A stretch of DNA of 64,000 nucleotides from Nitrospiraceae bacterium (GTDB taxonomy: Bacteria; Nitrospirota; Nitrospiria; Nitrospirales; Nitrospiraceae), in NCBI GenBank assembly GCA_050246315.1, contig JBFWWG010000003.1, forward strand, positions 192,001 to 256,000, given 5' to 3'. Each line of letters starts with the position of its first letter. Positions within the stretch are counted from its first letter, which is position 1. The notes below the pieces were generated by a model that did not search any database, was not told the DNA's origin, and saw nothing but the letters and a program-made list of their open reading frames with translations. Below, piece after piece: positions 1 through 64,000 of this stretch. A program made the position numbers and the translations under genes.

Positions 1-77
1 CCTCGCGGCTCCGCACGCCCGTCTCGCGCGGCATCTCCGCGGTTTCGTCACGAAGTCTCGTGAATAATGCGGGCTAG
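1..77 (-). mobile_element. Partial copy of CTAG-flanked MITE-like repeat (cut by window edge)
   Basis: Reverse complement CTAGCCCGCATTATTCACGAGACTTCGTGACGAAACCGCGGAGATGCCGCGCGAGACGGGCGTGCGGAGCCGCGAGG aligns colinearly with the left end of the copy at 51801. Confidence 0.8.
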
Positions 78-253
78 TCGTCTGTTTGAGGAAAGCCCAA
101 CCCGTACCGAGAGTCCTATTCCTCCACACACGCCGTGGCCGCCTTCAGTCATATGTCCACGATGAGACGCATGCTTTGAAAACGGTCGCCGATCAATCGC
201 AGCGGGCAGCACCGCTCTTGCCTTATTCCCATCACTCTGGTATGGTTTTCCAT

Positions 254-484
254 ATGAAGACCACCCTTGTGATTAACGACACGATCATGAAGCGGGTGAA
301 GGCCGAAGCCGCCCGCCAAGGCCGGACCATATCGGAACTCGTGGAATCCGCCCTTCGTCAGCTTCTCGAATCTCCTCGCCCGAAACGCCCCGACCTTCCG
401 CCCCTTCCGAGTCACAACCTTGGCGGAGCGCTCGTCGACATCGCCGACCGCGATGCACTCTATCAGGCCATGGAAGGGCGGTGA
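254..484 (+). CDS. vapB: Ribbon-helix-helix antitoxin (VapB-like)
   Basis: MKTTLVINDTIMKRVKAEAARQGRTISELVESALR RHH-like N-terminus; stop overlaps start of the PIN-domain gene. Confidence 0.75.
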   Translation: MKTTLVINDTIMKRVKAEAARQGRTISELVESALRQLLESPRPKRPDLPPLPSHNLGGALVDIADRDALYQAMEGR

Positions 485-921
485 TGTTCGTCGTCGATGC
501 GAACATCTTCGTCTACGGCTTGAATACCGCCTGCGAGGAGCACGCGACCTGCCGAACCCTGCTCCACACCTGGCGGATGCAGACCACACCGTGGTACGCA
601 ACCTGGGGTATCCTTTACGAGGTCCTGCGCGTGGCCAGCCACCCTCGGGTGTTCAGAACCCCCCTGACCGTCGATGCCGTCTGGGAATTTGTGGGAGGCG
701 TGATGGCCGCCCCAAGTTTCAACCTCTTGGTGGAAGGCCCGCGACATGCCGAAGTAGCACAATCGACATTGGCAGATGTGAAGGGTATTCGCGGAAATCT
801 CTTGCACGACACCCATACGGCGATCTTGATGCGGGAACATGGTATACGCCGCATCTATACGCGCGATACGGACTTTCACCGGTTTCCGTTCTTGGAGGTC
901 ATCGATCCATTGACGAGCTAA
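484..921 (+). CDS. vapC: PIN-domain toxin (VapC)
   Basis: N-terminal VVDANIFVY, conserved E/D residues, C-terminal YTRDTDFHRF; paired with upstream antitoxin. Confidence 0.85.
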   Translation: MFVVDANIFVYGLNTACEEHATCRTLLHTWRMQTTPWYATWGILYEVLRVASHPRVFRTPLTVDAVWEFVGGVMAAPSFNLLVEGPRHAEVAQSTLADVKGIRGNLLHDTHTAILMREHGIRRIYTRDTDFHRFPFLEVIDPLTS

Positions 922-1012
922 ACCATCTCGATCGGTGCCGCCCGTGCCGGCATCCACGCGGTGACGATCACGGCCCCTGTTTTCATCACAACGACAAAGG
1001 AGAGCTCCACAC

Positions 1013-1435
1013 ATGAGCGAACGTACACTTGCGATCATCAAACCCGACGCCGTGAAGAAGAACGCGATCGGAGACATCATCGGTCATTATGAGAAGGTCG
1101 GGTTGCATCCGGTCGCGATCCGCATGATGCACTTCTCAAAAGCCATCGCACAGGGATTCTATGCCGTCCATAAGGCTCGGCCCTTCTTCGATAGCTTGAC
1201 CACCTTTATGTCCTCCGGCCCCGTTGTGGTCTTGGTGCTCTCCGGAGAAAATGCCATTAAAAAGCATCGTGACTTGATGGGAGCGACCGATCCAGCCAAG
1301 GCCGACAAGGGGACATTGCGGGCCCTCTACGGCACCAACATCGAGTATAATGCCGTCCATGGTTCCGACGGACCCGACACGGCGCAGTTCGAAATCGGCT
1401 ACTTCTTCCCCGGCATGGACCTCGTCAGCCGATAG
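1013..1435 (+). CDS. ndk: Nucleoside diphosphate kinase
   Basis: [12 protein letters not shown] and NAVHGSD active-site motifs; RBS AAGGAG. Confidence 0.97.
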
Positions 1436-1493
1436 AATTTCATCTACGCGCTACATCGCACTCAGCATAGATCGGCAGGGAGAGCCTCACCGG

Positions 1494-3077
1494 ATGCGCG
1501 GAGATGCCATTCTCAAGCCGCACCATCATCGGAGGCCGCATCCGCCGAGAAGGCTTGTTCCCTTGGTTGCACCATGTCTCCTGTTGCTGACCCTCTTCAT
1601 GACCGGCTGTCCGGCTCAACGGTCGATGCCAACGACCGCCCCGGTCCCGGCTCCGGTTTCGCGAACGGTCCAGACCGAAGCGGAAGTGCGCGCGCTGGCC
1701 GAGGCTCGTGCGCACTTCGACGCGGGACGGTACGGGGTCGCAGTCCGGCTCCTCCGCCATTTCCTTGAGCTGCACACCCATTCACCGACCATCCCCGAAG
1801 CCCGCTGGCTGCTCGGCCGCTCCTACGAAGAACTCGGGGAGTGGCATGCGGCCTTGGCTCAATACCGGCTGGTGGCAGCGGAGGCCACGCGCCCGCCTGG
1901 TCTCTCTCCGGCCATGAACACCCAGGTGCGCGATCGGTTGAGCCTGCTCACCAGACGGCTTGGGCGGGCGGCGCCGGGCACGGCCGGATCGGTCGCGATT
2001 TGGTTGGACCCGTCTGCGATTCCGGAGCCGGGATTGCGCGCACAGTGGCTGAGCACCTTCATCGCCGAAGGTGTGACCACGCTGGTCTTCGATGTCGGGC
2101 CCCTGGGACCGGGCGACGCTCCCGGAACAAACCACGAGCGACCCGGCGCCCAAACCGCGCATGGTGTCTATTTCCGCACGACCTGGGCGTCCCTCAAGCG
2201 GGACCTGTTTGGAGAGATGCTGCCGTTGGCCCGCGATCTTGGCATCACGATCTTCGCCTCGATGGACATCACCAATATTCCCTGGCTCGATCCGACGCTG
2301 GGCTGGACCACCTACGTCTATGACGACCAAACGCGTCAGATCGTGCCGAGCATGGCCTTCGATCCGTTGCACCCGGCCATCCAGGAATATCTGACGGGAC
2401 TCTTGACCGACCTGGTCCGGCTGCAGATCGACGGGCTGTTCCTCCGCATCGGGGAGCGCACCGGCCCCCGTTATCACGTCAGCGGCAGAGGGCTCGACCA
2501 ATTCGGCGCACAACTGCCGGCCAATCTCGACCCGAAAGCCCTGTTGATCGTCGGCCGCAGCCTTCCGCTATCAACTCCTGGATCGTCTTCCGCATCACAG
2601 ACGAATCCCTCGGCTCCCTCGGACCAGGCGACGATTTTCTGGAGATGGGCCGGTTGGCAGGCACGTCAGCGTCTGGCCATGCTGCTGGCTCTCCGTTCGT
2701 CGCTCCGCCGCTATCAGAGCGGACTCCAAGTCGTCCTGGCACTTCACGATACGGCGGTGACCAAACCGCTCGATGCGTTGATTGAGCACGGTGAAGATCT
2801 GTTGGAGACAACGACCCACGGCCTGCCGGTGGCGATTCCCTTTCCCCCGTCACGGACCATCTTGACTTCTGCCGATCCCGACGAAGGCTGGCGTTTTGAA
2901 TACCTCAGCCGCTTGGTCAATATGATCGGCTCGCCGGAGCGGATTTGGATTCTCGTCCCGGTCGCGGCGCCGGACCGCGCGAGTGTCGTCCGCGAACTGC
3001 ACACCTCCGTTGTAGAATTCGCTCGCACGAGAGGCTTGAATATCCTGTTCGTCCCGCAACCCGCACGGGGCCGGTGA
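1494..3077 (+). CDS. Putative lipoprotein with TPR-like region and glycoside-hydrolase-like (PgaB/GHL-type) TIM-barrel region
   Basis: Hydrophobic stretch ending FMTGC (lipobox-like), TPR-like EARWLLGRSYE, later GVYFRT and IDGLFL motifs; start uncertain. Confidence 0.55.
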   Translation: MRGDAILKPHHHRRPHPPRRLVPLVAPCLLLLTLFMTGCPAQRSMPTTAPVPAPVSRTVQTEAEVRALAEARAHFDAGRYGVAVRLLRHFLELHTHSPTIPEARWLLGRSYEELGEWHAALAQYRLVAAEATRPPGLSPAMNTQVRDRLSLLTRRLGRAAPGTAGSVAIWLDPSAIPEPGLRAQWLSTFIAEGVTTLVFDVGPLGPGDAPGTNHERPGAQTAHGVYFRTTWASLKRDLFGEMLPLARDLGITIFASMDITNIPWLDPTLGWTTYVYDDQTRQIVPSMAFDPLHPAIQEYLTGLLTDLVRLQIDGLFLRIGERTGPRYHVSGRGLDQFGAQLPANLDPKALLIVGRSLPLSTPGSSSASQTNPSAPSDQATIFWRWAGWQARQRLAMLLALRSSLRRYQSGLQVVLALHDTAVTKPLDALIEHGEDLLETTTHGLPVAIPFPPSRTILTSADPDEGWRFEYLSRLVNMIGSPERIWILVPVAAPDRASVVRELHTSVVEFARTRGLNILFVPQPARGR

Positions 3078-3081
3078 TTTC

Positions 3082-3110
3082 TTGACAAATGGGGAGGGCT
3101 GCACTACGAT
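3082..3110 (+). promoter_or_regulatory. Sigma70-type promoter upstream of gcvH
   Basis: TTGACA-17 nt-TACGAT. Confidence 0.6.
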
Positions 3111-3174
3111 CCCGCGTTCTCCCCGCATGTGATGCGCGTTGACCCACACCATAGCGAACCGGAAGGACGGACGT

Positions 3175-3558
3175 ATGACCCCAGCAGATCTCCGCTACCA
3201 TGAAGAACATGAATGGATCCGTGTCGCCGGCAAACAAGCCACCCTGGGGATCAGTCATTTTGCGCAGGATGCGCTGGGCGACATCGTATTCATCGACCTG
3301 CCAAAGGTCGGCCTACAGATGAAGGCCGGGCAGCAGATTGGAGAGGTCGAGTCCACCAAAACGACCTCCACCATCTACACGCCCGTCAGCGGCACGGTCA
3401 CGAGTGTGAATCTCGACCTGAAAGACCATCCCGAAGTCGTGAACAGCGACCCGTATGGCAAAGGCTGGATGGTCGTGATCGACTTGAGCCAACCGGCTGA
3501 AGTCGAGACCTTAATGACGGCCGCCCAGTACGACACCTTCCTCGCATCCAAAAAATAA
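3175..3558 (+). CDS. gcvH: Glycine cleavage system H protein
   Basis: LRYHEEHEW, GISHFAQDALGDIVF, lipoyl motif VESTKT, DPYGKGW. Confidence 0.95.
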   Translation: MTPADLRYHEEHEWIRVAGKQATLGISHFAQDALGDIVFIDLPKVGLQMKAGQQIGEVESTKTTSTIYTPVSGTVTSVNLDLKDHPEVVNSDPYGKGWMVVIDLSQPAEVETLMTAAQYDTFLASKK

Positions 3559-3570
3559 CCCGTACACGAC

Positions 3571-4998
3571 ATGTCCGTTCCGATACACATGGTCATCGTG
3601 GGCGCAGGCCCCGGTGGCTACGTGGCGGCGATCCGTGCCGCCCAGCTCGGCCTCAAGGTCACGGTTGTGGACCGCGAGGCGCTGGGGGGTGTCTGCCTCA
3701 ATTGGGGCTGCATCCCCAGCAAGGCCCTGCTGTCCATCGTAGACTTGGGAGACAAGGTCAAGAAGGCCTCCGACCTGGGGCTTACGTGTAGCGGTCCCCC
3801 CACCTACGACCTGGCCCGCATGGTGGCTCGGAAGAATACGGTCGTGGCCGGGCTCGTCAAGGGCATCGCCACTCTCTTCAAACATTGGCACATCGACTAT
3901 GTGGAAGGGAGCGCACGGTTGCTCGATACACGGACGGTACACGTGACTTTGAACCGTGGAGGGGAGCAGCAGATCGCGGCGGATGCCATCATCCTCGCCA
4001 CCGGCTCGTCTTGGCCCGACCTTCCATTGTTCCCGATCGATGGAAAACGGATCCTCTCCAGTCGGAACGCCCTGGATCTCGTTGAGTCGCCTTCAAGCCT
4101 CCTGATTGTCGGCGCTGGAGTGGAAGGCTGCGAGTTTGCATCTCTGTTCAGTGGACTCGGCACGCAGGTCCTGATGGTGGAGTTGCTCCCTCGTGTCCTT
4201 CCGTTGGAAGACGAAGAAATCTCCACCGCCATGGATCGTGAGCTTCGCAAGCGGGGCGTCACGATTCACACCGGCACCCAGATCACCCAACTCCAGAGCC
4301 ATGACTCCTCCGTGACCGCCGTACTCGCCGACGGCACACACCTCACAGCCGAGAAACTACTGGTCTCGGTGGGACGGGGGTTCAATTCCCAGAACCTCGG
4401 ACTCGAGCGGGTGGGCGTGGCGCTCGGGCGACGCGGAGAGATCCTCATCAATGAGCGGCTTGAAACCAACGTGCCCGGCATCTATGCCATTGGAGACGTG
4501 ACCGGCAAGGCCATGTTGGCCCACGTGGCCTCCGCACAGGGCAAGGCGGCGGTTGAGAATGCCTTGGGACGGAATCATCGGATCAACTACGACGTCATCC
4601 CTGCCGGCATTTTTACGTTGCCGGAGATCGGGCGGGTCGGGCTGACGGAAGGGCAGGCCCGTGAGCGGGCCCGGAGCCGCGGACAGAATCCCGATGCGGC
4701 CGTCAAGGTCGGACGCTTCCGCTACGCAGGATTAGGGAAAGCCCAGGCAGTTGGGGATACGGTCGGGTTCTATAAGATCATCAGCGACGCAGAGAGCGGC
4801 GTCATTCTCGGCGCCCACATCATGGGGTCTCACGCCGCCGACCTCATCCATGAAGCCGCCTTGGCGATAGAGATCGGAGCCTCCATCGATCAACTGGCCC
4901 GTATGATCCACGCCCATCCAACCTTGGCGGAAGGCCTCATGGAAGCGGCCGAGGACGTCGATGGGCTGGCGATTCACCTGGTCCGCAAGAAGGTCTAA
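3571..4998 (+). CDS. lpdA: Dihydrolipoamide dehydrogenase
   Basis: GAGPGGYVAA, redox motif GGVCLNWGCIPSK, C-terminal HAHPTLAE. Confidence 0.95.
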   Translation: MSVPIHMVIVGAGPGGYVAAIRAAQLGLKVTVVDREALGGVCLNWGCIPSKALLSIVDLGDKVKKASDLGLTCSGPPTYDLARMVARKNTVVAGLVKGIATLFKHWHIDYVEGSARLLDTRTVHVTLNRGGEQQIAADAIILATGSSWPDLPLFPIDGKRILSSRNALDLVESPSSLLIVGAGVEGCEFASLFSGLGTQVLMVELLPRVLPLEDEEISTAMDRELRKRGVTIHTGTQITQLQSHDSSVTAVLADGTHLTAEKLLVSVGRGFNSQNLGLERVGVALGRRGEILINERLETNVPGIYAIGDVTGKAMLAHVASAQGKAAVENALGRNHRINYDVIPAGIFTLPEIGRVGLTEGQARERARSRGQNPDAAVKVGRFRYAGLGKAQAVGDTVGFYKIISDAESGVILGAHIMGSHAADLIHEAALAIEIGASIDQLARMIHAHPTLAEGLMEAAEDVDGLAIHLVRKKV

Positions 4999-5004
4999 CC
5001 TGTG

Positions 5005-5613
5005 ATGGAGATCGATCAGCCAACCTCCTCGGTCGGTCGCTCCATCACGATCGGCCGTTCACTGCTGATCAAGCTGGTCCTGTTTGCCGGGGCAACGGGA
5101 CTCATCAGTTGGCTCTTGGTCCACATGCCGGCTCCGCTTCCCTCGTTGGAATCCGGCACTCGCTCTCCTGAGCCGATCGTCGTGACGATCCCCGAGGAAC
5201 CCACTCTCTCCGCCACCAACGTCACCGCTCTATCGGATACCGCACCACCAGCACCCGCACCACACATCACCCAGGGAGGCTCGCAGTCCCGAACTCGACA
5301 GGCCGCTGGCGTCAGGCCATCCGCACCGGCCGTGACCGCACGGATCGCGCAGCGACTCGACCTCAATCGAGCGACACAGGCGGAGCTTGAACGGCTCCCC
5401 GGGATTGGGCCGGGATTGGCCAAACGCATCCTGGACTACAAACGGTCGCATGGACGGTACAACAGCGTGGAGGAATTGCGCGACGTGAAAGGAATCGGCG
5501 ACAAGCGATGGAGAAGGCTGGAACCGCTGCTAATGGTGACTGCCACCGCTCCCGCTCCAACGGCCTTGTCTCCGCTCGCCACCACGGCCCCGAAGGGCAA
5601 TGGCGCCATATGA
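5005..5613 (+). CDS. comEA: ComEA-family helix-hairpin-helix DNA-binding protein
   Basis: N-terminal [27 protein letters not shown]...VKGIGDK HhH repeats. Confidence 0.85.
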
Positions 5614-6836
5614 ACGAACTCTCACGCCAACTGGACTTGATGCTCCGAGGCTCCGTGGAGGTGATCCAACGAGCGGACCTCGAAGCCAAGGTGGCTCGCT
5701 CGCTGAAGGAGGGTCGGCCCTTGCGAGTAAAAGCCGGCTTCGATCCGACGGCGCCGGACCTCCATCTCGGCCATACGGTGTTGATCCACAAACTGAAACA
5801 CTTTCAGGATCTCGGCCATCAGGTCCTGTTCTTGATCGGCGACTTCACCGGATTGATCGGCGACCCGACCGGCGTCTCCGAGACGCGCAAGGCCCTGACC
5901 AAGGAGCAGGTCCTGGAAAACGCTGGAACCTATCAGCGTCAGATCTTCAAGATTCTCGATCCCGCCAAGACCTCTATCGTCTTTAACAGCGACTGGATGG
6001 GACGGATGACGGCGGAAGGGCTCATTCAACTCGCTGCCCATTATCGCGTGGCTCGAATGCTGGAGCGGGACGACTTTCACAAACGCTACCATGAACAGAA
6101 GCCGATCAGTGTCCATGAATTTCTCTACCCGCTCGTGCAGGGCTATGATTCGGTGGCGCTGAAGGCCGATGTGGAACTCGGTGGGACGGACCAAAAGTTC
6201 AACCTGCTGGTCGGGCGGGAGTTGCAGCGCGACTACGGACAGGAACCGCAGATCGTCCTGACCATGCCGCTCCTGGAAGGCACCGACGGCGTCAGAAAAA
6301 TGAGCAAGAGCCTCGGTAACTACATCGCGTTGGAGGATGCGCCGGCCGACATGTTCGGCAAGCTCATGTCGATCAGCGACCCTCTGATGTGGCGCTATTA
6401 CGAACTCCTCACGAACGAAGATCTCGCGCAGGTGCGTGTCCGCCATCCGATGGAGGCGAAACTCTGGATCGGCGAGCATATCGTGGCCCGCTATCATGGC
6501 GCTGAGGCGGGGAGGCAGGCTCGTGAATCGTTTCAGCAGAAATTCCGAGAGCGGGAATTCCCCGACGAACCCGACGTGCGTTTGATCCTGACCTCCGCGG
6601 ACGTGAAAGATCCTAGTGCACCCGCGATCGCCTTCACGGAGCTGATCGCGAAGACGGGATTGGTGTCGTCCAAGAGCGAGGCGCGGCGGCTCTTGGCCCA
6701 GAGCGGTATCGAATTGGATGAGCGGAAACTGACGGACATCAACGGCGTGCTCACGCTCCAATCGGGCCGACCCTATCGACTCCGCGTCGGCAAGCGGAAA
6801 TTTGCCCTGATCGAGTTCAACCCCACACCGACGTGA
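5610..6836 (+). CDS. tyrS: Tyrosyl-tRNA synthetase
   Basis: [13 protein letters not shown] (HIGH), KMSKS, C-terminal S4 domain. Confidence 0.97.
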
Positions 6837-7198
6837 ATCGTCTTCTACGACTCCTCATCCTCATGCTGGCCCTCGTCGCCTGCTCCATGCCGGACTGGGA
6901 CATCCCCTCCGGGTTGGAATCGGAGTCGGCGGTCCGACAACGCGTGCTGGCCCTTATTCCTGTCGGTACGCCGCTCATCGATGCTAAGCAACGAATGGAA
7001 TCTAATGGGTTTACTTGTGTCTTCCAGTGGCATGGCCTATGGGACGGGAGGCAGGATGCGTCCTATCTCTATTGTCATCGCGAGGAGGGTGGCCTAATAC
7101 ACGCGCGACAGTGGCAAGTGGCCTTCCCCATCCATACCGGAACCGTGATGGAAGCGTTGGTCGTCTCCGGCATGATCGCTCCCCCGCCTTCGCCTTGA
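6833..7198 (+). CDS. Hypothetical lipoprotein
   Basis: Signal peptide ending LVAC; GTGA overlap with tyrS stop. Confidence 0.6.
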
Positions 7199-7246
7199 CT
7201 TGACCGGCAGGTGCAGCGTAGGATCGCCACACCACTTCTCAGACGA

Positions 7247-7321
7247 GCGGGCGTAGCTCAGTGGTAGAGTCCTAGCTTCCCAAGCTAGTTGTCGTGGGTT
7301 CAAATCCCATCGCCCGCTCCA
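7247..7321 (+). tRNA. tRNA-Gly (anticodon CCC)
   Basis: GCGGGCG acceptor stem pairs with CGCCCGC; anticodon arm CTAGC-TTCCCAA-GCTAG; T-loop GTTCAAATC; encoded CCA. Confidence 0.97.
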
Positions 7322-7393
7322 TACCACACTTCGTGTGACCCGGCGGCTTTTCAGGCACAGCCTCTCATCATTGTCGCCGCCGAAGAAACACCT
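7319..7393 (+). repeat. 75-bp direct repeat copy A, starting at the tRNA-Gly CCA end
   Basis: Ungapped match to 17494-17568 with 15 mismatches in 75 nt (manual alignment). Confidence 0.7.
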
Positions 7394-7715
7394 ACAGCGA
7401 TTATTAAATCGTTGCATCCTAGTGTGTCCCTCCGACTCTCCAGGCGTAGCTTTCCTGGTTGATGCCGGCGGGGAATACCTCCAGGGATTCCGGTCTCCTC
7501 GTTTAAACCACCAACCTTCGGTTGAACCGGGCGCTCTTCATCACACTTTCGTGATATGTCGCGCCCGGAGAGACACCTTCAATACCTCCCCATGCTTATA
7601 GCTACGCCTGATCCGATGGATATCTTGCATCGTATCGTAACTGCCGCAACCGGAGAAATCCCTCAAGAGTTTCATCCATTCTCCGCAGTATGACCCGCCG
7701 GCTCTACTTCGTCTC

Positions 7716-7757
7716 CTGGTCCGTATTATTTACGAACCGTCATGAAATGCGGGCTAA
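7716..7757. mobile_element. Minimal, internally deleted MITE remnant (two terminal repeats only)
   Basis: CTGGTCCGTATTATTTACGA-ACCG-TCATGAAATGCGGGCTAA resembles the two terminal inverted repeats of the MITE family. Confidence 0.55.
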
Positions 7758-7919
7758 GACAGTTATTCCGCTCCGCCCAACTTGTCATACGATCCTATTC
7801 CAAAAAACCAAGCTGTTACATCGACCTGTTCTTCAATCCATACAATCGCGATAGTGAGTCATTCGGTGCCAGGCTCATCAACCGGCGACAAATCCATCGG
7901 TTATGGAATCAATCCCTGT

Positions 7920-7934
7920 TGGCAAAGGATTTGC
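7920..7934 (+). promoter_or_regulatory. Sigma54 (-24/-12) promoter
   Basis: TGGCAAA-GGAT-TTGC, canonical GG-N10-GC spacing, ~100 nt upstream of the gene at 8031. Confidence 0.6.
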
Positions 7935-8030
7935 TCATTACCGGTACGAACGATCGTTCCCGCAAAAGACGTCATGCAGTGAAACGGAATGGGCGACCGA
8001 GTGGATCATCATCTTCGAGGAGGTGACGCC

Positions 8031-8339
8031 ATGAGCAAAGTCATAGTTGCAATCGTCGCGACCGTTGCTTTCACCTTCACCGGTCTGACTGTCGCGCCCG
8101 CAGATGCGACCACGACGTTTGTGCGAAGCACCGTCGAACACATCGATCTCGTGAAACAGACCATCACATTTCAAGCCCGTGATGGGCAAAGCTGGACACT
8201 CCGAGTCGAGAACCCAGAACTCCTCAAGAAGGACTCGTTGGCCAAAGGAGATCAGGTCACCATCGAAGTGAATTCCCGCGACGAGGTGAAGACCATTCTC
8301 AAGCTGTCGCAACCGAATGAGCCGGCCCGAGTGGAGTGA
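8031..8339 (+). CDS. Small exported protein (OB-fold-like)
   Basis: RBS GAGGAGG; signal peptide ending APADA; beta-rich mature part. Confidence 0.7.
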   Translation: MSKVIVAIVATVAFTFTGLTVAPADATTTFVRSTVEHIDLVKQTITFQARDGQSWTLRVENPELLKKDSLAKGDQVTIEVNSRDEVKTILKLSQPNEPARVE

Positions 8340-8446
8340 CGAGAGAGAGACATCGAGACAGGATAGCCGCGCACAGAAAGAGGCTTCGTCCGACTGTGAA
8401 GACACTCTTACCACCTCATTCATCGCCGACACCTTACGGAGGCACT

Positions 8447-8983
8447 ATGAACTGCCGATTCCCGCAACGAGCGAACACAAACTGTTCTCCGCTCCTACCC
8501 CTGCTGATCGCCGCCCTCTGCGCCGCTTGGCCATGGGTACTCTGGTTTGAGCGACCGGCCCTCGCGGCGGATCAGGCGACAATTGAGGAAGGCGCGACGG
8601 TTACCTTCTCATACCGTTTTACGGTGCCTGGAACCGTTCCGACGATCTACAGCGACGTAGGCACGTTTGTTCAGGGTCAGCACCAGATTCTCCCCGTTGT
8701 GGAGCGAGAGTTGGCGGGCTTGCACCCGGGAGATGAAAAATCAGTCGAGGTGACACCTGAGGAAGGCTTTGGGCAATACGATGAACAAAAGAAGGAGAAC
8801 GTGCCCCGAACATCCTTACCCGATGGGGTGAAGGAAGGTGATGTGGTGAAAGACCAAACCGGTCGTGTCGCCACTATCGCGACGATCTCGGACAAGGATG
8901 CCGTGATGGATTACAATCATCCGTTAGCCGGCAAGCGGTTCGTAATGCAGATCAAGGTCCTGAAGGTCGAGAAACGGTCGTAG
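8447..8983 (+). CDS. FKBP-type peptidyl-prolyl isomerase (SlyD-like) with N-terminal signal segment
   Basis: GDEKSVEVTPEEGFG and DYNHPLAGK motifs. Confidence 0.85.
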   Translation: MNCRFPQRANTNCSPLLPLLIAALCAAWPWVLWFERPALAADQATIEEGATVTFSYRFTVPGTVPTIYSDVGTFVQGQHQILPVVERELAGLHPGDEKSVEVTPEEGFGQYDEQKKENVPRTSLPDGVKEGDVVKDQTGRVATIATISDKDAVMDYNHPLAGKRFVMQIKVLKVEKRS

Positions 8984-9192
8984 CGTCTTCATCCGCGTCA
9001 CCCGGCGCACTCCGCATGAGATGCGTGCGTTCGCATGCAGGGTGTGTCGTGTGCTCTGTAGGCCGTGCCATCCTCCCGGCATTCGTCACCACAAATGATC
9101 TTCCCGGCGTGCAGCGGCGTTTCGCCGTCGATGAATGCCTCTGCTCAAGCAGAGCGAAGCGAACCGGGGTCGCGAGAGAGAGGAGGCGGACC

Positions 9193-9528
9193 ATGCACGA
9201 ACTCTTGACGTATCTCAAAGCGCGCATCGAATGGTGCCAGCGGCAGGGCAAGACCGCCGCCGACGTGCACGAGCAGCGCGGTTGGTGGGCGGAAGAGGCC
9301 GGACTCGTCGATGCCCTCCGCGGAAGGCCAAGCCCATCCTCTTCCCCTGATTCCTTCGGTGAACATCTGGCACGCTATCACCTCGGGCTACAAGAAGGCT
9401 CTGCCATCATGCGCCTGATCGAGCCGCATACGAAGCAGGAAACCGGCGACGGAGGTCATCAGGAAAAGCGCAGGAATGAAAAGAGTGAACACCAGAACGG
9501 AGGATCGAGGCCCGGTCAGCTCCCGTAG
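9193..9528 (+). CDS. Hypothetical protein
   Basis: Strong RBS AGGAGG before ATG; helical protein-like composition. Confidence 0.55.
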   Translation: MHELLTYLKARIEWCQRQGKTAADVHEQRGWWAEEAGLVDALRGRPSPSSSPDSFGEHLARYHLGLQEGSAIMRLIEPHTKQETGDGGHQEKRRNEKSEHQNGGSRPGQLP

Positions 9529-9788
9529 CCCTCCGGCTTGAGAGCCTCCTCTCCAGACGGAACCGAGGAGACTCCACAGGACTCATCTGGATAAACTATG
9601 CCGGGTGACGGACAAGTTGCTCCCGCCTAAGTGTACGATTCCACGTGATTTTGTTCCTCTCGCGCCTCCCATCCAAGCCAAGTCATTCACGCTCGGTCAA
9701 AACGCTACGATGGAATCTCTCCGGCTGTCCATGGACAATTCCTTGTCGATACAACAGCTTACAAGAATCGATCGGAAGCGGAACGATT

Positions 9789-9803
9789 TGGCCCGTCGCT
9801 TGC
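9789..9803 (+). promoter_or_regulatory. Sigma54 (-24/-12) promoter upstream of tandem MFS genes
   Basis: TGGCCCG-TCGC-TTGC, ~44 nt before ATG 9847. Confidence 0.65.
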
Positions 9804-9846
9804 TCTCTTTCCTTCCGCGAATGGCACTCACGTTGAGGAAAGAACG

Positions 9847-11202
9847 ATGACCATGACGACCGAGCAGATTGGCTGGAGAACCGATCGTCACCAGCAGCGC
9901 CAAGGAGAAGAAAGCCCTGGGCGAATGGATTCTCCACAGGAACGAAGTCGTGGTTGGCAACTCGTGACGACCAGGAACTTCGGCCTGCTCTGGTGGGGAC
10001 AAGTGACATCTCAAATCGGGGAGGGGTTGAACAAGGTCGCATTGCTCTGGTTCGTGTACGAACTGACCGGGTCGGTGCTGAAGATGACCATGGTCGGGTT
10101 GCTGCAAACGGTTCCTCCGTTGGTGCTCGGGCCGCTCATCGGCGTGTATCTCGATCGGCTGTCCAAGAAGCGCGTCATGATGTGGGTCGACGCGATTCGT
10201 TCGGTCTTAACATTGTTGATCCCGGCCCTGTATACCGCGGATTTGTTGACTCTCCCCGGCCTCTACGTGTTGATCTTCGCCACATCCGTGGTATCCACCG
10301 TCTTTGGACCGGCCCTGGTTTCCTCCGTCCCGTTTCTGGTCCGCAAAGCGGAGCTCGTATCGGCCAACGCGCTGATCCAGGGCACCAACAACATCGGCAT
10401 GCTGATCGGGCCGGCCGTGAGCGGCCTGATGATCGCGTTGATCGGCGCGGACAATGTCCTCTACGTCAATTCCTTGACCTTCTTGATTTCCACAACCTGC
10501 CTGGTCCCGATCCGGATGGACGAGCCGACCCGAAAGCCTGTAACCGACTCCGCTCCCTCTGTCACACTGCTCCAAGAGCTGATGATCGGGTTCCGTTTCG
10601 TGTTCGGCCACCAGTCGACGATTTTCCCCCTCGCGGTGATCTCCGCCCTGTATAATTTGGGAACGAGCGCCTTCGTGTTTGTGCTGCCGGTTTACGCCAA
10701 GGAACTGCTCCAAGTCGGACCGGTCCAGCTCGGGTGGATCTGGTCGGCATTGGGTAGCGGGATGCTTGTGGCCTCCACATGGCTGGCCTGGAAACGGCAT
10801 GGCGATCCGCAACATCGAATGCGCATCGTGGTGCGGGGAATGACCCTCGGAGGCTTGGCGCTGTGTACACTTGGTCACTTGGAAACACCGCTGATCGCCG
10901 GAGCACTCGTGCTGATCGTCGGCGGCAGCATGGCGGTTCTCAATCCGGTGGTGTGGGCTCTGTTGCAGGAACAAACTCCTTCACACCTCATGGGGCGAGT
11001 GTTGACGACGTTCAGTACCGGCTCGATGGCCGCAGCGATGGCAGGGATGACCGGCTTCGGGTTCGTGGCCGACAGGGTCGGACCGGCTGCCAGCTTGATC
11101 GGCCTCGGGCTCGTCCTGTTGCTCACTGCCGTCGTCGCATTGCAGATCGCCCGCCACCCAGCAGTACGTCACGCGGCGGCCATGAGTTCGGCCGTCTCAT
11201 GA
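9847..11202 (+). CDS. MFS transporter (DHA3-like)
   Basis: About 12 hydrophobic helices; RNFGLLWWGQVTSQIG and GVYLDRLSKK motifs. Confidence 0.9.
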   Translation: MTMTTEQIGWRTDRHQQRQGEESPGRMDSPQERSRGWQLVTTRNFGLLWWGQVTSQIGEGLNKVALLWFVYELTGSVLKMTMVGLLQTVPPLVLGPLIGVYLDRLSKKRVMMWVDAIRSVLTLLIPALYTADLLTLPGLYVLIFATSVVSTVFGPALVSSVPFLVRKAELVSANALIQGTNNIGMLIGPAVSGLMIALIGADNVLYVNSLTFLISTTCLVPIRMDEPTRKPVTDSAPSVTLLQELMIGFRFVFGHQSTIFPLAVISALYNLGTSAFVFVLPVYAKELLQVGPVQLGWIWSALGSGMLVASTWLAWKRHGDPQHRMRIVVRGMTLGGLALCTLGHLETPLIAGALVLIVGGSMAVLNPVVWALLQEQTPSHLMGRVLTTFSTGSMAAAMAGMTGFGFVADRVGPAASLIGLGLVLLLTAVVALQIARHPAVRHAAAMSSAVS

Positions 11203-11338
11203 TTCTCGTTCGGATTCGTGCCTCGTTCCCGGCCTTCAACATCCCTTGTTCTCTCCCATATGCTCGGCAGGATTTCACGGACGCCCCGATCGTCACCCCC
11301 CATCTCGAGTCGATCCAGGATGCGGGAGCCTGAGCCTG

Positions 11339-12658
11339 ATGCCGGGGGAGCACGTGATTGGCCGCCTCGACGACGCGCCGGGCCTATCCCCCGATCGCGC
11401 CAGGACCGAGCGTCACCGCTGGCTGTTGACTCGTGACTTTGGCCTGATCTGGTCGAGCCAAATTCTGTCGCAGATTGCCGACGGCGTGAGCAAATTAGCC
11501 TTGCTCTGGTTTGTGTACTCTGTCACCGGCTCCGCGATCAAGACCACCATCATCGGATTGCTTCAGACGCTGCCCGCCATCATCCTGGGCCCGCTGATCG
11601 GAGTCACCGTCGACCGTCTTCCCAAGAAGGCGGTGTTGATCGGAAGCGATCTTGCCCGCGCGGTCCTGATCGGTCTGATCCCCTGCATCTTGTCCGTCGA
11701 ACGGTTCACGCCAACCATGCTGTACGTATTGACGTTGGGATACGGCATCGCCAGCGCCCTGTTTGTCCCCGCCTTGTCCGCCTCCGTTCCTTCGCTGGTA
11801 GACCGATCGCGGTTTACGGCGGCCAATGCCCTCCTCCAAAGCACCACCAGCATCGGCATCATCGCTGGACCGGCGATCAGCGGCCTCGGTATCGCCTATG
11901 CCGGTTCACAGGACGTCTTGTGCCTCAACGCCGTGACGTACGTCGCCTCCGTCCTCTGCCTCTTGCCGATTCGATTCTCGGGCTCGACAGGCGCCTCGGC
12001 GGCTTCCAGCTCCTCGCCAGGAATACTCGCGGATCTCCTGGCCGGGCTGCGCTACGCGCTCGTCTCGCACCGCGCCGTCCTCGTGCTGATCCTGCTCGCC
12101 TCGCTCTATACGTTCGGAGCCGGTGCCTTCACGACCCTGTTTCCGGTCTATGGCCGGCGCCTGCTCAATCTGGGGCCCATCGAGGTCGGGTATCTCTGGT
12201 CCTGGCTGGGTGTCGGCTTGCTGATCGCGTCACTCGGTCTCGTCCGACTATCGGACCGGGACATGGCGACGCGCCTGCAGGCCGTGACGGTCAGCAGTCT
12301 CTTGGGCGGGGCGGCACTCTGTGGGCTGGTGTGGGCGCAGAATTTGTCCGCCGCCACACTCTTGGTTCTCGTGATCGGCCTGGGACTCGGCGTCTGGACA
12401 CCCATTGCTTGGAGCATGGTCCAGGAATTGTGTCCCGCTTCGTTACTCGGCCGAGTGATGGCCATTTACACCGCAGTCGCCACCGCAACCGCCATGGCCG
12501 GTATGACGTTCTTCGGATGGGTGACGGAAGCCTTCGACGAGTCCGTGAGTGTGATCGGGATCGGCATGGCGTTGACTGTCCTGGCCGGGGCTTCATATTG
12601 GTTCAAATCAAGCCTCGTGCGCTCGGACGGAGGTCTCGTCAATGGCCGGCGATCGTGA
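11339..12658 (+). CDS. MFS transporter, paralogue of the preceding gene
   Basis: RDFGLIWSSQILSQIA, KLALLWFVY, GVTVDRLPKK; start uncertain. Confidence 0.88.
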   Translation: MPGEHVIGRLDDAPGLSPDRARTERHRWLLTRDFGLIWSSQILSQIADGVSKLALLWFVYSVTGSAIKTTIIGLLQTLPAIILGPLIGVTVDRLPKKAVLIGSDLARAVLIGLIPCILSVERFTPTMLYVLTLGYGIASALFVPALSASVPSLVDRSRFTAANALLQSTTSIGIIAGPAISGLGIAYAGSQDVLCLNAVTYVASVLCLLPIRFSGSTGASAASSSSPGILADLLAGLRYALVSHRAVLVLILLASLYTFGAGAFTTLFPVYGRRLLNLGPIEVGYLWSWLGVGLLIASLGLVRLSDRDMATRLQAVTVSSLLGGAALCGLVWAQNLSAATLLVLVIGLGLGVWTPIAWSMVQELCPASLLGRVMAIYTAVATATAMAGMTFFGWVTEAFDESVSVIGIGMALTVLAGASYWFKSSLVRSDGGLVNGRRS

Positions 12659-12742
12659 ACCGTGGGGTCGCCGCGACGGGTCGACCGGGAGGTCAACCCG
12701 TTGCCAGGTGGGGCGGGACCTTCGCGACCGGCCGAGGATGGC

Positions 12743-13369
12743 CTATTTCGCCGGTTTCAAGGCGTCCCGCTGGCGCTGGAGTTCGGTTTTCAATTGCTCG
12801 CGTTCCTGCATGAGCGTGGCAACCTTCGTGCTGAGCGCGTCCCGCTCGGCGGCCGCTTCCTGCAGCCGACTGATCTCCAGCTCCTGCTCTTCCAGCCGTT
12901 TTTCCAGCTCAAACGCGCGTGCGGCAGATGTTTCCAATTCTCCCATCCGTTTTTGAATCCGCGCAATCTCATCCTTCGTCGTGGTGGTGCCCGTCATCAG
13001 TTTCTGCTTCTCCTCCCGAAGCGTGGCAACCTTGACCTGTTCCACCGCCAGTTTCGTCTCTACATCCTTGGCACCGTTGCGAGCTTCTGTGAGTTCGTTC
13101 AGCAGTTTCGCCTTCTGCTGGTGTACGGCATCGAGTTCGGCCATCGCCTTTTTTTTGAAGCTTTCACAGGTCGCCGCCGCTTGGGCTTCACTTTTTCGAA
13201 CCTCGGCTTCCGCCTTGCGCGCTTCGATCTCCGCCTTTCGCGCCTCGGCTTCGTTTTTGCGGGCCTCATCGAGATTCGTCAACAACTGTTGATGGGTTGC
13301 TCTCGGAACACAGCCGGACACCAGCAGTCCGCCTGCACAGACCGCGGCGACCACAATTGGGACCATCAT
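12743..13369 (-). CDS. Coiled-coil lipoprotein
   Basis: Lipobox LVSGC; E/A/K-rich heptads (EARKAE repeats); RBS GGAGGAG. Confidence 0.7.
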   Translation of the reverse strand: MMVPIVVAAVCAGGLLVSGCVPRATHQQLLTNLDEARKNEAEARKAEIEARKAEAEVRKSEAQAAATCESFKKKAMAELDAVHQQKAKLLNELTEARNGAKDVETKLAVEQVKVATLREEKQKLMTGTTTTKDEIARIQKRMGELETSAARAFELEKRLEEQELEISRLQEAAAERDALSTKVATLMQEREQLKTELQRQRDALKPAK

Positions 13370-13549
13370 GTCGCTCTCTCCTCCTCCAGCGGCGCAGACG
13401 CGTTGCGCACACGTCCACGTTGGAAGTCATTATGCGCTTTGCGATGGTCAAATGCCACCCGACGGAGCATGGTTCATCGTCGGGTCGAGGCTGCCCGGCC
13501 GCGAAGAGATGACGGCATGGTAGATCGAGGTCGGATGCCGCGTCTTCCG

Positions 13550-14056
13550 TCAGTCACGCGAGGTGGGAGGAGTCGGTTCCGTCTCACGCAACAGGACGCG
13601 GAGGCTGGTTAGAAATTCCCGGTTGCAGAACGGCTTTCGAATCCACTGCAGGGGTGCGGCATGCGGCAGATGAAGCGTGGGGGCAAGCGGCGCGCCGGAA
13701 GGGACCTGCACCGTCGCCAGGAGCACCGGGATGGGCTGCGGACGCACACGCATCCAGGTATTCAACTGATCAAGCGACCCGTCGTTCCATTCCAAAGAGA
13801 CCGTATCGATATCAATGACCAGGCAGCGGACGCGGCTGGGACGGCAGCGGACCACGATCGCCTTGATCGTCGTCACCACTTCGCTGTTGATGCTCGCCTG
13901 GTCGAGCAGTTCGGACATCATGGCGGCTAAGGTTGCATCCGCCTCGACGATCAACACGATGCGATCGGAATGGCCCCGGCGGCGAGCCGCTCGTTCGCCG
14001 GCGATCATCCGAGTGGACGAACCGGTTTGCTCAGCCGGTGGGAGGCTACCCATCAT
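13550..14056 (-). CDS. Degenerate single-domain response-regulator-like protein
   Basis: VLIVEAD, LVIDID and KPF receiver-like motifs. Confidence 0.55.
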   Translation of the reverse strand: MMGSLPPAEQTGSSTRMIAGERAARRRGHSDRIVLIVEADATLAAMMSELLDQASINSEVVTTIKAIVVRCRPSRVRCLVIDIDTVSLEWNDGSLDQLNTWMRVRPQPIPVLLATVQVPSGAPLAPTLHLPHAAPLQWIRKPFCNREFLTSLRVLLRETEPTPPTSRD

Positions 14057-14322
14057 GGAGATCCCTGCGTTCGTAACTCGCAGACAACCCGTCCGCTCAG
14101 CTCATCCAGCCGGCACGAGTCGGCGGCTGCTGACCGTGTGCTGATACGCAAAAATGGTACCAATCGAGGCTCACGCTCCTGTCGCATCCCGATGCGCGCA
14201 TTCTCAGATCGGCATTGGGGCGACGGCTTTGCGAGTCGGCCGATCTCCTCGAATCGGACCTGAACCCGCGAGGTGGCCGGGTCGTTTGCACAATGAAAAT
14301 CGGCGCAGTATATAGTATCGGC

Positions 14323-15957
14323 ATGACGGACGATCGCTCCCCAATGGGATTGGCGGCGAAAGCTTCGTTGGTCATTCTGCTCATCGTCGGACTGTCGGCG
14401 GTCGCGATGGAAGCCGTCGATCGCTACTATGTCCAGCAGGTGATTCAAGAACATTATCAGGACGAAGTCATGGGGGTGGTGCGCCAGGTCGGCGCAGGCA
14501 TCACCGCCCGGACCGACTTTGCAAACCAATCGGCGCGCGAATTAGAGCTGGTCAAACTGCGAGCAAGCCGACCCGATTTGGTCAATATCAGCATCTACGC
14601 GCTATCGGACCTCGGGCTCAGTCTGTTGGCCCACGCTGGCCAGGCACCCGCTGCCACCTTCGCACAGGCACCGCCTCTCGCCATGCACGCCATCGAGAAG
14701 GACTTGTCCTTGAGCGATCGACAAAGTTGGGCGACGGACCATCGGCTGAAGATTACGGCGCCCATTTCCGTCGATGGTCGGCGGGTCGGAGCGGCTTATG
14801 CTGAATTTTCGACGTTGGATTTTGACAACCTCCTGGATCTCATCCGGCGCCTCTCCTTTTCCCTCAGACTGCTCACGTGGCTCGGCGTGGTCCTGGCCAT
14901 CAACTTTTTCGTGTACCTGGCGGTCCATCGCCCGACCCGATCCCTGTTATCCGCCGTCAAGGCGGTCACATCCGGTAACCTCACGACGACGGTACCGGTT
15001 GCCAGCCGCGACGAGATTGGGATGTTGGGCCAGGAGTTCAACCGGATGGTTGAACGAATCCGGCTCACCACGGAGGAGAACGCGCACCTGTACGAAAAGG
15101 TGAAGCATGCCAACGAAAGCCTCGTACGCAAGGTGAGAGACGCTACGGCCGAACTCCGGCAGAAGAACCAGGAACTGGCCCGCACTAATGAGTTGCTCTC
15201 GACCGTGCAGCGAGAGGCTGCGCGCGCGCAACGGCTGTCGGTCATCGGTCAACTCGCAGCCTCTGTGGCCCATAAGATCGGCACCCCGTTGACGGCACTG
15301 TCCGGCCACATTCAGTTATTGCAGGAAGATCCTCAACTCAGTGCGGAGGCTCGGGCGCGTCTGCGCACGGTGGAAGCCCAGATTGACCGGACGATCAAGA
15401 TCATCCAAGATCTGCTCATCTACGCTCGCCGTCCCGAACTGGTGAAGACGATCCTCGATGTCAACGAGAGCATGCAGGAATGCCTGGCGCTCTTACGACC
15501 CGAGATGGATCGGCGGAAAGTCGATACCATTCTGCAGTGCAATTCGACCCTGGGCAAGGTGGAAGGAGATCAACAGCAGCTTCAGGAAGTATTCTGCAAT
15601 TTGATCGAGAATGCATTGGATGCCATGCCGAAAGGGGGCACGTTGACGATTCGCACGGCCCCCACCAGATTGCACCGGGCAGGAGAGATGAGCGACCAGG
15701 TTGCGATCGAGATCGCCGACACCGGACAGGGCATTGCCCCCGAGTATACGGAGAAGATTTTCGAACCATTTTTCACGACTAAGACGGCAGGACGAGGCAC
15801 AGGGCTCGGCCTGGCGATCGCCCACGATACGGTCAAGGCCCACGGCGGGGCCATTCATGTGCACAGCGAACTTGGGAAAGGAACGCACTTTCAAGTGCTG
15901 CTCCCGATCGCAAAAGGAGTCCCTGATGCCGGATCCGCCTCGCGTCCTGGTCGTTGA
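14323..15957 (+). CDS. HAMP-domain sensor histidine kinase
   Basis: Two TMs, HAMP ([13 protein letters not shown]), H-box [10 protein letters not shown] boxes [22 protein letters not shown]; start uncertain. Confidence 0.92.
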
Positions 15958-17344
15958 CGACGACGTCGACACCTTGCTGCTCCTCGAAGAGATCCTGACG
16001 AAAGAAGGGTACAAGGTTCGGACGGCCGAGCATGCCGAATCCGCATTGAGCCTCGCCGCGCAGGAGGAGGCGGATGTCGTCGTCACCGACATCCAGATGC
16101 CGGGGATGGACGGATTGGCCTTGCTGTCGGAATTGCAGCGGCGGCATCCCCAGACCTTGGTCGTGCTGGCTACGGCGTTCGGCTCGTTGAAGACTGCCGT
16201 CGATGGCATCAAGGCCGGCGCGTTCGACTACCTCGGCAAACCCTTTGTTGTGGACGACATCCGGTTGGTCGTCCGGCGGGCGATCGAGCACAAACGGGTC
16301 ATCAACGAAAACGCGGCACTGCGGGAGCAACTCAAGGAACGCTATCGGTTCGACAATTTCGTGGGTAGTTCAGCGGGAATGATCGCCGTCTATAAGATGA
16401 TCGCCCGGGTAGCCCAGAGCGACAGCACCGTGCTGATCCAGGGAGAGAGTGGGACGGGGAAGGAGTTGGTCGCCCGTGCGATCCATGCCAATAGCGCCCG
16501 CTGTTCCGGTCCGTTCGTCGCCGTGGACGCCGGGACGCTTACAGAAAGCCTGCTGGAATCCGAGTTGTTCGGACACGAGCGCGGTTCGTTTACCGGCGCC
16601 CTGACCACCAAAAAGGGCCTGTTGGAACGGGCTCATACCGGCACCTGCTTCTTGGACGAGGTCGCGGACATCTCGCCGACGCTGCAAAGCAAACTCCTGC
16701 GGGTGATCCAAGAACGGGAAATTCGACGCGTCGGCGGCAGCGATCCCATCAGCGTGGACGTCCGCATCCTCGCCGCCTCCAATAAAGACCTCAAAAGCCT
16801 GGTGGACTCCGGAAAATTTCGAGGCGATTTGTACTATCGGTTGAACGTCGTGACCATCGTTCTGCCCCCCCTTCGGGAACGGACGGATGACATCCCGCTC
16901 CTGGTCCAGTTCTTCGCTCAGAAATACGGCTCCGCTCAAGGCAAGCCGGCAATCGGTATCTCGACAGAAGCGATGGATCTGATCACGACCTATTTCTGGC
17001 CCGGTAATGTGAGGGAATTGGAGCATGTGATCGAACGAGCGGTCGTGCTCACTCCGCATCCCGTCATCTTTCCCGAAGATCTCCCCGAAGCTCTTCGCGA
17101 GCATCCAATGGCGGATAGACAGTCGCGCAGCGGATGGGTGACCCTGGATCAGTTGGAACGAGACTATATTCTGCGGGCCTTGGCCGCTCACCAACAGGAC
17201 CAGGGAAGGACGGCTGACCTCCTCGGCATTCACCGGAAAACCCTCCAGCGTAAGCTTCGCAAGTACGGCCTGGCGGAAGCCGGAGGCATGGAAGAGGCTA
17301 CTCCGGCCGAGGAACCGGCGATCGAACAGGAGGAATCCCTATGA
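15926..17344 (+). CDS. Sigma54-dependent NtrC/AtoC-type response regulator
   Basis: Receiver VLVVDDD, GESGTGKE, ESELFGHERGSFTGA, WPGNVRELE, Fis-type HTH. Confidence 0.95.
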   Translation: MPDPPRVLVVDDDVDTLLLLEEILTKEGYKVRTAEHAESALSLAAQEEADVVVTDIQMPGMDGLALLSELQRRHPQTLVVLATAFGSLKTAVDGIKAGAFDYLGKPFVVDDIRLVVRRAIEHKRVINENAALREQLKERYRFDNFVGSSAGMIAVYKMIARVAQSDSTVLIQGESGTGKELVARAIHANSARCSGPFVAVDAGTLTESLLESELFGHERGSFTGALTTKKGLLERAHTGTCFLDEVADISPTLQSKLLRVIQEREIRRVGGSDPISVDVRILAASNKDLKSLVDSGKFRGDLYYRLNVVTIVLPPLRERTDDIPLLVQFFAQKYGSAQGKPAIGISTEAMDLITTYFWPGNVRELEHVIERAVVLTPHPVIFPEDLPEALREHPMADRQSRSGWVTLDQLERDYILRALAAHQQDQGRTADLLGIHRKTLQRKLRKYGLAEAGGMEEATPAEEPAIEQEESL

Positions 17345-17429
17345 ACTGGACCAAAGGGCCATATCTGTGAGCCTGCGGCTGCGTTGACGTGAACGACCAC
17401 GTCACTTGACACGTCGCTTGAATGGACGG

Positions 17430-17639
17430 CTAGCCCATATTATTCATGACGGTTCGTCGCGAAACCGCGAGGTCGCCACGCGAGAGGGGCTCGCCATACC
17501 GCACTCCGTGTGAGCCGACGGCTCACCGGGCAAAGTCCCTCTTCATTGTCGCCGCCGGAGAAATCCCTTCGATTGGCCGACCTGTCGTAGCGGCGAATGC
17601 ACGGTTGCAGCAGAGGAGGTCATGAAGAATGTGGGCTAG
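17430..17639 (+). mobile_element. Full MITE-like copy flanked by CTAG
   Basis: CTAGCCCATATTATTCATGAC...GTCATGAAGAATGTGGGCTAG terminal inverted repeats, 210 bp; subterminal sequence shared with the 51801 copy. Confidence 0.85.
17494..17568 (+). repeat. 75-bp direct repeat copy B (of the tRNA-Gly 3' flank), inside the MITE
   Basis: 80% identical, ungapped, to 7319-7393. Confidence 0.7.
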
Positions 17640-18269
17640 ACTCCGGATCGAAGCAACCCCGCCCGCTCACTGTATGGATCTGACTCTCATGAATACGGTT
17701 CCAATTTCTCTCTCCTTCCCCTCGCGGCACCGGACGGAATGTGCCTCGAATAGACAAACTATTCCCTGCCAAACTACTGAATAACGCACGCAATTCGCTC
17801 CAGCACTCCGGCCGTTCATGACAGCAAGTGACTACCACGAGGCCGACCTTCCTGTGAGGCCGACACTCGATGATCCCTTCGTCAACAAATCAGCCCGTTA
17901 GAAGGCAGCGCCTCTCGCCGAGTCAGGTCCGCAGTTTGCACATCCTCTCGACAGCATGTCGGGGCGAGCCGTGAAGCCGTCGAAAGAGGAGTTGGGTCGC
18001 GACCATCGAGCCTGCATGATCCACATCCACGATGACTTCTACGGCTACCGTCGTCCGATCCATTGCGGGAGAAGAGCACCGGGTGCCTCGGGTGCGACAA
18101 GGTTGGCCGCACCTGAAGGGCGGCCAACCGCGCGAGTTCGCTCCTCACCCCCTCGGCATGCTGTTCCGAGTAGGCCTCGGAGTCTCGCGATTCCGCACGG
18201 AGGTACCCATTGCGGCGAGGTATCCCTTGCCCTCCAGTTCGCAAGCGGTCGGAGCCATGGGTCCAACGC

Positions 18270-18319
18270 GTTGCACCTCCGCGGTTTCGTCACGAAATCT
18301 CGTGCAGCATGCGGGCTGG
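18270..18319 (-). mobile_element. Degenerate MITE end
   Basis: CTCCGCGGTTTCGTCACGAAATCTCGTGCAGCATGCGGGCTGG is nearly identical to 35-77; the other end is possibly near 18007. Confidence 0.65.
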
Positions 18320-18405
18320 GGAGACTAGTAAGGAACCTGCGGGGCCAGGGCCACAAGACTGTATCCGGTTCCACGAGATGTCCTTTCACCTAAGGAGACA
18401 CATTC

Positions 18406-19518
18406 ATGAAAATTGCACAAGTCGCGCCCCTTTGGGAAAGTGTTCCGCCGACCCTTTATGGAGGCACGGAACGGGTAGTCTCGTTCATCACCGAGGAATT
18501 GGTGCGCTTGGGGCATGATGTCACGCTGTTTGCCAGCGGTGATTCGGTCACTTCCGCTCGTTTAGATGCCATCTGCCCTCGGGCCCTGCGCTTGATCGAA
18601 GGCGTGTTCAATCGTGATGCCCCGTTGATCTCGCTCATGGAGCGCGCCTTCGGCGCCTCTCGATCGGCCTCTGATTTCGATGTGATCCATTCTCATTTGG
18701 ACTTCATCGGATTTCCCTTGGCTCGTCGTTGCTCCACCCCGGTGGTGACCACCTTCCATGGACGGTTGGATCTTCCTGAACTACGACCGGTCTTCGACGA
18801 GTTCGCGGAGCAGGCGGTCGTTTCGATTTCCGACGCGCAGCGCTTGCCGGTTCCCTGGCTGAATTGGCAAGCCACGGTGCACCACGGGTTGCCGAAAGAT
18901 CTCTACACCTTTCATCCGGAGCCGGGAAAGTACCTGGCGTTCCTCGGTCGTATCGCCCCGGAGAAAAGACCGGATCATGCGATTGAAATCGCCAAACGAG
19001 TGGGCATGCCGCTCCGCATTGCCGCCAAGGTCGATCCGGCCGATCGGGAGTACTTCCGTGCCCAGATTGAGCCGTTGCTCGACCATCCGCTGGTGGAGTA
19101 CATCGGCGAAATCACCGACCCGGAAAAGGATGATTTTCTGGGCCAAGCCTACGCCTTGTTGGCACCTTACGACTGGCCGGAACCCTTCGGACTGGTCTTG
19201 ATTGAAGCGCTGGCCTGCGGCACGCCGGTTCTGGCCTATCAGCGGGGTTCCGTTCCGGAAATCGTTGACCACGGCATCACCGGCTTTATTTCCGAATACC
19301 TAAGCGAGATGGCCGATTCAGTCGAACAGGTGGCACAAATCGACCGTGCCCGCTGCCGCCAGGCTTTTGAACAACGTTTCACCATCGAACGGATGGTCCG
19401 CGGATATCTCAAGGTTTACGAGCAATTGGCCGGATCTCGCAGGACGCGGCTTTTGCGAAACGGCCGCGGAACTCCCCATGCCATTCCCGCGATGAGGACT
19501 CAGACCGTCATGACCTGA
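18406..19518 (+). CDS. Glycosyltransferase family 4
   Basis: MKIAQVAPLWESVPPTLYGGTERVV and WPEPFGLVLIEALACGTPV. Confidence 0.93.
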   Translation: MKIAQVAPLWESVPPTLYGGTERVVSFITEELVRLGHDVTLFASGDSVTSARLDAICPRALRLIEGVFNRDAPLISLMERAFGASRSASDFDVIHSHLDFIGFPLARRCSTPVVTTFHGRLDLPELRPVFDEFAEQAVVSISDAQRLPVPWLNWQATVHHGLPKDLYTFHPEPGKYLAFLGRIAPEKRPDHAIEIAKRVGMPLRIAAKVDPADREYFRAQIEPLLDHPLVEYIGEITDPEKDDFLGQAYALLAPYDWPEPFGLVLIEALACGTPVLAYQRGSVPEIVDHGITGFISEYLSEMADSVEQVAQIDRARCRQAFEQRFTIERMVRGYLKVYEQLAGSRRTRLLRNGRGTPHAIPAMRTQTVMT

Positions 19519-19687
19519 CCGCCTCGGACGCTTGGGGACGAGCGGTCGTTCGGAGGGATCCGACTGCAACCGATCTGCGCGAGCGTTTCGAAGCCGAGCG
19601 GGGCCCTGCTCGTGAGGCGTGAGAGCCCGGCACGCATCAGCGTCCTCGGGCCAGTGGGACGTGACCAGAAGACCGAGGAGGGATGTT

Positions 19688-19867
19688 ATGCGATGTCAGC
19701 GATGCGGCGGGCATATGGTGCAAGAATGGTTTTCGGAGTTCTACGACCGTCGAAGAGGCGACCATATTCAAGGATGGCGCTGCATCAACTGCGGGCACCT
19801 GTTCGATCCGGTGATCCTCTATCGCCAACGGACCATGCCCGCCGCGCCGATGGCTCTCGACACGTAG
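19688..19867 (+). CDS. Small zinc-ribbon protein
   Basis: MRCQRCGG...WRCINCG (two CxxC motifs); RBS GAGGAGG. Confidence 0.7.
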   Translation: MRCQRCGGHMVQEWFSEFYDRRRGDHIQGWRCINCGHLFDPVILYRQRTMPAAPMALDT

Positions 19868-19938
19868 ATCCCTGCACCGATCGGAATCTGGCTCGCGATG
19901 CTCCAGTATCCTTCGTCCCTGAATCCATGCGAGGTGAC

Positions 19939-21633
19939 TCACGCCTCTGTACGGAATCCGTACAGCAACGTGATATTGATCCGCCTGGTCAAATAAGTAT
20001 CTTTGAATCGGACGTCATCGGTCTCATGAAACAGATCTGAATTAAAGATCACCGCCCGGTTACAGCGGTAGGGGATGCGGACCATCTTAGCGCCGGTTTT
20101 TTCGAGAAAGTCTAGAATCATTCCGCGATTCTTCTCGCTGTTGTAGGCTTTGAAGTTCCAGTCGCGCGGAGCCTCCTTGTCCCAGACCACCAGCCCTCCG
20201 GTCTCCGGATCGAGGTTCGCCTCATCCGGTGTGATCCAGAAATTGACGTTCACAGCGGCGGCGTCGGCATGCATCCCCAGCCCTCGCCTCGCGCTGTCGT
20301 GCTTGAACGACCAGGCCTGAGTCAGCCGGTGGTCCTTGAAGATCGCGGGAAAACGGAGACGCAACTCTTCCGCGATCTGAAAGAGCAGAGGGGAGGCGAG
20401 TCCATCGCCGATAAAGGCGCCGAGATAGCCGTTCTCGTACTCCTTCTTCCAAATCGTGGCCTCCAGACAGAACCGTTGCATACCGGCCAAGGCCTCCGGC
20501 GTGAGAAGGTGATCCACATACATGATCTCCGGTTTCTGTCGGTGGTACTCGGCTTCGATCGCCGGCACATCCAACTGCGGGTTCAGCGCACCGGCCGCCA
20601 GGGACTCGGCCTGACTTGGAAAGACGATGCGGTTCAATGACGGCGCGATGGCGGCCGCGTCGTCTTCATTCAGCGACACCCATGTGGACTGAGGCGCCGC
20701 CATATCGGCCTTGTCGCGAACACGCGTCAGCCGATCCAGATAGTCCCTGGAATCAGGCCCCAACCGTCCTTCGCCCATCAAGTATGCGACCTGCTCCGCT
20801 TCATGCTTCAACCTCGCTCGCGAGATGGTCCCTCCGGCGACAGGCCGGCCATGGTCATGTTTGATCTCGGCCGAACGCCTCAGGCTGGCGACCGAGGCCT
20901 CGATCTGCCCCTTCCAGAGATACACCAGCCCGAGATGGTAATGGCCTTTCGGATTCGCCGGCTCGGTGCGAACGACACGCTGGAACGCCGCCACTGCTTC
21001 GTCGAGGCGACCGCTCTCCATCAAGGCGAGCCCCAAGTTATTCTGTGCCTCCACATGTCCGGGCTTGAGACGAAGCGCCTCCCGGTAAGCTTCGATGGCC
21101 TCGTGCACCAGTCCCTGTTCCTTGAGCGCCACCCCGAGACCGTTATGAGCCTCCACAGCGGCAGGATTCGCCACGAGGGCGCGGCGATACGACTCCACGG
21201 CCTCCTCCGATCGTCCTTGATCTCGCAACAGATTACCGAGATTGACGAGGGCGTCGACATAGCGGGGGAATCGGCTGATGGCCTCGCGATAGGCTTCCTC
21301 GGCCTCCGCGACAGCGCCTTTTCGTTGGCTCACGACACCGAGATTGAAATGGTAGGTGGATTGGGAATTGTCCGAGCAAATCGCTCGCCGAATCAACTCG
21401 CAGGCCTCATCGAGTCGCCCCAACCGATAGACCACCAGCCCGAGCAAATGAGCCGCTTCGGCGTGCTCTGGTTGCTGTGCCAGAACGGTTTCATAGAGTC
21501 TGGCCGCCTCCGATAGACGACCGGCCTGGTGATGCGTGCGACCCTCCTGGAGCAGCGGGGCCAGAGCAGTCTGTGCCTGTCGCCCCCCTCCGCGCTGGAG
21601 CTTGTCCTCGCGCCGCCGATCCGCACGGTTCAT
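19939..21633 (-). CDS. TPR protein with C-terminal 2OG-Fe(II)-oxygenase-like domain
   Basis: Several TPR repeats (AHNGLGVALK, AQNNLGLAL); HAD...LFHET...RRINIT facial-triad-like pattern. Confidence 0.8.
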   Translation of the reverse strand: MNRADRRREDKLQRGGGRQAQTALAPLLQEGRTHHQAGRLSEAARLYETVLAQQPEHAEAAHLLGLVVYRLGRLDEACELIRRAICSDNSQSTYHFNLGVVSQRKGAVAEAEEAYREAISRFPRYVDALVNLGNLLRDQGRSEEAVESYRRALVANPAAVEAHNGLGVALKEQGLVHEAIEAYREALRLKPGHVEAQNNLGLALMESGRLDEAVAAFQRVVRTEPANPKGHYHLGLVYLWKGQIEASVASLRRSAEIKHDHGRPVAGGTISRARLKHEAEQVAYLMGEGRLGPDSRDYLDRLTRVRDKADMAAPQSTWVSLNEDDAAAIAPSLNRIVFPSQAESLAAGALNPQLDVPAIEAEYHRQKPEIMYVDHLLTPEALAGMQRFCLEATIWKKEYENGYLGAFIGDGLASPLLFQIAEELRLRFPAIFKDHRLTQAWSFKHDSARRGLGMHADAAAVNVNFWITPDEANLDPETGGLVVWDKEAPRDWNFKAYNSEKNRGMILDFLEKTGAKMVRIPYRCNRAVIFNSDLFHETDDVRFKDTYLTRRINITLLYGFRTEA

Positions 21634-21781
21634 GGCCGCCTCCTCTGATACCCGCTCGACGGAACAGGAACGTGCCAGCGTAGCGCAAACTGATGTGGCC
21701 GGTCAAAGTCGTCGGGGGCAACCTCTCGTGGCAAGGCTGTTCTGCAGAATGTGTCGGCTCGTATGATCCGGTAGGAACGAG

Positions 21782-23200
21782 CTATCCGGCCTTGGCGAGG
21801 ACCGGCCGCTGCCCGCGCTGTTTCACGATGTCGAGCGCCGCGATGCGATAGGCTTCTGCGTAGGTGGGAAAATTGAAGATGCCTTCGACGAAGGTCTCGA
21901 CGGAGTTGCCGTTGATCAAGGCCAACTCGCCGAGGTGGATCAACTCGGTCGCGTTCTCTCCGATGATCTGCACGCCCAACAACCGATGCCCGTCCGGCCC
22001 CGCGATCATTTTGAGTAACCCTTGACCGGAACCGGCAATCTGTCCCCTGGCTACTTCTGAGAAGTCCGCTCGTCCCACCACGATATTCCCATACCGTTCG
22101 CGAGCGCGTGATTCGTCCAACCCCACGCAGGACAGCTCGGGAATAGTGTAAATGCCCATCGGAATCAAATGATCCGCGGCGCTGACCGCCATCCCCAACG
22201 CATGACACATCGCGCGGCGACCTTGCTCCATGGCGGAGGAGGCCAGCGATGGAGGGCCGGCCATATCTCCCACCGCATAGATATGCGGCACTGGCGTTTG
22301 ACAGTGTTGATTGACCGACACGTAGCCCTTGCCATTTGTCTCAAGACCCGCCGCTCCGAGGTTGAGATCCTCCAGATTGGGCTGTCGGCCGGAGGCCACC
22401 AGCATTTTTTCAGCGACGATCTCCTCACCGTTCTCGAGCGTGGCCACCACGGAGAGCACCCCGTCCCATCGGACAGTCTTGACCCGCTGCCGCCCGCAGT
22501 ACCGGCCTCCGTACCCCTCGAAGCTGGCAAGAAACCGTTCTGTCAACTCGGCGTCGATGAACTGCAAGGGGCGGGGAGCCGCATCAATGATCGTCACCGA
22601 CACGCCCAAAAGAGAAAAGATCGAGGCGTACTCGCATCCGACCACACCCGCTCCCACAATCGCCAGTGACCGCGGCAGATAGATCATCGACAGGATGGAA
22701 TCGCTGTCCAGGATATGTTCGTGATCGACAGGAATGTTGGCCGGATGCCTCGGCCGAGAGCCGGTGGCCAATACGATGAGCTCAGCGTCCAGTTCATGGG
22801 TGAGTCCGGCTACGGTCGTCAGGGCAAGGCGATGACTGGACAGAAATCGAGAACAGCCGTGCAGCACAGCAATGCCGTTGCGACGCAATTGGTCGCCCAT
22901 GTATCGGCCATGGGCGGAGACCACTTCCTCAAGCCGCTGCATGAGCATGCCGACCTCTACACCCTCGCGCAGTTTGCAGTCGAAGACAGCAGCCCCGCGC
23001 TTGACCCGTTCGAGGCTCAAAGCAGCCTCCCGCAGCGTCTTGCTGGGGATAGTCCCTCGGTAGACACAGGCTCCGCCCACCCCCGGCTCCCGCTCGATGA
23101 CGGCCACACGCTTCCCGCATTTGGCCGCCATGATGGCAGCCTTTTGACCGGCCGGTCCGCTCCCGATCACCAGCACGTCGTATGTGGTGACGGTGCTCAT
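21782..23200 (-). CDS. sthA: Soluble pyridine nucleotide transhydrogenase
   Basis: GSGPAG, GGACVYRGTIPSKTLRE (CxxxxT), FNFPTYAEAY. Confidence 0.88.
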   Translation of the reverse strand: MSTVTTYDVLVIGSGPAGQKAAIMAAKCGKRVAVIEREPGVGGACVYRGTIPSKTLREAALSLERVKRGAAVFDCKLREGVEVGMLMQRLEEVVSAHGRYMGDQLRRNGIAVLHGCSRFLSSHRLALTTVAGLTHELDAELIVLATGSRPRHPANIPVDHEHILDSDSILSMIYLPRSLAIVGAGVVGCEYASIFSLLGVSVTIIDAAPRPLQFIDAELTERFLASFEGYGGRYCGRQRVKTVRWDGVLSVVATLENGEEIVAEKMLVASGRQPNLEDLNLGAAGLETNGKGYVSVNQHCQTPVPHIYAVGDMAGPPSLASSAMEQGRRAMCHALGMAVSAADHLIPMGIYTIPELSCVGLDESRARERYGNIVVGRADFSEVARGQIAGSGQGLLKMIAGPDGHRLLGVQIIGENATELIHLGELALINGNSVETFVEGIFNFPTYAEAYRIAALDIVKQRGQRPVLAKAG

Positions 23201-24060
23201 AGCGACAAGCTGTCCACGACCATCTCCACCTTATCCTTCGCGGCGACCAGGGCATCAAGGTCCTTCGGATAGAGGTTCAAGGCCGCAAAGGCCTGGTGCT
23301 TCCTAAGCGCAGCTTCATCCACCAGGGCTGGATCGAGCAGGAAAGTCGCCAGTCGATCGGCCACGCAGGTCATCATGACTTCCTGCTTGAATGACTCCGC
23401 CTGATCGTATTGCCGGTAGTGTGCAATCGATTCCCGCGCCTGTTTGGGCAGTTGCCATTTGTCGGCCAACTGCATCCCCAGAGCCACATGATGGGCTTCG
23501 ATCACCTCATCCAAGAGATCCGGCTCCAACGGGATCTTCAGTTCCGCGCTCAGACCGACGCAAGAATTCAGAACGACCGGCTTCCCCACGGCATGCAACA
23601 GGCCGCACACATACGCGCTTTCCATGTTCAGCCGCTTGAGCTTCGCCACCTCCTTTGCATAGACACCGCTCGCCAGCGAATGTTTCCAAAGGAACTGCAT
23701 GCGGCGATCATGCCCTGGCGCCACGAAGGTCCCCGCCTTGAGCGAGACGGTCAAGGCGATTTCCGACAGCAGGGTCATACCCAGCATCGACACCGCATGT
23801 TGAAGTGATACGATCGGCGTCCGTGGCATGTAGGCCGGCGAATTGGCGATGCGTAACACGTGCGCGGCGAGGGCCTGGTCACGATGGATCAGTCCCGCCA
23901 ACTTGGCCGCATCGGAATCCGGATTGTTGACCAGCGCCAGGATTTGCGTTGCCACGTTGGGCAGTAACGGCAACTCGATCTTCTCGTTGCCGATGCGCTC
24001 GATCAGCGCTTGTTCGATCGGTTCGTAGGCGGTAGGTCCGGCGGTACGGGGACTGCTCAT
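23197..24060 (-). CDS. HDOD-domain protein
   Basis: LPLLPNVA, DQALAAHVLRIANSPAY, GLLHAVGK. Confidence 0.88.
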   Translation of the reverse strand: MSSPRTAGPTAYEPIEQALIERIGNEKIELPLLPNVATQILALVNNPDSDAAKLAGLIHRDQALAAHVLRIANSPAYMPRTPIVSLQHAVSMLGMTLLSEIALTVSLKAGTFVAPGHDRRMQFLWKHSLASGVYAKEVAKLKRLNMESAYVCGLLHAVGKPVVLNSCVGLSAELKIPLEPDLLDEVIEAHHVALGMQLADKWQLPKQARESIAHYRQYDQAESFKQEVMMTCVADRLATFLLDPALVDEAALRKHQAFAALNLYPKDLDALVAAKDKVEMVVDSLSL

Positions 24061-24218
24061 GTCAACCTCGTGCCGGTTCAGATAGCTTCGTGCGGCGGTA
24101 ACAACTCACTGTCTTGTCGGTGATTCCGGCCGCAAACTTTACCGAGTCCGGCCCGAGTCGGTCTCTTGTTCTGGCCATGCCGGTATGGTAATGACCGAGA
24201 GTGACGGAGGAACACTCG

Positions 24219-25151
24219 ATGGCGTCTGAGGCGAGGACCAAATTGACCTATGCCCTCTATCCAGGTTGTGCTGCCAAAGGCGCGACCCCGGAGTTGTATC
24301 AATCCACCATGGCGATCCTGCCGAGGCTGGATCTCAAGGTGGTCGAGTTAGCCGCCGCCTCCTGTTGCGGCGCTGGAGTGCTCACCGAAGAAGATCCTGA
24401 TGCGGCCCTGGCGCTCAATGCGCGCACGTTTGCTCAAGCCGAGCAGCTCGGCCTCGATATCATGACCATCTGTGGTACTTGCCAGGGCGTCATGAGCGCC
24501 GCCAATCGACGGCTCAAGACCGAGCCGGGACTGCTTGACCGTATCAACGGGATTCTCGGACAGGAGGGCATCAATTATCGCGGCACCGTGCAGGTCAAAC
24601 ATCTGCTCTGGATTCTGGTCAAGGATGTGGGGCTCCAGCGTCTGCGCGACGAAGTTCGCCTACCCCTCCAGCAACTGCACATCGCGCCGTTCTATGGTTG
24701 CTCGATCCTGCGACCCTCTTGGCATCTTGGATTTGACGACCCAGAAAATCCCACCTCGTTGGAACGTGTCATCCGCGCGGTCAGCGCCGAGCCGATCGTG
24801 TATGCCGGGCGGACCAAATGTTGCGGCTTCCCCATCATTCTAGAGAAGGAAACCATTGCGGTAACGATGGCGGGCCAGAATATGAAGGAGGCGAGGGAAT
24901 CGGGAGCCGATGCTATGGTGACCCCCTGTCCGCTCTGCCACATGGGCCTGGACATTTATCAAGAGCGAGCAGGCCAGTCCGTAGGCACGACCCTGAATCT
25001 ACCGATCCTCCACCTGCCTCAGTTGCTCGGACTCGCAATGGGGTTGTCGGCCAAGGATCTGGGACTGGCCCGTCATTTGGTCTCCGTGGAATCGCTGGTG
25101 CGTAAAATCGAGCGGCCCTCCGTGGCTGTCATTCCTAAAGGAGCCGATTGA
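24219..25151 (+). CDS. HdrB-like CCG-domain protein (succinate dehydrogenase/heterodisulfide reductase subunit B type)
   Basis: YPGC, CCGAG, CGTC, FYGC, CCGFP, CPLC cysteine-rich motifs. Confidence 0.85.
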   Translation: MASEARTKLTYALYPGCAAKGATPELYQSTMAILPRLDLKVVELAAASCCGAGVLTEEDPDAALALNARTFAQAEQLGLDIMTICGTCQGVMSAANRRLKTEPGLLDRINGILGQEGINYRGTVQVKHLLWILVKDVGLQRLRDEVRLPLQQLHIAPFYGCSILRPSWHLGFDDPENPTSLERVIRAVSAEPIVYAGRTKCCGFPIILEKETIAVTMAGQNMKEARESGADAMVTPCPLCHMGLDIYQERAGQSVGTTLNLPILHLPQLLGLAMGLSAKDLGLARHLVSVESLVRKIERPSVAVIPKGAD

Positions 25152-25468
25152 TGAAGACCATCAAACTATCTGATTATCAAATATTTAGCTCTGATAAGAT
25201 GAAGAAGAACAATATCTTTCAGACCACGCGGTTTTTCTGCGATGTGTACTGTTTCGAGCCTGGCCAGGAGCAGAAGGGCCATGTGCATGGCGAGCAAGAC
25301 AAGATCTATCTCGTACTGGAAGGGCAGGGAACATTTCAGGTTGGACAGGACCGGCAGATCCTCGGCCCAGGGGAGGGGACCATGGCTCCGGCCGGAGAAC
25401 CGCATGGAGTCCTGAACCATGGCAACCAGCGGTTACGAGTGCTCGTGTTTGTTGCGCCGAATCCATGA
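25151..25468 (+). CDS. Cupin-domain protein
   Basis: HVHGEQDKIYLVLEGQG...PAGEPHG. Confidence 0.85.
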   Translation: MKTIKLSDYQIFSSDKMKKNNIFQTTRFFCDVYCFEPGQEQKGHVHGEQDKIYLVLEGQGTFQVGQDRQILGPGEGTMAPAGEPHGVLNHGNQRLRVLVFVAPNP

Positions 25469-25547
25469 GCCGCATTCTTCACGAGCAGACGTGACAAAAC
25501 CGCGGAGATGTTATCCGTTGGATCGCATTGTGAATCATGAGGGTCAA
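25466..25547 (+). mobile_element. Short degenerate MITE copy
   Basis: TGAGCCGCATTCTTCACGAGCAGACGTGACAAAACCGCGGAGATG matches the MITE end; TGTGAATCATGAGGGTCAA resembles the opposite end. Confidence 0.55.
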
Positions 25548-25602
25548 TGAGCCGCGTCAATCGTCAGCTGACCTTCATCGGGCGGGGGTTTTCGTTTGAC
25601 GA

Positions 25603-25990
25603 TTAGCGATCTTCCCGTTCCAGGGGGATTGTGACACTGATCGCTCCGGCCAATCCACCCACATGCCGGCCCTCCCTGAGGTAGCCGGAAATATCCTCCA
25701 CGCCTTTTGGCTCTCCGTGACAGCCCATACATGCGGTCTCGTAGTAGATCGGCACCAGCAGCCGCAGGGTACGGCCGCCGTCCGCCAGCTCGCTCGACGG
25801 GTCACGACTCCCAGGCATGGCGGCGAATTGTCCAAGAACCGCTTCCTCATAATAGGGATCCGGCTCATTCTTTGGGTTACGGGGTGATAGAGCCGTCTGC
25901 TTGAGGCGCACCGCCGAGCCGACAGAAAAGCGCCTGGCTGCCCGGCTCCCGAAGGTGGCGGGAATAAAATTCTTGCATCCAACCCCTCGT
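25603..25990 (-). pseudogene. C-terminal fragment of a DUF3365/Tll0287-like c-type heme protein
   Basis: FIPATFG, LKQT...PRNPKNEPD, CMGCH heme motif, LAGAISV; no credible N-terminus. Confidence 0.6.
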
Positions 25991-26299
25991 CGGCAGCTTC
26001 TCAAGGATCACGTCAACCGGCGGGTTCTGCGATTCGTAGGCCGCGGGAAGCAAATCACATAGGACCACGTCATACATCGCTAAATGCTCCTTCGCATACA
26101 CAGGGGAGCTTCTCAACCCCGGAACCGCCACGCGGACTCCCTCGAATGCGCGGCTGACCCGTGTTCGGACCTCGCCGGCCTGGGTCGCTGCCTGAAGGCG
26201 AGCTTGGACTGACTGCGCAAGCTCCCGGCTTCGTACCATACCTCCGATGGCGCCGTCATCGTCGTAGGGGATGGAGTAAGCGATGCCGGCGGCCTGTTC

Positions 26300-26640
26300 C
26301 ATCGGGACATTGGCGTAAAGTTATTCCAACGGGGATTCAGGAACACCGAATGTTGGTCCGTGGTGAACTCTTCGGTGCGAACGCTGAAGAATTGATAGAT
26401 GGCCCGAAGCTCGAGATCGCCGTAACGCAGCGCCGTGAACCCAGCCTGAATGCCGATCTCGCGGTCACTGAGGGCAAAGGTCTGTTTGCGGATGGCGATG
26501 TCGAGGTTAATCGGCTTGATCGGCAGAAGATCCAGCAACGCTTCTTGAGCCGAGGCAGGGTCAGCAATGGCCGACAGGAGGCTCAAGACAAACGGCACCG
26601 CGTACCGATGGTTGCCACAGGACAGGGGACGAGAGACCAC
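26300..26640 (-). pseudogene. Truncated exported hypothetical protein
   Basis: Signal-like FVLSLLSAIADPASA followed by protein-like sequence that degenerates after NPRWNNF. Confidence 0.4.
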
Positions 26641-26686
26641 GGAACCCCTCCGTCCCGTTTCGTGGGTGCTCAGGATTGCCGAACAC

Positions 26687-27043
26687 CTACTCTGTCGCGA
26701 CAGGAACAACACCGGCGGTGATGCAGGATTGCATCACGCTGGCTTGGCAGTCTCTCTGTGCGGTCGAGCCTGTCAGCTCACCCACGTGACGGACCAGATC
26801 ATCCGCCGTCACCAATTCAGGATCCACGTCGATCAGAAGATGTCCAGGCAGGCTCCGCCCGTCCAGGAATCGTACCCCTGGAAGTCTCTTTAAGGTGGTT
26901 TCGATATCCTGGTTGACCGACTCGCACTCGGATCCGGCTATCATCAGCGTCACCCGTTGAAGCGGAGAGGCGGCCAACACTGTCGTGGTTATGACTGCCG
27001 TCAGCAGCACGAGCGCGAAGAGAACGGCGAATGTGTCTCTCAT
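26687..27043 (-). CDS. Exported heavy-metal-associated (HMA-like) domain protein
   Basis: Signal peptide, then RVTLMIAGSECES...IETTLKRLPGV HMA-like pattern; downstream of nirK. Confidence 0.6.
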   Translation of the reverse strand: MRDTFAVLFALVLLTAVITTTVLAASPLQRVTLMIAGSECESVNQDIETTLKRLPGVRFLDGRSLPGHLLIDVDPELVTADDLVRHVGELTGSTAQRDCQASVMQSCITAGVVPVATE

Positions 27044-27135
27044 TGATGATGACCTCTTCAGCCAGGAAGCCGAACTCACTGTTTGACCGCATCGAACCAG
27101 GCCCGGCCGGCCGCAACCGGCCGGCCGGGCAGGTG

Positions 27136-28149
27136 TCACTCTGGCATTGGATGTGGCACTTGAGATGGCGTGATCTCCGTTGGAGGGACGGCCAACGTCC
27201 AAGGCACCAGCGGCATCAGCGGTAATTGCTGAGCATCAGGCGAGGCCACCAGCACCGCAATAGCTCCCCGCAACGCTCCCGTGAGCGAATGGGTGACCAC
27301 CGGGTAGGCGCCGGCCGACTCCACGACCACGTCGAACGTCGACGCACTGCCGGGACCCACGACATAGGTCTGGACACCCGTCAACTTGTTGGCCGGGTTT
27401 CCGCTCTCGTAAACGTGATCCCAAATTTCCCCGATCGGGTGCAAGGCGGAGAACTCGTTCGGCCCTGCGTTCACGAAATAGATCCGAACACGCTCGCCCG
27501 GCTTGGCTTCCAGCTTTCCTCCGTTGGTGACAAACGGATGGTACTTGAAGAGGCCGCCGTTGAACATGACTCCCTCAAACTTCCGATCGAACATCGCTTG
27601 GACGTCGCTGGGATTCTTGTAGTACTCGGACTGCACGAGCACGTACTCCCGGTCGGCCTTCGGCCATACTTTGGCGTCCTTCGGATCGACAATGACCGCG
27701 CCGAACATGCCGCGAGCAATGTGCTGGATCATGGGCGGCGCCCCACAGTGGTAGAAAAAAATCCCTGGCTTTCTCGCCTCGTAGGTGAAGCTGATCGATT
27801 CCCCCGCGTTAATCGCGCGGTAGTTCTTCAGGAAGTCGACCTCCGCCGCGTGGAAATCCATCGCATGGGCATTCTTGTTGGTGGGCGGATTCGTCAAGGT
27901 AAACTTGATCGTATCGCCCTCGGTCACACGGACGACCGGGCCCGGAACCTGCCCGTTGAACGTCCAAGCGGCATACTTATCGCCGTCGCCGTCGATCACG
28001 ATTTCGGTTTCTACCGCTACCATATTGATCTCATGGGTTTTGGCCGATGCCGGTAGCACCGACCCAGTCCCCATCAGCAAGGCTGCGATTCCTGCGAGGA
28101 AGCACCGCGAGCCTTCATGCTTCCAGAGACCTCGATCCTTTATCATCAT
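27136..28149 (-). CDS. nirK: Copper-containing nitrite reductase
   Basis: FNGQVPGP, HAMDFH, YHCGAPPMIQHIARGM (type-1/type-2 Cu ligands), HPIG, VTHS. Confidence 0.9.
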   Translation of the reverse strand: MMIKDRGLWKHEGSRCFLAGIAALLMGTGSVLPASAKTHEINMVAVETEIVIDGDGDKYAAWTFNGQVPGPVVRVTEGDTIKFTLTNPPTNKNAHAMDFHAAEVDFLKNYRAINAGESISFTYEARKPGIFFYHCGAPPMIQHIARGMFGAVIVDPKDAKVWPKADREYVLVQSEYYKNPSDVQAMFDRKFEGVMFNGGLFKYHPFVTNGGKLEAKPGERVRIYFVNAGPNEFSALHPIGEIWDHVYESGNPANKLTGVQTYVVGPGSASTFDVVVESAGAYPVVTHSLTGALRGAIAVLVASPDAQQLPLMPLVPWTLAVPPTEITPSQVPHPMPE

Positions 28150-28209
28150 GTTCTGCTCCCTTCTGACTGATTGTGTGAAGTGATGGAAACCCTGTCAGGC
28201 ACAGGCGGG

Positions 28210-28251
28210 ATTATATGAAGTATCGCCAGCTACAAATATGATCTGCGTCAT
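28210..28251 (-). promoter_or_regulatory. Class II Crp/Fnr-type promoter of nirK
   Basis: Palindrome ATGA-N6-TCAT (28238-28251) and minus-strand TATAAT (28210-28215); box centre ~41 nt upstream of the expected start site. Confidence 0.65.
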
Positions 28252-28284
28252 GTTTCTACCGACAATGTGTCGAATGAACGAGGA

Positions 28285-28989
28285 TCAAGGAAGGGCACTG
28301 GAAGGATCGGATGCGAACGAGCGGAGGCCAGGAAGATCGAGGATCATCAAATGTTTGGCTGTTCCGGACACCAACCTGGCCTTCTTGAAACGGCTCATGA
28401 TGCGGATTGTCGTCTCCGGCGTAATCCCCACCATGTCTGCCAGGTCCTGTCTGGTCAACCGAACATCGAGCCGGATGCCCTTTGGTTCGCGGACACCGAT
28501 GCGTTCGGCGAGACCGACCAGGAGCGAGGCCAGTCGCTGGTCGGAGCGATCAAGCGCTAAAATCTTGGCTCGTTCCTGCACTTCCATCAGCCGCTTGCCG
28601 AGATACTTGATGACTTCAAGCGCCGCCTCTGGATTATTCTTCAAGGTATTGAAATACTGTTCTTTATTCAGACGAAGGATGCTGACATCACCCATCGGCG
28701 CCGCCGTCCCGGGATGCTGGCCTCCATCGAACACCACCGCTTCGCAACAGAACAGATCTCCCGGCATCAACACCTTGAGCGTACATTCCTTGCCGGCAGT
28801 CGTCGCCCTCACGCACTTGACCGTACCTTCCTTCAAGATATGGAAGTACTCGGCTTGGTCGCCCTCCCGAAAAATGTACTCGCCTTTTCGGTAGCGTTCT
28901 TCTTTGACTTGTTTCCAAATCTCCTGGCGATCCTGCTCTTGCAGCAGGTCGATGAGGGGCAACTCTCGCCGGGAAGAGGGAGGCTTCAC
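28285..28989 (-). CDS. Crp/Fnr-family transcriptional regulator
   Basis: cNMP-binding fold (IFREGD) and HTH LTRQDLADMVGITPETTIR. Confidence 0.92.
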   Translation of the reverse strand: MKPPSSRRELPLIDLLQEQDRQEIWKQVKEERYRKGEYIFREGDQAEYFHILKEGTVKCVRATTAGKECTLKVLMPGDLFCCEAVVFDGGQHPGTAAPMGDVSILRLNKEQYFNTLKNNPEAALEVIKYLGKRLMEVQERAKILALDRSDQRLASLLVGLAERIGVREPKGIRLDVRLTRQDLADMVGITPETTIRIMSRFKKARLVSGTAKHLMILDLPGLRSFASDPSSALP

Positions 28990-28997
28990 GGAGGTGA

Positions 28998-30872
28998 TTA
29001 CGTCTTCAACAGGTCCATGACGGCCTGCACGATGGACCGAACCCCGATGCCGAAATGATCGATGAGTTCCTCGGGCTTACCGCTGCGCGGAATCTCGCGG
29101 ACGGCGAGTTTGATGACCCGCACACCCTCGTCCGACAAGGCTCCCACCACCGCATCGCCGAGCCCGCCATGGGCATAGTGGTCCTCAACCGTCACCATCC
29201 GCATCTGGGTCGCGTGCGCACAGTCAGCCAACGTCGCCCGATCGACCGGCACAATGCTGTAGAGATCGACGACGCGGACAGACACACCTTGCGCCCTCAA
29301 CTGATCATACGCCTTCAACGCTTCAAACAACGTCACGCCGGCCGCCACGATCGTCACCTGATCCTGCTGGCTTTTTCGCAGGACCTTCGAGCCTCCGATC
29401 GTGAACAGTTCATCCGGTCCATAAATCACCGGTGATTTGGGACGGCCGGCCCGCAGATAGACCATCCCTTGGTGCGTCGCCGCTGCCTCGACCAACCGGT
29501 ACATGCTCGTCCCATCGGACGGGTAGAGCACCGTGATGCCGGGCTGAGCCGCCATCATCGCCAGGTCCTCAAGTCCCATCTGGGAGGCCCCGTCCTCGCC
29601 GATGCTCACCCCGACATGCGTCCCCACCAACTTGACGTTGGCCTGGCTGATCGCAGCCATCCGGATGAAGTCGTAGGCCCTGGTCAAAAAGGCCGCAAAG
29701 GTGGCCGCGAACGGAATTTTCCCGCAGGTCGAGAGTCCCACCGCCGTCCCGATCATATTCTGTTCGGCGATGAAGTTCTCAAAGAAGCGGGATGGGAACT
29801 GCTTACCGAACTTGTCTGTATAGGTCGAATTCTTGACGTCCGCGTCCAGCCCGACAACGCTCGGATCAGCCTCGCCCAACGCCTGCAACGCGACGCCGAA
29901 GGCCTCCCTGGTCGCGACCATGTCGCCGATCTTGTAACCGGGTGCGGCGAATGTCTTGCCGCTGACCGCTTCGCGCCCGGCCGGAGTAGGACTTGGTATG
30001 ACGGGCGCAGCCCCATTGCCGGAGACAAACTGTTTCGACAACTCGGCGATGGCGCGATCGGCCTCCTCACCCTTCCTAAGCGGCTTGCCGTGCCAATCCG
30101 GCTTATCTTGAATGAACGAAATACCCTTGCCCTTGAGGGTCTTGGCCAACAACACCGTCGGACGTCCTTTCGTCGCCGCCGCTTGACCGAAAGCCTGAAT
30201 CAACGCCGCGATATCATGCCCGTCCACCGAGATCGCATTCCACCCGAAACCGGACCAACGCGCCCGATAGCCCTCCAGATCATGCTGGAGCATCGTCGGA
30301 TCGCTCTGTCCGAGTCGGTTGATATCGACGATCGCGCAGAGGTTGTCCAACTGGTGTTGCCGGGCGATCTCAACCGCTTCCCAGACCGATCCCTCCACGG
30401 ACTCTCCGTCGCCCAGGACCACATAGGTCCGGTAGTCGCTGCGATCGAGATACTTGGCGTTCAAGGCCATCCCGACACCGGCCGCCAACCCCTGACCGAG
30501 CGATCCGGTCGCCACATCAACGAAAGACAACCGCGGCGTCGGGTGGCCTTCCAGATCCGAGCGCAGCAACCGAAGCGTCAACAGTTCGCTTTTGGGAAAC
30601 AGTCCGACCTCTGCCCAGGCCGCATAGAGCAGCGGTGCCGCATGGCCCTTCGATAGGATGAACCGGTCTCGATTCGGATGGCGAGGCTGCTGAGGGTCGA
30701 ACCGCATCACATGAAAAAACAAAGTCGCGACAATATCGGCGGCCGAACAGCAACTCGTCGGATGTCCACTTCCCGCCTCAGTGGTGGCGCGAACGCTCTC
30801 GATCCGCAGGCTGGTCGCCTTGTTTCGAAGCATGGTCACGAGATCGGATGACAAGATCGTGCTACCAGGCAT
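28998..30872 (-). CDS. tkt: Transketolase
   Basis: SGHPTS, LSKGHAAP, TPP motif GDGESVEGSVWEA, GEDGASQM. Confidence 0.93.
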   Translation of the reverse strand: MPGSTILSSDLVTMLRNKATSLRIESVRATTEAGSGHPTSCCSAADIVATLFFHVMRFDPQQPRHPNRDRFILSKGHAAPLLYAAWAEVGLFPKSELLTLRLLRSDLEGHPTPRLSFVDVATGSLGQGLAAGVGMALNAKYLDRSDYRTYVVLGDGESVEGSVWEAVEIARQHQLDNLCAIVDINRLGQSDPTMLQHDLEGYRARWSGFGWNAISVDGHDIAALIQAFGQAAATKGRPTVLLAKTLKGKGISFIQDKPDWHGKPLRKGEEADRAIAELSKQFVSGNGAAPVIPSPTPAGREAVSGKTFAAPGYKIGDMVATREAFGVALQALGEADPSVVGLDADVKNSTYTDKFGKQFPSRFFENFIAEQNMIGTAVGLSTCGKIPFAATFAAFLTRAYDFIRMAAISQANVKLVGTHVGVSIGEDGASQMGLEDLAMMAAQPGITVLYPSDGTSMYRLVEAAATHQGMVYLRAGRPKSPVIYGPDELFTIGGSKVLRKSQQDQVTIVAAGVTLFEALKAYDQLRAQGVSVRVVDLYSIVPVDRATLADCAHATQMRMVTVEDHYAHGGLGDAVVGALSDEGVRVIKLAVREIPRSGKPEELIDHFGIGVRSIVQAVMDLLKT

Positions 30873-31047
30873 CAACGGTCCTCTTTCGTGGATGGGTGGA
30901 GGCGGATGATCGACAACTCAACGCGACCTGAAGGTGATGGTCAAAGGCTAGCAAAAGCGGAGCGGATGAGTCAACGCGACGGCTTCGCGATGCCGATCAT
31001 CCTGTGCATGAATCAGCACGTCCGTAAGAGTTCCATTTGCGCGGCAA

Positions 31048-32394
31048 TCAAAAGAATCGCAACCACAGATACAGGTGACTGATCAGGATCGAGCCGAACA
31101 TCACGGGCAGGCCGAAGAGCGAGAATCGCCAGAAACTGATCGGATAGCCGGCTCGCCGCGCGATATCCACAATCACGACGTTGGCCGACGCACCGATGAT
31201 GGTCCCGTTGCCGCCGAGGCAAGCGCCGAGCGCCAGCGCCCACCAGATCGGTATGACATCGGGCTGACGGACCAACGTCGTGTAGTCCGTCACCGTCGGG
31301 TGCAGCGAGCGCGCCAGATCCACAATCAACGGGTTCATCGCCGCCACATAGGGGATATTGTCCACGATGGCCGAGAGCATCGCCGATCCCCACAGCACCA
31401 CGAACGTCGTGCCCACAGTATTGCCACGCGTCATCTCGACCAACTGGTTGGCCAGTTCCCGGATTGCCCCCACTTTGACGAGCGCGCCGACCAGGATGAA
31501 CAACCCGATGAAGAAAAATATCGTCTTCCATTCGACATCCGTCAGGGAGTGAAGATCTTCCAGCCCCTTTTCCTTGGTCTTGGCGTGGCCGGCCAACATG
31601 AACAGGCTCGCGCCCAGCAGCGCGACGGTGGCCGGCTCCAGATGGAGCCAACCGTGGAAGCAGAAGCCGATATTCACTAACGCCAGGAGCCACACGCATC
31701 GCCTCAGCAACGATCGGTCCCGCACCGCTTCCATCTCCTTGAGCGCCATCATGGATTCGCTCAGGTGCGGCGCCACGGTCAGCGTGCGGCCGAAGATGAA
31801 CCAGAGCCCGCCGAGGAACACCGCCATGATGATCACGGCCACCGGCCCCAAGACGAACAGGAATTCGAGATAACTCAAGTCCGCCTTGCTCGCAATCATG
31901 ATATTAGGCGGATCGCCGACCAACGTGCCGGTGCCGCCGATATTCGATGCCATCGCCTGGGGGACCAAAAACGGAATCGGATTCAGCTCCAGCCGCTTGG
32001 TGATTTCCAGGGTGACCGGCGCCATCAGCAACACCGTGGTCACATTGTCCAGCATGGCCGAAAGGAGAGCCGTGATCGCCGACAGCAGCAGGATCATGCG
32101 AAAGGGCTGCGCCTGGGCCCGCTTGGCCGACCAGATCGCCAAGACCTCGAACAGGCCTGTCTCGCGGGTGATGTTGATGATCACCATCATGCCGATCAGG
32201 AGAAAGATCACGTTGTAGTCGACACCGAATTCGTGCGAGTAGAACGCCTCTTCCTGCGTGACCACGCCCAAACTGATCATTAAGGCCGCGCCGAACAGCG
32301 CCACGATCGTCTTGTGGATACGTTCGGTGACGATGGCCAGATAACAGGCGCCGAAAATGAACAGGGCGAGTGTCGTGGGATTCATGAGCTCCAT
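31048..32394 (-). CDS. ArsB/NhaD-family ion transporter
   Basis: LDNVTTVLL, SNIGGTGTLVGDPPN, DNIPY, GGNGTIIGASAN. Confidence 0.88.
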   Translation of the reverse strand: MELMNPTTLALFIFGACYLAIVTERIHKTIVALFGAALMISLGVVTQEEAFYSHEFGVDYNVIFLLIGMMVIINITRETGLFEVLAIWSAKRAQAQPFRMILLLSAITALLSAMLDNVTTVLLMAPVTLEITKRLELNPIPFLVPQAMASNIGGTGTLVGDPPNIMIASKADLSYLEFLFVLGPVAVIIMAVFLGGLWFIFGRTLTVAPHLSESMMALKEMEAVRDRSLLRRCVWLLALVNIGFCFHGWLHLEPATVALLGASLFMLAGHAKTKEKGLEDLHSLTDVEWKTIFFFIGLFILVGALVKVGAIRELANQLVEMTRGNTVGTTFVVLWGSAMLSAIVDNIPYVAAMNPLIVDLARSLHPTVTDYTTLVRQPDVIPIWWALALGACLGGNGTIIGASANVVIVDIARRAGYPISFWRFSLFGLPVMFGSILISHLYLWLRFF

Positions 32395-32549
32395 GTGTCC
32401 GTAAGTGATCGAACGATGCACACAGGTCGCACTGTACCGATCACGAGGGGCGTGCGCAACGGACTTCGGCCGATCGACAGGTGTCACGGCCGTTATCGAG
32501 CGGATGCACCCGTGGTGGTCTCGTCCAAGACCGACACGGACGTCGAGAA

Positions 32550-33644
32550 CTACGGGGGGAGCAGCACCTTGCCGGACGAGTCGTCGGCATCTGGAAGCGG
32601 CCTTCCCCCTGCCTCCGGCAGGATGCGAAACTGGGTAATCGCATAGGAGACCGCCTTGCCGACTTCGAGCCGGCTGCGACGAAAGTCTTCCTTGTTGAGG
32701 CGTGAACGAAGGATCAACCCCTCCGACGTTTCGATCTCCAATCGATAGGCGACGCCGAGGAAGTAGATGTGCCGCAGACGCGCTTGGAGTCGGTACAGAG
32801 CCGGGTCCTCGGAAACTTTGACGTAATAGGGACGGAAACCGATCTGTAGCTCCTTGTCATCCGGAAATCCCGGCGCGGGGAATTCCAGCGCGCCCACGCG
32901 GACGAGCCCGCCCCGTACATATCCGGACACGATGTTCATCGCCCCGATGAACCGGGCAACGAACTCGGTGGCCGGTTCCTCATAAATTTCAGCCGGCGTG
33001 CCGATCTGCTCCAGTCGGCCTTTCGAGAAGACGAGAATTCGATCGGAAACCTCCATGGCCTCTTCCTGATCATGCGTCACGAACAGGCTGGTGACGTTCA
33101 ATTCATCATGAAGTCGGATCAACCATTCGCGCAGTTCCTGCCGCACCAGCGCATCGACGGCACCGAACGGCTCATCGAGAAGAAGCACGCTGGGGCGTGG
33201 AGCCAGGGCTCTGGCAATCGCCACCCGCTGGCGTTGTCCCCCAGAGAGTTGGCCGGGATAGCGCGCCTCAAGACCGGGGAGGCCCAGCAGGTTCATCAAC
33301 TCCTTGACGCGCGCGGCTTGGTCCTTTCCCGACCACTTGCGTATCTTGAGCCCGAATGCGATGTTTTCAAACACCGTCAGATGTTTGAACAGCGCATAAT
33401 GCTGAAAGACAAATCCGATATTCCGTTGCTGAACCGGCAGATCATTGACCAATCGGCCGTCGAGATAGATCTCTCCCGTCGTCGGTATTTCCAATCCGGC
33501 CAACATTCTCAGCACGGTGGTTTTCCCGCTGCCGCTCGGACCGAGAATGCCCATCAATTCCCCTTCGCGCACAGTGAAGGAAACCGCCGAGACGACCTCC
33601 ACCGGTCCGAAACGTTTGGAGAGCTGTCGAATATCGATCTTCAT
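32550..33644 (-). CDS. cysA: Sulfate ABC transporter ATPase
   Basis: GPSGSGKT, FVFQHYALF, LSGGQRQR; operon context. Confidence 0.92.
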   Translation of the reverse strand: MKIDIRQLSKRFGPVEVVSAVSFTVREGELMGILGPSGSGKTTVLRMLAGLEIPTTGEIYLDGRLVNDLPVQQRNIGFVFQHYALFKHLTVFENIAFGLKIRKWSGKDQAARVKELMNLLGLPGLEARYPGQLSGGQRQRVAIARALAPRPSVLLLDEPFGAVDALVRQELREWLIRLHDELNVTSLFVTHDQEEAMEVSDRILVFSKGRLEQIGTPAEIYEEPATEFVARFIGAMNIVSGYVRGGLVRVGALEFPAPGFPDDKELQIGFRPYYVKVSEDPALYRLQARLRHIYFLGVAYRLEIETSEGLILRSRLNKEDFRRSRLEVGKAVSYAITQFRILPEAGGRPLPDADDSSGKVLLPP

Positions 33645-33654
33645 CACTCCTCGG

Positions 33655-34455
33655 TCATAGCGAGGCCTTGGCGGAGCGCGCCTTGGCAATCTCCAGCACG
33701 ATCAGGATAAGAAACGAGACGGCGAGCAAGGTCGTCGCTACGGCATAGGCGCCCGCATAGTTGAAATCGACGTAGCTTTGATAAATATGCAAGGTCGCGG
33801 TCTGCGTGAGCAGCAGCACGTTCCCCGAGACCACCAACACCGCCCCGAACTCACCGATTGCCCGGGCCACGGTCAAGGTGACACCGTAAATCAACCCCCA
33901 ACGGATCGCCGGCAGTGTGACCTTGAGAAACACCTGCCATTCGTTGGCTCCCAGCGTTCTGGCCGCTTCCTCACTCTCCGTTCCGATCGTCTGGAGCACC
34001 GGCGTCAGTTCCCGCACGACGAACGGATAGGTCACGAACAGCGTGGCCAGAATCATGGCCGGCTTGGCAAAGAGAATTTTGACCCCGGCGGTGCCGAAAA
34101 ATTGACCGAGCCACGTCTCCGGCCCGAACAGCAGGATGAGCATGAATCCCGCGATGACCGGGGAAACGGCAAAGGGCAGGTCGATCACGCCGCTGAGGAA
34201 CGCACGGCCCCAGAACCGTTGCCGAACCAGCACAAACGCGGTGATGGTGCCGAACAGAACGTTGAGCACGACGACGATCGCAGTAATTTCCGCCGTTAGG
34301 GCGAAGCCATGCATCGCTTCCGGCCTGGTCAGTTCGCTCCAAAACATGGCAATTCCATCACCGAAGGCTTGCGATGAGACATAGGCGATCGGGCCGACCA
34401 GCAGGATCAGGAAGTAGGCCCACACGAGGGTGATGAGCAGGCGGCGCATGGTCAC
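33655..34455 (-). CDS. cysW: Sulfate ABC transporter permease
   Basis: DLPFAVSPV, EEAARTLGA, ARAIGEFGAV. Confidence 0.9.
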   Translation of the reverse strand: MTMRRLLITLVWAYFLILLVGPIAYVSSQAFGDGIAMFWSELTRPEAMHGFALTAEITAIVVVLNVLFGTITAFVLVRQRFWGRAFLSGVIDLPFAVSPVIAGFMLILLFGPETWLGQFFGTAGVKILFAKPAMILATLFVTYPFVVRELTPVLQTIGTESEEAARTLGANEWQVFLKVTLPAIRWGLIYGVTLTVARAIGEFGAVLVVSGNVLLLTQTATLHIYQSYVDFNYAGAYAVATTLLAVSFLILIVLEIAKARSAKASL

Positions 34456-34462
34456 CGCTCCA

Positions 34463-35338
34463 TCACGACGGGAGAACCCCGGAAGGAGATGAAACTTGCC
34501 TACGGACGGGCATCCGCCTGAACCAGGCAGGGAGTCGCTCGCCGGGCGGCCTGACCAACCGCTCCAGCACTAACAGCGCGGCAAACGACAGGACCAACAT
34601 CAGGACGGAAACCGACGTGGCCCCGCGCGGGTTATAGCTTTCGATCTCTCCATAGACATAGACCGACGCCACCTGCGTCTTCATCGGGATATTGCCCGCC
34701 GCAATCACGATCGCGCCGAATTCCCCGAGCGCCCGTACGAAGGTCAGAAACACCCCCGTCAGGAGGCCGGGTAGGGTGGCGGGCACGGTAACCCTCCAGA
34801 ACGTAACCCACGCACTCGCGCCCAAAGTATAGGCTGCCTCTTCCTGCTCCCGTTCCAATTCCATCAGGACCGGCTGAAGCGCGCGCACGACAAAAGGCAT
34901 GGTGACAAACACCATCGCCAAGACAATGCCCGGTCGCTCATAAATGATAGACAACCCGAGCAACTGCAACTCGCTTCCGATGAAACTGGTCGGACCGTAG
35001 ACCGCGACGATCATCAGGCCGGCCACCAGGGTCGGGATGGCGAACGGGAGGTCCACCAGGGAATTAAGCAACCAGCGGCCGGGGAATTCGTATCGCACCA
35101 ATGTCACAGCCGTCACCGTTCCGAAGACGGCATTGATGATGGTGGTGAGGAGCGCGGCACCAACGGTCAGTTTTACAGCCGCCCACGCCTGCGGGTGGGA
35201 GACATCGTCCAGAAAGCCGGCCGGCCCGTTCGCGAATGAGGCCTGGACAATGACTGCTAGAGGCAGCACGATCAAGGCGAACACATAGCCGATGCTCGTC
35301 ACACGGAGCGCGGTCTTGACAAGGGAGCGGGGCAACAT
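34463..35338 (-). CDS. cysT: Sulfate ABC transporter permease
   Basis: RYEFPGR, DLPFAIPT, EEAAYTLGAS, AGNIPMKT. Confidence 0.9.
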   Translation of the reverse strand: MLPRSLVKTALRVTSIGYVFALIVLPLAVIVQASFANGPAGFLDDVSHPQAWAAVKLTVGAALLTTIINAVFGTVTAVTLVRYEFPGRWLLNSLVDLPFAIPTLVAGLMIVAVYGPTSFIGSELQLLGLSIIYERPGIVLAMVFVTMPFVVRALQPVLMELEREQEEAAYTLGASAWVTFWRVTVPATLPGLLTGVFLTFVRALGEFGAIVIAAGNIPMKTQVASVYVYGEIESYNPRGATSVSVLMLVLSFAALLVLERLVRPPGERLPAWFRRMPVRRQVSSPSGVLPS

Positions 35339-35419
35339 GCAACTCTCACGGGCGCTTCGGGGACGCGCATTCGATTCATCGCCGATGGGAGACCGCTCCC
35401 TTCGGCACGTCTGGACGCT

Positions 35420-36463
35420 TCACCGGGTACGGGCCAATTCTTCTATCGCCTTGGTCCACACCCCCTGAGGACCGAACACCTGAGCGGTGACGGACTCCCA
35501 TCCTCCCAATTCTTTGATGGAAAAAATCTCAGAGGGCTGGGCTGCAGGCACGCCGCCGGCAGGACCGGCAGCGGGGCGGAATCCCAGATCTGCGAAGGCC
35601 TGTTGAGCTTGCGCGTCATGCAAGAACGCGACGAAGGCCTCCGCGACATCCCTGACCCGATGCTTATCGGCATACCGGTCCACCACCGCCACCGGATTTT
35701 CGATCAGGATGGTGGTGGGCGGCGTGACGATCTCGTAGAGGCGGCCGAGCTTCACGCGAGGCACGAGCTCGTTTTCATAGGTCACGATGACGTCCCCGAT
35801 ACCCCGCTCGAACGTCGTCACCGACTCGCGTCCGCTCTTGTCCATCACCTTGACGTTCTTCTGAATCCGTTTCAGTAAATCCGCTGCGTAGGATGACGGG
35901 TTGGCCGTTCCCGGCGGAGGCTGACGGAGACCCGCACCGTAAATCGCCAGAATGTCCCACATGGCACCGCCGGAAGTCTTGGGGTTCGGATAGAGCACGT
36001 CGATCCCCCCTTTCGCAAGATCCTCCCAAGTCTTGATCCTCTTAGGGTTGCCCTTTCTGGTTCCCCATACCACGAGCGACGTGGTGACGATGCCGCGGTG
36101 GGGGCCTTGTTTCCAGTCGTGCGTAATCAGCCCGGCCTTGATGATTTGGGCCAAGTCGCCTTCGAGGGAAAGAGCGGCGACATCGGCTTCGAACCCGCCG
36201 AGGATGGCTCTGGTTTGTGCGCCGGAGGCGCTGTACGACGATCGCACTCGAAGATCTTGGCCGGTCTTGGCCTTCCAATGCGCCTGAAATGCCGGAATGA
36301 TCTGTTTCTCATACGCTTCTTTGGGCACACTGTAGGAGGCGATGACGAGTTCCCGTGTTTCGGCGCCGACCGGAACCGCCGCCGACAGAAGGAAGCCAAC
36401 CCAGCAGAAAAGTCCGAACCATCTTCGAGCCCGATTGAGTCTGTCGATGAGAGAGCCGACCAT
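35420..36463 (-). CDS. sbp: Sulfate-binding periplasmic protein
   Basis: SGAQTR, PNPKTSGGAMW, GDVIVTYENE. Confidence 0.9.
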   Translation of the reverse strand: MVGSLIDRLNRARRWFGLFCWVGFLLSAAVPVGAETRELVIASYSVPKEAYEKQIIPAFQAHWKAKTGQDLRVRSSYSASGAQTRAILGGFEADVAALSLEGDLAQIIKAGLITHDWKQGPHRGIVTTSLVVWGTRKGNPKRIKTWEDLAKGGIDVLYPNPKTSGGAMWDILAIYGAGLRQPPPGTANPSSYAADLLKRIQKNVKVMDKSGRESVTTFERGIGDVIVTYENELVPRVKLGRLYEIVTPPTTILIENPVAVVDRYADKHRVRDVAEAFVAFLHDAQAQQAFADLGFRPAAGPAGGVPAAQPSEIFSIKELGGWESVTAQVFGPQGVWTKAIEELARTR

Positions 36464-36464
36464 A

Positions 36465-36902
36465 TCAGCGGCCTCCTTTCACGCCCTTGGAGAAATCGTG
36501 AAGCGTGTAGTTGTCCAGGATGGATGCGATCGCGTTGCGCACCTCTCCCATGGCGTCCTGCAACGGGCAAAATTCCTTTTTCGCATAGGGACAGTCATGG
36601 CATTTTTGATAGGCGGTCTTGCTCACGCAGCCGATTGGCGCCAACGGACCGTCCAGGAGCCGAATGACCTGTCCCAATGTAATCTCCTTCGGCGCCTTGA
36701 TCAGCTCATATCCGCCGCGGATGCCTCGTCGGCTCGCGAGGATTCCGGCACGCTTGAGGGCCAACAGGATCTGTTCGAGAAACTCAACCGGGATCCGCTG
36801 CCGCTCGCCGATCTCCTGGCGCTGAATCAGCCGCTCGTTGTAGTGCAGCGCGAGTTCCAGCAAGGCCCGCAGGCCGTATTCGCTCTTCTTGGAAAATTTC
36901 AT
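36465..36902 (-). CDS. Rrf2-family regulator (IscR/CymR-like)
   Basis: EYGLRAL, FLEQIL, SRRGIRGGY, Cys-rich C-terminus; first gene of the sulfate operon. Confidence 0.92.
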   Translation of the reverse strand: MKFSKKSEYGLRALLELALHYNERLIQRQEIGERQRIPVEFLEQILLALKRAGILASRRGIRGGYELIKAPKEITLGQVIRLLDGPLAPIGCVSKTAYQKCHDCPYAKKEFCPLQDAMGEVRNAIASILDNYTLHDFSKGVKGGR

Positions 36903-36916
36903 TTCCGCTCGAAGTA

Positions 36917-36932
36917 ACTAAAGTGATTTAGT
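36917..36932. promoter_or_regulatory. Candidate Rrf2 operator
   Basis: Perfect inverted repeat ACTAAA-GTGA-TTTAGT immediately upstream of the Rrf2 start. Confidence 0.55.
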
Positions 36933-37084
36933 CAACTTGAACGAGAAGTACTCCATCGTCCGACCATTGTCAAGCCGCGCCGAGCGCATCCGACGGCGGT
37001 GCATGCTCTCGTCAGGGTCGCCATACCCTCGTTCCGTGACAGGCAAGGATGCTCGTCGTCATTGCACAGCCATAGATCGCCCGC

Positions 37085-37113
37085 TTGACAGGGTGGTGTG
37101 TTCTTGTTACGTT
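37085..37113 (+). promoter_or_regulatory. Sigma70-type promoter of glyQS
   Basis: TTGACA-17 nt-TACGTT. Confidence 0.5.
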
Positions 37114-37166
37114 CGCTTCTCTAAAACACATTGATCGACAAGGGTTTTTGAAGGGTTTTTCAGCCT

Positions 37167-38108
37167 GTGACCTTCCAGGACGTGATTCTCTCGCTCCACC
37201 GTTTTTGGGCCGATCAAGGCTGCGTCGTCCACCAACCGTATGACCTGGAAATGGGGGCCGGCACCTTCCATCCGGCCACCTTCTTGCGTGCCCTTGGGCC
37301 GGAGCCCTGGCGCTCAGCCTATGCGCAGCCCTGCCGGCGTCCGACCGATGGGCGATACGGAGACAATCCCAACCGATTACAGCACTACTATCAGTACCAA
37401 GTGGTGCTCAAACCCGCCCCGCCCGACATTCAGGATCTCTACCTCCGCAGCCTGGCCTTCTTGGGGATCGATCCAAAGGAGCACGACATTCGCTTCATGC
37501 AGGACGACTGGGAATCCCCGACGTTGGGAGCCTGGGGACTGGGCTGGGAAGTCCGGCTGGACGGCATGGAAATCACCCAGTTCACATATTTTCAGGAAAT
37601 CGGTGGCATCGAACTTCAACCGATTACGGTCGAATTGACCTATGGCACGGAACGAATCGCCATGTACTTGCAGGGCGTCGACAACGTCTTCGACCTGGCC
37701 TGGAACGAGTCGATCTCCTATGGCGACATTCACCATCGCACCGAGGTGGAGTTCTCCAAGCACAATTTCGAGGAAGCGAATGTCCCCATGCTGATGGCGG
37801 GGTTTCAAGCCTATGAAGCCGAGTGTCAGTCGTTATTGGCCAAGCGATTGACCTTACCGGCCTATGACTACTGCATCAAGTCGTCGCACCTGTTCAACCT
37901 GCTCGACGCCAGAGGCGCGATCAGCGTGACCGAACGGACCGGCTACATCGCGCGCGTCCGCGCCCTCGCAAGACAATGTGCCGAGCACTATGTACAGGAT
38001 CGAGAAACGATGGGCTTTCCTCTGCTGGCCCGCACGGGTCAGGGACTTCCGCGGCGAGGCGCCAAGGAGCGCAGTCGCTCACGCACCCCGCACAAGCGGC
38101 CTAGGTAA
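37167..38108 (+). CDS. glyQ: Glycyl-tRNA synthetase alpha subunit
   Basis: [40 protein letters not shown]. Confidence 0.97.
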
Positions 38109-38143
38109 GACCGACAACCCACGGAACGCATTGCACAGAACTC

Positions 38144-40381
38144 ATGCTCTCCTCATCTCAATCAGGATCGACCCGATCGACACGTGCCCGTTCAACCGCG
38201 AGGGAGCCGCGCGAGGATTTCGTGCTGGAAATCGGCACGGAAGAGTTGCCCTATCAATTCATAGCCCCGACGCTCCGCTCACTTCAAGAACTGACCGAAC
38301 GGCTGCTTACTGAGCAGCGACTGGCCTTTGGAGCCGTCTCGACGGCCGGCACCCCTCGGCGGTTGGCAGTGGAAGTGCGGAGTTTGGCGCTTCGCCAGGC
38401 TTCGGCCGTCAAGGAAGTCATGGGACCTCCCAAATCCGCCGCCTACGACGGGACCGGACAACCGACCAAGGCTGCGCTGGGGTTCGCAGCTTCGCAGGGC
38501 GTCTCCGTCTCGGATCTTGAGGTACGCCAGATGCCCAAGGGTGAGTACCTCTTCGCCGTAAGGCGGGAGCCAGGCGAAGCGGCCGAATCGGTCCTGCGCG
38601 TCCAGCTCCCTCAGCTTATTCAACGCCTGTCGTTCCCCAAAGCGATGAAATGGAACGAGACCGGCTTCCGATTCGCGCGGCCCATCCGGTGGTTGTTAGC
38701 TCTCTTGGGAGAGAAGCTGATTCCGTTCGAGGTCGGTGGTATGACGTCTGCCCGGTTGACCTACGGCCATCGCTTTCTCGGTGGATCGGCAAAGGTACGC
38801 TCATCCGGTATCATCGCCAAGAATGCCGCCTCCTACCGGTCGTTGCTGGAGAAACATGGTGTCGTCGTTGATCCAGTCCGGCGCCGCTCGCTGATCGAGG
38901 AATCCCTTCAGAGCCTGGCCCGCAAGGCGAAGGCCGAGCTGCGGATGGACCACGAGCTGCTCGAACAGGCGACCTACGCCGTTGAATTTCCGTCCGCCAT
39001 CCTCGGCGAGTTCGATGCACGCTATCTGAAGCTGCCGCCCGATATCATCGAAACCGCCATGCGGGAACACCAGGGGTTCTTTGTGCTCCGCAACCAGCAG
39101 GGAGGCCTACTTCCGCAGTTTCTCGCAGTCACGAACATCCGCCCTCACGACCAATCGCTGATCCGCAAGGGAAACGAGAGAGTGCTGGCGGCGCGGCTCG
39201 CGGATGCGGCCTTCTATTTTGACGCAGATCGGAAGGCCAACCTTGCGGACCGGGTCGAGAAACTGAAGCACGTCGTATTCCATCAAAAGCTGGGCACGCT
39301 GCACCAGAAGACCCAACGGCTGATCGCGCTTGCCGGATATCTGGCCGAGCATCTGGGACAGAGCCATTTGGTGGACGCCTGCAAGCGCGCGGCCCTGCTG
39401 AGCAAGACCGACCTGCTGACCGGTGTCGTCGGAGAGTTTCCAACCTTGCAGGGGCTGATGGGCCGCGAGTACGCCGCACACGATGGAGAATCCGCGGAAG
39501 TCGCCCTGGCCTTGCAGGAACAGTATCGGCCCCGCACGTTGGAGGACGACGGTCCTTCCAGTGCTGCCGGAAAAATTCTTGCTCTGGCGGACCGGCTCGA
39601 CAACGTCGCAGCTTTTTTCTCCGCCGGCCTCATCCCGACTGGATCGGAGGACCCCTTCGCGCTAAGACGCCAAGCCTCGGGACTCGTCCGAATCCTCGTT
39701 GAAGGGGACTTACGCCTCGATCTGGCTGGAGCGCTCACGCATGCCGCCGCTCTCGTCCGCGAGCAGGGGTTCGGCTCGTGTACCCAGACCGACCCGCAAA
39801 TTCCGGCGCCCCAGAAGGCCGGACGAAGCCCAAGTACCCAGGCTGATCCGCTGGAATTCGTCCTCGAACGGTTCCGCTACTATGGTCAGACGGTGCAGGG
39901 GCTCCGCGACGACGTGATGCAGGCGGTGACAAGGACACCCGGACTCAGAGAATACGACCTGAGCGACCTGCTCGCACGGATCAAATGCTTACAGGCCCTG
40001 ACCGCCAAAACGGATTTCGATCCGCTGATCGTCGGCTTCAAACGCGCCCATCGGCTCATCGAGAAAGAGCGCTGGACGTCGGATTCCATTACTCCGGAAC
40101 TGTTCGAACACGAGGCCGAAAGTCGGCTGTACGAGGCGTTGCTTCAGGCACAGCACCGGGTTCCTGATTGGCTCCAAGCTCGGGACTATGCACTCGCCTT
40201 GGGCGAACTCATTGCACTCAAACCCGCCATCGATGAATTCTTCGCGAGAGTGATGGTCAACACCGAGCATTCTGGGTTACGATCGAATCGGCTGTCGTTG
40301 CTCTATGTGATCGACGTACTCTTTCTCTCATGCGCCGACTTGTCGCTGATCGCCGCACAGGGAACCGAACGGGGGGCCTGA
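38144..40381 (+). CDS. glyS: Glycyl-tRNA synthetase beta subunit
   Basis: EIGTEELP, TPRRL, GNERVLAARLADA, GSEDPFALRR. Confidence 0.96.
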   Translation: MLSSSQSGSTRSTRARSTAREPREDFVLEIGTEELPYQFIAPTLRSLQELTERLLTEQRLAFGAVSTAGTPRRLAVEVRSLALRQASAVKEVMGPPKSAAYDGTGQPTKAALGFAASQGVSVSDLEVRQMPKGEYLFAVRREPGEAAESVLRVQLPQLIQRLSFPKAMKWNETGFRFARPIRWLLALLGEKLIPFEVGGMTSARLTYGHRFLGGSAKVRSSGIIAKNAASYRSLLEKHGVVVDPVRRRSLIEESLQSLARKAKAELRMDHELLEQATYAVEFPSAILGEFDARYLKLPPDIIETAMREHQGFFVLRNQQGGLLPQFLAVTNIRPHDQSLIRKGNERVLAARLADAAFYFDADRKANLADRVEKLKHVVFHQKLGTLHQKTQRLIALAGYLAEHLGQSHLVDACKRAALLSKTDLLTGVVGEFPTLQGLMGREYAAHDGESAEVALALQEQYRPRTLEDDGPSSAAGKILALADRLDNVAAFFSAGLIPTGSEDPFALRRQASGLVRILVEGDLRLDLAGALTHAAALVREQGFGSCTQTDPQIPAPQKAGRSPSTQADPLEFVLERFRYYGQTVQGLRDDVMQAVTRTPGLREYDLSDLLARIKCLQALTAKTDFDPLIVGFKRAHRLIEKERWTSDSITPELFEHEAESRLYEALLQAQHRVPDWLQARDYALALGELIALKPAIDEFFARVMVNTEHSGLRSNRLSLLYVIDVLFLSCADLSLIAAQGTERGA

Positions 40382-40408
40382 CCGTCAACGCATCAGGGGA
40401 GGTCGGGG

Positions 40409-40969
40409 ATGGATTCACGCAATGCCTCGGTCAATCCGTGCCCAGAGCCACATCGGACGCCGGATCCGACGCCGCGCACGCCTGAATTCTCAGACGGAGA
40501 CGGGAAGACGCGTCTCGTCCGGCGGTATGCCACCGGCGTCACGGTGGTGCTGATGATCCTCTGTCCCGCCCTGTTCTTTCTCGGCCTCTGGGTCAGCGAC
40601 ATTCGTGCCGACCAGTTGTTCCGGCTTCCCGACGTCTTCCATCCGGCCAAGGATGTCTGCCTGCGATTGGGGTGGCAAAGGGTCTCGGGCAAAGAGGATC
40701 TGGTCCAGGTCTGTTCCGAATGGATCCACCTCTCCGATCCTTCTGGAGAAACCCACAGCCTGACGAGGGAAACGACGATCCGGGAAGGGGCGGACGGCAA
40801 ACTTTATTTCGACTATGGTTCGTTGACGGATTGGCGATTGTTCGCCTATGTCGGATTGGTGGTCGCGATCCTTGCATTCGGGTGGTTTGTACGGCGCTAC
40901 CTCGTCACCCGATACCGCCTGCGGCTCGAAGCCGCCGCGCGACAGACATCCATCATGCATTGGTCATAA
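40409..40969 (+). CDS. Hypothetical membrane protein
   Basis: Two TM segments; RBS GGAGG; lies between glyS and ppdK. Confidence 0.65.
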   Translation: MDSRNASVNPCPEPHRTPDPTPRTPEFSDGDGKTRLVRRYATGVTVVLMILCPALFFLGLWVSDIRADQLFRLPDVFHPAKDVCLRLGWQRVSGKEDLVQVCSEWIHLSDPSGETHSLTRETTIREGADGKLYFDYGSLTDWRLFAYVGLVVAILAFGWFVRRYLVTRYRLRLEAAARQTSIMHWS

Positions 40970-40989
40970 GAGGGAAGGAGCACACGACC

Positions 40990-43794
40990 GTGGGAGCCAA
41001 GAAGAAATACGTCTACTTTTTCGGCGACGGGAAGGCAGAAGGCAAGGGCGAGATGAAAAACCTGCTGGGAGGCAAAGGCGCCGGCCTGGCCGAGATGACG
41101 AACCTGAAGATATCCGTGCCCGCCGGCTTCACCATCACCACCGAAGCCTGCGTCGAATACTACAAGCGCGGCAAGACCTATCCGTCGGGGATGTGGGAGG
41201 AAGCGCTCCAAGCCTTGAAGCGTGTCGAACGATCAATGGGAGCCAAGTTCGGCGACCCCGCGAATCCTTTGCTGGTGTCGGTGCGATCCGGCGCCCGCGC
41301 CTCCATGCCCGGCATGATGGACACGGTGTTGAACGTCGGGTTGACGACCAAGACCGTCGAGGGTCTGGCGGCCAAGACCCGCAACGAGCGCTTTGCTCAG
41401 GACAGTTACCGGCGGTTCGTCACGATGTTCGGTAGCATCGTGATGGGCGTCTCGCGCGAGCATTTCGAGGAAATCCTCGCCCACAAGAAGGCCGAACTGG
41501 GCCTAACCCAGGACACCCATTTGGACGCGAAAGCCCTTCGCGAATTAGTGGCCAGCTTCAAAGAGCTGATTCACCACGATACCGGCGAGACCTTCCCCGA
41601 CGACCCCATCGACCAATTGCGAATGGCCACCAATGCCGTGTTTTCGTCCTGGTACGGAGCGCGCGCCATCACCTACCGCAAGCTCTACAGCATTCCCGAT
41701 ACCTGGGGCACCGCCGTCAACGTGGTGGCGATGGTGTTCGGCAATATGGGTGAAACAAGCGGCACCGGCGTGGCATTCACGAGGGATCCCTCCACTGGCG
41801 AAAAACGGTTCTTCGGCGAATGCCTCCTGAACGCGCAGGGCGAGGACGTGGTCGCAGGCATTCGCACGCCGCTGCCCGTTGCCGAACTGGGGAAGACCGT
41901 ACCGCATGCGTTTCGGGATTTGGAGACTACCTATAAGAAGCTGGAGAAGCACTATCGCGACATGCTCGACATCGAGTTCACGATCCAGGAAGGCAAACTC
42001 TACATGTTGCAGACCAGAGTCGGGAAACGGACCGGCATCGCCGCCGTCCGGATTGCCGCAGACATGGTCAAGGAAGGACTGATCACAAGAGAAGAGGCGG
42101 TCAGGCGGGTTGAACCGGACCACCTCTCTCAATACCTCTATCCGATTTTCGACCTGGCGGAAGAATCCAAGCGATCGCCGCTCGGCAAAGGGCTACCGGC
42201 TGGGCCGGGGGCCGCCGCCGGAAAGATCGCCCTCACGCCGGATCGCGCCGTCGAAATGCAGGCGGCGGGCAGCCGGGTCATCCTGGTCCGTCAAGAAACC
42301 AGTCCGGACGACATCCACGGCATGAACGCCTCGCTCGGCTTTCTCACGGCGCGCGGCGGCATGACGTCCCACGCCGCAGTCGTTGCCCGGCAAATGGGAA
42401 AGGTCTGCGTGGCCGGTTGTGAGGGCGTGGAGGTGGAGGGGAACCAAAGTGTGCGGATCGGCAACAAGGTATTCCGCGAGGGCGACTATCTCTCGATCAA
42501 CGGATCGACCGGCAACGTCTACGACGGGGATATTCCGGTCGTCGCTTCGGAGGTCATTCAGGTCCTGGAAGGAAAACTCGCTTCGGCTCAGTCCGACAAG
42601 TACCAACGGTTCGAGACCATTCTAAAATGGGCGGACGAGATCCGCTCGCTCAAGATCCGGGCCAATGCGGACGTCCCGGATCAGGCCCGTATCGCGCGAG
42701 GCTTCGGCGCGGAAGGGATCGGCCTCTGCCGCACGGAACACATGTTCTTCGCCGAGGATCGCATTCCGATCATGCAGAAGATGATCCTGGCCAGGTCGTC
42801 CCAAGACCGTGAGCGATATCTGGAACAACTGCTGCCGCTGCAAAAGCAGGACTTCCTGGGCCTGTACCGGGAGATGAAAGGGCATCCAGTGACGATCCGG
42901 CTGCTCGACCCGCCATTGCACGAATTTCTGCCGAAGCGGGAGGAGTTGATGGTGGAAATTGCGAAATATGAGTTGACCGGCGGCAATCCCGCCATGCTGG
43001 ACGAGAAGCGGAAGTTGTTGGCCCGGGTCGAGGAGTTACACGAGTTCAATCCGATGCTCGGACTCCGCGGCTGCCGCCTCGGCATCACCATGCCGGAGAT
43101 TACCCGGATGCAGGTGCGCGCGATCATCGAAGCCGCGTGCGAAATCGCCAAGGAAGGCAAGAAGATCGTGCCCGAAATCATGATCCCGCTCGTCGGCATG
43201 ATTACGGAAATGAAGGCGCAGAAGGATCTCGTTCGCGAGGTGGCGCAAGAGACGATGAAGCGGCACGGAGTCAAGTTGAACTATCTGGTCGGCACCATGA
43301 TCGAATTGCCGCGGGCGGCCGTCACCGCCGGGCAGATCGCGCAGGAAGCCGAGTTCTTCTCCTTCGGCACCAACGATCTCACGCAGACCACGTTCGGATT
43401 CTCCCGCGACGATGCGGCCAAGTTCGTCGGCATTTACAAGGATCAAAAAATTCTCGAAGCCGACCCCTTTGAGACGATCGACCGGGAAGGGGTGGGCGAG
43501 ATCATGCGCTTGGCCATCGGAGACGGACGCAAGACCCGAGCGGACCTCAAGCTGGGCATCTGCGGAGAGCACGGCGGCGACCCGAGATCCATCGAGTTTT
43601 GTCACCAGTTGGGCCTCGACTATGTGAGCTGTTCTCCTTATCGAGTCGCCATTGCGCGGTTGGCAGCGGCACACTCGGTCTTGAACGGCAAGCCAGCCGG
43701 AAAGCCATCGGCCAAGGAGAGAAAGAGCGGCATGTCCGCTCGCGCCAGGACGTCGGTCAGCCGCGCCAAGAAGGCGCGTCGCGCAAAGCGGTGA
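40990..43794 (+). CDS. ppdK: Pyruvate, phosphate dikinase
   Basis: LLGGKGAGLAEM, GGMTSHAAVVAR, GIGLCRTEHMF, GICGEHGGDP; GTG start after RBS AAGGAG. Confidence 0.97.
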   Translation: MGAKKKYVYFFGDGKAEGKGEMKNLLGGKGAGLAEMTNLKISVPAGFTITTEACVEYYKRGKTYPSGMWEEALQALKRVERSMGAKFGDPANPLLVSVRSGARASMPGMMDTVLNVGLTTKTVEGLAAKTRNERFAQDSYRRFVTMFGSIVMGVSREHFEEILAHKKAELGLTQDTHLDAKALRELVASFKELIHHDTGETFPDDPIDQLRMATNAVFSSWYGARAITYRKLYSIPDTWGTAVNVVAMVFGNMGETSGTGVAFTRDPSTGEKRFFGECLLNAQGEDVVAGIRTPLPVAELGKTVPHAFRDLETTYKKLEKHYRDMLDIEFTIQEGKLYMLQTRVGKRTGIAAVRIAADMVKEGLITREEAVRRVEPDHLSQYLYPIFDLAEESKRSPLGKGLPAGPGAAAGKIALTPDRAVEMQAAGSRVILVRQETSPDDIHGMNASLGFLTARGGMTSHAAVVARQMGKVCVAGCEGVEVEGNQSVRIGNKVFREGDYLSINGSTGNVYDGDIPVVASEVIQVLEGKLASAQSDKYQRFETILKWADEIRSLKIRANADVPDQARIARGFGAEGIGLCRTEHMFFAEDRIPIMQKMILARSSQDRERYLEQLLPLQKQDFLGLYREMKGHPVTIRLLDPPLHEFLPKREELMVEIAKYELTGGNPAMLDEKRKLLARVEELHEFNPMLGLRGCRLGITMPEITRMQVRAIIEAACEIAKEGKKIVPEIMIPLVGMITEMKAQKDLVREVAQETMKRHGVKLNYLVGTMIELPRAAVTAGQIAQEAEFFSFGTNDLTQTTFGFSRDDAAKFVGIYKDQKILEADPFETIDREGVGEIMRLAIGDGRKTRADLKLGICGEHGGDPRSIEFCHQLGLDYVSCSPYRVAIARLAAAHSVLNGKPAGKPSAKERKSGMSARARTSVSRAKKARRAKR

Positions 43795-44945
43795 CACACT
43801 CGGAGACCGACGGACGCTTCATGGGTCTGGCCCTCAGGCTCGCCGCGCGCGGGAAGGGCCGGACCAGTCCCAATCCGATGGTGGGAGCGGTGGTCGTCTC
43901 CGGCGGACGCATCGTCGGCCAGGCGTACCATCGAAAAGCCGGCGAATCCCATGCCGAGGTGTTGGCCCTGCATCAGGCCGGTCCTCGTGCGCGCGGCGCC
44001 ACCCTCTATCTGACGCTCGAGCCCTGCTGCCACCACAACAAGCGCACCCCGCCCTGTGTCCCACTGCTGATCGCCGCTCACCTTCGCCGGGTCGTGGTGG
44101 CGATGAAGGACCCAAATCCCTCGGTCCGTGGACGCGGCATCCGAGCCCTTCACCGAGCCGGGATTTCGGTCTCAGTCGGCTGCCTTGGAAACGAAGCGGC
44201 GGCGCTCAACCGCATCTATTGCCATTGGATGACAACGGGCAGACCGTGGGTGATTCTCAAGGCCGGCATGACGCTCGACGGAAAGATCGCCACGGCCCGC
44301 GGAGAATCGCAATGGATCACTGGGCCGCGCGCCCGGCGCGAGGCGCATCGGCTCCGAGCTGAAGTCGATGCCATTCTGGTCGGGATCGGGACCGTGCGGG
44401 CCGATGATCCGAAGCTCACGGTCCGACTGCCCCGTAGGGCAGGACGGTCCGGAGCGGTTCGATCGGCGCACCCGCTGCGGGTCATCGTGGACAGCAACTT
44501 GGCGATTCCGCCCACCGCATCGGTCATCTCTCAACTCGCCCGTGCCGACACAATGATTGCCACCACCACGAATGCGCCGCTGCGGCGAGTGAGGGATCTC
44601 AGGCAGGCCGGAGTCGAGGTGTTGCAGTTGCCGGATCGACAAGGTCGTGTTCCGATGGCAAGGCTTCTGCGGGAGTTAGGCCGGCGAGGGATTTCGTCCC
44701 TTCTCGTGGAAGGGGGCGGCACGATTAGCGCCGCGTTCTGGAAGGAGAGGCTTGTGAACGAAGCGCGACTCTTTGTGGCGCCGCTCCTGCTGGGAGGACA
44801 GGATGCCATATCGGTGATTGGCGGCGCGTCGCCGGGCCGGCTGGCCGACGCAGTGAAACTACAGAGCGTGCGTGTTCGTCAGGTAGGATCGGATTTCCTC
44901 GTGCAGGGATTAGTCCCGCCACCATCAACGTCCCGCCACCGTTGA
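43791..44945 (+). CDS. ribD: Riboflavin biosynthesis deaminase/reductase
   Basis: PNPMVG, HAEV, TLEPCCH, TLDGKIA, SQWIT, VEGG. Confidence 0.95.
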   Translation: MTHSETDGRFMGLALRLAARGKGRTSPNPMVGAVVVSGGRIVGQAYHRKAGESHAEVLALHQAGPRARGATLYLTLEPCCHHNKRTPPCVPLLIAAHLRRVVVAMKDPNPSVRGRGIRALHRAGISVSVGCLGNEAAALNRIYCHWMTTGRPWVILKAGMTLDGKIATARGESQWITGPRARREAHRLRAEVDAILVGIGTVRADDPKLTVRLPRRAGRSGAVRSAHPLRVIVDSNLAIPPTASVISQLARADTMIATTTNAPLRRVRDLRQAGVEVLQLPDRQGRVPMARLLRELGRRGISSLLVEGGGTISAAFWKERLVNEARLFVAPLLLGGQDAISVIGGASPGRLADAVKLQSVRVRQVGSDFLVQGLVPPPSTSRHR

Positions 44946-44952
44946 AATCAGA

Positions 44953-46332
44953 ATGCGACCGCACGATCGTCACACATCGCTCTCGATCATCGCCCTCTGG
45001 TTAGGCTTCCTGTTGCCCATTGCGGCTAGTCCCAGCAGCGCAGAAGAGAGTCCGCCCTCTTCCGACAACCTTGTCCGCGAATACCTCGACACGCCGGACG
45101 CGGAGCGGGCCGACCACCTGCTCTCCACAATCCTTGCCGATCCTCGTTCCACCCTCTCAGTCGTGCGCGACCAGATCTTGCGCCCGCGCGAGTATGGCCC
45201 GGCCGCTACCGGCGTTCAGCTCAACGTTCCATTGTCGGTGCGAGGCCGGTCGCACAACTTTGCCCTCTTTGTGCCGGAGCACTATCAGCCGACCCGCGAC
45301 TACGGCCTGGTGATCTGCCTCCACGGAGCCGGGTTCACGGGCGAGGCCTATCTCGATCGATGGAAACCACGCCTGGGAGACGACTACATCCTGGCCTGTC
45401 CGACCTACGGCATGGGCGCCTGGTGGGAGCGAGGCGCCGAGGAATTGGTCCTGGCCACGATGCGAACCGTCTGGTCTCACTACCGTATCGACCGCAACCG
45501 AGTGTTCCTCACCGGCATGTCGAACGGCGGGATCGGGGCCTGGATCATCGGGATGCATCACGCCGATCTGTTTGCCGGCTTGGCCCCCATGGCCTCAGGC
45601 ATCGACGATGTGTTGTATCCGTTCTTGTCGAACCTGCGCACGACACCGGTCTACATGATCCACGGCTCGCAGGACGAGGTCATGCCGGTGCGGCTCAGCC
45701 GCGAATTGGCGGCCGAGCTGACCAAGCTGGGGTACGAGTTCGTCTATCGCGAGCATGACCGTAGCCATCCGATGGCGGGAGGCCACTTTTTCCCTCGTGA
45801 GGAGTTACCGGCGCTGGTGGATTGGATGAACAAACGACAGCGAGTCGTCTGGCCGATGCACCTTTCGACGACGCGGGACGCCAGCCATTTGGAAGCGTTT
45901 GCGTGGACTCGAATTGATGCGACCGACCGAATCGCCATGTTCAGCGAGAATCTCTTCGAGGGCACAGATCGCTTCATTACAGACCGCGTCTATGCGAAGC
46001 TCGACGCCCAGATTGTCGAGCGGAACCGGATCGAGGTCCGGGCGAAACATGTGCTGCGCTATTCGTTGTTCCTGAACGAAGAGCTGATCGACCTCTCTCG
46101 ACCGGTTGTGGTCATCACGAACGGGACAGAAAGTTTCCGGGGGCTTCTCACACCCTCCGTCGAAACGATGTTGCGGCAGGCCAGGCTCCGCGGCGATCCG
46201 AACCGAACCTTCTCCGTCCAGGTCACGATCACAACCATCCCGGCGGACGACCCAGTCGATCGACTGGAACAAACCGAACCGGTCAAGCCAAGCTCACCGG
46301 CCTCGCCGTCTCCCAGCCCGGACCTTCCATGA
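44953..46332 (+). CDS. Exported alpha/beta hydrolase (esterase/peptidase)
   Basis: Signal peptide, LHGAG, nucleophile motif GMSNGG, HGSQD. Confidence 0.8.
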   Translation: MRPHDRHTSLSIIALWLGFLLPIAASPSSAEESPPSSDNLVREYLDTPDAERADHLLSTILADPRSTLSVVRDQILRPREYGPAATGVQLNVPLSVRGRSHNFALFVPEHYQPTRDYGLVICLHGAGFTGEAYLDRWKPRLGDDYILACPTYGMGAWWERGAEELVLATMRTVWSHYRIDRNRVFLTGMSNGGIGAWIIGMHHADLFAGLAPMASGIDDVLYPFLSNLRTTPVYMIHGSQDEVMPVRLSRELAAELTKLGYEFVYREHDRSHPMAGGHFFPREELPALVDWMNKRQRVVWPMHLSTTRDASHLEAFAWTRIDATDRIAMFSENLFEGTDRFITDRVYAKLDAQIVERNRIEVRAKHVLRYSLFLNEELIDLSRPVVVITNGTESFRGLLTPSVETMLRQARLRGDPNRTFSVQVTITTIPADDPVDRLEQTEPVKPSSPASPSPSPDLP

Positions 46333-47507
46333 CACGCCAGCAGAGCTATGCCACCCTCTGCGCGGTCGGGGTCTGTTGTTTCATCAGCTATAACCTCATC
46401 CGCATGCCGGTCCTTTCACTGTTCGCACAGTCGCTCGGAGCCTCGCCGGAGGAAATCGGCCTGATCGTGTCCGTCTCCACCTTGACCGGCGTGTTGTTGA
46501 AACTGCCGGGCGGGGCCCTGTCGGATATCTATGGACGACGCCTGCTGCTTCGCATCGGGGTCCTGGCCTTCGGACTGCCGCCTTTCGTCTATCCCTTCAT
46601 CACCGAAATCGGGACCTTGACGGGATTGCGATTCGTGCACGGCCTGGCCACGGCGCTCTTTGCTCCCGCCGCCTTGGCAACCGTGGCGGAGCTCTTCCAG
46701 GAACGACGCGGCGCGGCCTTGGGTGGCTACACCGCATCCACGCAAGCCGGTGCCCTGCTGGGCCCAGTCCTCGGTGGTTGGCTTGTTTATGCGGTCGGCT
46801 TCCCCACGACCTTCATCACGGCCGGCCTTTGCGGCGGTCTCGGCTTGATCTGCTTTCTGGCACTGCGGCTCAGTCCTCCTCCGCCTCTGGGAGAGAAGAG
46901 CCTGCGACGAGTCGCGCAGGAAATGTGGCAGGGGTTCCGTATCGTCGCCAACAATACGGCGGTCCTCGTCACTAGTGCGACCGACGGCGCCAAGATGATC
47001 GCCAACGGCGCCCTCATGGCGTTTCTTCCGATCTATGGCACTTCAGTCGGATTGAATCCGGGCCAGATCGGCGTTCTCTTCGGTGTGCAGGGCGTCACCT
47101 CGTTTCTGTCTAAACCGATCATGGGCCGAGCCTCCGACCACATCGGCCGGCGGCCGTTGATCCTTCTGGGACTATTGCTCTGCGCGGTCTCCTTCGTCCT
47201 GATTCCACAAGTCGCAACCTTTCCCGCGCTCATCGTTCTGGCGGCTCTATTCGGCTATGGGGAGGCGGTGGTCTCCTCATCGACCTCCGCCCTCGTGGCG
47301 GATGTCTCCGACATCAAGCGGCTCGGGGCGGGGATGGGCATGCAGGGCACGATCATGGACATCGGCCACGCGAGCGGCCCCCTGCTGGCCGGATTCCTGA
47401 TTGCGGTATCGGGCTATGCGATCACCTTCGCCATCATTGCCGCCATTCAACTTCTCGCAGCCGGGCTGTTCTGGTCGACAGTCCGCCCGTCGTCTCCCCC
47501 TCAATAA
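46329..47507 (+). CDS. MFS transporter
   Basis: About 12 TMs; GALSDIYGRR and GRASDHIGRR motifs. Confidence 0.9.
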   Translation: MTRQQSYATLCAVGVCCFISYNLIRMPVLSLFAQSLGASPEEIGLIVSVSTLTGVLLKLPGGALSDIYGRRLLLRIGVLAFGLPPFVYPFITEIGTLTGLRFVHGLATALFAPAALATVAELFQERRGAALGGYTASTQAGALLGPVLGGWLVYAVGFPTTFITAGLCGGLGLICFLALRLSPPPPLGEKSLRRVAQEMWQGFRIVANNTAVLVTSATDGAKMIANGALMAFLPIYGTSVGLNPGQIGVLFGVQGVTSFLSKPIMGRASDHIGRRPLILLGLLLCAVSFVLIPQVATFPALIVLAALFGYGEAVVSSSTSALVADVSDIKRLGAGMGMQGTIMDIGHASGPLLAGFLIAVSGYAITFAIIAAIQLLAAGLFWSTVRPSSPPQ

Positions 47508-47557
47508 CGAGCGAAGCGAGCCGCGCAGAGTCCGTCAGGACCTGAGCGATCGTGCGT

Positions 47558-47629
47558 GTGCTTTCGCACGATCCGCGCATCGTGCTTTCGCACAACCCGC
47601 GCATCGTGCTTTTGAACGACACACCGTTG
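47558..47629. repeat. Tandem 24-bp repeat x3 with palindromic core GTGC-TTTC-GCAC
   Basis: Units start at 47558, 47582 and 47606; the third is degenerate. Confidence 0.75.
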
Positions 47630-47878
47630 CCTTTCACGGATTAGGCACATCCGCATCTCCTACCCATGACGAGATCCCAGCCGAAGACGGCGTCAAAAAG
47701 CGGATGGGATGTGTCGAAGAACAGAATCGCATGGTCTTGCGAGGCGATAGAGCATGTGGCAACCACGCTGGACTAGCGGTCTGGTCTGTCCGTAGTGCAA
47801 CCTCTGGGGATTGATAATTGCATGAAGGTCTCAATAGTCCATGGCTTCACACCATCGACCAACCATGGCGAGGATCAG

Positions 47879-48511
47879 ATGAATCTCAAAGGTCTCATTC
47901 ATCGAGAACTGGGGGAAGGACTCACCGAGAAAGAGCTGGCCACTGCGATCGGTGTCTCTCCGCGAACCATCGACAGGATTCTCGCGAATCAGCCCCCGAA
48001 CGATCCAGCCGTCTGGCATCGGTTCGCCAAGTACTTTCGGATGGATGCGGATTTCCTTCGCGCCGGTGGTCCGAATACGCGGGCTGCACGTTCCAAGAAG
48101 GGCGACGTGGCCCCGACCGTCCCGATGAGAAAGGTTCCGTTGGTGAGTTGGGAGGCGATCGGTCGAGTGGTTGCAGGCGAACCCGACGCCATCCACCACG
48201 ATGGCGCTGCGATGATCGAAACGGATGTTCAAGGGCCGCGCACGTTTGCTCTACGTGTGAAGGACGATTCCATGTATCCGCTCTTCGGTAAAGGCGAGGT
48301 CATTTTCGTCAACCCGGATTTCGACCGTGAGCCGGGACAGTATGTCATCGCGGGTCCGCGCCAGACTCCTGACCAGGCGGTCTTGAGAGAACTCCGAATG
48401 ATCGGAGACCATTACGTATTGCACCCGCTCAATCGAGGACGGAAGGATCTGCTCATGACGGAAGACTACTGCCTGTGGGGTAAAGTCATCCGGTTGCGAA
48501 AGAACCTTTGA
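47879..48511 (+). CDS. XRE HTH + S24 peptidase repressor (LexA/CI-like)
   Basis: LTEKELATAIGVSPRTI HTH; FALRVKDDSMYP S24 motif. Confidence 0.85.
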   Translation: MNLKGLIHRELGEGLTEKELATAIGVSPRTIDRILANQPPNDPAVWHRFAKYFRMDADFLRAGGPNTRAARSKKGDVAPTVPMRKVPLVSWEAIGRVVAGEPDAIHHDGAAMIETDVQGPRTFALRVKDDSMYPLFGKGEVIFVNPDFDREPGQYVIAGPRQTPDQAVLRELRMIGDHYVLHPLNRGRKDLLMTEDYCLWGKVIRLRKNL

Positions 48512-48548
48512 ACAACGTGTTTCTGAACCCTCTCACGGAAAGGAGCGC

Positions 48549-49355
48549 ATGATGACACGACACACTCTGTGGCAGGCAGCCGTTCTCACAACGGGCGTAT
48601 TCGGGCTACTCGGCTTGACAACCTTTGCCGGCGCCGCTCCAGGAGCCGAAGCGGATGCTCACCAACTGTTGCCGGGAGACCGAGTTCTCATCGGCACGGT
48701 TGAGAGCATTCGAAGCGACCAGGCCCAAGTCAAGACCGGCGAGTTGCAGCCACGTTTCGTCCCTCTTGGGGTGCGCAGAGCCAAGGGACTGCCGGACCTG
48801 AAACCAGGCGATCGCCTCGAGATCACGGTCAATGATCAGAACCTCCTCGTAGATGCGCACGTGACCGGCGAATCAAGCCATCACCTGGTCGTGCATGGCC
48901 AATTGGCTCAGCCGTTGGTCACCGGTCACGACAAGGCGGTCATTCGCACCCCCGACGGAAAAGAGGAGTCGCACTTCGTACGGCCTGTCGCCAGAGCCAA
49001 GACGGCTTCCATTCCGGTGGGCGTGGATGCGGTCTTCCTCATCGACGAATTGAATCGGATCGTGGACGTGACCTTCGAGAGCAAGGAAGCGGTCCATCGT
49101 GCCGCCGAACTCTGGCAAAAGATGACGCCGCTGAAGAGCAACTTTCGCCGAGAGAACGTGGTGGTTGTGAAACCCTTGGAGCATGACATGATTGCGGTTC
49201 GGACGGATGAGGGAAACGAGCGCCGATACGAAGTTCGCCCGCTCGTTCAACCTCGGATGGCGCAGTTGGCGAAGGGCGATGAAGCCGTGTTGTTGATGGA
49301 TGACGAAAGTAAAGTGACGGACGTGGCCATTCCGCGACATGTCAAAGAGAACTAA
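48549..49355 (+). CDS. Exported hypothetical protein with repeated beta-rich modules
   Basis: RBS AAGGAG; signal peptide; internal repeats (..LVDAH/..IVDVT/..VTDVA). Confidence 0.7.
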   Translation: MMTRHTLWQAAVLTTGVFGLLGLTTFAGAAPGAEADAHQLLPGDRVLIGTVESIRSDQAQVKTGELQPRFVPLGVRRAKGLPDLKPGDRLEITVNDQNLLVDAHVTGESSHHLVVHGQLAQPLVTGHDKAVIRTPDGKEESHFVRPVARAKTASIPVGVDAVFLIDELNRIVDVTFESKEAVHRAAELWQKMTPLKSNFRRENVVVVKPLEHDMIAVRTDEGNERRYEVRPLVQPRMAQLAKGDEAVLLMDDESKVTDVAIPRHVKEN

Positions 49356-49819
49356 TGTGGGCCGCTAGTCCGCATGGTTCATGATGACTTCCACTGCTAC
49401 CGCCGTACAACCCGTTGTCGATCGACGGCAACGGGTTGTACGGCGGTAGCGCCATAGGAGTAGCCCTTCCGCTCCTGCGTATCAGCCCCTACCTCGCCCC
49501 TGAACCTGACTCGCTCGTGCTCGTTTCCGTCTCTCGCTTCCATCGGGTCTACCGAGTAGCCCCGGCACCGGATGAGCCTACCCGGCTGTCTATCGCCCGC
49601 TGCTTGCTCCTCGACCGAGCAGTGCAGCATCACTCCGTGTCGCAATCCACTCTCGGTGTCATCCGGTGAATACAGCACATCGCCTGCCGCGAGGAACGGG
49701 CCTCCTGGGTGCTGAATTCTTCCGTTCATCGTTCAGCACAACTCTCAGCCCACAACCGCTGGAACCACACGGCGGCCGGATCGAAATGGGCCTCCTAACT
49801 GATGCTATAATGCAGCCGC

Positions 49820-49969
49820 CTAACCCACATTAGTCATGAACGCTTCTACTGCAACCGCCGATACGCCGCTGCCACGAGCCAGCATGCGGCCTGGAACGCA
49901 GGCGGGCGGGCAGGCTCGCCTGGCGACTCCGCAATTTCTCGACGAACTGTCATGAATAATGCGGGTTAA
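49820..49969 (-). mobile_element. MITE-like copy (150 bp, reverse orientation)
   Basis: CTAACCCACATTAGTCATGAACGCTTCTACTGCA... and ...TCATGAATAATGCGGGTTAA; subterminal parts are reverse complements of the 51801-52018 copy. Confidence 0.8.
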
Positions 49970-50141
49970 GCGGGCCGTCACACATGAGGGAATACGCCAC
50001 CGAAGATCTCATGATCGGGGTGCTCGCCGCGCTCGACGTGGCTGACGCTCATCGTGGTATTGGTGCTGGTGGTCCGGCAGGTCATGGGAAAGTCCTTACG
50101 CCGCTGGCAAATGAGAATGACTCTCTACGGAGCTGATCGCT

Positions 50142-50798
50142 ATGTTTACCGGCATCGTTGAAGAAATGGGCGCAGTCACCTCGATCGAGAAGTCGCTCGC
50201 AGGCACGCGCATGACCCTTCTGGCCTCGACCGTAATGAGCGATCTGAAGGTCGGGGATAGTGTGAGCGTCAACGGGACTTGTTTGACGGTCGTCAGCAGG
50301 GGAGAGCGGGAATTTTCAGTCGAGGTGTCGCCGGAAACACTGGCGGTCACGACGCTCGGTCGATTGACAGCCGGAGCGCCGGTCAACCTCGAACGGGCCA
50401 TGAGATTGAACGAACGGCTCGGCGGGCACATGGTCGCGGGGCATGTGGACGGTATCGGGACGATTCTCGCCCGACTGCCCGACAGCAACGCGATCATCCT
50501 GGAATGCGAAGCGCCCAAGGAGGTCCTGCGCTATTGCGTGCCGAAGGGCTCGATCACGGTCGATGGCATCAGTCTGACGATCAATCAGGTCACCGACCGG
50601 TCCTTCGCCGTTGCGATCATCCCACACACGGCCAATGTCACCACCTTGGGTCTTATACAAGTCGGCGATCGGGTCAACCTCGAATCAGACTTGATCGGCA
50701 AGTACGTCGAGCGGCTCTTGCAGGAACGCGGCGTGCTCCCCACCAAACCGGCCCCCCCCATCGATGTGGACTATCTCAAGAAACGCGGATTGATTTGA
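50142..50798 (+). CDS. ribE: Riboflavin synthase (alpha chain)
   Basis: MFTGIVEE, GDSVSVNGTCLTV, GGHMVAGHVDG, KGSITVDGISLT. Confidence 0.96.
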   Translation: MFTGIVEEMGAVTSIEKSLAGTRMTLLASTVMSDLKVGDSVSVNGTCLTVVSRGEREFSVEVSPETLAVTTLGRLTAGAPVNLERAMRLNERLGGHMVAGHVDGIGTILARLPDSNAIILECEAPKEVLRYCVPKGSITVDGISLTINQVTDRSFAVAIIPHTANVTTLGLIQVGDRVNLESDLIGKYVERLLQERGVLPTKPAPPIDVDYLKKRGLI

Positions 50799-50820
50799 TC
50801 GTCCTTCGACTCAAGCCGAA

Positions 50821-50860
50821 TTGACAGCGCTGATATAGACGTATATCCTCACGTATATAC
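50821..50860 (+). promoter_or_regulatory. vapBC promoter with palindromic operator
   Basis: TTGACA-17 nt-TATCCT overlapped by GATATAGACGTATATC and GTATATAC palindromes. Confidence 0.6.
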
Positions 50861-50883
50861 GTCCACCCCAGAGAGGCGCTGCC

Positions 50884-51126
50884 ATGGCCAAAAAGACCAC
50901 TCGGTTGTTCTTCAGCGGGAATAGCCAGGCCGTCCGCATTCCGAAAGAGTTTCAGATGGAAGGCGATGAGGTCGAGATCCAGCGCAGGGGCAACACCCTT
51001 GTGCTCCGCCCCATGAAAAAGTCCTGGGCAGCGTTGACCGATAGCTTGAAGAACTTTACGCGAGACTTTATGGAAAGCGGACGGCAGCAGCCCCTCTCAC
51101 AGAAACGGAAGCGGCCCTTTTCATGA
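50884..51126 (+). CDS. vapB: AbrB-type antitoxin VapB
   Basis: LFFSGNSQAVRIPKEF motif. Confidence 0.92.
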   Translation: MAKKTTRLFFSGNSQAVRIPKEFQMEGDEVEIQRRGNTLVLRPMKKSWAALTDSLKNFTRDFMESGRQQPLSQKRKRPFS

Positions 51127-51524
51127 AGGTGATGCTGGACACCAACATCTGCATCTATCTCATCAAGAAGCAACCTCCTTCCGTGCTGGAACGTTTCACG
51201 GACCATCCGGTCGGCGACATCGGCATCTCGGTCATCACATTGGCAGAACTCGAATACGGTGCGAGCAAGAGCCGGCATCCGCTGCGAAATCGGCTGGCCC
51301 TTTACCAATTCATTACGCCACTGGAAGTGGCTGACCTCGATCGGAATGCAGCGACCACCTATGGAAGACTCCGTGCTTCTCTAGAGACCAAGGGCACAGT
51401 CGTCGGAGCAATGGACCTCTTGATCGCTGCCCACGCGATCTGCCTGGGAGTCAAGCTGGTGACCAACAATGTACGGGAGTTTCAGCGAATCCCTGGATTG
51501 CGAGTGGACAATTGGGTGTCGTGA
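51123..51524 (+). CDS. vapC: PIN-domain toxin VapC
   Basis: MLDTNICIY, AELEYG, DLLIAAHA, VTNNVREF; ATGA overlap with vapB. Confidence 0.94.
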   Translation: MKVMLDTNICIYLIKKQPPSVLERFTDHPVGDIGISVITLAELEYGASKSRHPLRNRLALYQFITPLEVADLDRNAATTYGRLRASLETKGTVVGAMDLLIAAHAICLGVKLVTNNVREFQRIPGLRVDNWVS

Positions 51525-51557
51525 CCGACAACAGAGGCTGAAACGGTGCTCATCACT

Positions 51558-52254
51558 ATGAAGATCCAATCAGTGACCTATAACAACCGCAAAACGGCGT
51601 TTCAGGTGAGAGGGTCCAAGAAGTCAATGCTGCTTCCCTATTCGAAGGTCGATCCTCAACCCAGTGCCGACGATCCCATTGCCAAGCTCTACGTGGACAG
51701 GGAGCTTGGGCGGGAAGGGTTCACCTATGTGTTGGCCTCGGGCAAAGAAGGGACCGTCCATAGTGAGCAGGTCCTGGAGTACAACCAGGATCCGAACTAT
51801 CTAGCCCGCATTATTCATGACGATGCGTCACGAAATGGCGGAGTCGCATGGCGAGACGGGCGTGCGGAGCCGCAAGGAAGGGAGGCAGACTTGAAACAGT
51901 CTGTTGACCGACCGAGCGGCGAGTCCGCCAGCCTGCACACCATGGACCCCGTGCGCAGGCTTGTCGCAGCGGCGAATCCGTCATTGCAGTAGAAACGTTC
52001 ATGAATATTGCGGACCAGGAGATGCCTTGTTGCATAAGTTGACGGACGAGGCGCAACGACGAACGAAGGTCAGTCCTTTATCAAAGCGTGAGATGATCCG
52101 CAGGCTCGGGACCTCCGCCACGCAACTCTATCGCTTGCTCGACCAGACCAACTACCGCAAGTCGATCGACCAACTCTTGGCCCTGCTGCACATATTGGAT
52201 TGCGATGTCGATGTACTCGTGCGAACAAAACGCTCGCCGAGCAAGGCCGTCTAA
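51558..52254 (+). pseudogene. Gene with C-terminal HTH, split by a MITE insertion
   Basis: Removing 51805-52018 restores one frame: ...EYNQDPNYL-G-DALLHKLT...SKREMIRRLGTSATQLYRLLD. Confidence 0.8.
51801..52018 (+). mobile_element. MITE-like element inserted at CTAG
   Basis: CTAGCCCGCATTATTCATGA...TCATGAATATTGCGGACCAG terminal inverted repeats; interrupts a reading frame. Confidence 0.88.
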
Positions 52255-52272
52255 TCTCCGAAGGCACGGGCA

Positions 52273-52437
52273 GTGAGAGAGCACGACGATTTCTCAAGAT
52301 TGAAGGGACGTAGGAATCCCTATATCCTGTCGTTGAAGCAGCCGATTACGATGGGACTGGGCGACTGTCGAAAACAGGCATCCGTGAAGAGGACAAGGAA
52401 GACATCTGGTCGGGCTCCGTTCGTGAGCGCTAAGTAG
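52273..52437 (+). pseudogene. Truncated BrnA/CopG-like antitoxin remnant
   Basis: MREHDDFSRLKGRRNPYILSLKQPITM resembles the N-terminus of that antitoxin family (from recall); the remainder looks unrelated. Confidence 0.45.
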
Positions 52438-52464
52438 ATGGCTTCATAAGTCAATTCTCATGCC

Positions 52465-52514
52465 TGACCCTCTACTCTGCTCCTCTACTCTGCTCATGAC
52501 CCTCTACTCTGCTC
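52465..52514. repeat. Three copies of CTCTACTCTGCTC
   Basis: Exact 13-mers at 52470, 52483 and 52502; first and third are preceded by TGACC. Confidence 0.85.
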
Positions 52515-52648
52515 CGAGCAAGGCCGCGTGATATCTGTAGGCGGATGAAGCGGAAGGGGACATCAGGAGAGGAGGCGGATCAACTGGGGAGCGACGCGGG
52601 AGCTGATACTCGGCGAGGAATGGCGCTCTGTGGACTATCGAGGAAACT

Positions 52649-52691
52649 CGCGATCGGGGCCGTCGGCTTTCGCCAATCGGCCCCGATCGCG
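52649..52691 (-). other. Strong hairpin downstream of the DGR template repeat
   Basis: CGCGATCGGGGCCG / CGGCCCCGATCGCG 14-bp stem. Confidence 0.7.
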
Positions 52692-52823
52692 CCACCCCAG
52701 GCCCTCTCTTCGGCGTTCCCGCGTCGGCGAGAGGCCGGGAAGCAGGCTCATGGACACCCGCTGCCTCACCCGGCCTGTCCGTGAACAGACCGGCTCCGGG
52801 CCGGCCAGAGCCGTGCGGGCGGA

Positions 52824-52944
52824 CTGGACAAGACGGAATCCCAGGTTGTTGTTCCGGTTGTCGGCATTGTTCCTGTTCCGGTTCGACGCACGGAGGTTCT
52901 CCGGTTTGTTGTTCCAGGACCCGCCGCGGATCACACGCTGGCCG
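52824..52944 (-). repeat. DGR template repeat (TR)
   Basis: 121-bp ungapped match to VR 54498-54618; 17 mismatches, all at TR adenines; 11 AAY codons. Confidence 0.96.
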
Positions 52945-54013
52945 TCTTGTGGCCCGCTCCCCTTGTGAACACGGCCTGGGAGAAGATCGCTCTGCGTAGA
53001 CCCTCCGTGTCGGCATGTTTCGCATGGCCGATCCAGCTCTGAATGGAGGCCACCATCATGGTCCATTCCAGGCGCCCGGTTCGATAGATCTGCGCCATCC
53101 GGCGGAATCGCCGTGCGAACCGATGACCGTTATCGTTCCGGAGCCGACGGTGCTCTGGATAGACGATGTACCCCAGGATATTGAGCCCGTCAACCGTGCG
53201 CGTCACGTGGGCCTTGTTGGGATGGGGTTGGAGCCGGTCGGTGGCAAGCCGCTCACGGACGGCTGCGCGAATGTCGGTCAGTCTGGCTTTATCGTCCCCC
53301 AGCACGACCAAATCATCCACGTAGCGCAGGTAGGGCCGGACGCGCAACCCCTGCTTGATGTAGTGATCCAGGTCGTCCAGGTAGAGATTGGCAAAAAATT
53401 GGCTCGTCAGGTTGCCGATGGGGATGCCCACCCGTCGTTCCCACGGCGTAAAGAGATTATCGCCGGCAAAATAGCATGGCTCGGTCCCCTGTCTTGGAGA
53501 CCCATCGATAATACGATCCAACAGGGCCAGGACGCACCTATCCTTGATACGCCGGCGAAGCTTCGCCTTGAGCAGCTCGTGATCGATGGAGGGGAAGTAC
53601 TGCCGGACGTCCATCTTCAAGACGTACCGATAGGTCTGCGCCCAGGCTTGATAGCGGTCCACCGCCGCATGGACGCCCTTGCCGTGACGGCAGGCATAGG
53701 AGTCGGCAATGAAGGTCCGGTCGAGCGGTGGCTCGATCACGTTCATGACCGCATGGTGCACGACCCGGTCGCGAAACGGTGCGGCGGCAATCACACGCGG
53801 CTTGCGTTCATAAATTGTGAACAGACGGTAGTCATCCGGCCGATAGGTCCCCTCCTGAAGCTCGCGCTGGAGCGACAGTACCTCCCCTTCAAGAGCAAGA
53901 CCAAAATCCGCGACGCCCTGACGACTCCGCTTGCCCCGCCGCGCCTTCCGATAGGCGGCGAGCAAATTCTCAAAACTGACCAGCCGCGGCCACAGTTCCC
54001 CGAGTCGTGTCAT
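52931..54013 (-). CDS. DGR reverse transcriptase
   Basis: 360 aa; FRDRVVHHA, GIPIGNLTSQFFANLYL (DGR-type SQ), YLRYVDD; no maturase or endonuclease domain; coupled to avd by ATGA overlap. Confidence 0.95.
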   Translation of the reverse strand: MTRLGELWPRLVSFENLLAAYRKARRGKRSRQGVADFGLALEGEVLSLQRELQEGTYRPDDYRLFTIYERKPRVIAAAPFRDRVVHHAVMNVIEPPLDRTFIADSYACRHGKGVHAAVDRYQAWAQTYRYVLKMDVRQYFPSIDHELLKAKLRRRIKDRCVLALLDRIIDGSPRQGTEPCYFAGDNLFTPWERRVGIPIGNLTSQFFANLYLDDLDHYIKQGLRVRPYLRYVDDLVVLGDDKARLTDIRAAVRERLATDRLQPHPNKAHVTRTVDGLNILGYIVYPEHRRLRNDNGHRFARRFRRMAQIYRTGRLEWTMMVASIQSWIGHAKHADTEGLRRAIFSQAVFTRGAGHKTASV

Positions 54014-54366
54014 ATGTTTTCTTGAGACGCAGCTCGACTACGGACCCAGCCGCCGATCTGCCGCCCGAGGTCATCAAGGAGTCTCGCTCCATGCTCGTAC
54101 TGCCGGATCGCCATAACTCCTAGTTCGTGGGCCAGCCGCCAGAGGTGGCGCACGACCTCCAGACGCAGATTCGCGCGATGCAACGGCACGTCCTTGTTCC
54201 GCGCATAGGCTGCCTCCACCAACAGCTCCAGCACCTCAAGCAATCCGGCTTCCAACCGCTCGCCCAATGTGAACCGCCGGGCACGGGGGAATTTATCGAG
54301 TTGCGGGATCAGCCACAGAAGCAAGTCATGACAGGATTGGACAGCTTGGGGGAGGCTGGTCGTCAT
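54010..54366 (-). CDS. avd: DGR accessory variability determinant (Avd, four-helix bundle)
   Basis: 118 aa; KFPRARRFTLGERL...GRQIGGW; immediately upstream of the RT. Confidence 0.9.
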   Translation of the reverse strand: MTTSLPQAVQSCHDLLLWLIPQLDKFPRARRFTLGERLEAGLLEVLELLVEAAYARNKDVPLHRANLRLEVVRHLWRLAHELGVMAIRQYEHGARLLDDLGRQIGGWVRSRAASQENI

Positions 54367-54401
54367 GTGCCGTCAACCTGAGCCGTTTAGGATTTCTCTG
54401 A

Positions 54402-54438
54402 CCGGCCCTCGCCCGATGTCGAATCGGGCGAGGGCCGG
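54402..54438. other. DGR target-recognition hairpin/cruciform downstream of VR
   Basis: Perfect 16-bp stem CCGGCCCTCGCCCGAT / ATCGGGCGAGGGCCGG with a 5-nt loop, 45 nt after the target stop codon. Confidence 0.8.
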
Positions 54439-54482
54439 CCTCTTTCGGAAGTGTAAAGGGTAAAAGGACAAAGGATAAAGGG

Positions 54483-56402
54483 TTATTCGGTCATGTCCTG
54501 GACAAGACGGAATCCCAGGTTGCCGTCCCGGAAGTCGGCATTGACCCCGTTCCGGTTCGACGCACGGAGGAGCTCCGGCCTGTCGACCCAGGACCCGCCG
54601 CGGAGCACACGCCGGCCGCAATCGCCTTTGCCCCCCTCGAGCCAAGCAGAGCCATCAGTCGGCGCCCCTTGATAATCATCGTGCCAGCAATCCTCCACCC
54701 ATTCCCACACATTCCCGCTCATATCATGCAGCTCAAAACTGTTTTTTGTCTTCTGCCCAACAGGGTCGGTGCGATCGGTGCCGTAGACTGCGTAATCCTT
54801 CAATTCTTGCGGTGACGAGGCTCCAGCCCACTTGTTGTTCTTCTCTCTGCCTCGCGCCGCATACTCCCACTCGGATTCGGTCGGAAGTCGATAGGCGTTC
54901 CCTGTTGCCCTGGACAGCCACTTGGCATAGTCTTTCGCCTCACCCCACGAGACATAGATCACGGGCCGTCTGTCACGACCCCAGCCTGCATCCCCTGGTC
55001 GCTGCCCACCTGCCAATTCCAGATACCGGTCATACTCTTCAAAGGTCACTTCGTATCTGCCCATCTTAAACCCATTGATCCGGACTTGGTGTTTCTCATC
55101 GTCACCCTGTTCATAGGTGCCTTCAGGAATCTCCACCATGGCTGGCTTAGCGACCTGCACAACACCAGAGCGAACCAGGAGACTGGATCCGACATATCGA
55201 ATCTCTTTCCACAGAAAAGCGACTGGCAAGCCAACCAGCGCCAGGATGAGGCCGGCACTTAAAAGCTGTACCGTGTGCTTCGCTCGGCGTTCATTCCAAC
55301 CCTGAATCCAATGCGCCACCTGCCCGACGAGATAATCATGCTTGAATTCGTACCAGTCTGTTCCTTGACGCTCTTCGTGGCGAAGGACTCCATTACCGGC
55401 AAGACTTGTGAGGATAGTCCGTATCCGCTGGTCGTTGGAGACGCGTAAGGTATCCCTTAGGTCTTCGATGGGTCGATAGCGTTTCGTATTATCGGGCGTC
55501 TTCAGTGCGTTAAGAATGCGGACCATTAACGGTTTCTGCGTCCGAGGCATCGAGTTCAATGGCTCGAACACGCTCTTCTCGAGTATGTCTTTGGCTTTCC
55601 CACATGCCTCATAGTCCGCAGGCGTGATTGCGCCTCCTCCTTGCGGCTGTCTTCTCTGAAACTCTCTCCACAGAGTCCAGCAGACAATTTGGAGTTTGAT
55701 CGGCGCAACTCTGCCTGATCCATCCTTCAGGTCTTCGATAAGCCGATCCACAAGGTCCGATTCATAGTCATACCCGACGACTCTCACAGGCATCTCAATC
55801 GCGCGACGCGCCTCTTGCGTTGCTAACGAGGTCAGCCGGACATTCGCATTGTTTTGAAAGATCGACGGGATGACCTCCCTGAACTCGTGCAGGTCGGCGA
55901 AGTAATCCTCACGGAGAGACAGCACGAGGAACACAGGAAGCTGCTCGTCGTATCGGACGAGCGCGACCTGACGAATAAACTCTTCCCTTAACTTTGGACT
56001 CTCACGGAAGACGATGAAAAATTCTTCAAACTGGTCGACAAAGACGACGAGTCGAATTTTCCTATCTTCGACGATTTTCGTGAGAAACCCATGGAGTTCC
56101 TTAGGCTGTCCGTCGACATTGAGTTCCTTCGACACGGCATCTTGGATCGAGGTGACGGGATTGCTTTCCAGTCTGGTATGGATGGTCTTATAGCCGAGCT
56201 TTTCGAGTTCCGGCCTGACCCCTGCGTTGATCAAGGACGTCTTGCCTGAGCCGGAAGGAGAAAATAAGACGAGCAGCCGTGAGGAAAGCACCTCGCCAAC
56301 CATTTTTTGAACTTCCTGCTCCCGTCCAAAAAACAAGTCCGCATCCTCAAGGCGGTAGTAATCCAGATATCGATAGGGAGACCTGACGGGTGTATCGTTC
56401 AC
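54483..56402 (-). CDS. DGR target: STAND-type (nSTAND1-like) NTPase + TM + FGE-sulfatase/CLec domain
   Basis: SPYRYLDYY..FFGRE, Walker A SPSGSGKT, Walker B VFVDQFEE, LSLREDY, YEFKHD; TM LLSAGLILALVGLPVAFLW; FGE motifs RLPTESEWEYAARG, DMSGNVWEW, RGGSW, GFRLV. Confidence 0.92.
   Translation of the reverse strand: MNDTPVRSPYRYLDYYRLEDADLFFGREQEVQKMVGEVLSSRLLVLFSPSGSGKTSLINAGVRPELEKLGYKTIHTRLESNPVTSIQDAVSKELNVDGQPKELHGFLTKIVEDRKIRLVVFVDQFEEFFIVFRESPKLREEFIRQVALVRYDEQLPVFLVLSLREDYFADLHEFREVIPSIFQNNANVRLTSLATQEARRAIEMPVRVVGYDYESDLVDRLIEDLKDGSGRVAPIKLQIVCWTLWREFQRRQPQGGGAITPADYEACGKAKDILEKSVFEPLNSMPRTQKPLMVRILNALKTPDNTKRYRPIEDLRDTLRVSNDQRIRTILTSLAGNGVLRHEERQGTDWYEFKHDYLVGQVAHWIQGWNERRAKHTVQLLSAGLILALVGLPVAFLWKEIRYVGSSLLVRSGVVQVAKPAMVEIPEGTYEQGDDEKHQVRINGFKMGRYEVTFEEYDRYLELAGGQRPGDAGWGRDRRPVIYVSWGEAKDYAKWLSRATGNAYRLPTESEWEYAARGREKNNKWAGASSPQELKDYAVYGTDRTDPVGQKTKNSFELHDMSGNVWEWVEDCWHDDYQGAPTDGSAWLEGGKGDCGRRVLRGGSWVDRPELLRASNRNGVNADFRDGNLGFRLVQDMTE
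54498..54618 (-). repeat. DGR variable repeat (VR)
   Basis: Encodes GRRVLRGGSWVDRPELLRASNRNGVNADFRDGNLGFRLVQ versus TR GQRVIRGGSWNNKPENLRASNRNRNNADNRNNNLGFRLVQ. Confidence 0.96.
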
Positions 56403-57283
56403 GGGGTCCTACGAATTCCGAGTTGGGGAACGTCGAGGGTAAACTTCACGGCAACTTTTCTGGCAAATTCGGTTAGGTCTTCGTCGAAGATCTGTATATT
56501 TCGTCGCAACCAGTATGATCGAATGAAATGCGACGGGCTCTTCATGAGGGCATAGGCCGTGATGGCTCTTGATCTCGCGGTTTGCGTGGAGAGCACCCCC
56601 TCCCAGATCACGCGAAAGTTCCAATCTTCGAGACTGTATCCCAGGAACAAGAGACTGCATTGTGGGATTACTTGCTTGCGGAAATATTCAGGCATTCCCT
56701 TATCGATGTCGGTCAGATTTGCCAAGTATTGAATGTAGTCCGATTGGGTAATGACAAGACTTTCGGGATCTTCGATCGTGCCATGCATCTTATGCATAAC
56801 GAGTTCTCGGTCGCGAAACTGGAATGGCCCCCTAAAATGACCGGTCCTTGGATCCAGCGGCTTATGGACATGCTTGGTCAGAATCCGACCTTGTGACGTA
56901 AGTGCAGTCTCCAAAAGCGTGTCGTAATTTGATGTCAGAATGATCTTGATGTGGTTCAGTTGGGAGAGCACAGTGTGGATGGGCCGTGGCTGACAAGGTA
57001 CCTGAAGCTGCTGCTGCAAAGCGCTTTCCAGCGGCTGTCTGTTGCCTCCATGGAAATAGACATGGTGCTCAGCGACTTTGGCAAGATCATAGGCCCCGTT
57101 TGCATATTGGCACTGTGCAGCTAAGACCTTTGCCAGCTCACCTCCGGTAGGAAGACCAGGATTCTGCGCTCCGTCTGTCCCAGGGTAAGCCGTGCAGGCG
57201 CCCGCACCCAGGAATACCACGCATTGTTGAGATTCAAGGGCGGTGAAGATGATGCTGAGATCCTGGTCAGCCAGCCCATTCAT
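56399..57283 (-). CDS. SIR2-like domain protein (candidate NADase)
   Basis: VFLGAGA, LPTG, TSNYD, KMHG, LFLGYSLEDWN; its stop overlaps the GTG start of the DGR target. Confidence 0.88.
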   Translation of the reverse strand: MNGLADQDLSIIFTALESQQCVVFLGAGACTAYPGTDGAQNPGLPTGGELAKVLAAQCQYANGAYDLAKVAEHHVYFHGGNRQPLESALQQQLQVPCQPRPIHTVLSQLNHIKIILTSNYDTLLETALTSQGRILTKHVHKPLDPRTGHFRGPFQFRDRELVMHKMHGTIEDPESLVITQSDYIQYLANLTDIDKGMPEYFRKQVIPQCSLLFLGYSLEDWNFRVIWEGVLSTQTARSRAITAYALMKSPSHFIRSYWLRRNIQIFDEDLTEFARKVAVKFTLDVPQLGIRRTP

Positions 57284-57757
57284 CACGGGACTCGCAACGG
57301 CTCTCGTTCGGTGAATCTGCTTTGGTTTTCATTGGGGGCATTGGAGATAGCTGTAGATGAGGCTGGACGAGTCGCTGGAGCAACTGAACGGCTGTCCCCA
57401 CACCAGCACCTCACAGATATGAGGTACGATCATTTCATACCACTGTGGCCAGCGCGTAGGCAGGTCAACGAATTATCTGCATCTGCCGATTGGGAGTCAA
57501 GCCAGCCGACTCATGGTTTCGACGAAATACATGTATTTCCGAAAGGTGACACGGTCGATCGGACGGGTCGTGCGGTCCAATGCCATTCTTAGTAGAATTT
57601 GCGAAGCGGTTTCCACCGTGAGCCCTGTCCAATTCTCCTCCTCACGAGGGTTCTCGGACGTGGGAGTAAACAGGGTAGTAAGAATGGGATATTCTGATTT
57701 TCTGACCGTGACCATTCGCTGTTCGTCTCCGGCAAACTAGAATGTCCTCAAGTTAGC

Positions 57758-57914
57758 CGGCTGGAACGGATGCGCGGTGAGGTTGGAGCGACGGCAGGAC
57801 CTGCCGTGATAGAGACGGGCGGTCACTGTTCGCGGCATCATGGCGCGACCGAACCCGTGCACCATTCGTCAGCCGACCACCTTTAGTCTTCCAGCGTCGA
57901 AATATCCCCCGCGT
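57758..57914 (+). repeat. Direct repeat copy A containing a duplicate of the acs 3' end
   Basis: 57828-57914 matches 59085-59171 ungapped (10 mismatches in 87 nt); both copies also begin with CGGCTGGAACGGATGCGCGG. Confidence 0.85.
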
Positions 57915-58028
57915 ACGGGCCTTGGCCTCAGCAGGTGATTCAGCAAGTGCCCGTGACTCCACCGGCGGCTTCACGATAGTTGCATTTTTGCAATTGTTGT
58001 CGGATAGTGAATGTTAGGAGAACGGAGT

Positions 58029-58235
58029 ATGAAATTCACGGTCACCATTACGCGAGACGAAGACGGGATGTTCATTTCCGAATGCCCGGCTATTCCAGGC
58101 TGCGTCAGTCAAGGCAAGACGGAAGAGGAAGCGCAGTCGAACATTCAGGACGCCATCAAACAATGTTTGGAAGTCCGTGCTGAGATGGGCATGCCGCTCA
58201 CCATCACCACACGCCAAGTCGAAGTTCCGGTGTAA
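58029..58235 (+). CDS. hicB: HicB-family antitoxin
   Basis: DEDG..ECPAIPGCVSQGKTEEEA..NIQDAI. Confidence 0.9.
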   Translation: MKFTVTITRDEDGMFISECPAIPGCVSQGKTEEEAQSNIQDAIKQCLEVRAEMGMPLTITTRQVEVPV

Positions 58236-58465
58236 TGCCGCCTCCTCCTGTTCTTTCTCCCGCAGCAGTCATCAAGACCTTCGAGCGACTCGGTTGGCGA
58301 GTGGTTCGACAGAAAGGCAGTCATATCATCATGACAAAATCCGGCCACATTGCCACCCTGTCGATTCCTAATCATTCAGAAGTTGCGCGAGGCACGCTTC
58401 GCACCCTGATCTCCAGAGCAGGGTTGACGGTGGAACAGTTTATCGAAGTCCTACAGAGGGACTGA
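58235..58465 (+). CDS. hicA: HicA-family toxin
   Basis: LGW..RQKGSHIIM..IPNH..GTLRTLI; TAATG overlap with hicB. Confidence 0.9.
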   Translation: MPPPPVLSPAAVIKTFERLGWRVVRQKGSHIIMTKSGHIATLSIPNHSEVARGTLRTLISRAGLTVEQFIEVLQRD

Positions 58466-58551
58466 GCGGTAAGCCCGCCGGCTGAATGGGTCATAGGAAG
58501 GGTGGCCAAATCGGAGGCAGACATATGGCTAACCGAATTCGGAAGCTCCAA

Positions 58552-58800
58552 ATGAAGGAAGTTCCGCTTTCTGAGGTGAAGGATGATCTGTCGCACCTGC
58601 TTCGCGAGGCAGAGAAGCAGGAGATCGTGATTACCCGGTATGGCAAACCTGCCGGGGTCCTGATCGGATTCAAGTCCGAAGACGACTGGTTCGATTATCC
58701 ACTTGAGAACGACCCACGGTTCCTTCGGCGTATCGAGGCCGCGCGGGAAAGTTTGCGCACAGGCCGCGGCGTCAAGCTCGAAGATGTAAAGGGACGGTGA
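58552..58800 (+). CDS. Phd/YefM-family antitoxin (orphan)
   Basis: MKEVPLSEVKDDLSHLLREAEKQEIVITRYGKPAGVL; alternative start at 58525. Confidence 0.85.
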   Translation: MKEVPLSEVKDDLSHLLREAEKQEIVITRYGKPAGVLIGFKSEDDWFDYPLENDPRFLRRIEAARESLRTGRGVKLEDVKGR

Positions 58801-58933
58801 GCGGGTGGGGGAATCTCGATTGCGCCCATCGAACGAGCACTGCCCGACACTGACAATTCAAATTGATCCCGCCGGCGCGTTCTGGGAACAAAGAATAGGC
58901 ACACTTCCTCGTCCAAGCTTGCTGATGTTTTCT

Positions 58934-59171
58934 CGGCTGGAACGGATGCGCGGGGAGGGCGGCGCCATGGCAGAGGGTGCCGCTCGGCCAGCCTCAGCAA
59001 TCCCGAGCGCGACGACATGCGACGCCGCGTCGCAGTTTTATAGGAGCACTCGGCTAGACAGAAAAACACGCAAGAGCCGTCCAGGTTCGCTGCATCATGG
59101 CGCGACCGAACCCGCGCGCCGTTCGCCAGCCGACTGCCCTTAGTCTTCCAACGTCGAAATATCTCCCGCGT
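58934..59171 (+). repeat. Direct repeat copy B including the true acs 3' end
   Basis: Partner of 57758-57914; offset 1257 bp in the colinear part. Confidence 0.85.
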
Positions 59172-61032
59172 CCTGGCCCAACTCCTTCGCCTTCAGCACA
59201 CGGCGCATGATCTTGCCCGACCGCGTCTTGGGCAGCGAGGGTACAATATCGATCTCTGCCGGCACCGCGATCTTGCCCAACTCGGTCAGCACGTGGTTCT
59301 TGAGCGACTGAATCAGGTCCGTACTGTCCTGGTGTCCGTGCTTCAGAATCACGAAGGCCTTGATCGATTCGCCGACGGTTGCATGCGGCTTGCCGATGAC
59401 CGCCGCTTCCGCCACGGCCGGATGGCTCACGAGCGCGCTTTCCACTTCCGCCGTGCCGATCCGGTTGCCGGCCACCTTGATCACGTCGTCGGCCCGGCCC
59501 ATGAACCAGAGATACCCGTCTTCATCTTTCCGGCAGACATCGCCCGCGGTGTAGCAATTGGGAATGGTGTTCCAGTAGACCTTGTAGCGGTCCGGGTCTT
59601 TGTAGATCGTCCGCATCATGGCCGGCCAAGGTTTCTTCACCACGGCAAAGCCGCCGGCATTGGCCGGCAGGCTCTTTCCCTCCCGGTCCACGACATCCGC
59701 CTCTACTCCTAGAAACGGCCTCGTCGCCGAGCCAGGTTTGAGCGGCACGGAGGGGAGGGGCGTCACCAGAATCATGCCGGTCTCCGTCTGCCACCAGGTG
59801 TCCATGATCGGCTTGTCGCCGCCCGTCACGCGATGGAACCATTCCCAGGCTTCGGGGTTGATCGGTTCGCCCACGCTGCCGAGCACCCGCAGGCTGGCGA
59901 GGTCGTACTTTCTCGGCCAGTCCTCTCCATAGCGCATGAGCAATCGAATCGCCGTCGGCGTCGTATAAAACACCGTGACGCCGTAGCGGGCAATGATGTC
60001 CCACCAGCGGCCGGGGTTCGGATAATCCGGCTTGCCCTCGGCCGTCAGGATCGTGGCGCCGTTCAAGAGCGGTCCATAGACGATGTAACTGTGTCCCGTG
60101 ACCCAGCCCGGGTCGGCCACGCAGAAATAGAGATCGTCCTCTTTCAGATTGAACACGTACTTCGTCGTCAAGTAGGTCCCGACCATGTAGCCGCCGTGCA
60201 CATGGACGACACCCTTCGGCTTGCCGGTTGTGCCGGAGGTATAAAGAATGTACAGCGGGGTTTCCGAATCGAGTGGCTCGGCTTCGCAGACCGCAGGCTG
60301 ATCCCTCAGCCAGTCCTCCCAATCGATTTCCTTGGGCGCGGCGAGTGGCCCGCCGGGTTTCTCGCGTCGGACCACCACCACGTGCTCGACGGTCCGGCAG
60401 TGGGCCACCGCCTGATCGACGACCGGCTTCAGTTGAATCACCTTGGCTCGGTCGTACCCGACATCCGCCGTGATCACCAGTCGCGACTCGGCATCCTGAA
60501 TGCGACTTTCAAGGGCCGGCGCGCTGAAGCCGGAATAGACCACGCTATGGATCAAACCGAGACGCGCACAGGCCAGCATCGCGACCATTTGTTCGGGAAT
60601 CTTCGGCAGATAGATCGTGACCCGATCGCCCTTCCGCAACCCAAGCGCTTTGAGCGCGTTCGCGCAACGGCAGACCTGGCGATACAGCTCGGCATAGGTG
60701 AAAATGCGCTCCTCGCCCTTTTCGCCGACCCAAATAAGGGCGACCTTGTGGCGACGCCAGGTTTTGACGTGGCGATCGAGGCAGTTGTACGCCATGTTGC
60801 AGGTCCCGCCGACGAACCATTGGGCCCAGGGATACTTCCATTCCAACACCTGCTTCCAGGGAGTGAACCAGTCGAGTTCCTTGGCCGCCTGCTCCCAAAA
60901 GGCCTCGGGGTTCTGGATCGACAGCCGATAGGCTGTCTCGTAGTCCGGGATGTAGGTCGAGGCGACGGTTTCGTGATTCGGTCGGTAGACGCGGGCTTCC
61001 TTCAACAGCGTATCCACTTTATCGTCGGCCAT
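59140..61032 (-). CDS. acs: Acetyl-CoA synthetase
   Basis: YTSGTTGKPKG, DTWWQTETG, PKTRSGKIMRR. Confidence 0.96.
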   Translation of the reverse strand: MADDKVDTLLKEARVYRPNHETVASTYIPDYETAYRLSIQNPEAFWEQAAKELDWFTPWKQVLEWKYPWAQWFVGGTCNMAYNCLDRHVKTWRRHKVALIWVGEKGEERIFTYAELYRQVCRCANALKALGLRKGDRVTIYLPKIPEQMVAMLACARLGLIHSVVYSGFSAPALESRIQDAESRLVITADVGYDRAKVIQLKPVVDQAVAHCRTVEHVVVVRREKPGGPLAAPKEIDWEDWLRDQPAVCEAEPLDSETPLYILYTSGTTGKPKGVVHVHGGYMVGTYLTTKYVFNLKEDDLYFCVADPGWVTGHSYIVYGPLLNGATILTAEGKPDYPNPGRWWDIIARYGVTVFYTTPTAIRLLMRYGEDWPRKYDLASLRVLGSVGEPINPEAWEWFHRVTGGDKPIMDTWWQTETGMILVTPLPSVPLKPGSATRPFLGVEADVVDREGKSLPANAGGFAVVKKPWPAMMRTIYKDPDRYKVYWNTIPNCYTAGDVCRKDEDGYLWFMGRADDVIKVAGNRIGTAEVESALVSHPAVAEAAVIGKPHATVGESIKAFVILKHGHQDSTDLIQSLKNHVLTELGKIAVPAEIDIVPSLPKTRSGKIMRRVLKAKELGQDAGDISTLED

Positions 61033-61223
61033 TCCTTGCTCCTTCGCCTGTGTGAGGGATTCTAAAACCCCTGCCGCTGCCACACCAGAACGGCGACATT
61101 ATGGGCAACGACTCGACACAGCGCAACCCCGTGGGCATCGAATGATCTGCGTCTGCGTCCACGGCACTGAATGCCACGGAGCTTTCTTGACAGGCCATCA
61201 GGGCGAAGAGTAGGTTACCTCAA

Positions 61224-62615
61224 ATGGTGCAAGCCTCCTGCCGTCCGCTTTCGCTGACCGCTTGGATTGTTCGCTCCGGTCTCTTTCTCCTCCCATGGGC
61301 CGCCCTCGTCGCTGTGCCCACCCCCGCACAGGCGCAGGCGGGAAAACCCGAAGGTCTCTACTATAAGTCTTGGGCGGTCGTGGTTGGGATCGAAGACTAT
61401 CTCGTCGCGCCAAAGGTCCCCGGCGCCGCCGCCGACGCCAAGGCCATGGCTGAATCCCTGCGCGGACTCGGCTTTGAGGAAGTGATCGAACTTTACGACA
61501 AGAAGGTCACGTCCAAACAATTCCATTTCATTTTGAACGACGTGTTGCCACGAAAGGTCGGACGGGGCGACCGTTTGGTGTTGTACTTCGCGGGACACGC
61601 CGGCCAGACCACCGATGCGGGCGGGGCTCCCTTGGGCTACCTGGTGCCGTGGGATGCGCAACTGGGGAGCGTGGCGAAGTCCGTAACGCTGGATCAATTG
61701 AAGGAATTCAGCCGGCGGGTGATGGCCAAACATATTTTCCTGATTCTTGATACGCCGGTCACCGGTTGGGACGTGACCGCACCCCAGCAACTCTCGTTAG
61801 AAGGACGCATGGCGCCGGAACAGGATACGGACAAGCGGGCCGTCCAGGTCCTGACTGCGGCGAAGAGTGGAGAAGAGATCGCGCGGTCGGAAACCACCAG
61901 CCTGTTTATGCAGGTCCTGAAGGAGGGCCTGTCGGGACAGGCCGATCGCAACAAGAACGGTTGGTTGATGGCCACGGAATTGGCCTCGTACGTGCAGGAA
62001 CAGGTCGAGGCCCGCTCCAAGGGAACCCAACACCCGCAATTTGCCAGGCTGGACGGGGACGGGGACACGATCCTGATCGAAGGACGGAAGGTCGATTTCA
62101 CTGTCGGAGTCGGTCCCGAGACCGAACAGGAGCGTATGGCAGCAGCCAAGGCCCATTATGATGAGGCGTTCCGCCTCTTGCAGGCCCGCAAGGACCCAGA
62201 AGAAGCCCTGACCCGGTTGAACAAGGCCATTGCCTTGGCCCCCTCCTTCGGCGACGCCTATGTCTTGAAGAGTTACATGCAGTTGGAAGTCCTCCCGAAC
62301 CTGGACGAAGCGTTACAAACCGCGAATTTGGCCGTTGCCCATGCCCCGGAAAATCCGGATTCTCACTACACGCTCGGGCTGATTCAGGAAAAGAATGGAC
62401 GGTATCAGGAAGCGGAACGGGCCTACCTCAAGGCGCTGGAAATCAATCCCGACTATGCCGACGTGCTCCTCTCCCTGGGCCTATTGTACGAGGACCACCT
62501 GAAGCAGGACCAAAAGGCGGCGGATGCCTATCGCCGCTACAGTGAATTGGGCGGAACCGACAGCCGAGCCACCAAGTTCCTCGAAGGCCACGCCCAGCCT
62601 TCGAGCTCGCAGTAA
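61224..62615 (+). CDS. Exported caspase-like (peptidase C14) domain + TPR protein
   Basis: Signal peptide, AVVVGIEDY, YFAGHAG, ILDTP, C-terminal TPRs. Confidence 0.8.
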   Translation: MVQASCRPLSLTAWIVRSGLFLLPWAALVAVPTPAQAQAGKPEGLYYKSWAVVVGIEDYLVAPKVPGAAADAKAMAESLRGLGFEEVIELYDKKVTSKQFHFILNDVLPRKVGRGDRLVLYFAGHAGQTTDAGGAPLGYLVPWDAQLGSVAKSVTLDQLKEFSRRVMAKHIFLILDTPVTGWDVTAPQQLSLEGRMAPEQDTDKRAVQVLTAAKSGEEIARSETTSLFMQVLKEGLSGQADRNKNGWLMATELASYVQEQVEARSKGTQHPQFARLDGDGDTILIEGRKVDFTVGVGPETEQERMAAAKAHYDEAFRLLQARKDPEEALTRLNKAIALAPSFGDAYVLKSYMQLEVLPNLDEALQTANLAVAHAPENPDSHYTLGLIQEKNGRYQEAERAYLKALEINPDYADVLLSLGLLYEDHLKQDQKAADAYRRYSELGGTDSRATKFLEGHAQPSSSQ

Positions 62616-62646
62616 CGGACGTCTTCCCTCGCACCGGCGAGACCGG

Positions 62647-62817
62647 TCAATCCTTTGCTCCTCCCTTCATGTAGCCCAATCCGATCTTCAAGGCTCGTCT
62701 GGTAATTTCCGCCCATCGGGCGACCGGGTACTCGGCCAGTACCGCCGCTGCTTTCGGATCCTGCACATCGAGTTCCACCACGCGAATGATGCCATCTTCG
62801 ATCCTTATCTCAGCCAC
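62647..62817 (-). CDS. Small hypothetical protein (56 aa, below ORF-track cutoff)
   Basis: RBS GAGGAGG then GTG; MAEIRIEDGIIRVVELDVQDPKAAAVLAEYPVARWAEITRRALKIGLGYMKGGAKD. Confidence 0.6.
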   Translation of the reverse strand: MAEIRIEDGIIRVVELDVQDPKAAAVLAEYPVARWAEITRRALKIGLGYMKGGAKD

Positions 62818-62887
62818 AGGGACGCCTCCTCCTCAAATGAGTGACACCTGATATCTGAACTCCGCCTGTCACTTTCGCTGCGTTGCG

Positions 62888-62916
62888 TTGACACCCCCCC
62901 CATCGCATGCTAGCAT
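62888..62916 (+). promoter_or_regulatory. Sigma70-type promoter
   Basis: TTGACA-17 nt-TAGCAT. Confidence 0.5.
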
Positions 62917-62992
62917 CCGCTTGTGCTCATACTTGGAAATACGGATGCGGCGATCGCTCCCGGACCCGGCTTCTAGAGCAAGGAGGAAGGCA

Positions 62993-63565
62993 ATGGTAAC
63001 ACATCAGATCTCGCCGACGCGACGAATGGGGGCCCTGTTCGTACTCCTGCTGGCCCTCGGGCTGACTGCCTGCGGCGGCCCTCCCAAATGGGTCAAACAG
63101 GGATCCGGCGCGTATAATGAAAAGGACGCGAAAAACTTCTACGGGGTCGGGGCCGTAACCGGCGTGCGCAATGAGCCGTTGGCCTGGGATACGGCCGAGA
63201 ATCGCGCCAGGGCCGAGATCGCGAAGACGTTCGATACCTACACCGGCTATCTGATGCGGGACTACGCCGCCTCAACGACCGCCGGAGACTTTACCCGCAA
63301 CACCGAAGAGCAGAACGTCGAGCGGGCGATCAAGACCATCACGACCACCACCCTGTCCGGCGTGCGTCCCATCGACCGGTACAAGGACGACAAGACCAGT
63401 CCTCCCACGTATTATGTTCTGACGAAACTCAGCCTTGACGACATGAAAGAAAACATGATGAAGGCCAAGGAATTGAACGCCGAGGTCCGTGACTATGTGC
63501 GAAAGAATGCTGATCGATTGTTCGAGCGACTGGAACAGGAAGAGGAAAAGCGCGGCATCAGATGA
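62993..63565 (+). CDS. LPP20-like lipoprotein
   Basis: RBS AGGAGG; lipobox LTAC; PPKWV, AENRARAEIAK. Confidence 0.75.
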   Translation: MVTHQISPTRRMGALFVLLLALGLTACGGPPKWVKQGSGAYNEKDAKNFYGVGAVTGVRNEPLAWDTAENRARAEIAKTFDTYTGYLMRDYAASTTAGDFTRNTEEQNVERAIKTITTTTLSGVRPIDRYKDDKTSPPTYYVLTKLSLDDMKENMMKAKELNAEVRDYVRKNADRLFERLEQEEEKRGIR

Positions 63566-63659
63566 ACCGGCCCTTGCGGAGTTTGATCCGCCGCAGCATG
63601 CGGCTTCGTTCAGGACGGCCGGTCTGATACAGCGGTGTGGACATCGGCTCTGGCCCGGC

Positions 63660-64000
63660 TTGATTCTCTTGACGCTGCTGACCGGGTGCGGGCATGAGAC
63701 AAGAGTCACGCGGGTTGATACCGGCGTCGTCACCGACCTGAGCGGCCGGTGGAACGACACGGACTCTCGTATGGTCGCCGAAGAGATGGTCAAGGCCTCG
63801 CTCGGCAGTCCCTGGCTGACTGGTTACCAACAGGAGAAGCGTCGGCAACCGGTCGTCATCGTCGGCACCGTCGCCAACCGCAGCCACGAGCACATCAACG
63901 TCCAAACGTTCATCAACGACCTCTCACGTGAGCTCATCAACTCAGGCAAAGTGAAGTTCGTCTCGTCTAAAGGAGAGAGGGATGAGATTCGGGAGGAACG
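63660..64000 (+). CDS. LpoB-like lipoprotein (partial; start uncertain)
   Basis: Frame reads LLTGCGHETRVTRVD..DLSGRWNDTDSR..VANRSHEHIN; ATGs at 63562 and 63598 are out of frame, so either a TTG start or a frameshift. Confidence 0.65.
   Translation, partial: MILLTLLTGCGHETRVTRVDTGVVTDLSGRWNDTDSRMVAEEMVKASLGSPWLTGYQQEKRRQPVVIVGTVANRSHEHINVQTFINDLSRELINSGKVKFVSSKGERDEIREE

Follow-up and report, generated by a model that had tools for sequence, protein, structure and literature searches.

The window, by which we mean the whole 64,000-nucleotide stretch analysed, contains what we propose to be a four-gene operon encoding a SIR2 protein, a receptor composed of an nSTAND1 NTPase, a transmembrane (TM) helix and a C-type-lectin-fold (CLec) domain, an Avd protein, and an RT accompanied by its TR. 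The DGR formed by the latter components rewrites the final 40 codons of the receptor gene from the TR, making errors specific to adenines, and this diversification has happened repeatedly in natural populations. Our best explanation of the whole, to which we give slightly better than even chances, is that a DGR-diversified membrane receptor switches on the separately encoded SIR2.

Structure of the locus

The elements named in the initial annotation (SIR2, a 639-aa target, VR, hairpin, avd, RT and TR) were all recovered in their places by ORF, Pfam, PADLOC and repeat searches, and follow one another on the minus strand in the order SIR2, nSTAND1-TM-FGE/CLec, hairpin, Avd, RT and TR. The SIR2 gene (56399..57286; 295 aa; Pfam SIR2_2, 3.5e-25; PADLOC ThsA SIR2 part, 2.1e-23) meets the target gene in a GTGA junction, its stop overlapping the GTG start of the target, as direct reading of the letters bears out. 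The target (54483-56402) comprises the NTPase at residues 1-375 (55278..56402; nSTAND1, 1.4e-52, residues 9-367), a single predicted TM helix at residues 376-401 (55200..55277), and a linker plus FGE-sulfatase/C-type-lectin-fold domain at residues 402-639 (54483..55199; FGE-sulfatase, 8.1e-47, residues 420-634), with the VR occupying codons 597-635 (54498..54618). Beyond the VR, the letters show a CCCTTT-rich stretch followed by a GC hairpin whose stem has 16 bp and whose loop has 5 nt (54402..54482, the hairpin at about 54402-54439); the 151-nt stretch containing the hairpin folds as DNA at -33.2 kcal/mol. In the same genome, the VRs on contigs C5 and C4 are followed by this element too, and the one on C18 by a weaker form; the hairpin is absent after the remote VR on C14.

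Next come Avd (54010..54366; 118 aa; bAvd, 9.4e-17) and the RT (52931..54013; 360 aa; RVT_1, 8.1e-19; PADLOC RT, 2.4e-53), 86% and 79% identical to their C5 counterparts and joined by an ATGA overlap of Avd stop and RT start. The RT translation contains IGNLTSQ and YVDD, which we take to be hallmarks of DGR RTs. The TR (52824..52944) overlaps the final 14 nt of the RT gene and is followed 3' by a conserved stretch (52655..52823, also minus strand), 77-80% identical to stretches after the C5 and C14 TR copies, which may be the rest of the DGR RNA and had no Rfam match. About 190 nt upstream of SIR2, a promoter-like site (TTGACT-17-GATAAT, 57472..57500, minus strand) matches at 10 of 12 positions, a weak hint only, because the region has 2 such sites against 2.4 in shuffles.

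Toxin-antitoxin genes flank the module on both sides (MazE/PIN at 50884-51524, HicB/HicA at 58011-58465 and Phd at 58486-800), so that the toxin-antitoxin-rich setting described earlier holds. The SIR2 and NTPase module has a GC content of 52% (51.8% for SIR2, 52.3% for the NTPase) against 60% for its surroundings and 59.6% for the window. A caspase-TPR gene lies close by (61224-62615). The host is a Nitrospira, its Acs sharing 94% identity with the N. tepida protein, and is present in sequencing runs from sludge, bioreactors and wastewater. Independent assemblies span the complete target and SIR2 with 0 differences (e.g., 54618-57400 in runs X7 and X11), and the target gene is therefore not an assembly chimera.

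Diversification of the receptor tip

The VR and TR form a 121-nt repeat of 86% identity in which 17 of 17 mismatches fall at TR adenines; since the TR has 32 adenines in 121 nt, the probability of this arising by chance is about 0.26^17. In contigs from three other, independent metagenome studies the VR is the only variable stretch: the VR piece differs at 15 (X11) or 18 (X3) places while its flanks differ at 0, and the variant places listed inside the VR lie at TR adenines without exception (20/20). Alleles differ both between and within samples, although contigs record alleles and not rates or present-day mutagenesis, and the RNA evidence consists of contigs from a library that possibly contained DNA. 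Hypermutation of the target by the DGR, as originally claimed, is thus upheld both by the adenine-restricted mismatches and by variation confined to the VR across other studies' contigs.

Of the 32 TR adenines, 30 are at codon positions 1 or 2, and the TR includes 12 AAY codons, which lets 18 codons vary and yields about 10^17.7 protein variants. This TR also fits a second, remote receptor, a TIR-TM-CLec gene whose VR (G000:C14:41788-41908) has 18/18 mismatches at adenines.

Proposed mechanism

In the mechanism that we propose, the NTPase would lie in the cytoplasm, a single helix would cross the inner membrane, and the hypervariable CLec tip would bind a foreign or non-self ligand in the periplasm, for example some part of a phage on its way through the envelope, a toxin that has been secreted, or a factor from a predator. 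With a ligand bound, the NLR-like STAND module would oligomerise in an NTP-dependent manner and switch on the SIR2; this would then consume NAD+ until the cell is stopped or killed, as with Avs5, DSR2 and ThsA. The mechanistic precedent is the assembly of SIR2-STAND filaments described for Avs5 in PMC11897194. That the SIR2 is a separate polypeptide would be explained by a receptor whose C-terminus is outside the cell and whose NTPase begins at the extreme N-terminus. Diversification would then create a spread of receptor specificities within a clonal, microcolony-forming Nitrospira population. NADase activity, ligand binding and a role in defence are all predictions of this model.

The same machinery might instead serve another purpose, the periplasmic tip sensing neighbouring cells or their products rather than phage, whether in recognition of kin and non-self, of predators or toxins, or in a controlled death within microcolonies. 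The sensor is predicted to lie outside the cytoplasm, and most phage proteins never appear there. The sludge, bioreactor and wastewater origin of the host also favours such a role, as do the neighbouring caspase-TPR gene and the link that passages of Doré et al. (PMC10907252) draw between such DGRs and multicellular or aggregative bacteria. Nevertheless, the nearest characterised SIR2/STAND systems (Avs5, DSR2, ThsA) are anti-phage, and defence islands typically have toxin-antitoxin neighbours and a patchy distribution; among 200 other genomes of the family, SIR2 occurs in 1 (a weak match of 25% identity) and a DGR RT in 14. We consider neighbour-sensing unlikely, though it deserves to be taken seriously beside the defence receptor that we prefer.

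Origin of the receptor

The receptor is a natural chimera in which a low-GC SIR2 and NTPase module is joined, near the TM helix, to a resident TM-CLec/Avd/RT/TR cassette. Its NTPase shares 58% identity with P0002, an nSTAND1-HEAT protein of KSB1, and only 25% with the NTPase of the paralogue in its own genome, while the CLec part is 59% identical to the C5 paralogue; protein homology changes partner between residues 375 and 394, and DNA homology to the C5 cassette begins at 55201. Relatives of the SIR2-partnered NTPase have the form NTPase-TM-HEAT, and among 53 NTPase homologues at least 40% identical the window's protein alone bears an FGE domain. The pair of SIR2 and membrane-anchored nSTAND1 was acquired horizontally and normally bears a HEAT-repeat sensor; the acquired NTPase lost its HEAT part and gained, at the TM helix, the resident CLec sensor with its Avd, RT and TR. 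The genome has four paralogous CLec targets, three with a fused N-terminal TIR and the fourth with DUF4062.

Across some 5.8 billion clustered proteins, the chimera was seen only in this genome, and so it is young and could be uncoupled. It might then be a recent recombination accident, in which the VR is still rewritten but the CLec domain no longer controls the NTPase, activation of the SIR2 fails or goes wrong, and the gene is drifting towards decay. Its solitary position among the 53 homologues and a junction placed within the TM helix would suit such an accident, and cassettes in decay do occur in the genome: C4 has a remnant of an RT, C14 has a remnant of an Avd and a degenerate TR, and on C5 the VR departs from its own TR at 8 places that are not adenines. 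Yet the reading frame, the SIR2 motif and the Walker motifs (A, G51/G53/K54/S56; B, D123/Q124/E126/E127; invariant across 38 homologues) are intact, and runs from several studies show not one letter changed in the locus outside the VR, which indicates that it is kept. Furthermore, both parent families follow the NTPase-TM-sensor plan, so that a swap at the helix preserves the architecture. We regard a non-functional accident as quite improbable, and a working receptor as the better account.

Topology of the receptor

The claim of one TM helix agrees with the single hydrophobic segment found in the target, a run of 26 consecutive hydrophobic residues with a Kyte-Doolittle peak of 2.29 over 19 residues; by the same measure the N-terminus has no hydrophobic segment. 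Of the 53 close NTPase homologues, 48 have a single TM in this position, although their sequence identity is low, and three of the four paralogous targets have one at the corresponding place, the C18 paralogue lacking it. Charges on either side of the window's helix are about equal, and the C4 paralogue has clearly more basic residues ahead of the helix than behind; given the balanced charge in the window, the topology leans on the paralogues and on an N-terminus that lacks an export signal. Solved structures related to the CLec part include PvdO (5hha, 1.2e-33), which is the best, and the DGR variable protein TvpA (2y3c, 4.3e-19). PvdO is a periplasmic protein. The conserved single TM fits a cytoplasmic NTPase with its sensor outside; against this, the relatives would then have HEAT repeats outside the cytoplasm, which would be unusual.

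Alternatively, the hydrophobic segment might not span the membrane and the CLec domain would be a cytoplasmic, hypervariable sensor, in keeping with the intracellular reading of FGS sensors in Kaur et al. 2021 (PMC8195603), with the C18 paralogue and with the balanced charges. The strength and length of the hydrophobic segment, its retention among divergent homologues and the periplasmic location of PvdO all oppose this, as does its absence from relatives whose C-terminal SIR2 must be cytoplasmic: 13 more distant, TM-less relatives combine nSTAND1 and SIR2_2 domains in one protein, with the NTPase N-terminal and the SIR2 C-terminal in the five fusions checked and no TM-like segment past the NTPase. 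A cytoplasmic sensor thus seems very doubtful to us, and the membrane-spanning receptor preferable.

The SIR2 gene and its partner

The SIR2 protein has no further domain and no TM, and is encoded by a single-copy gene. Its structural relatives are ThsA-like 7uxt (8e-12), KomC (8zsf), ThsA (6lhx) and DSR2 (8k98); the catalytic-type residues N120, D122, H168 and G169 are invariant in 7/7 aligned homologues, and the protein is a predicted NAD+-consuming effector. We surveyed 42 loci of the SIR2 clade (SIR2 identity of at least 33%). An NTPase of the clade directly follows SIR2 in 36, and the other 6 stop at a contig edge just past SIR2, so that the linkage expected by the initial annotation is kept in 36/36 informative loci, which come from phyla other than the host's. 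As in the window, the SIR2 and NTPase genes overlap by 4 nt in several loci, and one KSB1 locus (L030) holds the best relatives of both SIR2 (65%) and NTPase (58%). SIR2 is fused to CHAT in 9/42 loci, two of which add a PD-(D/E)XK gene. On this comparative evidence, the position upstream of the NTPase appears to behave as an effector slot, occupied by SIR2 or SIR2-CHAT, with the fused TIR apparently playing the role in the paralogues, and a genuine functional partnership of SIR2 with the NTPase clade is supported. That SIR2 and DGR target are mere neighbours, SIR2 working alone as its match to single-gene PADLOC candidates (PDC-S25, 2.3e-14) might suggest, appears close to refuted by this synteny across several phyla, the GTGA overlap and the existence of nSTAND1-SIR2 fusions.

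Comparison with known systems

The initial interpretation gains from the population-level diversification, the synteny of SIR2 and NTPase and the recurrence of the TM helix, while its novelty was overstated, because DGR-diversified STAND-CLec sensors had already been predicted in print. Kaur et al. (2021, eLife, PMC8195603) interpret DGR-linked STAND NTPase-FGS proteins as 'analogs of adaptive immunity receptors'; passages of Doré et al. (2024, PNAS, PMC10907252) describe DGR targets of the nSTAND1-CLec type as 'antigen sensors', a part of them periplasmic, with a DGR 'clade 5D' of nSTAND1/NACHT-CLec; and a preprint by Kibby et al. (2022; 10.1101/2022.07.19.500537) reports bacterial NACHT proteins with SIR2 effectors, with TM segments and with C-termini of 'antigen receptor-type', either FGS or HEAT. 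What stands is the split layout: literature searches found no SIR2 acting in trans with an nSTAND1-TM-CLec protein and DGR. New here are SIR2 as a conserved partner, the chimera, the TIR paralogues, the shared TR and natural VR variation, and the locus represents a compact variant of a predicted class of bacterial immune sensor.

With the systems in the Kaur 2021 and Doré 2024 passages it shares a central nSTAND1 NTPase, a C-terminal FGE/CLec domain with a VR tip, adjacent Avd-RT-TR, several loci per genome, an aggregative host and, in some cases, a CLec domain predicted to be periplasmic. In the forms described there the effector or adaptor (EAD, TIR, peptidase) is N-terminal on the NTPase protein or recruited through shared adaptor domains, whereas the window's NTPase begins at residue 9, with a SIR2 effector encoded apart from it and translationally coupled to it. 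The term SIR2 has 0 occurrences in the texts of Doré 2024 and Kaur 2020, and its one mention in Kaur 2021 (PMC8195603) relates to another system; the supplementary tables of these papers may list such loci.

Close relatives are the two-gene modules of SIR2 (or SIR2-CHAT) and nSTAND1-TM-HEAT, for which literature searches found no paper and which occur in Acidobacteriota, KSB1, Planctomycetota, Rhodothermales, Verrucomicrobiota, Methylococcales, Aminicenantes and metagenomes. Their genes come in the same order and overlap likewise, a single TM again follows the NTPase, and identities are 34-65% for SIR2 and 35-58% for the NTPase; their sensor consists of HEAT repeats (Lcl_C in two proteins) where the window has FGE, and none of the 42 SIR2-clade loci showed an RT or Avd.

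Avs5 (AVAST type 5, e.g. EfAvs5) is the best mechanistic model, with its SIR2 NADase effector, STAND switch and C-terminal sensor, activated, according to PMC11897194, by assembly into oligomers or filaments. It is a single cytoplasmic polypeptide with an N-terminal SIR2 and a fixed sensor, whereas the window's system is split over two genes and has a TM helix, a CLec sensor predicted to lie outside and a DGR, and its NTPase matched 0 families (E up to 0.01) among PADLOC models of known STAND defence proteins, including Avs. Thoeris ThsA and DSR2 have a homologous SIR2 domain with the N and H motif; the window's protein has neither the SLOG domain nor the adjacent ThsB of ThsA, and it lacks the fused sensor of DSR2. 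Classical DGRs, those of Bordetella phage BPP-1 (Mtd) and Treponema denticola (TvpA, a direct sequence relative of the CLec part), share Avd, RT, an AAY-rich TR with adenine-mutagenised TR/VR, a CLec-fold target and a hairpin past the VR. Their target is a phage tail fibre or surface lipoprotein, while that of the window is a putative signalling receptor, equipped with an NTPase and paired with a death-type effector, and here a single TR fits two unlinked targets.

The operon and its surroundings

Four closely packed minus-strand genes, called as ORFs in the window, span 52824-57286 including the template repeat (TR), and they bear out the order of SIR2, STAND-TM-FGE/CLec target, hairpin, avd, reverse transcriptase (RT) and TR that the initial annotation had read from the bare sequence. 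The first encodes a SIR2 protein of 295 aa (56399-57286, minus strand; Pfam SIR2_2, 3.5e-25; PADLOC 'SIR2 part of ThsA', 2.1e-23), and the second encodes the 639-aa target (54483-56402, minus strand), in which nSTAND1 (1.4e-52) covers residues 9-367 and FGE-sulfatase (8.1e-47) residues 420-634. These are followed by an Avd gene (54010-54366, minus strand; Pfam bAvd, 9.4e-17) and an RT gene (52931-54013, minus strand; Pfam RVT_1, 8.1e-19; PADLOC RT, 2.4e-53), with the TR (52824-52944, minus strand) overlapping the 3' end of the latter; all the families that had been named for HMM searching are therefore matched. The variable repeat (VR; 54498-54618, minus strand) occupies the final 40 codons of the target (codons 597-635 of 639). 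The GTGA that had been noticed is confirmed as an overlap of the SIR2 stop codon with the start codon of the target, and the stop of Avd likewise overlaps the start of the RT gene, by ATGA. The RT translation contains IGNLTSQ and YVDD, which we take to be marks of the RTs of diversity-generating retroelements (DGRs).

On the 3' side of the VR lie a CCCTTT-rich stretch and then a 16-bp GC hairpin, both of which are found again after paralogous VRs. The former is a pyrimidine stretch of ~40 nt (54443-54482) directly past the stop codon, and it is kept at 5/5 CLec targets (those of the window and of contigs C5, C4, C14 and C18 of the same genome), including the one that lacks the hairpin. An Rfam gathering scan of 52000-58000 returned 0 families, and a promoter and terminator scan of the region gave site numbers no higher than in shuffles. 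Exact look-up of four window proteins found the target alone on record; the starts of our longest ORFs probably differ from those deposited.

The island is small, flanked by a riboflavin-synthase-like gene and an acetyl-CoA synthetase gene (acs), and its MazE/PIN, HicB/HicA and Phd genes agree with its earlier description as rich in toxin-antitoxin systems. The 3' end of acs and the DNA beyond it are partially duplicated (57758-57921 against 58934-59178, 80-84% identity, ~1.2 kb apart); the two copies flank the HicB/HicA/Phd genes, and the duplication looks like an insertion scar at the island edge. Just past acs there is a gene for a caspase (Peptidase_C14) and TPR protein (61224-62615, plus strand), another conflict-type gene near the island, and upstream of the island lies a gene for an HTH and Peptidase_S24 (LexA/CI-like) repressor (47795-48511, plus strand).

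Diversification of the target in nature

A 121-nt repeat joins the TR with the VR at 86% identity, and 17/17 mismatches fall at TR adenines, an adenine specificity that rejects a chance repeat as the origin of the pair. Of the 32 adenines in the TR, 30 occupy the first or second position of a codon, and AAY codons number 12; the computed capacity of the TR is 18 variable codons, or ~10^17.7 possible proteins. An RT beside the TR, adenine-only differences between TR and VR, an Avd, a VR at the C-terminal end of a CLec-fold target and natural variation of the VR together place the system among the DGRs, and the CLec part of the target is matched by TvpA (2y3c, 4.3e-19).

Sequence of 2.2 kb around the target occurs in sequencing runs from 8 studies of wastewater, bioreactors, sludge, aquatic sites and landfill, and we compared contigs over 52600-57400 from DNA runs of three studies (X3, X7 and X11) and from one RNA run (X15). 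Outside the repeats the contigs are letter-identical to the window (54618-57400 in X7 and X11, 54683-57400 in X3, and the RT and Avd pieces), and the assemblies end at the VR and TR borders. VR pieces with identical flanks differ from the window at 18 places in X3 and 15 in X11, and the VR core is covered in X7 by no piece at least 88% alike; among the variant places listed inside the VR, 20/20 are TR-adenine places. Contigs carrying the VR, for each of which there is one depth figure, are shallower than the flanks, as would be expected if a sample contains several alleles. This agrees with the hypermutation of the target that the initial annotation had claimed: the DGR has diversified the target VR in nature, adenine-specifically, as seen in contigs, which give no rates. 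An assembly chimera is rejected because independent contigs bridge the junction. Contigs of the RNA run cover the RT, the Avd, the target and the SIR2/target junction (56308-56715), thus all four genes; since the library may hold DNA, and some bins are without cover, we regard these contigs as a hint of transcription or co-transcription and not as proof.

SIR2 as the partner of the NTPase

With one genome scanned per species, 11 loci came to light whose SIR2 is 34-65% identical to the window's, and a metagenome scan with an alignment of those 11 found 69 loci, 31 of them in the same clade by a cut-off of 33% identity or more, so that 42 loci (11 + 31) were counted. A same-clade nSTAND1 NTPase follows directly after SIR2 in 36/42 loci and the remaining 6 stop at a contig end just past SIR2, which means that the pair is kept in 36/36 informative loci; the linkage for which a gene-neighbourhood survey had been proposed is therefore conserved. 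These pairs span Acidobacteriota, KSB1, Planctomycetota, Rhodothermales, Verrucomicrobiota, Methylococcales and Aminicenantes, with a gene overlap of 4 nt in several of the 36, and SIR2 is a conserved partner of this nSTAND1 NTPase clade. At one locus (L030) an IS (DDE transposase) splits the pair.

SIR2 is fused to CHAT, a caspase-like domain, in 9/42 loci (L033, L035, L040, L042, L043, L044, L048, L050 and L067), in two of which (L042 and L048) a PD-(D/E)XK gene stands between SIR2-CHAT and the NTPase gene; given these fusions and additions, the gene upstream of the NTPase behaves as an effector slot. Residues N120, D122, H168 and G169 are invariant in 7/7 aligned SIR2s and align with the motif of ThsA-like proteins, while the best solved relatives are 7uxt, KomC, ThsA and DSR2; from these resemblances SIR2 is predicted to be an effector that hydrolyses NAD+ on activation. 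In the NTPase, neither the Walker A nor the Walker B residues vary across 38 homologues. A prediction of the complex of SIR2 with NTPase residues 1-375, with alignments as input and controls not run, gave a score of 0.00 and counts neither way on binding.

An independent linkage of SIR2, nSTAND1 and FGE is found on a metagenome contig (L063, 190-6695), where a SIR2 gene (281 aa) is followed by genes for an nSTAND1 protein with a C-terminal SIR2_2 (973 aa) and for an nSTAND1-FGE-sulfatase protein (896 aa); the last two genes overlap, and the visible locus ends 337 nt past the FGE gene.

Chimeric origin of the target

The two parts of the target have different nearest relatives, and its origin is chimeric. 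Residues 1-375 have as their 52 closest relatives (40-58% identity) proteins that, with few exceptions, combine nSTAND1 with HEAT repeats; FGE occurs among close NTPase homologues in the window's protein only, other nSTAND1-FGE proteins being just 28-29% identical to its NTPase. Residues 7-375 share 58% identity with a KSB1 nSTAND1-HEAT protein (P0002), which is encoded in L030 adjoining the best SIR2 relative, and the homology ends at residue 375. Residues 394-639, in turn, are 59% identical to the C5 paralogue of the same genome, while the NTPases of the two are only 25% identical, and at the DNA level homology to the C5 cassette, at 77%, can be followed from 55201/55070 across Avd, RT and TR as far as 52655. 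GC content likewise sets SIR2 (51.8%) and the NTPase (52.3%) against TM-FGE (57.5%), Avd (60.5%), RT (60.8%) and the window (59.6%).

SIR2 is found in 1/200 other genomes of the family, as a weak 25% match, and so there is no orthologous locus to compare. A DGR RT is found in 14/200, including 3/3 of the same genus, a count that includes one genome flagged unpublished (G006), which enters into nothing else claimed here, and two relatives that we checked hold NTPase-TM-FGE-Avd-RT-TR without SIR2. On the simplest reading, the SIR2 and NTPase pair would have come in by horizontal transfer and recombined, at the stretch that encodes the membrane helix, with a DGR cassette already resident.

Two of the close NTPase relatives carry Lcl_C, another lectin-like domain; in P0016 and P0021 (53% identity, on short contigs) a C-terminal Lcl_C/DUF1566 comes after the TM. 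Lectin-like domains of the Lcl_C/DUF1566 family are known DGR targets.

Paralogous targets in the same genome

The host genome is that of a Nitrospira, its Acs being 94% identical to that of N. tepida. It holds a second intact cassette on C5 (Avd 86% and RT 79% identical to the window's), in which a TIR-nSTAND1-TM-FGE target (L018:6280-9168) is followed downstream by Avd, RT and TR, and three further CLec targets. That of C4 (L019:8010-10619) is also TIR-nSTAND1-TM-FGE, with only a 31-aa RT remnant kept at the locus; that of C14 (L020:7774-9186, minus strand; 470 aa) is TIR-TM-FGE, with its VR at C14:41788-41908; and that of C18 is DUF4062-nSTAND1-FGE. TIR is an NAD+-cleaving effector domain, and it is fused in 3/4 paralogues, in place of the trans-encoded SIR2 of the window's operon; the remainder of the genome thus supports the reading of SIR2 as a putative effector.

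Between the window's TR and the remote C14 VR, 18/18 mismatches are at TR adenines, and so one template seems to serve two unlinked receptors, the window's and that of C14. The C14 VR is without the hairpin seen at other loci, and a degenerate TR copy lies ~1.2 kb from it (C14:40478-40598), with neither RT nor Avd between. The C5 TR fits the C4 VR better than its own adjacent VR, with 14/14 mismatches at adenines in the former comparison against 18/26 (8 non-adenine) in the latter. Elsewhere on C14 a 32-aa Avd remnant (C14:18555-18650, 81% identical) stands beside another FGE-domain gene (C14:18772-19209), and this region looks like a further decayed cassette.

Membrane topology and proposed mechanism

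A single strongly hydrophobic segment is present in the target (residues 376-401, Kyte-Doolittle peak 2.29) and recurs in the C5, C4 and C14 targets, and exactly one such segment lies right after the NTPase in 48/53 close homologues, the window's included; distant relatives with a C-terminal SIR2 have no hydrophobic segment after the NTPase. Charge is balanced between the two sides of the window's own helix, and so we infer an N-in/C-out topology from a 375-residue NTPase without an export signal and from the basic N-flanks in the paralogues. A helix that places the C-terminus outside would explain why an NAD+-dependent effector must be a separate protein.

We propose a mechanism in which the CLec tip, lying outside, would bind a ligand, the STAND module would oligomerise upon binding, and SIR2 would be switched on and deplete NAD+, as in Avs5, DSR2 and ThsA. 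The interpretation in the initial annotation is partly supported, in that the partnership and architecture hold, whereas NADase activity is a prediction. A more ambitious reading, which we hold to be possible but rather unlikely, is that of a true transmembrane NLR-like bacterial receptor: a periplasmic lectin-fold tip, constantly rerandomised by a retroelement (~10^17.7 variants), would act through one helix on a cytoplasmic STAND switch and a SIR2 NADase in trans; a single template would supply both unlinked receptors, whose NAD+-destroying outputs differ (SIR2 in trans, TIR in cis); and an effector-switch pair gained by horizontal transfer would have traded whole ectodomains (HEAT to CLec) with a resident diversification cassette, at the membrane helix. 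If this were true, the locus would amount to a small immune organ with which a nitrifier generates a repertoire, and would record how such receptors evolve, by ectodomain exchange at the membrane helix.

Significance

DGR-diversified STAND-lectin proteins are the proposed nearest bacterial analogue of antigen receptors, and to our knowledge none has been tested. The locus offers a compact test case of ~4.5 kb and two signalling genes, with a predicted output, the loss of NAD+, that is biochemically simple; HEAT-sensor relatives are usable as natural controls, there is a fused-TIR paralogue in the same genome, and VR variation has already been seen in public metagenomes. Beyond this, the locus defines a widespread module of SIR2 with a membrane-anchored nSTAND1, and shows that the sensors of such receptors are swappable at the transmembrane helix; natural evidence for DGR activity and modular evolution is unusually good here. 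The host genus performs nitrite oxidation in wastewater treatment, which lends practical interest to its phage and predator defences.

Comparison with known systems

DGR-diversified STAND-CLec sensors, as a kind, are already in print. In the sections of these sources drawn on here, Kaur et al. 2021 (PMC8195603) name nSTAND1 and present DGR-linked STAND NTPase-FGS proteins (FGS being the FGE-type domain) as potential analogues of adaptive receptors; Doré et al. 2024 (PMC10907252) show DGR clade 5D diversifying nSTAND1/NACHT-CLec 'antigen sensors' whose tips lie in the cytoplasm or the periplasm; Kibby et al. (preprint, 10.1101/2022.07.19.500537) report for bacterial NACHT proteins that FGS and HEAT are interchangeable 'antigen receptor-type' C-termini, together with TM segments and SIR2 effectors; and a 2026 preprint has FGE-sulfatase sensors among defence STANDs. 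The novelty claimed in the initial annotation therefore does not extend to the class (Kaur 2021, Doré 2024, Kibby), but it stands for the layout, since the literature searched contained no case of an nSTAND1-TM-CLec DGR target with SIR2 split off in trans; nor did it contain a description of the SIR2 + nSTAND1-TM-HEAT module or a documented sensor swap, although the supplementary tables of the cited papers may list such loci.

Like the sensors in those sections of Kaur 2021 and Doré 2024, the target fuses a STAND NTPase to a C-terminal FGS/CLec that a DGR diversifies; unlike them, it is without an N-terminal effector or adaptor (nSTAND1 begins at residue 9), and the effector is a separate gene. 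Avs5, from the part of its description used here (PMC11897194), provides a mechanistic likeness for SIR2 switching and NAD+ depletion. In Avs5, however, SIR2 is fused N-terminally to STAND, whereas here there are two ORFs joined by the GTGA overlap. PADLOC matched the 639-aa target to 0 families at E up to 0.01, with no Avs/AVAST match, and across the target, its HEAT-type, Lcl_C-type and SIR2-fused relatives and the paralogues the NTPase matched no STAND defence model, so that we do not claim membership in a named Avs family. The operon also differs from Thoeris, in which ThsA combines SIR2 with SLOG and a ThsB TIR gene lies alongside: it has no TIR gene, and of the 478 positions in the ThsA model its SIR2 matches only 14-227, the protein ending at residue 295. 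In layout the operon resembles the SIR2 + nSTAND1-TM-HEAT two-gene module defined here, with SIR2 directly upstream of the NTPase and a single TM after it; the difference is that the HEAT sensor, of which a Pfam search of the target finds no family, is replaced by FGE/CLec.

Follow-up and report, generated by a model that had tools for sequence, protein, structure and literature searches.

The window, a stretch of 64,000 nucleotides from a Nitrospiraceae contig, carries on its minus strand a cassette in the order SIR2 gene, target gene with VR, hairpin, avd, reverse transcriptase (RT) gene, TR, and structured 3′ RNA. The SIR2-like effector gene (56399 to 57286, 295 aa; Pfam SIR2_2, 3.5e-25) overlaps the start of the DGR target gene with its last 4 nt. 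The target gene (54483 to 56402, 639 aa) combines nSTAND1 (Pfam, 1.4e-52) and FGE-sulfatase (8.1e-47) domains with the VR in a single ORF, the layout of STAND conflict systems. VR1 (54498 to 54618) provides the codons of the last ~45 target residues, and the target stop codon lies 13 nt beyond it. A CCTTT-rich tract (54439 to 54482) then precedes the hairpin (54402 to 54438), which is followed by the avd accessory gene (54010 to 54366, 118 aa; Pfam bAvd, 9.4e-17). The Avd product also scores 97.1 bits with NCBIfam NF033474 (DivGenRetAVD), whose cut-off is 80, and its gene shares 4 nt with the start of the RT gene. The intact RT gene (52931 to 54013, 360 aa; Pfam RVT_1, 8.1e-19) shares its last four codons and stop with the first 14 nt of TR1 (52824 to 52944), and the structured non-coding RNA (52655 to 52823) lies just 3′ of TR1. 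Toxin-antitoxin modules surround the locus.

The RT displays IGNLTSQ in domain 4 and YVDD in domain 5, in agreement with the (I/V/L)GxxxSQ and YxDD motifs that define DGR RTs (PMC3521204). The closest match among solved structures is 8ub7 (E = 3.3e-53), named just "Reverse transcriptase" in the structure table, with group II intron RTs far behind (6.8e-21). We take 8ub7 to be BPP-1 bRT. RT relatives at 49 to 83% identity are likewise accompanied by A-biased TR/VR pairs; among 25 related loci examined, 19 have a pair in which 80% or more of the mismatches are at A, and in 18 of those 19 the TR directly follows the RT. This avd-RT-TR layout corresponds to architecture B2 of PMC5758913.

An earlier note on this DNA had described TR and VR as differing strictly at adenines. 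We recomputed the ungapped alignment (52824 to 52944 versus 54498 to 54618, offset 1674), and its 121 columns hold the same 17 mismatches, each a T on the plus strand of TR and hence an A on the minus, coding strand. TR has 32 coding-strand adenines, and none of the 89 other positions is changed in VR1 (0/89), so that the many non-adenine mismatches that would speak against a DGR are absent. The changes from TR to VR1 on the coding strand are A>G (10), A>T (5), and A>C (2), and the probability that 17 of 17 mismatches hit 32 of 121 positions by chance is 2.6e-12 (hypergeometric). The homology ends abruptly on either side, and an independent repeat search returned the same pair as its top direct repeat (86%). 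At the protein level, 11 residues are altered, including WNNKPEN to WVDRPEL and NRNNN to FRDGN, and TR contains 11 AAY codons, all as the note had it; 30 of the 32 adenines occupy codon position 1 or 2. The note's figure of 15^11 theoretical variants holds for the AAY codons only and is too low as a total, since all A-containing codons together give 5.3e17 stop-free protein variants. The latter is an upper bound because 2 adenines in the last 22 nt are invariant in every VR copy examined. Neither VR of this genome departs from its TR in the final 25 nt, which include 4 adenines; one of these adenines, 54521, varies in the C14-locus contig of metagenomes X8, X12, and X20, and the remaining 22 nt were never seen varying among genome VRs and metagenome contigs. 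No GC-rich 14-mer or GC-rich IMH is evident at the repeat end in TR or VR, and IMH and IMH* are identical as far as the homology break, as is known from some DGRs (PMC5758913).

The search for further VRs matching TR1 that the note had proposed yielded one, at C14:41788-41908, within a TIR-TM-FGE gene on another contig. All 18 of its mismatches to TR1 fall at A (18/18; P = 3.7e-13), and it carries the TR1 base at 10 of 10 non-A positions that are diagnostic between TR1 and TR2. All 89 non-A positions are identical at both VRs, even though the 240 nt upstream of the VRs are just 73% identical. A second intact DGR resides on contig C5. The combination of nSTAND1 and FGE-sulfatase in one ORF recurs in three further paralogues, and the N-terminal effector domains of the paralogues are TIR (C5, C4, C14) or DUF4062 (C18). 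In 4 of 5 paralogous targets, the NTPase or TIR domain is linked to the CLec domain through one strongly hydrophobic helix.

The RNA 3′ of TR1 is conserved across 18 sequences, and its consensus structure comprises 23 pairs, 11 of them with compensatory changes on both sides. Consensus cells are paired in 93.2% of cases versus 35 to 52% when the structure is slid along the alignment, and none of 500 shuffles reached its covariation score. The single-sequence fold has a z of -4.2, with 0 of 200 shuffles equally stable. The fold has a terminal hairpin and, at ~52768 to 52801, a bulged stem-loop that is a candidate for Avd binding. No Rfam family was found for this RNA; judged from its predicted structure, it fits the Sp/Avd-binding stem-loop requirement given in the available parts of PMC6182149 and 10.1101/2023.10.23.563531.

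The hairpin at 54402 to 54438, assigned to neither strand and considered as a DNA fold, lies 59 nt beyond the end of the VR. It consists of a perfect GC-rich 16-bp inverted repeat (100% complementary) closed by a 5-nt loop, and the coding strand shows no T-run after it. Throughout the genome, it occurs only after VR-type gene ends, in perfect form at C3, C4, and C5 and as degenerate copies at C18 and C14:18690, and it is absent downstream of the remote C14 VR. In the related loci, 10 of 25 VRs are followed by a perfect stem of 8 bp or longer. The locus shows the GC-rich inverted repeat downstream of VR that is a minority trait of DGRs, and we regard it as a candidate target-recognition hairpin or cruciform. 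Its dimensions depart from those given for phage DGR hairpins in the portion of PMC3240598 used here, namely, stems of 7 to 10 bp, 4-nt GRNA loops, and distances of 4 to 34 bp.

The DGR is real and probably active, and we consider it very likely that the locus is a complete avd-RT-TR element with recent or current activity whose target is an immune-like STAND sensor paired with SIR2. We infer the following series of steps, the priming mechanism included. The minus-strand operon, from SIR2 through target, avd, RT, and TR to the structured 3′ RNA, would be transcribed; promoter-like sites upstream of SIR2 number 2, versus 2.5 expected by chance. An RT-Avd complex would bind the structured RNA 3′ of TR and copy TR into cDNA, placing random bases opposite template adenines. 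This cDNA would then replace its 121-nt homologue, the VR in the 3′-terminal part of the target gene, such that up to ~18 codons, 11 of them AAY, could be re-randomised in the ligand-binding face of the FGE/CLec domain. TR1 would also serve the second VR in trans, in the TIR-TM-FGE gene on the other contig.

In the target protein, the nSTAND1 NTPase spans aa 9 to 367 (about 55302 to 56378) and the FGE-sulfatase/CLec domain, which holds the VR, spans aa 420 to 634 (about 54501 to 55145). Its solved relative is the Treponema denticola variable protein TvpA (2y3c, E = 1.2e-20), and the VR, 3′-terminal in the ORF, would fall in a variation-tolerant CLec fold. A hydrophobic helix at aa 380 to 398 (about 55209 to 55265), preceded by RRAKH, gives the Kyte-Doolittle 19-residue maximum of 2.29. 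Judged from this hydropathy window only, the hypervariable CLec domain, which the STAND NTPase and one membrane helix precede, is predicted to face outward. As read from sequence, the domain order is that of an NLR-like sensor. From this order and the translational coupling to SIR2, we infer that binding of a putative ligand by the variable domain would lead to STAND oligomerisation and to NAD+ depletion by SIR2, in the manner of a conflict or immune response. The SIR2 domain is similar to the NADase part of Thoeris ThsA, which is its best PADLOC match (2.1e-23). A Thoeris system was nevertheless rejected because the match spans only profile positions 14 to 227 of 478, the SIR2 part, and because the gene beside SIR2 encodes the STAND-CLec target and no ThsB.

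A working DGR could also diversify a target without immune function, acting in kin or self recognition, in floc or biofilm aggregation, or in signalling, with SIR2 as a regulator or uncoupled from the target. We find this possible but doubtful. Kin recognition is offered as an alternative in the consulted part of PMC10907252, no PADLOC model matches the target protein, and the hosts live in flocs and biofilms according to run labels such as sludge, bioreactor, and wastewater. On the other hand, the effectors of the five paralogues (SIR2, three TIR, DUF4062) are typical of abortive-infection systems, and the toxin-antitoxin modules around the locus argue in the same direction.

Public metagenomes provided a view of the DGR in populations of its host, the same strain being found in landfill, wastewater, bioreactor, aquatic, and sludge samples from 7 studies. 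This comparison relied on assembled contigs, in which rare variants are hidden and paralogues at 85% likeness are mixed. In four public runs from four studies, contigs covered TR, RT, avd, and the target body with 0 differences, TR1 being identical in 4 of 4. The VRs behaved otherwise. VR1 in X8 is another allele with no gaps and 15 differences, 5 of which are among those listed, and the C14 VR allele of X8, X12, and X20 departs from this genome in at least 9 places. Among the differences listed, 16 of 16 variable places in 54498 to 54618 are TR-adenine positions. X1 carries the window's own VR1 allele, with a minor second allele beside the main one (54571 and 54586; depth 8.5 versus 20.7). 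X1 may be the source sample. Different VR alleles between identical flanks, with every listed change at a TR adenine, point to recent or ongoing activity, and together with the remote VR, free of non-A differences, they support the recent mutagenic retrohoming that the note had suggested.

The same alleles could be old standing strain variation left by a dead element that underwent mutagenic homing only in the past, which we judge improbable. Such a history would suit the decayed cassettes of this genome, namely, an RT fragment on C4, avd fragments on C18 and at C14:18690, and a TR relic at C14:40478-40598, as well as the 8 non-A mismatches in the own cis VR of the second DGR. It would also suit the single C14 VR allele common to three studies, which indicates that turnover is not fast everywhere. 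It is hard to reconcile with an intact RT, Avd, TR, and 3′ RNA, the first three identical in four studies, with two VRs that kept every non-A position despite diverged flanks, and with different VR alleles within flanks of 0 differences, including the minor allele in X1. As for ordinary paralogous duplicates whose differences lie on adenines by accident, the C3 and C14 target genes share a nearly identical stretch of ~100 nt upstream of the VR, a sign that paralogues do recombine here, but this reading is effectively refuted by the alignment, by the P values of the two VRs, by the same pattern in 19 of 25 related loci, and by a TR copy that is non-coding in that frame context and directly follows the RT.

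The closest systems known for this probably active DGR are the "clade 5D" DGRs that diversify STAND NTPase-CLec proteins, such as DGRs 3 and 6 of Thiohalocapsa PB-PSB1 (PMC10907252), and the conflict systems of PMC7159879. Within the excerpts of these two sources, shared features are a central nSTAND1 NTPase with a C-terminal FGE-type CLec domain carrying the VR, TIR-type effector domains on paralogous targets, several targets per genome, VRs that match a distant TR at all non-adenine sites (trans action), and degraded redundant cassettes. In contrast to the systems in the excerpt of PMC10907252, where the term "SIR2" has 0 occurrences, the element studied here has its effector in a gene of its own, SIR2, that overlaps the target gene, a single hydrophobic helix lies between NTPase and CLec in 4 of 5 targets, and the host seems to be a nitrifier of the Nitrospira type, probably Nitrospira itself, instead of a described multicellular bacterium.

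The prototype DGR of Bordetella phage BPP-1, as presented in the accessible parts of PMC3240598, PMC6182149, and 10.1101/2023.10.23.563531, likewise relies on RT and Avd and shares adenine-specific TR-to-VR transfer, a CLec-fold gene with the VR in its 3′-terminal part, an inverted repeat downstream of VR, and a structured RNA 3′ of TR with a bulged stem-loop. Its order is avd-TR-RT, whereas here it is avd-RT-TR, so that the Sp-like RNA follows the end of the operon instead of preceding the RT. Further differences from BPP-1 are the lack of an evident GC-rich IMH, a cellular target in place of a phage tail fibre, and the presence of a remote target. The TvpA DGR of T. denticola (2y3c) has the same FGE-sulfatase CLec subtype with a C-terminal VR, and several targets not adjacent to it are reported (Wu et al., PMC5758913). 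Unlike that element, of the HRDC-containing architecture C (PMC5758913), ours has avd as accessory gene and targets that carry NTPase or TIR modules. Avs and other bacterial NLR-like proteins are built on the same logic, with an effector, a STAND NTPase, and a sensor at the C-terminus, except that the sensor here is a DGR-diversified CLec domain in place of repeats.

The sections of PMC10907252 and PMC7159879 drawn on here already describe STAND-CLec sensors diversified by DGRs, targets in trans, and cassettes in decay, and the finding therefore leaves the field unchanged. In the available text of PMC10907252, experimental characterisation of CLec-STAND proteins of DGRs is still to come, and the compact pair of SIR2 and STAND-TM-CLec suits a first functional test of this sensor class. 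The recurrent strain with its differing VR alleles offers a natural test bed that could show how a DGR turns over, and how selection acts on a putative immune sensor, in an organism that matters for nitrification. We tentatively suggest that two DGR hubs, at this locus and on C5, may keep at least 4 to 5 membrane-spanning NLR-like receptors with periplasm-facing CLec domains and different death effectors (SIR2, TIR, DUF4062), the VRs of decayed private cassettes being served in trans. If true, a nitrifier would possess a repertoire of extracytoplasmic immune receptors that is anticipatory, and since one and the same strain recurs in 7 studies, public wastewater metagenomes could allow its allele turnover to be traced.

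Re-alignment of the template repeat (TR1, 52824-52944) with the variable repeat (VR1, 54498-54618) gave 121 gapless columns at an offset of 1674 with 17 mismatches, all 17 of which fall at a T on the + strand of TR1, that is, at an adenine of the coding (minus) strand. TR1 contains 32 coding-strand adenines and its other 89 positions showed no difference to VR1, a distribution with a hypergeometric probability of 2.6e-12 (17 mismatches all on 32 of 121 positions). From TR1 to VR1, the coding-strand changes comprise 10 A>G, 5 A>T, and 2 A>C; homology breaks off sharply at both ends, and an independent repeat search also picked out this pair, as the region's largest direct repeat. The gapless, adenine-only pair described in an earlier note on this DNA was thereby reproduced with the same numbers, and its protein claims were also right, with 11 residues changed, 11 AAY codons, and the conversions of WNNKPEN to WVDRPEL and of NRNNN to FRDGN. 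Codon positions 1 or 2 hold 30 of the 32 TR1 adenines. The 15^11 variants proposed in the same note stand for the AAY codons but not as a total, since all A-containing TR1 codons together give stop-free protein variants up to an upper bound of 5.3e17.

All parts of the cassette lie on the minus strand, tightly packed as one operon. A SIR2_2 gene (57286-56399, 295 aa) overlaps by 4 nt the target gene, i.e., the VR-bearing gene (56402-54483, 639 aa), whose product comprises an nSTAND1 NTPase (aa 9-367, E 1.4e-52), a single segment of strong hydrophobicity (residues 380-398, Kyte-Doolittle 2.29) with RRAKH ahead of it, and an FGE-sulfatase domain of the C-type-lectin-type fold (CLec; aa 420-634, E 8.1e-47), with VR1 encoding the last ~45 residues. 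An intergenic stretch of 116 nt, containing a CCTTT-rich tract and an inverted repeat (54438-54402, perfect 16-bp stem, 5-nt loop), separates the target gene from the accessory gene avd (54366-54010; NCBIfam DivGenRetAVD, 97.1 bits for a cut-off of 80). The reverse transcriptase (RT) gene (54013-52931, 360 aa) comes next, and the first 14 nt of TR1 are its last four codons plus stop. Scans of 52300-57900 returned 2 sigma-70 promoter-like sites for 2.5 expected by chance and 5 terminator-like sites for 4.7 expected by chance.

The earlier note had also proposed that further VRs be sought for TR1, and this search of the genome revealed a further perfect target, located on a different contig (C14:41788-41908), with 18 mismatches to TR1, 18 of 18 at A (P = 3.7e-13). 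This remote VR closes a 470-aa TIR-TM-FGE gene without NTPase and agrees with TR1 at 10 of the 10 non-A positions that separate TR1 from TR2, the template repeat of a second intact diversity-generating retroelement (DGR). VR1 and the C14 VR are the same at 89 of 89 non-A positions and differ at 20 of 32 A positions; this pattern requires adenine-specific change since the time when both copies had a common sequence. Overall identity is 73% in the 240 nt upstream of each VR. The ~100 nt next to the VR are nearly identical (54619-54720 versus C14:41909-42010), with divergence further upstream. Comparison of the two paralogues suggests that the VR-bearing end was recombined or module-exchanged between them.

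The second intact cassette (C5:64279-68838) comprises a 962-aa TIR-nSTAND1-FGE target, avd, an RT gene (79% identity), and TR2. Eight non-A mismatches were counted between TR2 and its cis VR. Against a remote VR on contig C4 (L014:7024-7144), TR2 shows 15 A mismatches, agreement at 10 of 10 diagnostic non-A positions, and 4 non-A differences, all within the first 7 nt, at the edge, the homologous part being perfect. The C5 hub thus appears to keep its trans target better than its cis one. Another VR, on a DUF4062-nSTAND1-FGE gene of contig C18, has 9 non-A mismatches. Relics of DGR components were also found, namely, an RT fragment on C4, an avd fragment on C18, a TR-like copy beside the remote C14 VR (C14:40478-40598) that has its own conserved 3′ RNA and no avd or RT, and a sixth, diverged FGE gene end (C14:18690-19431) that carries a degenerate hairpin along with an avd fragment of 31 aa (84% identity). 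The TR-like copy was rejected as a donor for the imperfect C5 and C18 VRs, for which it is a poorer fit (14 and 27 non-A mismatches).

Public metagenomes offered a view of VR alleles in other samples. Twenty runs from 7 studies, labeled as landfill, wastewater, bioreactor, aquatic, and sludge metagenomes, contained 91-97% of the words sampled from the interval 52700-55200. One run from each of four studies (X1, X8, X12, and X20) was compared at 85% likeness, using contigs rather than reads and with paralogues aligned together. In 4 of 4 runs, contigs showed 0 differences for TR1, for RT and avd, and for the target body beyond the VR. Among the contigs listed, the VR1 allele of the window was identical only in X1, which may be the source sample and in which 54571 and 54586 also show a minor variant (depth 8.5 versus 20.7). 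X8 yielded a second VR1 allele with 15 differences, gapless, over 54460-54635, 5 of the 15 being among the differences listed. No VR1-locus allele was found among the contigs listed for X12 and X20, where the depth over 54521-54572 comes entirely from a C14-like contig; contigs drop variants, and this gap in cover was given no weight. The C14 locus was represented by one contig in X8, X12, and X20, recognized by a joint (52933>54441) with a spacing of 1145 nt that equals the C14 TR-relic-to-VR distance. Its VR differs from the C14 VR of the genome at no fewer than nine places among those listed (at least 9), and one C14 VR allele is common to the three studies. Each of the 16 variable places listed within 54498-54618 is a TR adenine. 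In 4 of 4 runs, contigs break at 54421-54482 and 54618/54684 (hairpin and VR edge); these breaks were discounted, as paralogous repeats could explain them as well as polymorphism could. In a metagenome contig collection, an exact 40-nt target-body pattern had 0 matches and an RT protein scan returned, among its best 80 loci, a top identity of 87% and no near-identical RT, so that collection allowed no strain-level VR comparison. Taken together, the allele data are good but not conclusive evidence of recent DGR activity.

The inverted repeat downstream of VR1, GGCCCTCGCCCGAT / ATCGGGCGAGGGCC, occurs only after VR-type gene ends in the 4.39-Mb genome, in perfect copies on C3 (the contig of the window), C4, and C5 and in degenerate ones on C18 and at C14:18690, and is therefore no general repeat or terminator of this genome. 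It is not called a terminator; the terminator scan stayed at chance level, and the hairpin has no T-run behind it in the coding direction. Although a perfect target of TR1, the remote C14 VR has no such hairpin, whose role must therefore be dispensable or no more than stimulatory. Of 25 VRs in related loci, 10 have a perfect stem of 8 bp or more behind them. In phage BPP-1, inverted repeats downstream of VRs are described as enhancing homing, with 7-10-bp stems, 4-nt GRNA loops, and a distance of 4-34 bp (PMC3240598). The hairpin here has a longer stem (16 bp) and a 5-nt loop and lies 59 nt from the VR. Such repeats are reported in 34% of DGRs (PMC5758913). The loop reads TCGAC on the coding strand (54420-54424) and its reverse complement, GTCGA, at C5:67241-67245, between identical and perfect stems; the palindrome is flipped in one of these two copies.

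The best solved relative of the RT is 8ub7 (E 3.3e-53; table name 'Reverse transcriptase'), which we take to be the Bordetella phage bRT, and a group II intron RT matched at 6.8e-21. A sequence search returned no solved relative of Avd at E up to 0.01. The RT motifs are IGNLTSQ and YVDD, the DGR RT signatures being (I/V/L)GxxxSQ and YxDD (PMC3521204). Among species-representative genomes, the nearest RT relatives belong to Nitrospira/Nitrospiraceae MAGs (77-83% identity), and the next to Competibacteraceae and other Pseudomonadota (64-66%). The best 25 related loci (L016-L040) were searched for repeats without gaps that span 60 nt or more and contain 5 or more mismatches. An A-biased pair (at least 80% of mismatches at A, RT strand) was present in 19 of the 25, and the TR begins at or directly past the RT end in 18 of these 19, like TR1; the 6 loci where no pair was found include several short contigs. 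The cassette shares its avd-RT-TR order with architecture B2 of Wu et al. (PMC5758913). Loci from Competibacteraceae and other Pseudomonadota MAGs (L021-L035; RTs at 64-66%), several of them from activated sludge, likewise have the avd-RT-TR layout, and a second VR lies downstream of the TR in five of them (L024, L027, L028, L029, and L031). DGRs move horizontally, and the Pseudomonadota loci would fit such movement of this DGR lineage within wastewater communities.

The ~170 nt past TR1 (about 52823-52655) are conserved at TR1, TR2, the TR relic, and 15 related loci of other organisms. The RNAalifold consensus contains 23 pairs with compensatory changes in 11, and 93.2% of cells pair as compared with 35-52% when partners are slid by 1-3 columns. 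Its covariation score was matched by 0 of 500 shuffles, and the single-sequence fold has a z of -4.2. When 51500-58000 was scanned against Rfam at E up to 1, there were two sub-threshold chance matches, and neither the 3′ RNA nor the hairpin was assigned to a family. The 3′ RNA has as its first element a bulged stem-loop ~22 nt past TR1 (about 52801-52768). This fits the prototype DGR, where Avd is bound by a non-coding spacer on the 3′ side of the TR that also gives the priming site (PMC6182149). For 207 of 278 DGRs that contain Avd, a putative Avd-binding stem-loop was predicted just downstream of the TR (10.1101/2023.10.23.563531). Given these precedents, a structured 3′ RNA is expected rather than new; the predicted fold supports a functional cassette.

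Many toxin-antitoxin genes surround the cassette: one flank holds HicAB plus a Phd-type antitoxin, and the opposite flank a MazE-like/PIN pair. The latter (50884-51524; antitoxin of 80 aa, PIN-domain toxin of 133 aa) is followed by two ORFs, a family-less one of 148 aa and one with an HTH, in the interval from riboflavin synthase to the DGR. On the other side, the last 9 codons of acetyl-CoA synthetase (..AGDISTLED*) and ~150 nt downstream are duplicated (57758-57921 and 58934-59178, 80-87% identity), with HicB/HicA and the Phd-type antitoxin gene between the acs 3′-end copies. The arrangement resembles what an old insertion into the 3′ end of acs would leave, and it borders the SIR2-DGR block. 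A 19-nt unit, TGACCCTCTACTCTGCTCC, occurs in three tandem/overlapping copies (52465-52515, spacing 13 and 19 nt) ~140 nt past the end of the 3′ RNA.

Among the solved relatives of the target's FGE domain is 2y3c, the DGR variable protein of Treponema denticola (E 1.2e-20). The SIR2 protein is similar to the NADase part of ThsA; a Thoeris system was ruled out, as the match to ThsA is confined to the SIR2 part and ThsB is missing from the adjacent genes. Four of the five paralogous targets carry one hydrophobic helix, with basic residues N-terminal to it, between the cytoplasmic-type module and the CLec domain. By the positive-inside rule, and because of these basic residues, hydropathy would place the variable domain facing the periplasm. 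The system's domain order (effector, STAND NTPase, variable C-terminal sensor) is common to DGR-linked conflict systems, for which NLR-like logic is described (PMC7159879). A putative immune role of the target is plausible. Targets of 'clade 5D' DGRs combine nSTAND1 or NACHT with CLec, sometimes with TIR; trans diversification and decay of redundant cassettes, reported for them, are common to this genome, and kin recognition is an alternative role stated there (PMC10907252).

Published counterparts exist for each element, namely, the adenine-specific TR/VR pair, the B2 architecture, the 3′ RNA, the hairpin, the STAND-CLec target, the trans target, and the decayed cassettes. A full-text literature search found no paper about a Nitrospira DGR; supplements, which lay outside its scope, could list such loci. 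Nitrospirae are listed as DGR hosts (PMC3521204), and Ca. Magnetobacterium is named in 10.1101/2020.04.01.020958. The DGR of this Nitrospiraceae genome is real and probably active, and its value lies mainly in being a tractable natural case.
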